Assembly: GCF_001499995.1 (NCBI RefSeq)
Contig: NZ_LQIU01000035.1
Location: forward strand, 10,432-42,431
DNA from: Mycobacterium sp. IS-1496
GTDB lineage: Bacteria > Actinomycetota > Actinomycetes > Mycobacteriales > Mycobacteriaceae
Direction of reading: 5' to 3'
Length of the DNA stretch: 32,000 nucleotides
Shown: one piece after another, positions 1 to 32,000 of the stretch
Layout: every line of letters begins with the position of its first letter
How positions within the stretch are numbered: the stretch's first letter is position 1
Translations under genes and position numbers: made by a program
Notes under the pieces: model-generated
Told to the model about the DNA's origin: nothing
The model's input: only the letters and a program-made list of their open reading frames with translations
Database searches by the model: none

Positions 1-520
1 CGCTGGTCACCTTGTTGAGGACGTCGGTCACCGACGACTCCTCACTGACCGGCTGCACGTCCACACCGGCCGCCCGCTCGACGGCGGTGGCGGCGGCCCC
101 GCACGGCACCTGCGGGGCGCACAGCACGGCGCTGACACCGGGTGCGGTGAGGTCACGCAGCGAGCGGAAGCCCTTCGGATTGCCCGGTGCGACGGCGATG
201 GTCAGGGAGTTGGCCGCGAACGCGACCGGCGCGCCGTCGAGGAGCCCCGCCTCGGCCGCCCGGTCCATGGTGCGGGTGTCGGCCGAGGCGAAGACGTCGG
301 CGTAGGCGCCCTGGGTGAGCTGGGTGACCAGATCCGACGACCCGGCGAAGGAGAACTCGACGCTCATCCCCGGATGGTCCCGCTGGAACCGTTGCGCGAT
401 CTCGGTGAACGACGCCCGTAGCGACGCCGCGGCGAAGACCGTAAGTGTCGACGAATCCTGTTGTGCCCCACACCCGGTGAGCATGACGGCCAGCAGGACG
501 GCCAGCACGGGACGCGTCAC
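1..520 (-). CDS. modA: Molybdate ABC transporter substrate-binding lipoprotein ModA (5' ~173 codons; 3' end runs off the left edge, so it is absent from the ORF track)
   Basis: My translation of the minus strand from GTG at 520-518 reads VTRPVLAVLLAVMLTGCGAQQDSSTLTVFAAASLRASFTEIAQRFQRDHPGMSVEFSFAGSSDLVTQLTQGAYADVFASADTRTMDRA... It has a lipobox (LTGC) and the ModA-type motifs TVFAAASL, FAGS and DVFASAD. Its GTG overlaps the TGA of the upstream TOBE gene (GTGA). Confidence 0.8.
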   Translation of the reverse strand, partial: MTRPVLAVLLAVMLTGCGAQQDSSTLTVFAAASLRASFTEIAQRFQRDHPGMSVEFSFAGSSDLVTQLTQGAYADVFASADTRTMDRAAEAGLLDGAPVAFAANSLTIAVAPGNPKGFRSLRDLTAPGVSAVLCAPQVPCGAAATAVERAAGVDVQPVSEESSVTDVLNKVTS

Positions 521-921
521 GGCTGCACCGGTGACTCGACGATGACCGTGGTGGCCTTGACGACGGCCACCGCGACGCTGCCGGGTTCGAGCCCCAGCTC
601 ACGCACCGCGTCGGTGCTCATCAGCGACACCACCGTGAAGGGTCCGCACTGCATCTCCACCTGCGACATGACGGTGTCGCTGACCACGTCGGTGACCAGA
701 CCCGCGAACCGGTTGCGGGCCGAGCTGGGCGTCCCGAGCGGATCCTTCGGGGCCACGGCGGCGTTGGTGCGGGCGAACGCGGCGAGTTCGGCGCCGTCGA
801 CGACCTTGCGTCCGGATGCGTCGACCGAGGAGGCCAGGCTGCCGTCGTCGATCCACCGCCGGACGGTGTCGTCGCTGACGCCCAGCAGGTCGGCGGCCTG
901 GCGTACCCGGATGGTCGGCAT
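517..921 (-). CDS. MerR/excisionase-type HTH plus TOBE (Mop-like molybdate-binding) domain regulator
   Basis: The N-terminus MPTIRVRQAADLLGVSDDTVRRWIDDGSL is a typical short HTH. The C-terminus NRFAGLVTDVVSDTVMSQVEMQCGPFTVVSLMSTDAVRELGLEPGSVAVAVVKATTVIV is a TOBE fold. The gene lies immediately upstream of modA and is translationally coupled to it. Confidence 0.75.
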   Translation of the reverse strand: MPTIRVRQAADLLGVSDDTVRRWIDDGSLASSVDASGRKVVDGAELAAFARTNAAVAPKDPLGTPSSARNRFAGLVTDVVSDTVMSQVEMQCGPFTVVSLMSTDAVRELGLEPGSVAVAVVKATTVIVESPVQP

Positions 922-1112
922 GTGCGCATCCTACGGGCCGCACATGCGGTTAGTGTCGGGTTCTGCATCCGTACATGCGGAACCATGGGCCGATCGGCGG
1001 AGTCCACCGCGTCGTCTTCGACCGTATCGGTGGATAATTTGCTGTCCTTGGTGGTGGAATCGGACGCAATGCACACAAGCGGGGGTGGCGTCGTGGCAAG
1101 AGGTCCGTTGGT

Positions 1113-3176
1113 GTGCGCGGGCACCCGGGCGGTGTCGCGGAGGTGACCGAACACCCGCAGGCGGACGACGATCCGCGACTCGGCGCGCTGCTCGAATGGC
1201 GTCAACGGCTCATCGACACCGGCGCGGTGTCGGCCCGCAGCTTCAAGGAGGCCCACCTGCGCCTGGTGCTGCGGTCGGGGCGCACCGACGTCGAGCAGAT
1301 CCGGGCCATGCTCCCGGGATCGGTGTCCGAACACGCCGAGGACATGGCGCGCGTCCTGGCGGAACTGCCCGGCCCCACCGGCGCCGAGGCGACCGCCGCC
1401 GAGGACGACCCGACGGGCCGCCACCGCGGGGACGACCCCGCCGCCGAGGCCGCCGCAGCGCCGCCGTGGTTCGATCCGCTGTCCGGATCCCGCTCGGGGA
1501 TCGACGATTTCGCGCCGTACGCGGGAGACGCCCCGGCCGCCCCGGCGCACGGCGTCACGCTGCACCGCCGCCGCGACACCGGAGCCCTGGAACTGCGCTG
1601 GCCCGCGATCGACGCCACCGACCAGGTCGTCGTCTACCGCGTGGTCAGCGGGGAGGACGCCGCACCCCGGTCGCCCGACACCGCCGACCCGCTCGCGGTG
1701 ACCACTGCGACGTCGGCGACCGACGACCGGCCGCCGGTGGCCGCGGTGCGCCACTTCCAGGTGTGGGCGAACGTCGGCGCCACCGGGCCGGAAGCACGGG
1801 CGGCGCAACCCGTTCTGCATGCCGGCGGCGTGTTGATCGGCCGGATCACCGACCTCGCCCTGCAGGAGGACTCGGGCCGGGTGGTCGGCCGGTACACCGT
1901 GCCGCCCGGGGTCGGCGCGGTCTACGTGTACCGGATGCCCGTCGGCGAGGCGCACCACGACGGGCCGCAGTACCGCATCCTCGCCGGGCAGGACAACCTC
2001 GCCGGGTTCGTCGACATCGACGTCGAACGCGGATACCGCTACGTCTACCGGGTGCGCTGCGCGGCGCCCGTCGGCGGGGTGCTGCGACTCTCGGAGGCCG
2101 CGGAAGCCGGTGTGGACGTATCGGCGGTGCTGGCGCCGGTCACCGATCTCGCGATCACCGGCAGCACCGCGGACGCCACGGTGCTCGACCTCGCGTGGAC
2201 CACACCGCCGGGCGGACGCGTGGTCGTCTACCGCACACCCACCGGTCCGAGCGCGGGCGCCGAGGCCGACGAGCTGCCCGAGGACGCACTCGATCAGGTC
2301 GGTCTGCCACCGGAACTGCGCCTGGCGCAACCGGTCACCGAAGAGCGGGACGAGGACGGGCGAGTCCGCACCGCGATGCCCGGCGTGGCGTGGCCGGACC
2401 AGTGGAGCCGCGCCTACTTCACCCCGGTGACCCTCATCGGTGGCCGCGCCATGCTGGGCAAGACCTTCTCCACCGTGCGGACCGGGGTGATCCGCGACAT
2501 CGAACTCACGGAGTACTGCACCAAGCAGGTGCTCACCTTCGACTGGCCCGACGGCGCCGCTTCGGTCGTCGTCTACCTGGCCCCGCGGGGCCACGATCCC
2601 CGCAACGGGCTCACCGGGCAGACCTACGAGATCACGCTCGAGGAGTACGAGAAGTACGGCGGGCTACAGCTTTCGGGTCGACTGCCGGTACACGGCTGCT
2701 CGCTGCACCTGGCGCCGATCGCGTTCACCGGCGGGCGCCGTGTCATGGGCGCGATCGCCAGCGTCGACTACCAGGGACTGCTGAGGCTGCAGTACGCGGT
2801 GCGCGTCGGCCGCGACGCCGAGGGCCGGCCGTTCACCGCGACCATCGCGGTGCGCTCCGAATACGACCTGCCCGGCTCACCGGCGTTCGTGTTGGTCAAC
2901 AACCCGCACCGTATCCCCTTGAGCGTGCACGACGGTGAACTGGTCGACGTCGCCCCGCTCGACGATCAGGGCCGACTCGCCGCCCCGCCGGCCAAGGAAC
3001 TGCGGTGGTCCCAGCTCACCACGACCGGGGGCAGCGAATTGTGGGCCGCCAACGTCCGGAACCGGCAGGGCTGGATCCGCTTGTTCGTCAGCACGCCGTC
3101 ACCCGCCAGCCTGCGGTTGATCGCGCTGCTCGACCCACCGGTGGAGCACCTGCGGCTGATCCCGGCGGCGACATGA
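1113..3176 (+). CDS. Hypothetical cytoplasmic protein with four degenerate Fn3/Ig-like beta-sandwich repeats (first gene of the GTPase operon); start codon uncertain (GTG 1113 or GTG 1143)
   Basis: 687-aa ORF with coding-like composition. The motif L-x-L/F-x-W ... VVVYR recurs four times (ALELRWPAIDATDQVVVYRV; GAVYVYRMP...GFVDIDVERGYRYVYRVRC; VLDLAWTTPPGGRVVVYRT; VLTFDWPDGAASVVVYLA). No signal peptide or TM segment is present. The N-terminal ~70 aa (LLEWRQRLIDTGAVSARSFKEAHLRLVLRSGRTDVEQIRAMLPG) look helical and HRDC-like, which is a weak call. Its stop overlaps the next start (ATGA at 3173-3176). Confidence 0.7.
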   Translation: MRGHPGGVAEVTEHPQADDDPRLGALLEWRQRLIDTGAVSARSFKEAHLRLVLRSGRTDVEQIRAMLPGSVSEHAEDMARVLAELPGPTGAEATAAEDDPTGRHRGDDPAAEAAAAPPWFDPLSGSRSGIDDFAPYAGDAPAAPAHGVTLHRRRDTGALELRWPAIDATDQVVVYRVVSGEDAAPRSPDTADPLAVTTATSATDDRPPVAAVRHFQVWANVGATGPEARAAQPVLHAGGVLIGRITDLALQEDSGRVVGRYTVPPGVGAVYVYRMPVGEAHHDGPQYRILAGQDNLAGFVDIDVERGYRYVYRVRCAAPVGGVLRLSEAAEAGVDVSAVLAPVTDLAITGSTADATVLDLAWTTPPGGRVVVYRTPTGPSAGAEADELPEDALDQVGLPPELRLAQPVTEERDEDGRVRTAMPGVAWPDQWSRAYFTPVTLIGGRAMLGKTFSTVRTGVIRDIELTEYCTKQVLTFDWPDGAASVVVYLAPRGHDPRNGLTGQTYEITLEEYEKYGGLQLSGRLPVHGCSLHLAPIAFTGGRRVMGAIASVDYQGLLRLQYAVRVGRDAEGRPFTATIAVRSEYDLPGSPAFVLVNNPHRIPLSVHDGELVDVAPLDDQGRLAAPPAKELRWSQLTTTGGSELWAANVRNRQGWIRLFVSTPSPASLRLIALLDPPVEHLRLIPAAT

Positions 3177-5665
3177 CGGGTCGCTACGGACAGCTCAGCT
3201 ACACCTCGTTCGACACCGCCGCGCACATGGGCGGCTGGCAGGTCAAAGAGACCTCCGCCGACCTGTCCCCAGACGAGGTGCACGCCCTGACCTCCGGGGT
3301 GCGCACCGTGTTCCGGCCCGCGCAACCGCTGCCCGCGTATCCGACACCGGAGCAACTCGACCTCGGCCCGCGCCGGCTCGCCTACGGCACGCTCGACCGT
3401 GGGCGCGCCGGATACTGGCACACCGTGCCCGCCGGGTCCGACAGCACCGGCAGGCCCGGAAACGTGTTCGCCCACGCGCTTCTCGACCGTGCGGCGGGCG
3501 AACGGTCCGACCGCCCCATCCAGTGGTGGCGGTCCGACGGCTGGCTGTGTCCGTACGGTCCACACGCGGTGAGCGCCGCCGCACTGCCGGAAGAGCCACC
3601 CCCACCGGGGCGCGTGGTCACCAAGGACAGCGTCGTGCAGTTCGTGCTCGACCCCGGCGCCTGGCGGCTGGCGACGCTGTTCGGACTGCTCGACGCGGTC
3701 GCCGCCGCGCTCGACGGTGGGCCGCCCGTGGTGCTCGGTGTGGACTCGGCGGATTCGGCCGCCCAGTGGATCGGGCTGGTCAGTTTCCTGATGTCGTCGG
3801 GAACCGCTGCGCGTCTGCACTTCTCGACTTTCGACCGGGCCGACCAACTGAACCTGGCCCGGCAGAGCAGGCAGCACCTGACCGCGGTGCCCGTCGAAGA
3901 CCTCGAATTCGTCCCCGACGACGTCGTCGCGATCAGTGAGCACACGACGCTGTCGCTGGGCGAACTCGACCACGAACCGCACCGCACCGCCGACGGGCGG
4001 GCCATCACCGTCACACCGTGGTCGGCGATGGCGCAAGTGGTGCTGCTCGACGCCGAATCCGCGCGGTCCGTCCTCGACGACATCGACCACCACGCCGCGC
4101 AGGTCGCCGACGCGGGCCTGCATCCGGCCTGGCCACTGGCGATGTCGGTGGCGCACCGCGACGAGTTCGCCGACGCGCTCACCGAGGCGCACACCGTGAT
4201 CGCCGCGCATTCCCCGCGCGCCGCGAGTGATTCGGTGGTGGCCCGCACCCTGGCCGCCGTGATGCGCGCCGCGTTGGGTGCCGGCACCGCCGACGCGTGG
4301 AAAGCCCTGCAGGACAACGAGAACGGGCCCGCGGCAGATCTGGCCGAGCTGACGTATCTGTGCCGCGCCGTGGCCGACGAGGAATGGTTGAGCCGGCCGG
4401 GCCGGATCCCGTCCCGCGAACGGGGACCCGACCGGCACCCGCCGCCGCGGGAACTGCGCGAGGCCATCGGACCCGCCCTGGCCGCCGCGCGCAGCGGCGG
4501 CGCGTACCGGGTGGCGCGGTTGGCGGATCTGCTGCTGGGGTCGGGAATCGACGACGACCGGGTGACCGCCGCACTGCGTGCCGAGGTGGTCCCGGACCTG
4601 ATGAATCCCGAGGCGGCCCCGGCTCTGCTGGGTGAGTTGCGGGAGCGCGTCGGTGCGCCGACCCGGCTGGCGCTGGCGGCGGCGCTGCTGCAGGGTCCCG
4701 GCGACACCCCCGCGGTGGGTGGCGACGTCCTGGACTGGTTGGCCGACGGCATCCGGGCCCCGGCGCCACACGACCTGCGGGAAGCCGAGCCGTGGGATCC
4801 GGTGTGGACCAGGGCGGCGCTGCGCGGGATGCGGACCGTCGCGCGCGGCGCCGGTGACCAGGCCGACCGCTGGGCGAGCCTGTGGTGGTTGCGGGTCAGC
4901 GGCTCGGACCGCTTCGAACAGGTCGCGGGTGACTCGGTATGGCACCCGGACGAACTGCTTGCCGCCGTGGGGGATTCCGCCCTGCCCGGCGCGGCAGCGG
5001 TCCGCACGCTGGTCGGTGCGCCGGCGTCGGCCGCGCTGGACCGGTTGGCCCAGACGGTGCTTCGGGCCAACAACGACGACGTGGCGGTGGCGTGTGCGGC
5101 GGTGCGCGTCGTCGACCCGAGAGCCTGGATCGAACAGGGATTCGCCGCCAGCCACCAGGCGGCGTACGCGCCGCTGTGGGAGAAGGGACTGGAGACGGTC
5201 GGGACGGCGACCGCCCATCATGACTTCGCCGTGCGACTGGTGACGTTCGCGGCGATCGGGCTCGCGTCCGGAGCGCCCTATCCACCGTCGAGCGCGATCC
5301 TGGCCGGCGACCCGCAGGTGAGCGCCGGCGCCTTCAGACATCTCGCCGCGCTCCTCGACGGCTACGTCCTCAACGCCGTGTCGGTGCTCGCGGTGGCCGC
5401 ACTGCGCTTCGCGCACAACGGTGACGACCCGGTGGCGGTGACGGACGGAATCGAAGGGCTGATCTGGCAGGGCGCGCGGCATGTCATGGCCACCCGCCGG
5501 CCCGAGTCCATCGACGTCGACATGATCGCCGCCACCATGGCCGGACTCACCGGCGAGCCGACCGACGGTGCCGTCCGCCGGCATCGCAGGACGGTGCTGA
5601 GACTGCTGGCCCGCCGACCGGACGCGCAGACCGCGCCGATCGCCCGAACCCGCTGGAGCCGTTGA
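3173..5665 (+). CDS. Large (830 aa) GTPase-associated-protein-1 (GAP1)-like hypothetical protein
   Basis: I take ATG 3173 rather than the ORF-track start 3005 because it forms an ATGA overlap with the upstream stop. The N-terminus is MTGRYGQLSYTSFDTAAHMGGWQVKETS...GRPGNVFAHALL. I recall the QL-x-YTS / GN-x-FAH pattern from the computationally defined GAP1 N-terminal domains. The rest is a long Ala/Leu-rich helical region with no TM. Family assignment is from memory and needs an HMM search. Confidence 0.6.
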   Translation: MTGRYGQLSYTSFDTAAHMGGWQVKETSADLSPDEVHALTSGVRTVFRPAQPLPAYPTPEQLDLGPRRLAYGTLDRGRAGYWHTVPAGSDSTGRPGNVFAHALLDRAAGERSDRPIQWWRSDGWLCPYGPHAVSAAALPEEPPPPGRVVTKDSVVQFVLDPGAWRLATLFGLLDAVAAALDGGPPVVLGVDSADSAAQWIGLVSFLMSSGTAARLHFSTFDRADQLNLARQSRQHLTAVPVEDLEFVPDDVVAISEHTTLSLGELDHEPHRTADGRAITVTPWSAMAQVVLLDAESARSVLDDIDHHAAQVADAGLHPAWPLAMSVAHRDEFADALTEAHTVIAAHSPRAASDSVVARTLAAVMRAALGAGTADAWKALQDNENGPAADLAELTYLCRAVADEEWLSRPGRIPSRERGPDRHPPPRELREAIGPALAAARSGGAYRVARLADLLLGSGIDDDRVTAALRAEVVPDLMNPEAAPALLGELRERVGAPTRLALAAALLQGPGDTPAVGGDVLDWLADGIRAPAPHDLREAEPWDPVWTRAALRGMRTVARGAGDQADRWASLWWLRVSGSDRFEQVAGDSVWHPDELLAAVGDSALPGAAAVRTLVGAPASAALDRLAQTVLRANNDDVAVACAAVRVVDPRAWIEQGFAASHQAAYAPLWEKGLETVGTATAHHDFAVRLVTFAAIGLASGAPYPPSSAILAGDPQVSAGAFRHLAALLDGYVLNAVSVLAVAALRFAHNGDDPVAVTDGIEGLIWQGARHVMATRRPESIDVDMIAATMAGLTGEPTDGAVRRHRRTVLRLLARRPDAQTAPIARTRWSR

Positions 5666-5666
5666 C

Positions 5667-6824
5667 GTGACGAAATGCCCGCGGTGCTTTGCGGTACTGG
5701 ACCCGAACCAATACCTGTGGACACTTCCCCCGCAGGCCGGCGGCACCCGCTACCGCGACGACCTCGCGTCGTCCTACCTCGGGGCGCCCGCCGATTCGGG
5801 TGCGCTCTACACCTGGGCCCGCCCGCCCGGCTACACCGGACCGCCGCCACCGCTGTCGGAAGCCAGTCAGGCGCTGCAGGGTCCGGCGGTGGAGATCTGC
5901 CCGGTCTGCCACTTCATGCTTCCCGACGACTGGAGAAACGGTCACGCCGTCTGCATCGCGATGGCCGGCGCCCGCGCCACGGGCAAGAGCCTCTACATCG
6001 GCGTGCTGGTCAAACAACTCGAGTTGCTGTGCGAACACCTGGGGGTGTCCATGCAGCCGGTCACCCGCGCGACCGCGGTGGCCTACACGACGAACTACGA
6101 GACGCCGCTGTACGTGCAGCGCGGTCTGGTGCCGCCGACCCCCACCGTGCAGACGCAGGCGTCCCATCAACGTGAGCCGCTCATCTACGGCATCGGGGTG
6201 TGGCACGGCGTCCGGCGCTACCTGGTGTTGCGTGACGTCGCGGGGGAGGATCTGGAGTCCGGCGATCTGCACACCCCGCCGTTCCGGTTCTTCGCCAATG
6301 CCGACGCGGTGTTCTTCATGTTCGACCCGTTGCGGATCAAGGGGATTCGCGACCAACTCCATGACCTGCTCCCGGCCCAGGCGTTCAGCGGCGGCGATCC
6401 GCGCGCGGTGCTGAACAACGTGTTGCACGCCGTCGGCGCCACTCAGCCCAAACTCGCCGTGATCGTGTCGAAGTTCGACGCGCTGCGGGTGTTGCGCGAC
6501 GTCGAGGGCTCGGAGTGGAGCCTGATCATGTCCAACGCCGGGGCGGCCTATCTGCGGGATCCGTCGGACACCCCGCACTACGACGAGTCGGACGGACAGT
6601 TGTTGCACGAGGAGGTGCGCAGCCTGCTCACCCGGTTGCACGGCGGGGCGATCGTCGCGGCAGTGGAGAACCCGTCGACCGGCATGAGGCTGCCGCACCG
6701 GTACTTCGCCGTCTCCGCTCTCGGCGCACCCCCGAGCGGAAACCGACTGCATTCGCGGGGCATCGCGCCGTTCCGCACCGTCGACCCGGTGCGGTGGGTG
6801 ACCGCACCCTACGGCGTCCTCTGA
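5667..6824 (+). CDS. Zinc-ribbon-containing TRAFAC-class P-loop GTPase (possible DO-GTPase family member)
   Basis: GTG start lies 1 nt after the upstream stop. The motifs are G1 GARATGKS (aa 101-108, nt 5967-5990), G3 LRDVAGED (aa 188-195) and G4 VSKFD (aa 267-271). An N-terminal CPRC (aa 4-7) and CPVC (aa 78-81) form a split Cys4 zinc ribbon around a Pro-rich insert. Confidence 0.8.
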   Translation: MTKCPRCFAVLDPNQYLWTLPPQAGGTRYRDDLASSYLGAPADSGALYTWARPPGYTGPPPPLSEASQALQGPAVEICPVCHFMLPDDWRNGHAVCIAMAGARATGKSLYIGVLVKQLELLCEHLGVSMQPVTRATAVAYTTNYETPLYVQRGLVPPTPTVQTQASHQREPLIYGIGVWHGVRRYLVLRDVAGEDLESGDLHTPPFRFFANADAVFFMFDPLRIKGIRDQLHDLLPAQAFSGGDPRAVLNNVLHAVGATQPKLAVIVSKFDALRVLRDVEGSEWSLIMSNAGAAYLRDPSDTPHYDESDGQLLHEEVRSLLTRLHGGAIVAAVENPSTGMRLPHRYFAVSALGAPPSGNRLHSRGIAPFRTVDPVRWVTAPYGVL

Positions 6825-6887
6825 CGCATCCGTCGATTACGGCACGGCACCGGGCGAACCGCATCCGGCCGCAAGGACCCCCCGATT

Positions 6888-6896
6888 GGTTAGCAT
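6888..6896 (+). promoter_or_regulatory. Candidate -10 element (GGTTAGCAT; hexamer TAGCAT 6891-6896) for the FHA-HTH gene
   Basis: It fits the mycobacterial TANNNT -10 pattern and ends 30 nt upstream of ATG 6927. A GGGGGAGG Shine-Dalgarno sits at 6916-6923. The same 9-mer family occurs at 948, 11881 and 25435. Confidence 0.25.
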
Positions 6897-6926
6897 CGCA
6901 GAGCGAAGTGATCGCGGGGGAGGTCG

Positions 6927-7967
6927 ATGGTGCAGGGCGCTGGCGAACCCGTTCCGGCCCTGCGGATCCGGTGCGAGGAGATCCCGTACACCCTGGTGCC
7001 CGGCGACGCGCCGATCCTGATCGGCCGCGAACTGCCGGCGCAGATCCGGGTCGACGATCCACGGATCTCGCGGGTGCATGTCCGGGTCGCCGTCGACGGC
7101 GGCCATTGGGTGATGAGCGACGCCGGCAGCACCAACGGGGTGTTCGTCGACGGGAAGCGGGTGGATTCGGTGGAGATCCGGGGCACCGTGACCGCCCGGC
7201 TGGGGCATGCCGAGGGCATCGCGGTGACCCTGACGGTCGACGGCGCGGCCGTTCACGACGGGACCGCGGTGGACATCGACGTGGACGTCGCCCGTGCCGG
7301 TGTGGCTGTCGCGGACCGTCGCGAGGAACTCGGCTTCACCAGGCGCCGACTGGATACCGACGGGGTGATCGACCAGCAGACGCTGGCCGACTTCGAGGCC
7401 GGCAGGCGGTGGCCGTCCGACGATGCGCGGGCCCGGCTCGAGGAGCACCTCAAATGGCCGTCGGGCGCCATCGCCGCGGTGCGGGCCGGTGGCCCCGCGC
7501 CCGAGGACGAGAGCACCGAGATCCTCTCCGACACAGTCCAGATGGCGGTGATGGTCGACGCCGCCTACATCGGGCTCGGCAACGTGAAGGCCCGGATCGA
7601 CAAGGCGCCACCCCAGGACGATGGGGCCTATGACGAGTATGTCGGGGCGCTGCTGTTCGATCTGCGCGGGCTGGAGAAGATGGCCCGCAACGCGGGCAGG
7701 ACGACCGGGCGTCCGGACGTCGCCGTCGTGCTCAGGGACATCCGCCGCACGTACAACAACCTGATGGTGCGGGCGGCGCAGGCACCGGGTGCGCCGCTGA
7801 GCCGACGGCTCTACGCCGCGCGGCACTGCGCCGAGTTGACCGTCGAGGAGACCGCGGACGCGGCCGGGGTCAGCGTCGAGGCCGTCACCGATGCGGAGGC
7901 CGGCCGTGCCGACGCCACCGCCGCCGCCGCGCTCGAGGCCTTGGTGCGCCGGCTCGCCGACCGCTGA
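6927..7967 (+). CDS. FHA domain + two XRE-type HTH domains: putative phosphothreonine-responsive transcription regulator
   Basis: The FHA core is PILIGRELPAQIRVDDPRISRVHVRVAVDGGHWVMSDAGSTNGVFVDGKRV (G-R...S-R-x-H...S-T-N-G). The middle HTH is RREELGFTRRRLDTDGVIDQQTLADFEAGRRWP. The C-terminal HTH is RLYAARHCAELTVEETADAAGVSVEAVTDAEAG. Confidence 0.8.
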   Translation: MVQGAGEPVPALRIRCEEIPYTLVPGDAPILIGRELPAQIRVDDPRISRVHVRVAVDGGHWVMSDAGSTNGVFVDGKRVDSVEIRGTVTARLGHAEGIAVTLTVDGAAVHDGTAVDIDVDVARAGVAVADRREELGFTRRRLDTDGVIDQQTLADFEAGRRWPSDDARARLEEHLKWPSGAIAAVRAGGPAPEDESTEILSDTVQMAVMVDAAYIGLGNVKARIDKAPPQDDGAYDEYVGALLFDLRGLEKMARNAGRTTGRPDVAVVLRDIRRTYNNLMVRAAQAPGAPLSRRLYAARHCAELTVEETADAAGVSVEAVTDAEAGRADATAAAALEALVRRLADR

Positions 7968-8027
7968 GACGCGCTGAACACGAGGACTCGTGTGCCGGCC
8001 GCCGAGCGGGCCTGATAGGCATACACC

Positions 8028-8537
8028 GTGGGCAAGAACGAACGGGCGAAGATCGTGATGTCCGACGCCGAGATCGCCGAATTCATCGACCACAGCCGAA
8101 CCGCGACGATGGCCACGGTGCTGCCGGGCGGCCGGCCGCACCTGGTGGCGATGTGGTACGCGGTGCTCGACGGGGAGATCTGGTTCGAGACCAAGGCCAA
8201 ATCGCAGAAGGCGGTCAACCTGCGCCGCGACCCGACGGTGACGGTGATGATCGAGGACGGTCTGACGTACAACACGCTGCGGGGGGTCTCCATCGACGGC
8301 CGCGCGGAGATCGTCGACTCGGACCCCGATCTGCTTCTGCGCGTGGGGATCAGCGTCTGGGAGCGCTATACCGGCCCCTACAGCGACGAGATGAAGCCGT
8401 TCGTCGACCAGATGATGAACAACCGGATCGCCGTACGCGTGGTGCCCGAGCGGATGCGCAGCTGGGACCACCGCAAGCTCGGGATGCCGGAGATGCCGCT
8501 GTCCGGCAGCACCGCGCAGTACCTGGGTGAGTCCTGA
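8028..8537 (+). CDS. PPOX-class (pyridoxamine 5'-phosphate oxidase-like) probable F420-dependent enzyme
   Basis: The sequence EFIDHSRTATMATVLPGGRPHLVAMWYAVLDGEIWFETKAKSQKAVNLRRDPTVTVMIEDG is the typical split-barrel PPOX pattern. Confidence 0.75.
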   Translation: MGKNERAKIVMSDAEIAEFIDHSRTATMATVLPGGRPHLVAMWYAVLDGEIWFETKAKSQKAVNLRRDPTVTVMIEDGLTYNTLRGVSIDGRAEIVDSDPDLLLRVGISVWERYTGPYSDEMKPFVDQMMNNRIAVRVVPERMRSWDHRKLGMPEMPLSGSTAQYLGES

Positions 8538-9016
8538 TGTCGGCGCAGGAACGCCCCAAGCAGCTCGACTCTCCGGTGCTGCCGAAGATCTTCAAGTACG
8601 CCGGCAGGGCGCATGTGTGGGTGTACCGGCGCACCGGTGGCCGGATCGGCGGTAAGTGGCGCATCGGCGCGGGCTTCCGCAAGCCGGTGCCCACGATGCT
8701 GCTCGAGCACCGCGGCCGGAAGTCCGGGAAGGTGTTCGTCACGCCGCTGCTGTACATGCACGCCGGAGCCGACGTGGTGATCGTCGCGTCGCAGGGGGGA
8801 CGCCGGGAGCACCCGCAGTGGTACCGCAACCTGGTGGCCGGCCCGGACGTGTTCGTCGAGATCGGCTCGGAACGTCGCGCCGTGCGGGCCGTGGTCGCCG
8901 ACGCCGAGCAGCGGGCGCGGCTGTGGCCGAAGCTGGTCGACGTCTACGCCGATTTCGAGACGTACCAGAGCTGGACGGACCGCGAGATCCCCGTCATCCT
9001 CCTGCAGCCCCGCTGA
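8537..9016 (+). CDS. Nitroreductase-family deazaflavin (F420H2)-dependent oxidoreductase, Ddn-like
   Basis: The sequence VWVYRRTGGRIGG...LLEHRGRKSGKVFVTPLLYMHAGADVVIVASQGGRREHPQWYRNL carries the Ddn/DUF385 signature. Its start overlaps the upstream stop (TGATG). Confidence 0.8.
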   Translation: MSAQERPKQLDSPVLPKIFKYAGRAHVWVYRRTGGRIGGKWRIGAGFRKPVPTMLLEHRGRKSGKVFVTPLLYMHAGADVVIVASQGGRREHPQWYRNLVAGPDVFVEIGSERRAVRAVVADAEQRARLWPKLVDVYADFETYQSWTDREIPVILLQPR

Positions 9017-9839
9017 GACCGGGTGTGAAGCCGGGGTTGGCGAGCGCGGTGACCGTGACGTTGCCGAGGGGACCCAGACGGTCGAACAGGGCCGCCACCC
9101 CGGTGGACACGCCGTCGCAGGCGTAATGGGTCAGGGCCGCGAGCCCGAGGTGCGGGCCGTCGGGCAGCCGGCTCAGCGACACCGTGTAGTCGGCGTTGAT
9201 GAACGGTAGGCCGGTCGACCCGAAGTTGGTCAGCGAGCTCGCGTAGTCACCGGCGATCGCCGCGCGGACTGTCGGCGTCAACTCGACACCGTCGATCAGC
9301 GGCGTGACTTCCCGTATCCACACCGATTTCGGGCCGTCCTGCTGCCACCCGCTCAGGTCGGCGGTGGGGGTGGAGGCATCGGCACCGCCGAACACCCACA
9401 GCACCGTGGTGCGGTTGCCGATGTCGGCCGGGTCCGGCGGTAGCGGCGGCATGCTGACCGGGCTCGTCCAGGCGTCGTCGACCGGTTCGGGGGCGCGGCG
9501 CAGAAGCAGGGCGCGGGCACGGGCGACGACCGTATCGGCCTGCAGGAGTTCCGCGTCGACGAGCCAGAGCCGCCGGCCGCGGCGCAGCACCGTCGACCGG
9601 GTGCGCACCGGCGCCATCGTGACCGGCCGCATCAGATCGACCGTGAGCCGAGCCGGGTGGATCTCCGGATCGGCGTCGGGGTCGCGTGCGACGTCGCGTT
9701 CGACGACGTGCCCGAGTAGCCCGCCGACGTACGTCCCGCTCACCGTCTCGCCCCAGGGACCCCGCGCGATGGTGGTCGGGATGAACGCGTCCCCGTCGGG
9801 GACGAAGAATGCCGGCGCGGATGGTCGGGGCGTGGTCAC
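8994..9839 (-). CDS. Acyl-CoA thioesterase-like (double hot-dog) family protein
   Basis: 281 aa. The patterns FIPTTIARGPWGETVSGTYVGGLLGHVV...RLTVDLMRPV...GRRLWLVDAEL and the second half ADYTVSLSRLPDGPHLGLAAL match the TesB-like thioesterase layout. Confidence 0.65.
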   Translation of the reverse strand: MTTPRPSAPAFFVPDGDAFIPTTIARGPWGETVSGTYVGGLLGHVVERDVARDPDADPEIHPARLTVDLMRPVTMAPVRTRSTVLRRGRRLWLVDAELLQADTVVARARALLLRRAPEPVDDAWTSPVSMPPLPPDPADIGNRTTVLWVFGGADASTPTADLSGWQQDGPKSVWIREVTPLIDGVELTPTVRAAIAGDYASSLTNFGSTGLPFINADYTVSLSRLPDGPHLGLAALTHYACDGVSTGVAALFDRLGPLGNVTVTALANPGFTPGLSGAAGG

Positions 9840-9887
9840 CGCGCCGACCCTAACGGTGTGGGCCCCCTCCGGATGCGGCGGCTTCGG

Positions 9888-10193
9888 TCAGCCGTGGACG
9901 GGGTCGACGATGTCGGCGTACTCGTCGTGCTTCTGGATGTAGTTGGCGACGAGTTTGCACTCCGGCACGATCCGCTTGCCCGCCGACCGCGTCTGCTCCA
10001 ACGCCTCCGCGACGAGGATGGTGGCCAGTCCGCGGCCCTCGAACCGGCCGTCGACCTCGGTGTGGGTGAACACCCGTTGACCCTCGCGGTCGGTGAACTC
10101 GGCGAAACCGACCGTCTGGCCCTCCACGCCGATGGTGAATCGATCGGCTTCGGCGGTGACGGTGGTGGACGCGCCGGTCTTGTCGGTGGTCAC
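9888..10193 (-). CDS. Small GNAT-family N-acetyltransferase (YjdJ-like)
   Basis: 101 aa with the sequence FTHTEVDGRFEGRGLATILVAEALEQTRSAGKRIVPECKLVANYIQKH, the Q/R-x-x-G-x-G/A acetyl-CoA motif and the short single-domain form. Confidence 0.7.
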   Translation of the reverse strand: MTTDKTGASTTVTAEADRFTIGVEGQTVGFAEFTDREGQRVFTHTEVDGRFEGRGLATILVAEALEQTRSAGKRIVPECKLVANYIQKHDEYADIVDPVHG

Positions 10194-10205
10194 GGGCTCT
10201 CCTGA

Positions 10206-10700
10206 TCAGTCGGTGTCACTGGGCGGTACTGCTGTCGGTGCGGGTACCCCGCCCGCGCCGTCGTTGACCGTCGTTACCCCGACCAAATCGGACGAATGCG
10301 TCATGGCCGCCCGGATGGTCTCGAAGTCGTGGTCTTCGATGTGGAACACACCGAAGCGGAACTTGTACCCCCAGCGCTGTTTGTTCTCGACGAAGTCGAG
10401 GGCGTCGATCAGCGGGCGGATCGGGGTCTCCACACAGTCGAGGAAGTCGACGTTCCGCCGCCACACCTCCCCTTCTGTGGACGCCTGGTACGGCCCGTCG
10501 TCGACCACCCGGCCGAGCGCAGTGAACGCCTGCAGTGGTTCGCCGTCGGGATGGGTGACGCGCGGCGAGTAGAAGATCACCCAGTCGCCCCGGGACATGC
10601 GGCGCAGCGCGTGGGGCCTGCCGTGGTTCGCTTGCAGGAATCGGCCGCGGACAGCCCGTTCGACGTGGTCGCGGCTCACGGTGTTGATCCAGTTCGTCAT
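10206..10700 (-). CDS. EVE (PUA-like) domain protein with a low-complexity C-terminal tail
   Basis: The N-terminus MTNWINTVSRDHVERAVRGRFLQANHG...RRMSRGDWVIFYSP is the typical EVE-domain start. The gene is 12 nt upstream of the GNAT gene on the same strand. Confidence 0.7.
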   Translation of the reverse strand: MTNWINTVSRDHVERAVRGRFLQANHGRPHALRRMSRGDWVIFYSPRVTHPDGEPLQAFTALGRVVDDGPYQASTEGEVWRRNVDFLDCVETPIRPLIDALDFVENKQRWGYKFRFGVFHIEDHDFETIRAAMTHSSDLVGVTTVNDGAGGVPAPTAVPPSDTD

Positions 10701-10782
10701 GCCCGCACGCTAAGCGCCGGACCCGACAGATCGCGGTCCCGTCCACCGGGGTTGTGGACGGACGGCGCTCTGGGGATGACCG

Positions 10783-11103
10783 ATGCGCCGCACGACAAGA
10801 TCGGCGCCGTCTACGATCCACTCGATGAGCGAGCCCTCCGGCGGGCTGACCGCTGATGCCGTCCGCAACGCCACCTTCTCGAAACCCGCGTGGAACAAGC
10901 GGGGCTACGACCCCAAATCGGTACGGGACTTCTTGGCGTTGACGGCCCGCCGCCTCGAGGGCCGCGGCCACCTCTGCGCCGACGACGTCCGGCTGATCAG
11001 GTTCCCGAAGCCGCCGATCGGCCGGCGCGGATACCACGACGGCGAGGTCGACCAGTACATGTCGAGGGTGGCTGCGGCGATCGCCGCGCTCGACGGTCAG
11101 TGA
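10783..11103 (+). CDS. Small DivIVA-domain protein with two tandem DivIVA N-terminal motifs; start may instead be ATG 10825
   Basis: The pattern F-x-x-x-x-x-x-GY-x-x-x-x-V-x-x-(F/Y) occurs twice (FSKPAWNKRGYDPKSVRDFL and FPKPPIGRRGYHDGEVDQYM). A GGGGA motif lies 7-8 nt before ATG 10783. Confidence 0.6.
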   Translation: MRRTTRSAPSTIHSMSEPSGGLTADAVRNATFSKPAWNKRGYDPKSVRDFLALTARRLEGRGHLCADDVRLIRFPKPPIGRRGYHDGEVDQYMSRVAAAIAALDGQ

Positions 11104-11283
11104 GAAGTTGAGGACGGTGCCGCCATGGCGCCTCTCGGCGTGTGGTCGCTCGAAGCGACTGTTCTGTGGTGGGGCCCGGGGCATGCCCGGCACCGTCGCA
11201 GGGTGTAACCGCCCACCCCGCAGAGGTATTCCGGCCGGCCCGCCGCCCACCCCTCGGACGATTCGGCGGTGGACCGGACGGGG

Positions 11284-11577
11284 TCACGCGGACTCGGGAA
11301 ACACCCGGCGGATCGCGCGGACGGGATAGCCGTTGCGCTCGGCCAGCGAACGAAGTTGCTTGAGCGCAAAGGTCCGGCCGCGGCCGGCTTCCGGGATGAC
11401 GATGCCGGCCCACAGGCCCTCGGCGCGCGGCAGTTCGACCGCGTCGCGGGCACACATCCAGCGGCGCGGGCAGCCCCGGCAGATGGCCTTGGCCTCTTCG
11501 TCCGCCGTAGTGGTCCAACGCTCCGGATCGCGGGTGCAGGCGCCGACCGGGACCTCCAGGAATGTCACGTTGCTCAT
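11284..11577 (-). CDS. whiB6: WhiB-family Fe-S transcription factor, WhiB6-like by position
   Basis: Four Cys in the WhiB arrangement (GAC...AICRGCPRRWMC) plus the GLWAGI turn motif. I take ATG 11577 (MSNVTFLEV...) because GAAGGAG lies 6 nt upstream; the ORF-track start 11610 has no SD. The gene is on the opposite strand upstream of the ESX-1 genes, as Rv3862c is in M. tuberculosis. Confidence 0.85.
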   Translation of the reverse strand: MSNVTFLEVPVGACTRDPERWTTTADEEAKAICRGCPRRWMCARDAVELPRAEGLWAGIVIPEAGRGRTFALKQLRSLAERNGYPVRAIRRVFPESA

Positions 11578-11628
11578 GGGTTGCTCCTTCTGACAAGCCG
11601 TGCGGGCCAACGCCTCGCGTCGCAGAGG

Positions 11629-11657
11629 AATCTATAGCAACAACCGTAGCGATGCAA
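11629..11657 (-). promoter_or_regulatory. Candidate sigma-A-type promoter of whiB6 (-35 TTGCAT, 17-nt spacer, -10 TAGATT, read on the minus strand)
   Basis: The plus-strand aatcta at 11629-11634 and atgcaa at 11652-11657 give this arrangement on the minus strand. It lies ~50 nt upstream of the whiB6 start. This is pattern matching only. Confidence 0.3.
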
Positions 11658-11836
11658 CGGTTTCTAGGCTTGGATCGGTCAGCGGGTGGACGTGGGGTGG
11701 CGCACGAATCTGCCGAAAGGGCGTTGACGTGCGGAGAAACTGGCGAATGAGGCGCGATGACGCTACAGTTCTGGAAGAGTAAACCGAAGCGTTCCCGTAT
11801 CAAGGTGAGGCAGAAGATGTAGCTTCGATACGGATT

Positions 11837-11858
11837 CTCCGGCTCACGTGAACCGGAG
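11837..11858. promoter_or_regulatory. 22-bp near-perfect palindrome CTCCGGcTCACGTGAaCCGGAG (candidate operator)
   Basis: The two halves are reverse complements except for one central-flank position, and the core CACGTG is itself palindromic. The site lies in the whiB6/HTH divergent intergenic region, ~77 nt upstream of ATG 11935 and just upstream of the candidate -35. Confidence 0.4.
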
Positions 11859-11861
11859 TCA

Positions 11862-11889
11862 TAGCAGTACCGGTTCCCGCGGTTAGTAT
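11862..11889 (+). promoter_or_regulatory. Candidate promoter of the HTH paralogue (-35 TAGCAG, 16-nt spacer, -10 TAGTAT within GGTTAGTAT)
   Basis: TAGTAT at 11884-11889 fits TANNNT and ends 45 nt before the start codon. The architecture is nearly identical to the candidate promoter at 25415-25443. Confidence 0.3.
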
Positions 11890-11934
11890 TGCTGCACCGA
11901 GCCGTCGTCGAGCCAGCGAGGATGAGCGCCGTCC

Positions 11935-12690
11935 ATGACCAACGCGGAGTCGATCGACGAGGCGACCGGGATCCTCGACGCCGGGGTCGCGCGCGCGGGT
12001 GCCGCGGCCGCCGCGCGGCGCCGTGAACTCGACATCAGCCAGCGCAGCCTGGCCGCCGACGGCATCATCAACGCCGGCGCGCTGATCGCCTTCGAGAAGG
12101 GTCGGAGCTGGCCGCGCGAGCGTACCCGGGCAAAGCTGGAAGAGGTGTTGCGCTGGTCTCCGGGAACCATCGCCAAGCTGCGCCGGGGTGAGCCGGTCGG
12201 CGTCCGCGACGCCACGACCGCCCCGGCCCCGGTTGCGGCCCCCACGGCGCCGGCCGGTGCCGAGGCGCCGCTCATCGCCCAGGCCGTCGAGGCCGCGGTT
12301 CACACGCTCGGCGCCACCGCGGACGTCCTGCCCCCCGTCGACGATCCGGACTTCACGCCCCGGGTCACCACGATTCTGTCCGACCTGCGGCAGCTCGAGG
12401 CGGTGGCGGCTCGAGCGGCTCGTATCGGGAAGGTCACCCCGCCCCTGATCAAGGCGCTCAGCGCGGTGCGCGGGCGGATCGACGAGCTGACGATGCTCGC
12501 GGCCACCGCGCCGAACGCCACCTTGGGGCAGCGGCTGTACGCGGTCCGCAGACGAGCCAATCTGACGATCAGCGAGACCGCGCAGGCGGCGGGCGTCTCC
12601 GACGACGACATCGCCGACGCGGAATCGGAACGGCCGATCTCGGAGGCGGCATCGGCGGCCGTCGAGACGCTGATCGGCGCGCTGGAGTGA
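11935..12690 (+). CDS. Double XRE-type HTH protein, FHA-less paralogue of the 6927-7967 product
   Basis: It aligns by eye with the C-terminal ~240 aa of the FHA protein. Compare RRRELDISQRSLAADGIINAGALIAFEKGRSWPRERTRAKLEEVLRWSPGTIAKLRRGE with RREELGFTRRRLDTDGVIDQQTLADFEAGRRWPSDDARARLEEHLKWPSGAIAAVRAG. Compare also the C-terminal LGQRLYAVRRRANLTISETAQAAGVSDDDIADAE with LSRRLYAARHCAELTVEETADAAGVSVEAVTDAE. Confidence 0.75.
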   Translation: MTNAESIDEATGILDAGVARAGAAAAARRRELDISQRSLAADGIINAGALIAFEKGRSWPRERTRAKLEEVLRWSPGTIAKLRRGEPVGVRDATTAPAPVAAPTAPAGAEAPLIAQAVEAAVHTLGATADVLPPVDDPDFTPRVTTILSDLRQLEAVAARAARIGKVTPPLIKALSAVRGRIDELTMLAATAPNATLGQRLYAVRRRANLTISETAQAAGVSDDDIADAESERPISEAASAAVETLIGALE

Positions 12691-12801
12691 GGTCGCCGCG
12701 GTTCGGCGCCGCCGCCGCCTACTACGCTTCCATGGGTACGTTTGCCGAGTTCACCCGAGCGGGGGTATCGAAGTGACGACGAGGTACGTGGAGGTCCCGA
12801 C

Positions 12802-13722
12802 ATGACGTGGCCGCCTCCGCCCCCGTCCTCGGACCCCTGGGCCAGCGGTCCCGTCCCGGGCCGCGACGACGCGGACCCCTCGGCGGAGCCGGCTTCCGAG
12901 CCGGCCCCGGAGCCGTTGTGGGAGCCGCTCGCCGACCCGGTCGCGGGTTCCGATCCCGACGAGTTCTCCAAACCCGTCGAGCAGCCCGTCGAGCAGCCGA
13001 TCGATCAACCCGTGGCACAGCCGATCGACCAGCCGCACGCCACCGCACCCGCCCCACCGCCCCACCAGCCCCGTCCCGACGGGGCCTGGTCTGCCCCCGG
13101 TCACAGCGCTCCGCCGCCGGTGGTTCCGCGGGCGCATGTCGCGCCGCCGCAGCAGAAGAAGCCGGTGTGGCTGATCGCCGCCGCGGTGCTGGCCGTGATC
13201 GTCGTCGGCGTGGTGGTGTGGTTGCTCCTGCCCTCCGGCGACGGCGGTGACGCGCCCGCCGCGTCGACGACCCCCTCGCCGACCCGCACCGCCGACCCAC
13301 GAGCCGAGGCCGATCTGCGCGCGGCGCTCCCGCGTGGCTACGCCGCCGACGCGTGCGGGATGCAGACCCCGCCCACCGGTGCGCTCGCCGAGGCGTCCTG
13401 CGGTGCGAACACCGACCCCGGGGGCCCGCCGTCGGCGACCTACACGATCACGGCCGACGACACCGCGCTGGACGCCACGTTCAACGACGTCATCGAGGCG
13501 TCCTCGATCGTCACCTGCCCGGGCAACATCCAGTCGCCGGGGCCGTGGCGGCGCAACGCCACACCGGAGAAGGTCAGCGGCGTGTTGTTCTGTGGGCTGC
13601 AGTCCAACAGCCCGGTGTTGGCGTGGACCAACACCGAGGAGTCGCTCGTCGCGGTCGTCAAGTCCGGCCCGCAGGGCCCGGGTCTCGACCAGCTCTACAC
13701 CTGGTGGACGTCGCACTCCTGA
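12802..13722 (+). CDS. Proline-rich single-pass membrane protein with a four-cysteine extracytoplasmic domain
   Basis: I take ATG 12802 (GGAGG 6 nt upstream) rather than 12742. The Pro/Glu/Asp-rich N-terminal ~115 aa is followed by a TM helix (KKPVWLIAAAVLAVIVVGVVVWLLLP) and a ~150-aa C-terminal domain with Cys at ADACG, ASCG, VTCPG and LFCG. Confidence 0.7.
   Translation: MTWPPPPPSSDPWASGPVPGRDDADPSAEPASEPAPEPLWEPLADPVAGSDPDEFSKPVEQPVEQPIDQPVAQPIDQPHATAPAPPPHQPRPDGAWSAPGHSAPPPVVPRAHVAPPQQKKPVWLIAAAVLAVIVVGVVVWLLLPSGDGGDAPAASTTPSPTRTADPRAEADLRAALPRGYAADACGMQTPPTGALAEASCGANTDPGGPPSATYTITADDTALDATFNDVIEASSIVTCPGNIQSPGPWRRNATPEKVSGVLFCGLQSNSPVLAWTNTEESLVAVVKSGPQGPGLDQLYTWWTSHS
12973..13035 (+). 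repeat. In-frame 12-nt tandem repeat, about 5 copies, encoding PVEQ-PVEQ-PIDQ-PVAQ-PIDQ
   Basis: Read directly: cccgtcgagcag cccgtcgagcag ccgatcgatcaa cccgtggcacag ccgatcgaccag. Confidence 0.8.
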
Positions 13723-13739
13723 TCGTGGCCGAAACGCAC

Positions 13740-13780
13740 CGGCGGGGCTGACCGCGGCTCGTGCCGCAGCAGCCCCGCCG
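13740..13780. terminator. GC-rich stem-loop between convergent genes (candidate bidirectional intrinsic terminator)
   Basis: CGGCGGGGCTG (13740-13750) is the perfect reverse complement of CAGCCCCGCCG (13770-13780). An inner GCGGC/GCCGC pair sits within the loop. The structure lies 18 nt after one stop codon and 24 nt from the other. There is no clear U-tract. Confidence 0.45.
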
Positions 13781-13804
13781 AGGTGTTCGCGCGGAGACGG
13801 TGCG

Positions 13805-14836
13805 TCAGGGCACCGGCACGGGGGTGGGCGTCGGGAGCGGTGCGCCCTGGCCGTGCGGCACGGGTGCCTGATCGCCGGTGCTCACCGGGATCGGCGCAGG
13901 ACCGCTGCCCGCCGGCTGAGGCGCGGGCTGGGCCGGAGCCGCCGGGGCCGGAGCCGCGGGGGCCGGAGCCGCCGGAGCGGGCGCAGGTGCGGCCGGGGCC
14001 GGAGCCGGGCTGCCCTGGCTACCCGCGGGCAGCGGGGTGCCCTGCGCGCCGGCCGGCAGTGGGGTGCCGGAACTGCCCGCGGGCAACGGGGTGCCCGAGC
14101 TGGTGGCGGGCAGTGGGGTGCCCGAGCTGGTGGCCGGAAGCGGCGTGCCGGAGCTGCCCGCGGGGAGCGGGGTGCCCGAGCTGCCTGCGGGGGCCGGGAC
14201 CAGTTCGGCGCCGGCGGGAGCGGGTTCGCCGGGGGTGGCCGGTTCGACGGCCTCGGCGTCGGCCGGCGGAGTCGACTGCGCGGCCTGCGGCGCCGACGAC
14301 GTGGCGCTTCCGGACGGCGAGGAGGCCGACCGCGGGGTGGAGGACGGCGTGCTCGACGGAGCCGGCTGCACCCACAGCAGCAGATCCTGGCCGCCGTCGT
14401 TGTAGACGACGCTGTCGGGCTGGGCGCCGGTGACGTCGAAGTACAGCTTTCCGGTGGTCTCCTGGCCCTGGCCGAGGGTCGCGGGGTTGACGCCCTGCGC
14501 CGTGGCGACCTGCCACAGCGCGCGGTAGGTCTGACCGTCCTTAGCCCGGGCGTTGAAGTTCGACACGATCGGCGTCGCCGCGCCCTGGATCGCCTGGTCG
14601 GTGGCGGTGGCCTCCCACAGTGTTCCGCGTACGGCGTAGGGGATCGTGTCGGTGCTGGCCTTCAGACCGGTGACGGTCCAGCCCTGCACCACCGATCCGT
14701 TGACCAGATCGGCCTGCTGGCCGATCTCGTGGACGGCGGGGCCCGCCGGCGCACCCGACTCCGCCCCGGCGATCGGTGCGGCCATGACCGCACCGGCGGT
14801 CGCGACGGTTGCTGCCAATACTGTGGTGATCTTCAA
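13805..14836 (-). CDS. Secreted MPT63/MPB63-domain (DUF1942, Ig-like) protein with a ~185-aa Pro/Ser/Thr/Ala-rich repeat tail
   Basis: TTG start with AGGGAG upstream and a signal peptide MKITTVLAATVATAGAVMAAPIAGA|ES. The core VVQGWTVTGLKASTDTIPYAVRGTLWEATATDQAIQGAATPIVSNFNARAKDGQTYRALWQ...GKLYFDVTG...DLLLWVQP closely parallels M. tuberculosis MPT63 as I recall it (VVLGWKVSDLKSS...QVWEATATVNAIRGSVTPAVSQFNARTADGINYRVLWQ...GKIYFDVTG...DLLIWEP). Confidence 0.85.
   Translation of the reverse strand: MKITTVLAATVATAGAVMAAPIAGAESGAPAGPAVHEIGQQADLVNGSVVQGWTVTGLKASTDTIPYAVRGTLWEATATDQAIQGAATPIVSNFNARAKDGQTYRALWQVATAQGVNPATLGQGQETTGKLYFDVTGAQPDSVVYNDGGQDLLLWVQPAPSSTPSSTPRSASSPSGSATSSAPQAAQSTPPADAEAVEPATPGEPAPAGAELVPAPAGSSGTPLPAGSSGTPLPATSSGTPLPATSSGTPLPAGSSGTPLPAGAQGTPLPAGSQGSPAPAPAAPAPAPAAPAPAAPAPAAPAQPAPQPAGSGPAPIPVSTGDQAPVPHGQGAPLPTPTPVPVP
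14003..14191 (-). repeat. In-frame 27-nt tandem repeat x7 encoding P-A-(G/T)-S-S-G-T-P-L, adjacent to an (A/P)n tract at 13907-14002
   Basis: Seven consecutive 27-nt plus-strand units of the form cagYggggtgccSgagctgSYSgcSgg. The translation is PAGSSGTPL x2, PATSSGTPL x2, PAGSSGTPL, PAGAQGTPL, PAGSQGSPA. Confidence 0.85.
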
Positions 14837-14954
14837 CGCGCTTCACTCCCTGAGTCGTCCTACGGCCGACTCCCCCGTTCATGGAGGCGGTCCCGCAAGC
14901 GAACCTAGCAAATGATGACGTTGCTGGGCACCCCCGGGCGGCAGGTCGCAGGCC

Positions 14955-16295
14955 TCAGCCGCGTTCCCGGGAACGGTCGTCGGTGACCGGGAAGTGATCG
15001 GCCAGCGCCGCCGCGAGTTCGAGGAACTTCCGCCGCGCCGCGGGGGACATCTCCCGCGTCCCGTCGATGACTCCGCCGGGACGCAGGTGCCCGTCGAACG
15101 GGATCTCGATCACCCGCTGACCGTGGCCCGCGAACTGCTGCGCCAGGATGGACCGGGTGCGCTTGTCGGCATGGCCGTCGGAGTCGTTGAGCACCACCAC
15201 GGTTCGCTGCAGGAGGCCGGTCATGCCCCGGGCCGCCAGCCAGTCCAGCGTCTGCCCGGCCGCGGCCGCTCCGTCCACCCAGGGTGAGGAGACCACGATC
15301 AACGCGTCGAGATCGCGCAGCACCTCCTGGGTCACAGGGGAGTCCATGGTGGAACTGCAGTCGACGATCGAGATGGAGAAGTACCTGTCGAGCCGTGAGG
15401 CGGCCTCGCGGTAGATGGCCGGGTCGAGCACTCGTCGACGTGCCGGCGACCCCTCCCCGGCGAGGACGAACAACCCGGCGGCGTTGTTGCCGACCCGGCT
15501 TCGCACATCGGCGAACGAGTCCAGGTGTTGATCGGAGGCGAGTTCCCAGTAGGACCCCTGCGCGTTGGGGTCGACCCGGCTGCCCAGTTTGCCGAACGCC
15601 GTGTCGGCGTCGATCGCCACCACGCGGTCGTCCTGCCGGAGCTCGGCGAAGACCGAGCCGATGCTGGCCGAGACGGTCGTCTTGCCGACGCCGCCCTTGC
15701 CCATCACACCGACCTTGTAGTGCCCTCTCAAGACACCGCGGATCTTGTTCTCCAGCTCGAGCCGACGTAGCTCGTCGGGTGACTGACCGGGATCGATCCG
15801 CCCGAAGCTCAGGCGGTAGACCCACCGGCGCCAGCCGCGCCCCGGCGGCGTGCGGCGCGGCGGCACCAGCCGGTCGACGCGGATCCCCTCGGTGTAGGAA
15901 CCCGGGTGTGGCGGGGGAGCGCCCATCGGGCCGGCCGGCCCGTACTGCTCCTGCGGCCAGCCCTGCCCCATCGGTGCCGGACCCTGGGGCGCCGGCGGTC
16001 CGGCAGGCGGCCGAGGCCCACGGGCGGGCTGCCAGCCCGGTGGCTGACCCCAGCCGGTGGATTGCGGATCGTGTGGTGCGGGTGGCGGCCCCGGCCGCAT
16101 CTGCTGGGTGTCACGGAAGCTGACGCGCCGCTCCGGATCGCTGATCACGGTGGGCACGTCGGCCGGGGGCGGCACGTTGGGGACCGCGGGGGGCGGACCG
16201 TGCCGTCCCGAGGGGCCGGTGTCCGGTTCGAAGTTCTCGTCCTCCGGGCCGGTCCAGCCGAGCTCTCTACGGAGGGCGTCATCGCGGTCGGTCAC
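14955..16295 (-). CDS. ParA/MinD-like ATPase with a proline-rich N-terminal region; paralogue of EspI
   Basis: GTG start with GGAGGAG 6 nt upstream. It has the deviant Walker A GVMGKGGVGKTT. The C-terminal 280 aa align by eye with the EspI-like protein at 28081-29502: SPDELRRLELENKIR / SPDELYEMDMHARIR; AIDADTAFGKL / AIDADPDAGNL; IVDCSS / LADCGA; LDWL / MDWM. The N-terminal 160 aa are Pro/Gly/Gln-rich. Confidence 0.85.
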   Translation of the reverse strand: MTDRDDALRRELGWTGPEDENFEPDTGPSGRHGPPPAVPNVPPPADVPTVISDPERRVSFRDTQQMRPGPPPAPHDPQSTGWGQPPGWQPARGPRPPAGPPAPQGPAPMGQGWPQEQYGPAGPMGAPPPHPGSYTEGIRVDRLVPPRRTPPGRGWRRWVYRLSFGRIDPGQSPDELRRLELENKIRGVLRGHYKVGVMGKGGVGKTTVSASIGSVFAELRQDDRVVAIDADTAFGKLGSRVDPNAQGSYWELASDQHLDSFADVRSRVGNNAAGLFVLAGEGSPARRRVLDPAIYREAASRLDRYFSISIVDCSSTMDSPVTQEVLRDLDALIVVSSPWVDGAAAAGQTLDWLAARGMTGLLQRTVVVLNDSDGHADKRTRSILAQQFAGHGQRVIEIPFDGHLRPGGVIDGTREMSPAARRKFLELAAALADHFPVTDDRSRERG

Positions 16296-16825
16296 TACGG
16301 TCTCCTCCGGCGGTCAGGCGAGACGGACGTCGCCCAGTATCGACCACGTTCCCCACGATTCGCGCGGCCCCGGCCGGTACGCGCCATCAGCAAAGTTACG
16401 GCCTCCGAACCCCCGCGGTGTGGCCATCCCGGATGTGCGGGTGGCCCGGCGCACCGCACATGTGCCGCCGGATTTTGCGCACCGAACGGTCGCGTCGCGG
16501 CATCGGTGACGGCGCGAGCGCCTTGCGCGTTCGCTGAGGAACGCTTTCCACGGAGTTGATCGGCAGAAGCATGCACGAATGTATATTGCTGACCAGTCGG
16601 TGGATGTGCTGGGCGGGACGGTGGCCCCGGGCGGAAAATCGTGCGCTGGAGGTGCGTGGTGCGCTGGTACGCTCACTTGCGGCGAAGGGACGCCGAACGT
16701 GGTGTTTCGCCGACGCTGTTGCGGGATGCGGCAAAGGTCCGAACAATCCAGGGCAGAAGCCACCGTGCACACCGCGCGATGAGAGTTGGGGGTCCGATGG
16801 GTGAGCTGCGGGTCGCGGGAGTCCG
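16296..16825. promoter_or_regulatory. 530-bp divergent intergenic region (ParA-like gene <-> espG); probable ESX-1 upstream control region
   Basis: This is the largest non-coding gap in the window. It contains an AT-richer patch (catgcacgaatgtatattgctgacc, ~16570-16595), a perfect 10-bp palindrome GCACATGTGC (16456-16465) inside an imperfect hairpin (16433-16462), and GTGCGCTGG direct repeats at 16641 and 16659. Confidence 0.5.
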
Positions 16826-17674
16826 ATGATGGCCGGCGCACCGGCCGCGTCCAGCGGCACCCACTACGACGACGTGGTCGCCGTGGAGGTCACGATCGAC
16901 GGGATGCTCGTCATCGCCGACCGCATGAACACCACGGACTTCCCGCCCTCGCTGGGTATCCGGCTGAACATCCCGCAGCCCGATCTTCGCAAGATCGTGT
17001 GGGAGCAGGTGGCCCGCGATCTCACCGAGCAGGGCGTGCTGAACCTCTACGGTGATCCGCACCCCGAGGTCGCGGCGATGGTGGACACCCTGAGCCGGCC
17101 CGATCGGATCCTCGAAGGGCGCTGGTGGCGCCGCGACGTCGGCGGCAAGATGGTCCGCTTCGTCGTCTGCCGCAAGGGTGACCGCCACGTCGTCGCCGCC
17201 CGGGACGACGAGATGCTGGTCCTGCAGCGCGTCGCGCCGCAGATCGGTCTGGCCAACATGGTCACCACGGTGCTCGGCAGTGCCGCGCCCGCCGACGTCG
17301 AACCGCTGACCGGTGTCGCCCGCAAGCTCGCCGAGTGCCGCACCCCGAACGAACTGCAGGCCTACGGGATACCGCTGCCGTCGGCACGCGCCTATGCCGA
17401 CATCATCAGCGAGCCGTCGAGCTGGGTGGAGCTCACCGCGACCGAACGCCACCCGGGCGGCACCCAGACCACCGCGGACGTCGCCGCCGGGGTGCTCGAC
17501 TCCCCACACGGCCGCATCGTCTCGATTCCCCGCCGGGTCAGTGGTGAGCTGTACGGCAGCTTCCTGCCCGGGACGCAGGAGAACCTGCAGCGGGCGCTCG
17601 ATGGGCTGGTGGACTTCCTCCCGTCGAGGACGTGGTTCGACCACAGCGACGCCGACGCGTTCCACGGGGAGTGA
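16826..17674 (+). CDS. espG1: ESX-1 secretion-associated chaperone EspG
   Basis: The sequence VEVTIDGMLVIADRMNTTDFPPSLGIRLNIPQPDLRKIVWEQVARDLTEQGVL...RPDRILEGRWWRRDVGGKMVRFVVCRKGDRHVVAARD...GSFLPGTQENLQRALDGL is collinear with and highly similar to M. tuberculosis EspG1 as I recall it. Confidence 0.9.
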   Translation: MMAGAPAASSGTHYDDVVAVEVTIDGMLVIADRMNTTDFPPSLGIRLNIPQPDLRKIVWEQVARDLTEQGVLNLYGDPHPEVAAMVDTLSRPDRILEGRWWRRDVGGKMVRFVVCRKGDRHVVAARDDEMLVLQRVAPQIGLANMVTTVLGSAAPADVEPLTGVARKLAECRTPNELQAYGIPLPSARAYADIISEPSSWVELTATERHPGGTQTTADVAAGVLDSPHGRIVSIPRRVSGELYGSFLPGTQENLQRALDGLVDFLPSRTWFDHSDADAFHGE

Positions 17675-17686
17675 GCGGGACCCTCC

Positions 17687-18217
17687 ATGGTGGGTGACAT
17701 TTCGCCGCGCGACCCCGACGACGACGCCGACAACCTCTCGGCGCTCGGCTTCTATCGACCCGTCGTCGCCGACGACGAGTCCGACCTCGCCGCGCTCGAC
17801 GCCTTCGTCGCGTATGTCCCGTCGGGGGAGGGCGGCGACGAACCGTACACACCGGTGCCCCTGACAGATCCGGAACCCGAACCGGAGCCGCTGTTCTCGG
17901 TGACGAACCCACCCGGCACCGTCACCGTCACCAGCCACCTCGACGGTCGCGTCCAGCGGATCGACCTGTCACCGCGGGTGGCGCACATGTCGGAAACCGA
18001 ACTCGCGGAGGAGATCGTGGTGATCGCGGGACTGGCCGCACAGGACGCCAAGTCGGCGCAGTACGAGTACATGCTCGACGGGATGCGGGAACAGGGGCAC
18101 GACGACCCCGCGACCCGCGACTTCCTGCAGCGCGACCTCGAACTGCCGTCACCCGAGGAGGCGCGGGCACGCCGCGCCGAAATCTTCGCCACCAGGTATG
18201 CGGGCAGCCATGAGTGA
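17687..18217 (+). CDS. espH: ESX-1 secretion-associated protein EspH (YbaB-like core)
   Basis: An acidic N-terminus is followed by LFSVTNPPGTVTVTSHLDGRVQRIDLSPRVAHMSETELAEEIVVIAGLAAQDAKSAQYEYM...LPSPEEARARRAEIFATRY, which parallels M. tuberculosis EspH (LFTVTNPQGSVSVSTLMDGRIQHVEL...LPTPEEAAAAEAEVFATRY). The position between espG and eccA matches. Confidence 0.85.
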   Translation: MVGDISPRDPDDDADNLSALGFYRPVVADDESDLAALDAFVAYVPSGEGGDEPYTPVPLTDPEPEPEPLFSVTNPPGTVTVTSHLDGRVQRIDLSPRVAHMSETELAEEIVVIAGLAAQDAKSAQYEYMLDGMREQGHDDPATRDFLQRDLELPSPEEARARRAEIFATRYAGSHE

Positions 18218-19931
18218 TCATCTGGCCAGCCTGTTCGGCAGCGCGGTCGGCATGCTGCCGAACGCCCCCGCTCGCTCGTACGAGATGTTCACCGACATCA
18301 CCAACTACGACGAAACCGCCTGTGACGCATGGGTGGGACGTATCCGCTGCGGGGACATGGACCGGGTGACGCTGTTCCGGGCGTGGTACTCGCGCGGCAA
18401 CTTCGGGCAGCTCGCGGGCGCCGCCGAGATCTCGATGAACAGCCTCGCCGCCCGCATCCCGATCGGCGGCCTGTTCGGGGAGATCACCTACCCGATCACC
18501 TCGCCGCTGGCGATCACGATGGGCTTCGCCGTGCACGAGGCGAAGGAAGGCAACTTCACCGACGCGATGGAGGCGCTGGAGAGCGTGCCGCCCGGCGGCG
18601 CCGACCACCTGATCGCCTGGGTGAAGACCGTGATCTACGGTGCGGCCGAACGGTGGACCGACGTGATCGACCAGGTGCGCGGCGCCAGCGCCTGGCCGGA
18701 CACGTTCCTCGCCGCCGCCGCCGGGGTCGCCCACGGTGTGGCCGCCGCGAATCTCGGACTGTTCACCGAGGCCGAACGGCGGCTCACGGAGATGAACACC
18801 TCACCAGCGGGACAGGCCTGCGCGCCCACCATCGCCTGGTATCTGGCGATGACGTACCGCAGCCAGGGCAACGAGGACGGCGCCCGGGCACTGCTGGAAT
18901 GGCTGCAGGCCACCCATCCGGAACCGAAGGTGACTGCGGCGCTTCGTGATCCGTCGTACCGCCTGGTGACGACCACCGCGGAGAAGATCGCCGCCCGCAC
19001 CGATCCGTGGGATCCGGCCAGCGCGGTCGCCGACACCTCGGGGCGGGAGAGGCTGCTCGCCGAGGCGCAGGCCGAACTCGACCGGCAGATCGGGTTGAGC
19101 CGGGTCAAGGAGCAGATCGAGGCCTACCGCGCCGCCACCCAGATGGCCAAGATCCGGGCGGCCCGCGGGATGAAGGTGGCGCAGACGTCGAAGCACATGA
19201 TCTTCGCCGGCCCGCCCGGCACCGGTAAGACCACGATCGCGCGGGTGGTGGCGAACATCCTCGCCGGGCTCGGGGTGATCTCCGAGCCCAAACTCGTCGA
19301 GACCTCCCGCAAGGATTTCGTCGCCGAGTACGAGGGCCAGTCGGCGGTCAAGACGGCCCGCACGATCGACCGGGCCGTCGGAGGGGTGCTGTTCATCGAC
19401 GAGGCCTACACGCTGGTCCAGGAACGCGACGGCCGCGCGGACCCGTTCGGCACCGAAGCGCTCGACACCCTGCTGGCGCGCATGGAGAACGACCGGGACC
19501 GCCTGGTGGTGATCATCGCCGGGTACAGCGCCGACATCGACCGGCTCCTGGAGAGCAACGACGGCCTCCGGTCGCGCTTCGCCACCCGCATCGAATTCGA
19601 TTCGTACTCTCCCGACGAGATCGTCGAGATAGCGAAAGTGATTGCCGTTGCCAATGATTCGGCGGTCAACGAGGATGCCGCCAAACTCGTGCTCGAGGCG
19701 GCGACGCTGCTCGGGCAGCGCACCCTGAACGGTAAGCCCGCGCTGGACATCGCAGGCAACGGCCGCTATGCCCGGCAGTTGGTGGAGGCCGGCGAGCAGA
19801 GCCGCGACATGCGCCTGGCCCGTTCCCTGGACTTCGACAGTCTCGGCGTCGAGCAGCTGAGCGAGATCAACGGCGAGGACATGGCGTCGGCGATCGCCGC
19901 CGTCCACTCCCGCCTGAACATCAACGGGTGA
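18210..19931 (+). CDS. eccA1: ESX-1 cytosolic AAA+ ATPase EccA (TPR N-domain + CbxX-type AAA)
   Basis: I take ATG 18210 (MSDHLASLFGSAVGMLP...), which aligns with M. tuberculosis EccA1 (MTDRLASLFESAVSMLP...) and gives 573 aa. ATG 18198 is the ORF-track alternative. Walker A is GPPGTGKTT and Walker B is VLFIDEAY. The gene overlaps the end of espH by 8 nt. Confidence 0.95.
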   Translation: MSDHLASLFGSAVGMLPNAPARSYEMFTDITNYDETACDAWVGRIRCGDMDRVTLFRAWYSRGNFGQLAGAAEISMNSLAARIPIGGLFGEITYPITSPLAITMGFAVHEAKEGNFTDAMEALESVPPGGADHLIAWVKTVIYGAAERWTDVIDQVRGASAWPDTFLAAAAGVAHGVAAANLGLFTEAERRLTEMNTSPAGQACAPTIAWYLAMTYRSQGNEDGARALLEWLQATHPEPKVTAALRDPSYRLVTTTAEKIAARTDPWDPASAVADTSGRERLLAEAQAELDRQIGLSRVKEQIEAYRAATQMAKIRAARGMKVAQTSKHMIFAGPPGTGKTTIARVVANILAGLGVISEPKLVETSRKDFVAEYEGQSAVKTARTIDRAVGGVLFIDEAYTLVQERDGRADPFGTEALDTLLARMENDRDRLVVIIAGYSADIDRLLESNDGLRSRFATRIEFDSYSPDEIVEIAKVIAVANDSAVNEDAAKLVLEAATLLGQRTLNGKPALDIAGNGRYARQLVEAGEQSRDMRLARSLDFDSLGVEQLSEINGEDMASAIAAVHSRLNING

Positions 19932-19934
19932 GGT

Positions 19935-21416
19935 ATGGCGAGTTTCCGGCTTACCACCAAGGTGCAGGTCAGCGGATGGCGTTTTCTGCTGCGCCGGGTC
20001 GAGCACGCGATCGTGCGCCGCGACACCCGGATGTTCGACGATCCGCTGCAGTTCTACAGCCGCGCGGTGAGCGCGGGCATCATCATCGCGGTGCTGATCT
20101 GCCTGGGCGCGGCGCTGATGGCGTATTTCAAGCCGCTCGGCAAGCGCGGCGGTGACCAGCTGCTCGTCGATCGCACCACCAACCAGCTCTACGTCGTCAT
20201 GCCGGGCGGCGGGGAACTGCGGCCGGTGTACAACCTCACCTCGGCCCGCCTCGTGCTCGGCAACCCCGGCACCCCGGTCGCGGTGAAATCCGAAGAGCTG
20301 AACCGGATGTCGAAGGGCCAGCCGATCGGTATCCCCGGCGCGCCCTATGCGACGCCGGTCTCCGGTGCGGCCGAGTCGATGTGGACCCTGTGCGACACCG
20401 TCACCAAACCGGAGAGCGTGGTGCCGCGAGTGGAGACCTCGGTGCTGGTGCGTCCGCTGGTGGTCGACTCGACGGTGGCGCCGCTGCGTCCCGACCAGGG
20501 CATGCTGGTCTCGTTCCGCGGGGCCAACTGGCTGGTCACCGAAGGGGGCCGGCATTCGATCGACCTGGCCGACCGGGCGGTGACGTCGGCGGTGGGAATC
20601 CCGGTGACGGCCAGGGCGACCCCGATCTCCGAGGGCCTGTTCAACGCCCTGCCGAACGCCGGGCCGTGGCAGCTGCCCCAGGTGCCCCGGGCCGGTGAGC
20701 CCAACACCGTAGGGCTGCCGGCGAACCTGGTGATCGGCTCGGTGTTCGAGACGGTGACCGAAGCCGACGATCAGCAGCACTACGTCGTGCTCCCCGACGG
20801 GGTGGCCCGTGTCAACGATCCCACCGCAGCCGCGCTGCGCGCCACCAACTCCTACGGGCTGATCGAGCCGCCGATGGTGGAAGCCAGTGTGGTGGCGCGG
20901 ATCCCGGAGCAGGTCTACGTCTCACCGCTGCCCGACAAGGCCCTCGACATCCTGCTGCGCCAGGAGGATCCGACGCTGTGCTGGTCCTGGCAGCGGGTCG
21001 CGGGCGATCAGGCGCCCCGCACGACGGTCATCGCCGGCCGGCGACTGCCGGTCGCCGCATCCGCCCTCAACACCGGCATCCGGCAGATCACGGGTGACTC
21101 CACGGTGTACATCGACGGGGGGCAGTTCATCCGGTTGCAATCCCCGGACCCACGCTACGGCGAGAGCCTCTACTACATCGACCCGCAGGGCGTGCGTTAC
21201 GGCATCCCCGACGAGGAGACCGCCGCGAACATCGGTCTGGTGGGGCCGTTGACCGCCCCGTGGCAGGTGGTCAGCCTGCTCGTCGACGGTCCGGTGCTGT
21301 CCAAACAGGCCGCGCTACTCGAACACGACACGCTGCCCGCGAACCCCAACCCGCGCAGGGTCGGCGAGGACGGTGCGGCGCAACCGGCCACATCACGCAC
21401 CGGAGGCGGCGGATGA
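19935..21416 (+). CDS. eccB1: ESX-1 membrane component EccB
   Basis: The sequence [39 protein letters not shown] plus a TM helix and [13 protein letters not shown]...[12 protein letters not shown]...[10 protein letters not shown] is near-identical in pattern to M. tuberculosis EccB1. Confidence 0.95.
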
Positions 21417-23653
21417 CCACGAAGAAGTTCACCCCGATCATCAAGCGGGGGCCGCGGCTGACCCCGGGCGAGATCACCGTGACGCCGCCGGACGATCTGG
21501 GCGTCGAGATCCCGCCGTCGGGTATCCAGCGGGCGCTGCCCTGGGTGATGGGTGGCTGCATGCTCGGGATGATCTCGATCATGATCTTCACCGGTGTCCG
21601 GCAGTTGTCGCCGTACATGCTGATGATGCCGCTGATGATGGTGATGGCGACGGTGGGGTTCATGGCCGGTGGCGGATCGGGCGCCAAGCGGGTGCCCGAG
21701 ATCAACGCCGACCGCAAGGAGTACCTGCGGTACCTGTCCGGGCTGCGCACCCGCGTCACCTCGTCGGCGGCAGCGCAGGTGACGTTCTTCAACTACCACG
21801 CCCCGCATCCCGAGGATCTGCTGTCGATCATCGGCACGAACCGCCAGTGGTCCCGGCAGTCCAACAGCGAGTTCTTCGCCGCCACCCGGATCGGCCTGGG
21901 GTCCGAACCGGCGGTCGACCGTCTGCTCAAACCGTCGATCGGCGGAGACGTCAACGGGCTCGCCGGACCGCAGGCCGCGCCGCAACCGCATCTCGAACCG
22001 GTCAGCCACATGTGGGTCACCAAATTCCTGCGCACCCACGGCCTGATCCACGACTGCCCGAAACTGCTTCAGCTGCGGTCGTTCCCGACGATCGCGATCG
22101 GTGGCGACACCGACGGTTCCGCCGCCCTGCTGGCGGCCATGATCTGCCATCTGGCGGTGTTCCATCCGCCGGACCTGTTGCAGCTGCGGGTGCTCACCGA
22201 CAACCCCGAGGACCCGAACTGGAGCTGGCTCAAATGGCTTCCGCACGTGCAGCACCAGAGCGACGTCGATGCCGCCGGACCAACTCGGATGGTGTTCACC
22301 CGTCCGGACGGGTTGAGTGATCTGACCGCCCGCGGACCGCACACCGCCGACTCGTCGCCCAGCGGCCCGTACGTCGTCGTGGTCGACCTCACCGGCGGGC
22401 GCGCCGGGTTCCCCGCCGACGGTCGCGCCGGTGTCACGGTGCTCACGCTCGGCAATCACAACGGCTCGGCCTACCGGATCCGGGTGGCCGCCAACGGCAC
22501 CGCAGACGACCGGTTGCCGAATCAGAGCTTCCGCCTGGTCACCGACGCCAGCGACCGGCTGACACCTGGTCAGGCCGGCCGCATCGCCCGCAAGCTGGCG
22601 GGCTGGTCGATCACCGGCGCGATCATCGACAAGAACGTGCGGGTGCAGAAGAAGGTCGCCACCGAATGGCATCAACTCGTCGGGGCCCAGACCGTCGAGG
22701 AGGTGACGCCGGCGCGCTGGCGGATGTTCGCCGACACCGACCGCGACCGGTTGAAGATCCCGTTCGGCCACGAGTTGCGGACCGGCGACATCATGTACCT
22801 CGACATCAAGGAGGGCGCCGAGTTCGGCGCAGGCCCGCACGGCATGCTGATCGGCACCACCGGATCGGGTAAGTCGGAATTCCTTCGCACACTGATCCTC
22901 TCGCTGGCCGCCACCCACCACCCCGACCAGGTGAACCTGCTGTTGACCGACTTCAAGGGCGGTTCGACGTTCCTCGGCATGGAGAAACTGCCGCACACCG
23001 CGGCGGTGGTGACGAACATGGAGGAGGAGGCCGAACTCGTCAGCCGGATGGGTGAGGTGCTCACCGGCGAGCTGGACCGGCGCCAGTCGATCCTGCGGCA
23101 GGCCGGTATGCAGGTCGGCGCGGCGGGCGCGCTGTCCGGGGTGGCGGAGTACGAGAAGCACCGCGAACGCGGCGCCGATCTGCCCGCGCTGCCGACGCTG
23201 TTCGTCGTCGTCGACGAGTTCGCCGAACTGCTGCAGAACCACCCCGACTTCATCGCCCTCTTCGACCGCATCTGCCGGGTGGGCCGCTCACTGCGGGTGC
23301 ATCTGCTGCTGGCCACCCAGTCGCTCAACACCGGCGGTGTGCGCATCGACAAACTCGAGCCGAACCTGACGTATCGAATCGCGTTGCGCACCACCAGCTC
23401 CGCGGAGTCCAAGGCGGTGATCGGGACGCCGGAGGCGCAGTACATCACCAACAAGGAGAGCGGTGTCGGCTTCCTGCGGGTCGGTATGGAGGACCCGGTG
23501 AAGTTCCAGAGCGTCTACACCGGCACCCCGTACGTCCCGGCGTCCGCGGTGCAGGAGGACGGGGAGGTCAAACCCCGCCAGCCCCACCGCAACCGGGTGC
23601 GCATCCACAAGTTCACCGCGACACCGATCTTCGATACGGCGGTGTCGTCGTGA
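21413..23653 (+). CDS. eccCa1: ESX-1 FtsK/SpoIIIE-type ATPase EccCa (two N-terminal TM helices + first ATPase domain)
   Basis: ATG 21413 forms an ATGA overlap with the eccB stop. The ORF-track start 21260 adds a 51-codon Arg-rich extension inside eccB. The N-terminus is [26 protein letters not shown], with TM helices and Walker [14 protein letters not shown]. Confidence 0.95.
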
Positions 23654-25440
23654 CGGCGTCGAGGCAGGCCGCAGAACAGAAGGTCCTGCGCGAGGTCGTG
23701 CTCGATCAGCTGACGACGGGCGAGATCCGCGCCTACCGGATGTGGCTGCCGCCGCTGACCGATCCGACACCGGTCGACGAACTCGTCTCACGTGACCATC
23801 AACGCCGGCCGCTGCGGTTCGGGCTGGGCATCATGGACGAACCCCGCAGGCACCGCCAGGACATCTGGGGGGTGGACGTGTCGGCCGCCGGCGGCAACAT
23901 CGCGATCGGCGGCGCCCCGCAGACCGGCAAGTCGACGTTCCTGCAGACGCTGATCCTGTCGGCGGCGGCCACCCATTCACCGCGCGACGTGCAGTTCTAC
24001 TGTGTCGACCTCGGCGGCGGCGGGCTGATGTACCTCGAGGACCTCCCGCACGTCGGCGGGGTCGCCACCCGTGCCGAACCCGACCGCGTCAACCGCGTGG
24101 TCGCCGAGGTCAAAGCCGTTCAGCGGCAACGCGAACGGACCTTCAAGGAGTTGCGGGTCGGGTCCATCGCGGGTTACCGGCAGATGCGGGAGGACCCGAA
24201 CAGCCCGGCGTCCGCCGATCCGTTCGGCGACGTGTTCCTGGTGATCGACGGGTGGCCGGCGTTCGTCGCGGAGTTCCCCGACCTCGAACCGGTCGTCCAG
24301 GATCTCGCCGGCCAGGGTCTGGCGTTCGGGGTGCACGTGATCATCTCGACGCCGCGCTGGACGGAGCTGAAGTCACGGGTCCGCGACTACCTCGGCACGA
24401 AGATCGAGTTCCGGCTCGGCGATGTGAACGAGACGCAGATAGACCGCATCACCCGCGAGATCCCGGCCAACCGGCCGGGCCGGGCGATCTCCATGGAGAA
24501 GCACCACCTCATGATGGGGGTGCCCCGCCTCGACGGGCAGCACAGCGCGGCCGACCTGGTCCCGGCGATCACGTCGGCGGTCGCCCGGATCGCCGCCCAG
24601 CACACGGTCCGGGCGCCGCAGGTGCGGGTGCTCCCGGAGCGGGTCTATCTGGACGAGCTCGACCCCACCCCGCCGGGACCCGAGTCCGACTACCGCACCC
24701 GGTGGCGCATCCCCCTCGGCGTGCGGGAGTCCGATCTCAGCGTCGCCTACAACGAGATGCAGATGACGCCGCACCTGTTGATCTTCGGTGCACCCAAGTC
24801 CGGCAAAACGACCATCGCCCACGCCGTGGCCCAGGCGATCTGCCGTCGCAACAGCCCCCAGCAAGTGCGGTTCATGCTGGCCGATTACCGGTCGGCGTTG
24901 CTGGACGCGGTGCCGCAGAGCCACCTGCTCGACGCCGGCGCGGTCAACCGCAACCACGCGTCACTGGAGGCGGCAATCAAGGCGCTGGCGACCAACCTGC
25001 AGAAACGGCTGCCACCGCCGGACCTGACCACCGCCCAGCTGCGGTCGCGGTCGTGGTGGAGCGGACCCGACGTCGTGCTGCTCGTCGACGACTGGCACAT
25101 GATCGTGGCGGCGTCCGGCATGGTGCCGCCGATGGCGCCGCTCGCGCCGCTGCTTCCCGCGGCGGCCGATATCGGCCTGCACATCATCGTGACCTGCCAG
25201 ATGAGCCAGGCGCATCGCGCAACGATGGACAAGTTCGTGGGGGCGGCCTACGGGGCGGGGACCCCGACGCTGTTCCTGTCGGGGGAGAAGACCGAGTTCC
25301 CGTCGAGCGAGATCAAACTGCGGAAACGGCCGCCTGGCCAGGCGCTTCTGGTGTCGCCGGACGGTAAGGAGGTGGTCCAGGCGGCCTACGTGGACCCCCC
25401 CGAAGAAGAAGTGTTAGCACCACCCCCACAGGGCGGTTAG
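23650..25440 (+). CDS. eccCb1: ESX-1 FtsK/SpoIIIE-type ATPase EccCb (second and third ATPase domains)
   Basis: The GTG start overlaps the eccCa stop (GTGA). There are two P-loops, [13 protein letters not shown] and [13 protein letters not shown]. The split EccCa/EccCb arrangement is typical of ESX-1. Confidence 0.95.
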
Positions 25441-25443
25441 TAT
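25415..25443 (+). promoter_or_regulatory. Candidate promoter for the PE-PPE-esxB-esxA unit (-35 TAGCAC, 17-nt spacer, -10 TAGTAT within GGTTAGTAT)
   Basis: TAGTAT at 25438-25443 fits TANNNT, and its first three bases are the eccCb stop codon. It has the same TAGCA-N-GGTTAGTAT layout as 11862-11889. It is followed by the AT-richest intergenic stretch of the locus (25441-25587). Confidence 0.3.
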
Positions 25444-25587
25444 CTACCGAGAGCTTCACAGCAACGTTGGTGGTAAACCGCCAGCAAATAAGTCGGGGGA
25501 TGAGTCCGGAGACGACGAGGCACCTGTGCCCGAGCCGTTCGCCATCGCTTGTCCTGCTCAGTTGGAATCAGTAAAGGAGATGCGCAA

Positions 25588-25881
25588 ATGCAACCTCTCG
25601 AGCACAATCCGGGCGCGGCGGGCATCGGTGGCCAGGTCGTCGCAAATGGTGCACGGGGTCTGGCGGGTGGTACGGCGGCGACCGCGGCGGTGACCGCGCT
25701 GGTTCCCGCCGGTGCCGACGAGGTGTCGGCGATGGCCGCCGCCACCTTCGCCGCCGAGGGTGCCGAGACCCTGGCGCTGAACACCTTCGCGCAGGAGGAG
25801 CTCTCCCGCGCCGGTGCGGCGTTCATGGAGATCTCCGGTATCTACGCCGCCGTCGACGCCGCCAACGCCAGCACCTTCTGA
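25588..25881 (+). CDS. PE35: PE-family protein (PE35-like)
   Basis: I take ATG 25588 (AAAGGAG 7 nt upstream). The sequence MQPLEHNPGAAGIGGQVVANGARGLAGGTAATAAVTALVPAGADEVSAMAAATFAAEG contains the PE-domain LVPAGADEVSA motif. A YxxxD secretion motif (YAAVD) lies near the C-terminus. Confidence 0.9.
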   Translation: MQPLEHNPGAAGIGGQVVANGARGLAGGTAATAAVTALVPAGADEVSAMAAATFAAEGAETLALNTFAQEELSRAGAAFMEISGIYAAVDAANASTF

Positions 25882-25922
25882 GCAGGGCGCGGCGGATCTC
25901 CTAGCGGAGCCGATCACACACC

Positions 25923-27263
25923 ATGGCACTGACGGGCATACCCCTCCCACCGACCTGGACGGCGCTGCCGCCCGAGGTCAACACCGGTCGCTTGATGGCC
26001 GGAGCCGGTCCGGCGCCGATGCTCCAGGCCGCGGCCGGGTGGGAGGCGTTGGCCCTGCTGCTGGAGACCCAGGCGGACGAGCTCGCGGCCAGCCTGGCGA
26101 ACCTGTCGTCGGTGTGGACGGGCGGCGCGAGTGAACGGGCCGTGGCCGCGACCATGCCGATGGTCATGTGGCTACGGACCACTTCGGCACAGGCCATGAA
26201 GCGGGCGCTCCAGGCGACGAACCAGGCAAACTCCTACTCCCTTGCATTGGCAACTACTCCGCCGATCCCGGAGATCGAACAGAACCACATCACGCACGCA
26301 GTGCTCGAGGCCACGAACTTCCTGGGCGTCAACACCGTGCCGATCGGGGTCAACGAGTTCGACTACTTCGTACGGATGTGGAACCAGGCCGCAGGGGCGA
26401 TGGACGTGTACCAGGCCGAGACGCAGATGAACCTGCTGTTCGAACCGATCCCGCCGATGACACCGATCGTCATCCCGGGTGTCGGGGAGGCCACCGGCGC
26501 CGCCGCGGCGGCCCAGGCGGCCGCACGCGCACCGATGGGGGTGGCCCGCAACGGGCTCATCGCCAAGGCCAGCGCCACCGCCAAGATGGAATCCGTCGGC
26601 CTCAACGCCGGAAGGGCGATGGCCCAGGGGAACATGGCCGCCCAGCGCGCCCAGGGCGCCGTGCAGAAGGGGGAGAACGCGGCCCAGCAGGCCGGGCAGC
26701 AGCCGCAGGACCAGATGCTGCAGCAGGGCGTGCAGATGGGGGTGCAGATGGCCGGGCAGGCGGGCTCGATGATCGCCCAGGTGCCGCAGCAGTTCGGGCA
26801 GATGGTGCAGACCCCGATGCAGATGCTGACCCAACCGCTGCAGCAGGTGTCGTCGATCTTCGGGCAGATGGGCGGCGGACTCGGCGGCGAGAAGGCACAG
26901 GTCGGTCTCATCGGTGCCGCGCCGTTCTCCAACCATCCGCTGGCGGGTGGCTCCGGTGCGAGTTCGGGTGCCGGGCTGGTGCGGGCGGCCTCGCTGCCCG
27001 GTGCGGGAGGGAGCGCGGCGCGCACTCCGCTGATGGCCAACCTGGTCGGCGACAAGATGGGCGCCGCCCCGGTTCCCGTCGGTGCCGGCGCAGCGGCCGG
27101 GGCGACCGGGGGCGGGCTGGCGCCGGTCGGCGCCGCGGGCGGCGGGATGGGCCCGATGGGGATGGCCGGACAGCAGGGCAGGAGCGGCGGATCGAAGCCG
27201 GGACTGACCGCGCCCGCACCACTGGCCCACGACCTCGACGAGGACGACGGCGACGACTGGTGA
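25923..27263 (+). CDS. PPE68: PPE-family protein (PPE68-like)
   Basis: The sequence ALPPEVNTGRLMAGAGPAPMLQAAAGW...WTGGASERAVAATMPMVMWL...HITHAVLEATNFLGVNT...YFVRMWNQAAGAMDVYQAE is the PPE domain. The C-terminal blocks QMLTQPLQQVSSIFGQ, SNHPLAGGSGASSGAGLVRAASLPGAGGSAARTPLM and the acidic ...DEDDGDDW end parallel M. tuberculosis PPE68. Confidence 0.9.
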   Translation: MALTGIPLPPTWTALPPEVNTGRLMAGAGPAPMLQAAAGWEALALLLETQADELAASLANLSSVWTGGASERAVAATMPMVMWLRTTSAQAMKRALQATNQANSYSLALATTPPIPEIEQNHITHAVLEATNFLGVNTVPIGVNEFDYFVRMWNQAAGAMDVYQAETQMNLLFEPIPPMTPIVIPGVGEATGAAAAAQAAARAPMGVARNGLIAKASATAKMESVGLNAGRAMAQGNMAAQRAQGAVQKGENAAQQAGQQPQDQMLQQGVQMGVQMAGQAGSMIAQVPQQFGQMVQTPMQMLTQPLQQVSSIFGQMGGGLGGEKAQVGLIGAAPFSNHPLAGGSGASSGAGLVRAASLPGAGGSAARTPLMANLVGDKMGAAPVPVGAGAAAGATGGGLAPVGAAGGGMGPMGMAGQQGRSGGSKPGLTAPAPLAHDLDEDDGDDW

Positions 27264-27345
27264 GTCGTCGCCCACACCACAGACTTCCCGGTCACCTGAC
27301 CGGAAGACTCGCCATTTCCCGTGGTGAGGACACAGGAAAAGAAGG

Positions 27346-27657
27346 ATGTATCCAACAATGGCAATGAATACCGATATTGCTGTCCTCGCCAAGGAGGCCA
27401 GCAACTTCGAGCGAATCTCGGGCGAGCTGCAGGGCGTGATGCGGTCGGTGGACGCCACCGCCAACAGCCTGATCCCGCAGTGGCGCGGACAGGCCGGCGA
27501 GGCGGCGCAGGCGGCGCTGCTGCGCTACCAGGAGGCCGCTGCGGCGCAGATCCAGACCCTGACCGAGATCTCCTCCAACATCCACACCTCGGGCACCCAG
27601 TACGGCTCGACCGACGAGGATCAGGCCGGCACGCTCGCGTCGTCCATGAACCTCTGA
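27346..27657 (+). CDS. esxB: WXG100 protein EsxB (CFP-10); true start possibly ATG 27358
   Basis: The sequence MAMNTDIAVLAKEASNFERISGELQGVMRSVDATANSLIPQWRGQAGEAAQAALLRYQEAA parallels CFP-10 (MAEMKTDAATLAQEAGNFERISGDL...QWRGAAG). A C-terminal YGSTD (YxxxD/E) export signal is present. Confidence 0.95.
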   Translation: MYPTMAMNTDIAVLAKEASNFERISGELQGVMRSVDATANSLIPQWRGQAGEAAQAALLRYQEAAAAQIQTLTEISSNIHTSGTQYGSTDEDQAGTLASSMNL

Positions 27658-27687
27658 CCACCCACAGACCAACTCAAGGAGATATCA

Positions 27688-27975
27688 ATGTCGGAACAGG
27701 TATGGAACTTCGCGGGCATCGAGGGCGGCGCCGGCGAGATCAACGGCGCGGTCAGCACCACCCAGGGCTTGCTCGACGAGGGCAAGGCCTCGCTCGGCGC
27801 GCTGGCGGCGGTGTGGGGCGGCTCGGGTTCGGAGGCCTACCAGGCCGTCCAGGCCCGCTGGGACAACACCTCGGCGGAGCTGAACGCGGCCCTGCAGAAC
27901 CTCGCCCAGACCATCAGCGAGGCCGGCTCGACCATGGCTCAGACCGAAGCCGGCGTCACCGGAATGTTCGCCTGA
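27688..27975 (+). CDS. esxA: WXG100 protein EsxA (ESAT-6)
   Basis: The sequence [95 protein letters not shown] is collinear with ESAT-6 ([22 protein letters not shown]...[21 protein letters not shown]...NALQNLARTISEAG...VTGMFA). AAGGAGA lies 6 nt upstream. Confidence 0.97.
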
Positions 27976-27991
27976 CAGACAGCCGCATGAA

Positions 27992-28040
27992 GGTGGGCGG
28001 GACCGGCCGGCCGTCACGGAACCGGCCGAACTCGCCCACC
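27992..28040 (+). terminator. Compound GC-rich stem-loop 17 nt after the esxA stop (candidate terminator or attenuator)
   Basis: The outer stem is GGTGGGCG (27992-27999) / CGCCCACC (28033-28040). The inner stem is CGGCCGG (28004-28010) / CCGGCCG (28022-28028) with an 11-nt loop. There is no U-tract. Confidence 0.4.
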
Positions 28041-28080
28041 TCCTGCGCCCCGGCGCGATCCCACCATCGAGAGGCACCCC

Positions 28081-29502
28081 ATGTCGGCCGACTATGACCG
28101 GCTCTTCCACTCCCCAGACGCCGCTCAGACACCTGACGAGGCGACCGTGCACGTCGACCGCGACGCCCTGATGCAGGGCAACGCCGCGGCGCCGGCACCG
28201 GCCGGCGGATCGACTCACGCCGACGGCGCTGCGCCGCCGCTGCCGATCACCCCACCGCGCACCCAAGCCGCCCCCGCACCGCCACCGCGGCACGCCGAGA
28301 TCACCACCCAGATGCCACCCACCACGCAGGCGCCCGCCCACAGCCCGGCGCCGCAGCGGCCCCCGAACGGCATGATGCGCACACCGCAGACCAACCTGCC
28401 GGGTGGCGCCCGCTTCGAGGCGCCGCGGCAGGCGGCCGCACCGGCCCCGCGGCCCGCACCGGCGCCACCGCCGTCGGCGCACTTCGCCGACGCCGCTGCG
28501 GCCGAGGCGGCGTGGCAGCAGGGACAGCCGCCCGCGCAGCCGGCCCCGACGTCCGCCGCGGCGATGGGCAACCACCGCGCCATCGACGCGCTGTCGCACG
28601 TCGGCGTGAAGTCGGCGGTCAAGATGCCGTCGCAGCGCGGTTGGCGTCACGTGCTGTACCTGCTCACCCGAATCAACCTCGGCCTGTCGCCGGACGAGCT
28701 CTACGAGATGGACATGCACGCGCGGATCCGCCGCAACGCCCGTGACTCGTACCAGATCGGCGTCCTCGGCCTCAAGGGTGGCGTGGGCAAGACCGCCGTC
28801 ACCGTGGCGCTGGGCTCGACGCTGGCCAAGGTGCGCGGCGACCGGATCCTGGCCATCGACGCCGACCCCGATGCGGGCAACCTCGCCGACCGGGCGGGCC
28901 GGCAGTCCGCGGCAACGATCGCCGACCTGCTCTCGGATCAGGAACTGGCCCGCTACAACGACATCCGTGCGTACACGAGCATGAACGGCGCCAACCTCGA
29001 GGTGCTGTCGTCGGAGGAGTACAGCCAGGCCCGCCGCGAGTTCAACGACGACGACTGGAAGGGCGCGACGGAGGTGGTGTCGCGGTACTACAACCTGGTG
29101 CTCGCGGACTGCGGGGCCGGACTTTTCCAGCCCGCCGCGCGCGCGGTGCTGTCGACGGTGTCCGGGTTGGTGATCGTCGCCAGCGCATCGATCGACGGTG
29201 CGCGGCAGGCCGCCGTGACGATGGACTGGATGCGCCAGAACGGCTACCAGGACCTGCTGGGCCGGTCCTGCGTCGTCATCAACCACGTGGTGCCGGGCAA
29301 ACCCAATATCGATGTCGACGATCTTGTTCAGCAATTCGAACGACACGTGGCGCCGGGCCGTGTCATCGTGCTGCCGTGGGACAAGCACATCGCGGCGGGC
29401 ACGGAGATCCAGCTGGAGCTGCTCGACAAGGTCTTCCAGCGACGGATCACCGAGTTGGCGGCCGCCTTGTCTGACGACTTCGACAGGCTCGAACGGCGTT
29501 GA
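28081..29502 (+). CDS. espI: ESX-1 secretion-associated protein EspI (Pro-rich N-region + ParA/MinD-like ATPase)
   Basis: The N-terminus MSADYDRLFHSPD matches M. tuberculosis MAADYDKLFRPHE. The block SQRGWRHVLYLLTRINLGLSPDELYEMDMHARIRRNARDSYQIGVLGLKGGVGKTAVTVALGSTLAKVRGDRILAIDADPDAGNLADRAGRQSAATIADLL is almost collinear with EspI. The Pro-rich linker is much shorter than in M. tuberculosis (473 vs 666 aa, from memory). Confidence 0.92.
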   Translation: MSADYDRLFHSPDAAQTPDEATVHVDRDALMQGNAAAPAPAGGSTHADGAAPPLPITPPRTQAAPAPPPRHAEITTQMPPTTQAPAHSPAPQRPPNGMMRTPQTNLPGGARFEAPRQAAAPAPRPAPAPPPSAHFADAAAAEAAWQQGQPPAQPAPTSAAAMGNHRAIDALSHVGVKSAVKMPSQRGWRHVLYLLTRINLGLSPDELYEMDMHARIRRNARDSYQIGVLGLKGGVGKTAVTVALGSTLAKVRGDRILAIDADPDAGNLADRAGRQSAATIADLLSDQELARYNDIRAYTSMNGANLEVLSSEEYSQARREFNDDDWKGATEVVSRYYNLVLADCGAGLFQPAARAVLSTVSGLVIVASASIDGARQAAVTMDWMRQNGYQDLLGRSCVVINHVVPGKPNIDVDDLVQQFERHVAPGRVIVLPWDKHIAAGTEIQLELLDKVFQRRITELAAALSDDFDRLERR

Positions 29503-31028
29503 CCACCACCGCCGCGGCATCCGCCACCTCGAGCGTCACGCCCGGGCGGCCGTCGACCACCCGGGTCACGATCCTGACCGGCCGGCGCATGACGGACCTC
29601 GTACTGCCTGCGGCGGCACCCGTCGAGACCTACATCGACGAGACCGTCGCGGTGCTCGCCGAGATCCTCGAGGACACCCCGAAAGACGTGTTGGCGGGGT
29701 TCGACTTCACCGCGCAGGGGGTGTGGGCGTTCGCGCGCCCGGGCGCGCCGCCGCTGAAGGCCGACGAATCCCTGGACGACGCCGGGGTGGTCGACGGGTC
29801 GTTGCTGACGTTGGTGTCGGTGAGCCGGACGGAACGCTACCGTCCGCTGGTCGAGGACGTGATCGACGCGATCGCGGTGCTCGACGAGTCGCCCGAGTTC
29901 GACCGCAACGCGCTGAACCGCTTCGTCGGTGTCTCGATTCCCCTTGTGTCGGTGGCGATCACACTGTTGTCGCTGATCTCGTGGGACCGCACCGGGCAGA
30001 GCCTGTGGTGGGCACTGGCGCTGGCGGTGCTCGGCCTCGGACTGCTCGGCGGCAGCGTGCTGGCGCAGAACCGCTACGCCAACCTGGACATGGCCGAGAG
30101 CCTGCTGATCGCCGCGCTGCCCGCGCTCGCCGGTGCCGCGGCGCTGGCGGTGCCGCTGCCCCACGGCGTCGGATCGTTGGGCGCGCCGCAGTTGGCGGGC
30201 GCGGGAGCGGTGGTGCTGCTGCTGACCCTGGCGACCAGAGGCGGACCCCGCAAGCGCGCCGAGTTCGCGGCGTTCATGGCGGTCGCCACGGCGGCGCTGA
30301 CCGCGGCCGCGGTGGCGTACGGCTACGGCTGGCAATACTGGGTGCCCGCGGGTGCGGTGGCGTTCGGCCTGATCGTGCTCACCAACGCGGCGAAGCTGAC
30401 GGTTGCGGTCGCCCGGATCGCCCTGCCCCCGATCCCCGCCCCCGGTGAGACCGTCACCAACGACGAACTGCTCGACCCCGTCACGTCGCGCGAAGGCGCC
30501 GACGAGGAATCGCCGACCTGGCAGGCGATCATCGCGTCGGTGCCCGAATCGGCCGCCCGGCTGCAGGAACGCAGCGTGCTGGCCAAGAAACTGTTGATCG
30601 GCTTCCTGACCGCGGGCGCGCTGATCCTGGCGGTCGGCGCGATCGCGGTCGTGGTGCAGGGGCACTTCTTCGTCCACAGCCTGATCGTCGCCGGACTGGT
30701 CTCCGCGATCTGCGGTTTCCGGTCCCGGCTGTACGCGGAACGCTGGTGCGCGTGGGCGCTGCTGGCGGTCACCGTCATCGTCCCGACGGGTGTGACGGTG
30801 CGGCTGTGCCAGTGGTACCCCGACGACGCGTGGCTGGTGCTGGCGTTCTACACCGCGCTGGGCGCGGTGGCGCTGGTGGTCATCGGAGCCACCGACGGGG
30901 TGCGCCGGGTGTCGCCGGTGACCAAGCGGATCCTCGAGCTGGTCGACGGCGCGGCGATCGCGGCGGTCATCCCGCTGCTGCTGTGGATCGCCAGCGTGTA
31001 CGACGTGCTGCGCAACCTGCGCTTCTGA
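29499..31028 (+). CDS. eccD1: ESX-1 polytopic membrane component EccD (N-terminal ubiquitin-like domain + ~11 TM)
   Basis: The TTG start overlaps the espI stop. The blocks TTRVTILTGRRMTDLVLPAAAPVETYIDETVAVLAEILEDTP...FDFTAQGVWAFARPG...SLLTLVSVSRTERYRPLVEDVIDAIAVLDESPEFDR...KLTVAVARIALPPIPAPGETV are near-identical to M. tuberculosis EccD1. Confidence 0.95.
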   Translation: MTTTAAASATSSVTPGRPSTTRVTILTGRRMTDLVLPAAAPVETYIDETVAVLAEILEDTPKDVLAGFDFTAQGVWAFARPGAPPLKADESLDDAGVVDGSLLTLVSVSRTERYRPLVEDVIDAIAVLDESPEFDRNALNRFVGVSIPLVSVAITLLSLISWDRTGQSLWWALALAVLGLGLLGGSVLAQNRYANLDMAESLLIAALPALAGAAALAVPLPHGVGSLGAPQLAGAGAVVLLLTLATRGGPRKRAEFAAFMAVATAALTAAAVAYGYGWQYWVPAGAVAFGLIVLTNAAKLTVAVARIALPPIPAPGETVTNDELLDPVTSREGADEESPTWQAIIASVPESAARLQERSVLAKKLLIGFLTAGALILAVGAIAVVVQGHFFVHSLIVAGLVSAICGFRSRLYAERWCAWALLAVTVIVPTGVTVRLCQWYPDDAWLVLAFYTALGAVALVVIGATDGVRRVSPVTKRILELVDGAAIAAVIPLLLWIASVYDVLRNLRF

Positions 31029-31039
31029 GAGGGGGACCG

Positions 31040-31351
31040 GTGAGCGGTGATGTGCTGCAGGTGGATCCCTCCGCCCTGACCGGTGCCGCGGCGGCGTTCG
31101 GGCAGGCCGCGGCCGGGGTCGCCGGCCTGCAGGCCGACGCGCCACTGGGCGAGGCGGCGAGCGCGGTCGCAGTGCTGCAGACCGCGTCGGCCTGCCGGCG
31201 GGCGCAGTCCGACATCGGCGCGCTCACGGCGGCGGCGGCCGCCGCGGCGGAGGAGTACGGCCGCACCCTGCGCAGCGCCGCCGCGCGCTACGAGGCAGGG
31301 GACCGTGCCGGGCGCGACGCCATCGCGAAGGTCGCGCTACCCGGCGGGTGA
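31040..31351 (+). CDS. Small (103 aa) Ala-rich T7SS substrate-like protein resembling only the N-terminal domain of EspJ (EspC/EspJ-type helical hairpin)
   Basis: GTG 31040 with GAGAGGGGGA upstream; the ORF-track start 30746 lies inside eccD. The sequence VSGDVLQVDPSALTGAAAAFGQAAAGVAGL resembles the EspJ N-terminus (MAEPLAVDPTGLSAAAAKLAGL). A C-terminal RYEAGD gives a YxxxD motif. The position after eccD matches espJ. Confidence 0.6.
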   Translation: MSGDVLQVDPSALTGAAAAFGQAAAGVAGLQADAPLGEAASAVAVLQTASACRRAQSDIGALTAAAAAAAEEYGRTLRSAAARYEAGDRAGRDAIAKVALPGG

Positions 31352-31356
31352 CGCGT

Positions 31357-31689
31357 TCAGGTCTTCCACGACTCGGTCAGCTCGGCGACCCGGGCGTCGA
31401 TCCGCTCCCGGTCCGCGTCGATCGCGGCGGCCGCCGCCTCGGCGGCATTCTGCAGCGCCTCGTTCAACCGGTGCTCGACGATGTGCACCCCCTGGCGCAG
31501 CAGCCCTTCCTCGAGGTGCACGTTGGTCAGCTGCTGATGTCCGTCGAGCGTCACCTCGACGGTCTCGGTCTCGTCGGACGCGGTGAACGTCTGATGCTTC
31601 ATCTTGTGCAGCTGCTCGTCCATGATCGACTGCAACTGCTGCGCCTGGGCCAGGACCGCCGCCACCTGCGGGTGCATCTCGCCGGTCAC
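31357..31689 (-). CDS. espL: ESX-1 secretion-associated protein EspL (YbaB/EbfC-like fold)
   Basis: The sequence HPQVAAVLAQAQQLQSIMDEQLHKMKHQTFTASDETETVEVTLDGHQQLTNVHLEEGLL...LNEALQNA parallels M. tuberculosis EspL (DPHVARALTLAARFQSALDGTLNQMNNGSFRATDEAETVEVTINGHQWLTGLRIEDGLL...VNEALHNA). Confidence 0.85.
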   Translation of the reverse strand: MTGEMHPQVAAVLAQAQQLQSIMDEQLHKMKHQTFTASDETETVEVTLDGHQQLTNVHLEEGLLRQGVHIVEHRLNEALQNAAEAAAAAIDADRERIDARVAELTESWKT

Positions 31690-32000
31690 TGCGGGTCCTT
31701 CCGATCCCTCGGCGGCTTGGGCTGGTAGCCGATGACGGATTCGGTGAACGGACGATCCTCGACGTAGAGGTCCTCGTCGGGCGCCAGGCCGGGTGTGCGC
31801 TTCCTCTCACCGCCGCCCTGACCGCGGCCGACCCCGTGGCCGCCCATCGGCATCCCGCCCATCCCGCCCATCGCTCCCATGGCACCGGCCGGCCCGGCCG
31901 CGGCGGCCGCACCTCGGCCCGCGCCGGCCGGACCGGGTGCGACGGTCTCCGCGCCGACGGCGGGCTGCAGCGGGGAGGGCGGGACTCCGCCGCCGCCTGC
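31686..32000 (-). CDS. espB: EspB, C-terminal 104 codons (5' part lies beyond the right edge)
   Basis: I checked that the frame stays open to the window edge, upstream of the ORF-track Met at 31880. The translation ...GGGGVPPSPLQPAVGAETVAPGPAGAG...MGGMGGMPMGGHGVGRGQGGGERKRTPGLAPDEDLYVEDRPFTESVIGYQPKPPRDRKDPQ parallels the EspB C-terminus as I recall it (...GGGGVPSAPLGSAIGGAESVRPAGAG...GMGMPMGAAHQGQGGAKSKGSQQEDEALYTEDRAWTEAVIGNRRRQDSKESK). It overlaps the espL start by 4 nt. Confidence 0.75.
   Translation of the reverse strand, partial: AGGGGVPPSPLQPAVGAETVAPGPAGAGRGAAAAAGPAGAMGAMGGMGGMPMGGHGVGRGQGGGERKRTPGLAPDEDLYVEDRPFTESVIGYQPKPPRDRKDPQ

Follow-up and report, generated by a model that had tools for sequence, protein, structure and literature searches.

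In this study, we found that three tightly packed genes upstream of the ESX-1 genes of Mycobacterium sp. IS-1496 form, as judged from gene trees and gene neighbourhoods, a reduced paralogue descended from a six-gene system, a relationship that is new here. On balance, the trio can be taken as the SaeA-SaeB-SaeC module of this fast-growing mycobacterium. We also lean towards placing it among the GAP1-N2/DO-GTPase2 'GTPase-centric' systems, as a reduced representative that has no effector. The earlier note on this DNA had called the trio uncharacterised. The genes are already named and belong to a described family, and it is their mechanism that is undescribed.

Gene layout and ESX-1 setting

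The window is the whole stretch of DNA that was analysed (32,000 nucleotides). The list of open reading frames and the raw sequence placed gene 1 at 1113/1143-3176, gene 2 at 3173-5665 and gene 3 at 5667-6824. The features are as follows.

1113..3176, + strand: saeA-like gene for an FN-III-repeat protein of 687 aa when read from the first GTG, at 1113
1158..1370, + strand: predicted N-terminal five-helix domain of SaeA, residues ~6-76 of the 677-aa form (AF2)
1545..3173, + strand: predicted beta-sandwich (FN-III-like) array of SaeA, about five to six domains (AF2 and Foldseek)
3173..3176, + strand: ATGA stop/start overlap of saeA and saeB, with the saeB ATG inside (sequence)
3173..5665, + strand: saeB-like gene for GAP1 (GTPase-associated protein 1), 830 aa
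3188..3568, + strand: GAP1-N2 domain of SaeB, residues 6-132 (PF20013, E 1.8e-18, 67.4 bits, cutoff 24)
3683..3910, + strand: GAP1-M domain of SaeB, residues 171-246 (PF20014, E 2.2e-10, 41.1 bits, cutoff 24)
5663..5669, + strand: saeB stop TGA (ends 5665), one base, saeC start GTG (5667) (sequence)
5667..6824, + strand: saeC-like gene for a DO-GTPase2-family TRAFAC GTPase, 385 aa
5667..5939, + strand: N-terminal Cys module of SaeC, residues 1-91, with CxxC at 4-7 and 78-81
5940..6725, + strand: GTPase core of SaeC, with G1-G5 columns invariant or nearly so in alignments

The end-to-end packing, the ATGA at 3173-3176 and the 1-nt gap had been pointed out before, and both the list of reading frames and the raw sequence bear them out. 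The NCBI model of the gene 1 product (P0241) starts at GTG 1143 and is 677 aa long and 100% identical. The saeC GTG at 5667 is preceded, at 9 nt, by a GGAG. Because third-position GC of the + strand frames was 0.86-0.90, these genes were favoured over long antisense ORFs. The [AG]TGA overlap of SaeA and SaeB was kept in nearly all of ~60 related loci, and the TGA-N-[AG]TG junction of SaeB and SaeC in nearly all three-gene loci, the exceptions being a few with small overlaps or a 30-nt gap. Since both junctions are conserved across related loci, the close packing is not due to chance. The junction sequences show that saeA, saeB and saeC are arranged for translational coupling. The dN/dS values of SaeA (0.16-0.21), SaeB (0.2-0.33) and SaeC (0.05-0.09) indicate that purifying selection acts on all three genes (0.05-0.33 overall).

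Database names agree with the assignment. A protein of Mycobacterium sp. IS-1496 (P0001) is 100% identical to the gene 2 product, relatives of the gene 1 and gene 2 products bear the names SaeA and SaeB, and the precomputed Pfam family SaeC_ESX1_N sits on the gene 3 product itself. Sae names were found on homologues that are 52-79% identical, and UniProt A0QNH6 is SaeC of M. smegmatis. The earlier note's proposal that the trio corresponds to saeA-C (MSMEG_0044-0046) agrees with the names, with SaeC_ESX1_N and with a place upstream of both whiB6 and eccA1. When genes are counted in fortuitum-group loci from saeC through whiB6 and the ParA-like gene to eccA1, the numbers fit MSMEG_0046, 0051, 0053 and 0059; M. 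smegmatis is absent from the loci compared and was assumed to belong with this group since its close relative M. goodii scores alike. The MSMEG numbering around whiB6 and eccA1 was taken from PMC12502791. A comparison of the trio with Rv3860 had also been suggested; Rv3860 is unrelated to the trio, being ParA-like and orthologous to MSMEG_0053.

ESX-1 genes lie downstream of the trio in the window: saeC ends at 6824, whiB6 is at 11284-11577 on the - strand, and the start of eccA1 is at 18198. Between the trio and whiB6 there are about 4.5 kb of unrelated genes of metabolism, and adjacency may thus reflect inherited synteny and not functional linkage, which tells against a scaffold role. The window clade carries extra genes between saeC and whiB6 (FHA-HTH, F420-dependent reductase, thioesterase, acetyltransferase and EVE protein). 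The FHA+HTH gene lies directly downstream of the trio and is specific to this clade. Another HTH gene is also near the trio, as is a ParA-like orthologue of Rv3860. Because no M. tuberculosis or M. marinum protein was among the best 120 SaeC relatives, Sae is no universal part of ESX-1.

Domain composition of SaeA, SaeB and SaeC

The SaeC sequence has the features of a TRAFAC-type GTPase in which all nucleotide-binding motifs are conserved: G1 at G101-S108 (GARATGKS), G2 at T158, G3 at D190-E194 (DVAGE), G4 at S268-D271 (SKFD) and G5 at S350-G353. G1-G5 and the Walker B Glu (E194) were invariant or nearly so down to 25% identity, the alignment of distant homologues included, and D190-x-x-G193-E194 was invariant. 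The P-loop GTPase core reported earlier from GARATGKS, DVAGE and SKFD is thus present and conserved. The AF2 model of SaeC (pLDDT 84, pTM 0.87) matched eEF1A, G-alpha, RagA-like proteins and MglA in Foldseek. The earlier note had also predicted Pfam matches. For gene 3, DO-GTPase2 was reached by SaeC orthologues (27.7 bits), but gene 3 itself matched weakly, below the cutoff of 27 (E 0.0022, 18.1 bits). DO-GTPase2 was matched by 34 of 44 sampled SaeC family representatives (best E 1.8e-11), and many SaeC homologues carry a precomputed PF19993 match. Placing SaeC in DO-GTPase2 by way of its homologues is, on these profile matches, largely right.

The N-terminal Cys module of SaeC was modelled with a pLDDT of 90-95. 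Of its four Cys, C78 and C81 are invariant and the other two, C4 and C7, nearly so. Most members of the SaeC family have 8-9 Cys in three to four CxxC-type pairs. From these alignments, the module of SaeC appears to be a degenerate remnant of two zinc ribbons. The Cys4 zinc ribbon described before does have its four Cys, but these form two CxxC pairs 70 residues apart and would derive from two ribbons. The full-type SaeC of L016 also has a reduced Cys set, so the Cys loss seems older than the duplication.

At the level of sequence, the Pfam matches in the feature list identify SaeB as GAP1, with both an N2 and an M domain. Both scored over threshold as had been expected, but GAP1-C was not detected, and the C-terminal 580 residues had no Pfam match at E<=10. 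Many residues in the N-terminal 400 are invariant, including GRPGNxFxH, and the region after the N2 and M domains is long and more variable.

SaeA was modelled with a pLDDT of 86, and the model shows a predicted FN-III array after a conserved helical N-domain. P0241 carries precomputed Pfam families PF25831-PF25836, and the best Foldseek match of the model was fibronectin FN-III 7-10 (1fnf, E 6.8e-13). Four beta-sandwich repeats had been counted previously; the AF2 model instead gives about five to six, together with the helical N-domain. The helices of this domain (residues 11-74) have a pLDDT of ~90, and its mean column conservation of 0.85 ranks it with the best-conserved parts of SaeA. Between it and the array runs a disordered, variable linker (residues ~77-134, conservation 0.32). 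Conservation was 0.67-0.72 in the first three sandwiches and 0.78-0.85 in the last ones. The absence of TM helices stated in the earlier note holds for SaeA and SaeC, but SaeB has one moderately hydrophobic helix in a Kyte-Doolittle scan.

Relation to six-gene systems

The six-gene system, which ranges from Rhodococcus to Mycobacterium, encodes in order a tubulin-like protein, a membrane protein, SaeA, SaeB, a vWA-like protein and SaeC. The additional products are a 1176-aa Tubulin_2 protein, a ~880-aa two-TM protein and a 308-aa vWA-like protein, whose gene is placed between those of SaeB and SaeC. Homologues of X1 (tubulin), X2 and X3 were found nowhere in the 32-kb window. NJ trees put the three-gene clades within the tree of full systems, with the window clade and the fortuitum-group clade on branches of their own. 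Markers of whiB6/ESX-1 were found downstream in 25 of 28 three-gene loci versus 3 of 49 full loci, a contrast whose independence is overstated since the ESX-1-linked loci fall into two clades and stand for just two evolutionary events. The co-occurrence with ESX-1 that the earlier note had proposed to look for was found in these 25/28 three-gene loci. Full systems without ESX-1 markers nearby made up 46 loci, including Rhodococcus and Antrihabitans.

Kaur et al. (2020) defined the core of the GAP1-N2 systems as a ZnR-GTPase, a GAP1-N2 protein and an FNIII-repeat protein, and proposed an anti-invader conflict role for the GAP1-N2/DO-GTPase family (PMC7159879). Paralogous double GTPases occur in 38% of systems and are optional, effector or output components vary (tubulin, HSP70, kinase/PP2C, SLATT and others), and systems without tubulin and HSP70 are also recognised (PMC7159879). 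The trio and the full operons have one GTPase gene each and no paralogous pair, and the linked FN-III-repeat protein is present as SaeA. The earlier suggestion of a GAP1/DO-GTPase system was borne out by GAP1-N2 and GAP1-M, by DO-GTPase2 through homologues and by the FN-III fold. No paper tying Sae or ESX-1 to the GAP1/DO-GTPase work was found in the open literature, and searches of literature and structures returned no biochemical or structural characterisation of any family member.

The three genes might also be a duplicate copy of the full tubulin-type system that is degenerating and has no function of its own. Of the six genes, three have been lost, the zinc ribbons of SaeC are degenerate, and several genomes also keep a full copy. 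However, the three ORFs are all intact in ~28 loci, dN/dS is well below 1, the GTPase motifs are invariant and the junctions conserved, and the Cys loss predates the duplication, as L016 indicates. In two complete genomes (L031 and L052), moreover, no copy but the three-gene one was detected. We disfavour decay as very improbable.

Possible function and comparison with known systems

SaeABC of M. smegmatis are ESX-1 'scaffolding and assembly' proteins. Coros et al. 2008 reportedly found EsxB secretion and recipient DNA transfer to be abolished by transposon insertions in saeA-C of this species; this ESX-1 phenotype may be polar or indirect, which tells against a scaffold role. The conserved GTPase trio and these reported phenotypes together incline us to see in Sae a GTP-gated, cytoplasmic scaffold, or a licensing factor, for ESX-1 assembly or activity. 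The three cytoplasmic proteins would form a stoichiometric complex, in which SaeC, probably a homodimer, would switch between GTP and GDP states, and SaeB would link this nucleotide cycle to SaeA. SaeA itself may dock on the complex through its conserved C-terminal sandwiches and bind a client through its more variable N-proximal FN-III domains and linker. Through protein-protein contacts, such a scaffold would help the ESX-1 machine to assemble or to work, an output that would stand in place of the parent six-gene system's polymer and membrane output.

A different possibility is that the trio acts against phages or plasmids: the FN-III protein would sense the invader, the GTPase-GAP1 pair would set the threshold, and the position next to ESX-1 would be inherited synteny, with any ESX-1 phenotype being indirect. 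We regard this as unlikely. sae mutants are said to lose DNA uptake as recipients, the opposite of what loss of a barrier predicts. Membership in a family so interpreted is established (PMC7159879), the parent system occurs in the 46 loci away from ESX-1 markers, and, measured by identity to L021, evolution is faster in SaeA and SaeB (52-55%) than in SaeC and the ESX core (77-84%). However, gene-wide dN/dS (0.16-0.33) does not exceed that of neighbouring metabolic genes such as thioesterase, and the trio is stably syntenic in two clades and not patchy as in defence islands. It also has no effector-like part, with tubulin-like, membrane and vWA-like genes absent from the window, and none of the three proteins matched a defence-system family of PADLOC-DB v2 at E<=0.1.

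The surroundings of the trio raise the question of whether it regulates esx-1 expression and not assembly, as a GTPase complex upstream of WhiB6 and HTH regulators. It lies amid the FHA+HTH gene, whiB6, the second HTH gene and the Rv3860 orthologue, which is reported to be necessary for pe35-esxA transcription (PMC12502791). But the FHA+HTH neighbour is not conserved with the trio, and Pfam detected no DNA-binding domain in SaeB or SaeC. Nucleic-acid binding could lie in the conserved helical N-domain of SaeA, since Kaur et al. termed the equivalent domain of the FNIII protein in actinobacterial tubulin-theme systems HRDC, a DNA-binding fold (PMC7159879). The N-domain, however, had no Pfam HRDC match at E<=10 and no match in a PDB profile search, and hhalign against E. 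coli RecQ HRDC gave a probability of 0.4%; the control matched HRDC at 5e-25. Regulation of expression seems to us improbable, and so does nucleic-acid binding by this domain.

Returning to the scaffold or licensing role, we tentatively suggest that a tubulin-type GAP1-N2 'conflict' system gave rise to the trio as a domesticated offshoot, which now licenses assembly or activity of a type VII secretion machine, though we doubt this step more than the role itself. If true, polymer, membrane and vWA output was shed and the GTPase-GAP1-FNIII switch reused for a secretion machine. The sole known genetic phenotype of a family of ~2000 representative clusters would then be assembly or regulation of an envelope machine and not immunity, and full systems might likewise build or control membrane-associated structures.

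The trio matches the three genes of M. smegmatis SaeABC in order, in size and in the position upstream of whiB6/ESX-1, but it belongs to another species and clade, with extra genes between saeC and whiB6. The tubulin-theme GAP1-N2 operons (L016 of M. peregrinum, L067, and L079 of Rhodococcus opacus) share SaeA/B/C-like genes (36-82% identical), gene order and the overlapping junction with the trio, whereas they add Tubulin_2, two-TM and vWA-like genes and are mostly away from ESX-1. With the GAP1-N2 systems of Kaur et al., the trio shares a GTPase of the DO-GTPase2 family that bears N-terminal Cys knuckles and a Walker B Glu, a GAP1 protein in which N2 and M are present, an FN-III-repeat protein and an actinobacterial host. 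It differs from them in that the GAP1 gene is upstream and not downstream of the single GTPase gene, the zinc ribbons are down to two CxxC pairs, and an effector, TM or variable component is lacking. It also adjoins a type VII secretion locus, a link unmentioned in PMC7159879. The TRAFAC GTPase fold and the dedicated partner protein recall MglA/MglB, Ras-like and G-alpha switches by analogy only: structural similarity is weak (TM 0.25-0.46, ~10% identity), the partners are unrelated in sequence, and SaeC has its own N-terminal Cys module.

Gene layout and ESX-1 surroundings

The three genes lie on the + strand in DNA of about 70% G+C, and the ESX-1 locus is downstream of them in the window.

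Features of the trio and of the ESX-1 region (genes 1 to 3 from the ORF list)
1113-3176, + strand: gene 1, saeA-like
3173-5665, + strand: gene 2, saeB-like
5667-6824, + strand: gene 3, saeC-like
11284-11577, - strand: whiB6
16826-17674, + strand: espG1
17687-18217, + strand: espH-like gene
start at 18198: eccA1
after eccA1: eccB1, eccCa1, eccCb1, PE/PPE, two ORFs that are ESAT-6-like by size, espI and eccD1

The tight packing described in an earlier note is real. In the raw sequence, ATGA at 3173-3176 forms the saeA/saeB overlap, and the saeB TGA ends at 5665, one base before the saeC GTG at 5667, which has GGAG 9 nt upstream. The [AG]TGA overlap between SaeA and SaeB was nearly universal among about 60 related loci. 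The SaeB-TGA-N-[AG]TG-SaeC junction was found in nearly all three-gene loci; a few instead had a small overlap or a gap of 30 nt. As judged from this conservation, the junctions are selected and no accident. Gene 1 starts at GTG 1143 in the NCBI model, which gives 677 aa; an alternative GTG at 1113 has GAGG 9 nt upstream, and a longer N-terminus is annotated in some homologues. The database proteins for gene 1 (P0241) and gene 2 (P0001) were 100% identical to the proteins of the window's trio. Since third-position GC was 0.86-0.90 in the + strand frames of the trio, these genes were favoured over long antisense ORFs, which are not genes in the high-GC DNA found here. A 421-aa ORF at 16673-17938 (-) was also rejected as spurious; it is antisense to the real + strand espG1 and espH-like genes, and its tblastn matches in other loci were an artefact of conserved + strand genes. 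A promoter and terminator scan of 800-7100, which is uninformative for mycobacterial promoters, gave nothing above shuffles.

The trio had been proposed to be saeA-C of M. smegmatis, and this identification was supported. The precomputed Pfam family SaeC_ESX1_N (PF27062) was placed on the gene 3 product, and UniProt A0QNH6 is M. smegmatis SaeC. When genes are counted from saeC through whiB6 and the ParA-like gene to eccA1 in fortuitum-group loci, the result fits M. smegmatis 0046, 0051, 0053 and 0059, in the numbering used for comparison from PMC12502791. Rv3860, which had been suggested as a comparison for the trio, was rejected as a Sae homologue; it is an unrelated ParA-like protein orthologous to MSMEG_0053 (PMC12502791). 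Rv3860/MSMEG_0053 was reported in 2025 to be necessary for pe35-ppe68-esxB-esxA transcription (PMC12502791). A 446-aa CbiA/ParA-like protein at 14955-16295 (-), upstream of espG1 and on the strand opposite to eccA1, is probably its counterpart in the window.

The trio and whiB6 are separated by unrelated genes. Immediately 3' of saeC is an FHA+HTH regulator at 6927-7967 (+), which occurs in the window's clade alone (loci L002, L005, L033 and L060). It is a paralogue, with 35-39% identity, of the HTH gene at 11935-12690 (+) that is divergent from whiB6, and a precomputed PF27182 MSMEG_6518_N domain is common to both. Nearly all ESX-1-linked loci examined keep a gene for a small DivIVA-like protein beside whiB6 (about 92-106 aa; 10783-11103, +; Pfam DivIVA E 1.9e-5, sub-cutoff). 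At 13805-14836 (-), where the gene caller was blank, lies a 343-aa ORF; its third-position GC is 0.87, its N-terminus (LKITTVLAATVATAGAVMAAPIAGA) resembles a signal peptide and its C-terminus is rich in Pro.

Products of the three genes

SaeB had been read as a GAP1 protein, and it matched both Pfam GAP1-N2 (67.4 bits) and Pfam GAP1-M (41.1 bits), far over the cutoff of 24 in each case; its C-terminal 580 residues had no Pfam match. The P-loop GTPase core described for gene 3 was also confirmed. SaeC has a complete G1-G5 set, with positions that were invariant or near-invariant in alignments (G101-x4-G106-K107-S108, T158, D190-x-x-G193-E194, S268-K269-x-D271 and S350-A-L352-G353), and the set contains the Walker B glutamate that is a hallmark of the family (PMC7159879). 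The AlphaFold model of SaeC was confident (pLDDT 84, pTM 0.87) and matched TRAFAC GTPases alone, weakly (eEF1A, G-alpha, RagA-like and MglA; E 1e-6 to 1e-4).

The DO-GTPase2 match of SaeC itself was sub-threshold (18.1 bits, cutoff 27). DO-GTPase2 is precomputed on many SaeC homologues, and the orthologues in M. peregrinum (L016) and in a full-operon locus (L067) scored 27.7 bits. A profile of 55 SaeC homologues retrieved 2049 representative clusters at E<=1e-3. Because 34 of the 44 representatives sampled (25-54% identity) matched DO-GTPase2, the membership of SaeC in this family holds by transitive homology.

Four Cys residues are present in the N-terminal module of SaeC, as claimed for a Cys4 zinc ribbon. 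However, they form two CxxC pairs that lie apart (4-7 and 78-81), and most relatives have 8-9 Cys, which suggests that the 'zinc ribbon' is what is left of two ribbons. The inner Cys knuckles of the two ribbons, still present in Rhodococcus and most other family members, have disappeared from mycobacterial SaeC of the full and the three-gene type alike. The Cys module (5667-5939) was modelled with pLDDT >90 despite this loss.

SaeA had no match in the Pfam copy searched, and six newer precomputed Pfam families (PF25831-PF25836) are placed on it. Its AlphaFold model (pLDDT 86) begins with an N-domain of five helices, followed by a disordered linker and an array of about five to six beta-sandwiches, so the proposed array stood, although not the count of four. 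The best Foldseek match was fibronectin FN-III 7-10 (E 6.8e-13). Structure predictions were made for SaeA and SaeC. A PDB sequence search found no relative of SaeA, SaeB or SaeC, and NCBIfam gave no match for any of the three.

The full operon and the three-gene form

A SaeC scan with one genome per species gave 80 loci, whose architectures were mapped by tblastn. Two architectures were found, a full operon of six genes and a three-gene form.

Genes of the full operon, in order
gene 1: Tubulin_2 protein, ~1176 aa (PF13809, E 2.3e-48)
gene 2: two-TM protein, ~880 aa
gene 3: SaeA-like protein
gene 4: SaeB-like protein with GAP1-N2 and GAP1-M
gene 5: 308-aa protein with a DTSAS vWA-like motif
gene 6: SaeC-like protein

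Conservation of the full operon extends from Rhodococcus and Antrihabitans to Mycobacterium. The three-gene form, to which the window belongs, is without the tubulin, membrane and vWA-like genes. WhiB6/ESX-1 markers were downstream in 25 of 28 three-gene loci, two of the three exceptions ending at contig edges, and they followed full loci in 3/49 (L008-L010). Several genomes had both forms. In neighbour-joining (NJ) trees of SaeC and SaeA, built without support values, the three-gene loci formed two clades nested within full systems. The ESX-1-linked trio is a reduced paralogue derived from the six-gene tubulin-containing operon, and its association with ESX-1 counts as about two evolutionary events. 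The three-gene copy was the sole one detected in two complete genomes, L031 and L052; therefore, the trio probably functions without a tubulin partner in trans.

In Mycobacterium sp. DL99, the full operon and the trio lie in tandem on one scaffold, about 8.6 kb apart, upstream of ESX-1 (L013, L044). In L008-L010 (M. brisbanense and M. aquaticum), the full operon occupies the ESX-1-proximal position without a three-gene copy. These layouts hint at a local duplication with later reduction. Among the 120 best SaeC relatives were M. kansasii-complex proteins of the full type and no protein of M. tuberculosis or M. marinum. On one full-system branch (L067, L069, L062 and L073), the interval from the SaeA-like to the vWA-like gene yielded no gene resembling SaeB/GAP1; the stretch matching this position in L063 and L074 is only ~1.1 kb, and in L067 a partial ORF of 327 aa, with no Pfam match, precedes the tubulin gene.

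Possible role and relation to known systems

Conjugal DNA transfer in M. smegmatis is driven by ESX-1, which in tuberculous mycobacteria is the main secretion system for virulence. To our knowledge, little is understood of what switches its assembly and activity. The sae names reportedly come from a genetic screen in 2008; M. smegmatis with insertions in saeA-C was reported to lose both EsxB secretion and recipient DNA transfer (Coros et al. 2008). At the sequence level, the GTPase proved intact and is accompanied by a GAP1 partner and an FN-III array; the genes are translationally coupled and under purifying selection, descend from a larger system and have a conserved position next to ESX-1. 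SaeA, SaeB and SaeC may form a cytoplasmic complex in which GTP cycling by SaeC, relayed through SaeB, would control client binding by SaeA, and this binding would license ESX-1 assembly or activity.

Computational work in 2020 defined the GAP1/DO-GTPase family and predicted it to be an immune system (PMC7159879), and the trio might be a genuine immune system merely situated near ESX-1. We consider this unlikely, as there is no effector in the trio, no PADLOC match for SaeA, SaeB or SaeC, and the synteny is stable. The reported phenotype also points the wrong way. A transcriptional role via the neighbouring WhiB6, HTH and ParA-like regulators seems similarly doubtful; the HRDC identity claimed for the SaeA N-domain in PMC7159879 was not confirmed here by Pfam, PDB profile search or hhalign.

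Pairwise dN/dS against five close relatives was 0.16-0.21 for SaeA, 0.20-0.33 for SaeB and 0.05-0.09 for SaeC, within the range of neighbouring metabolic genes, and gave no gene-wide arms-race sign in the trio. Within SaeA, conservation was highest in the helical N-domain and in the C-terminal sandwiches, and lowest in the linker and first three sandwiches. Because dN/dS is low, the motifs are conserved and conservation follows this pattern, a decaying pseudogene or remnant was rejected.

Both interpretations of the earlier note, a GAP1/DO-GTPase system and SaeA-C, were supported with minor corrections. The trio is already annotated and classified, with named genes and a described family. In the open literature on saeA/B/C and MSMEG_0044-46, the sole true match was a proteomics table naming SaeC, and no paper found in the search discusses Sae mechanism; PMC7159879 nowhere refers to ESX or type VII secretion. 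Relative to this literature, the explicit connection of the genetics of Sae and ESX-1 with the GAP1/DO-GTPase 'conflict system' family is new, as is the derivation of the ESX-1-linked trio from a tubulin-type operon. The connection hands the ESX-1 field testable residues (SaeC K107, E194 and D271, and the SaeB GRPGNxFxH motif) and gives the GAP1/DO-GTPase field its sole organism with a scorable phenotype. As a reduced paralogue of a tubulin-containing operon, the trio also suggests which partners were replaced.

The full operon corresponds to the actinobacterial tubulin theme of Kaur et al. (PMC7159879), who also noted derived GAP1-N2 systems without tubulin or HSP70 components. The GAP1-N2 core in the same paper, found mainly in actinobacteria, is made up of a DO-GTPase that bears a ZnR, a GAP1-N2 protein and an FNIII-repeat protein that evolves rapidly, and the trio of the window fits this core, the zinc ribbons of SaeC being reduced.
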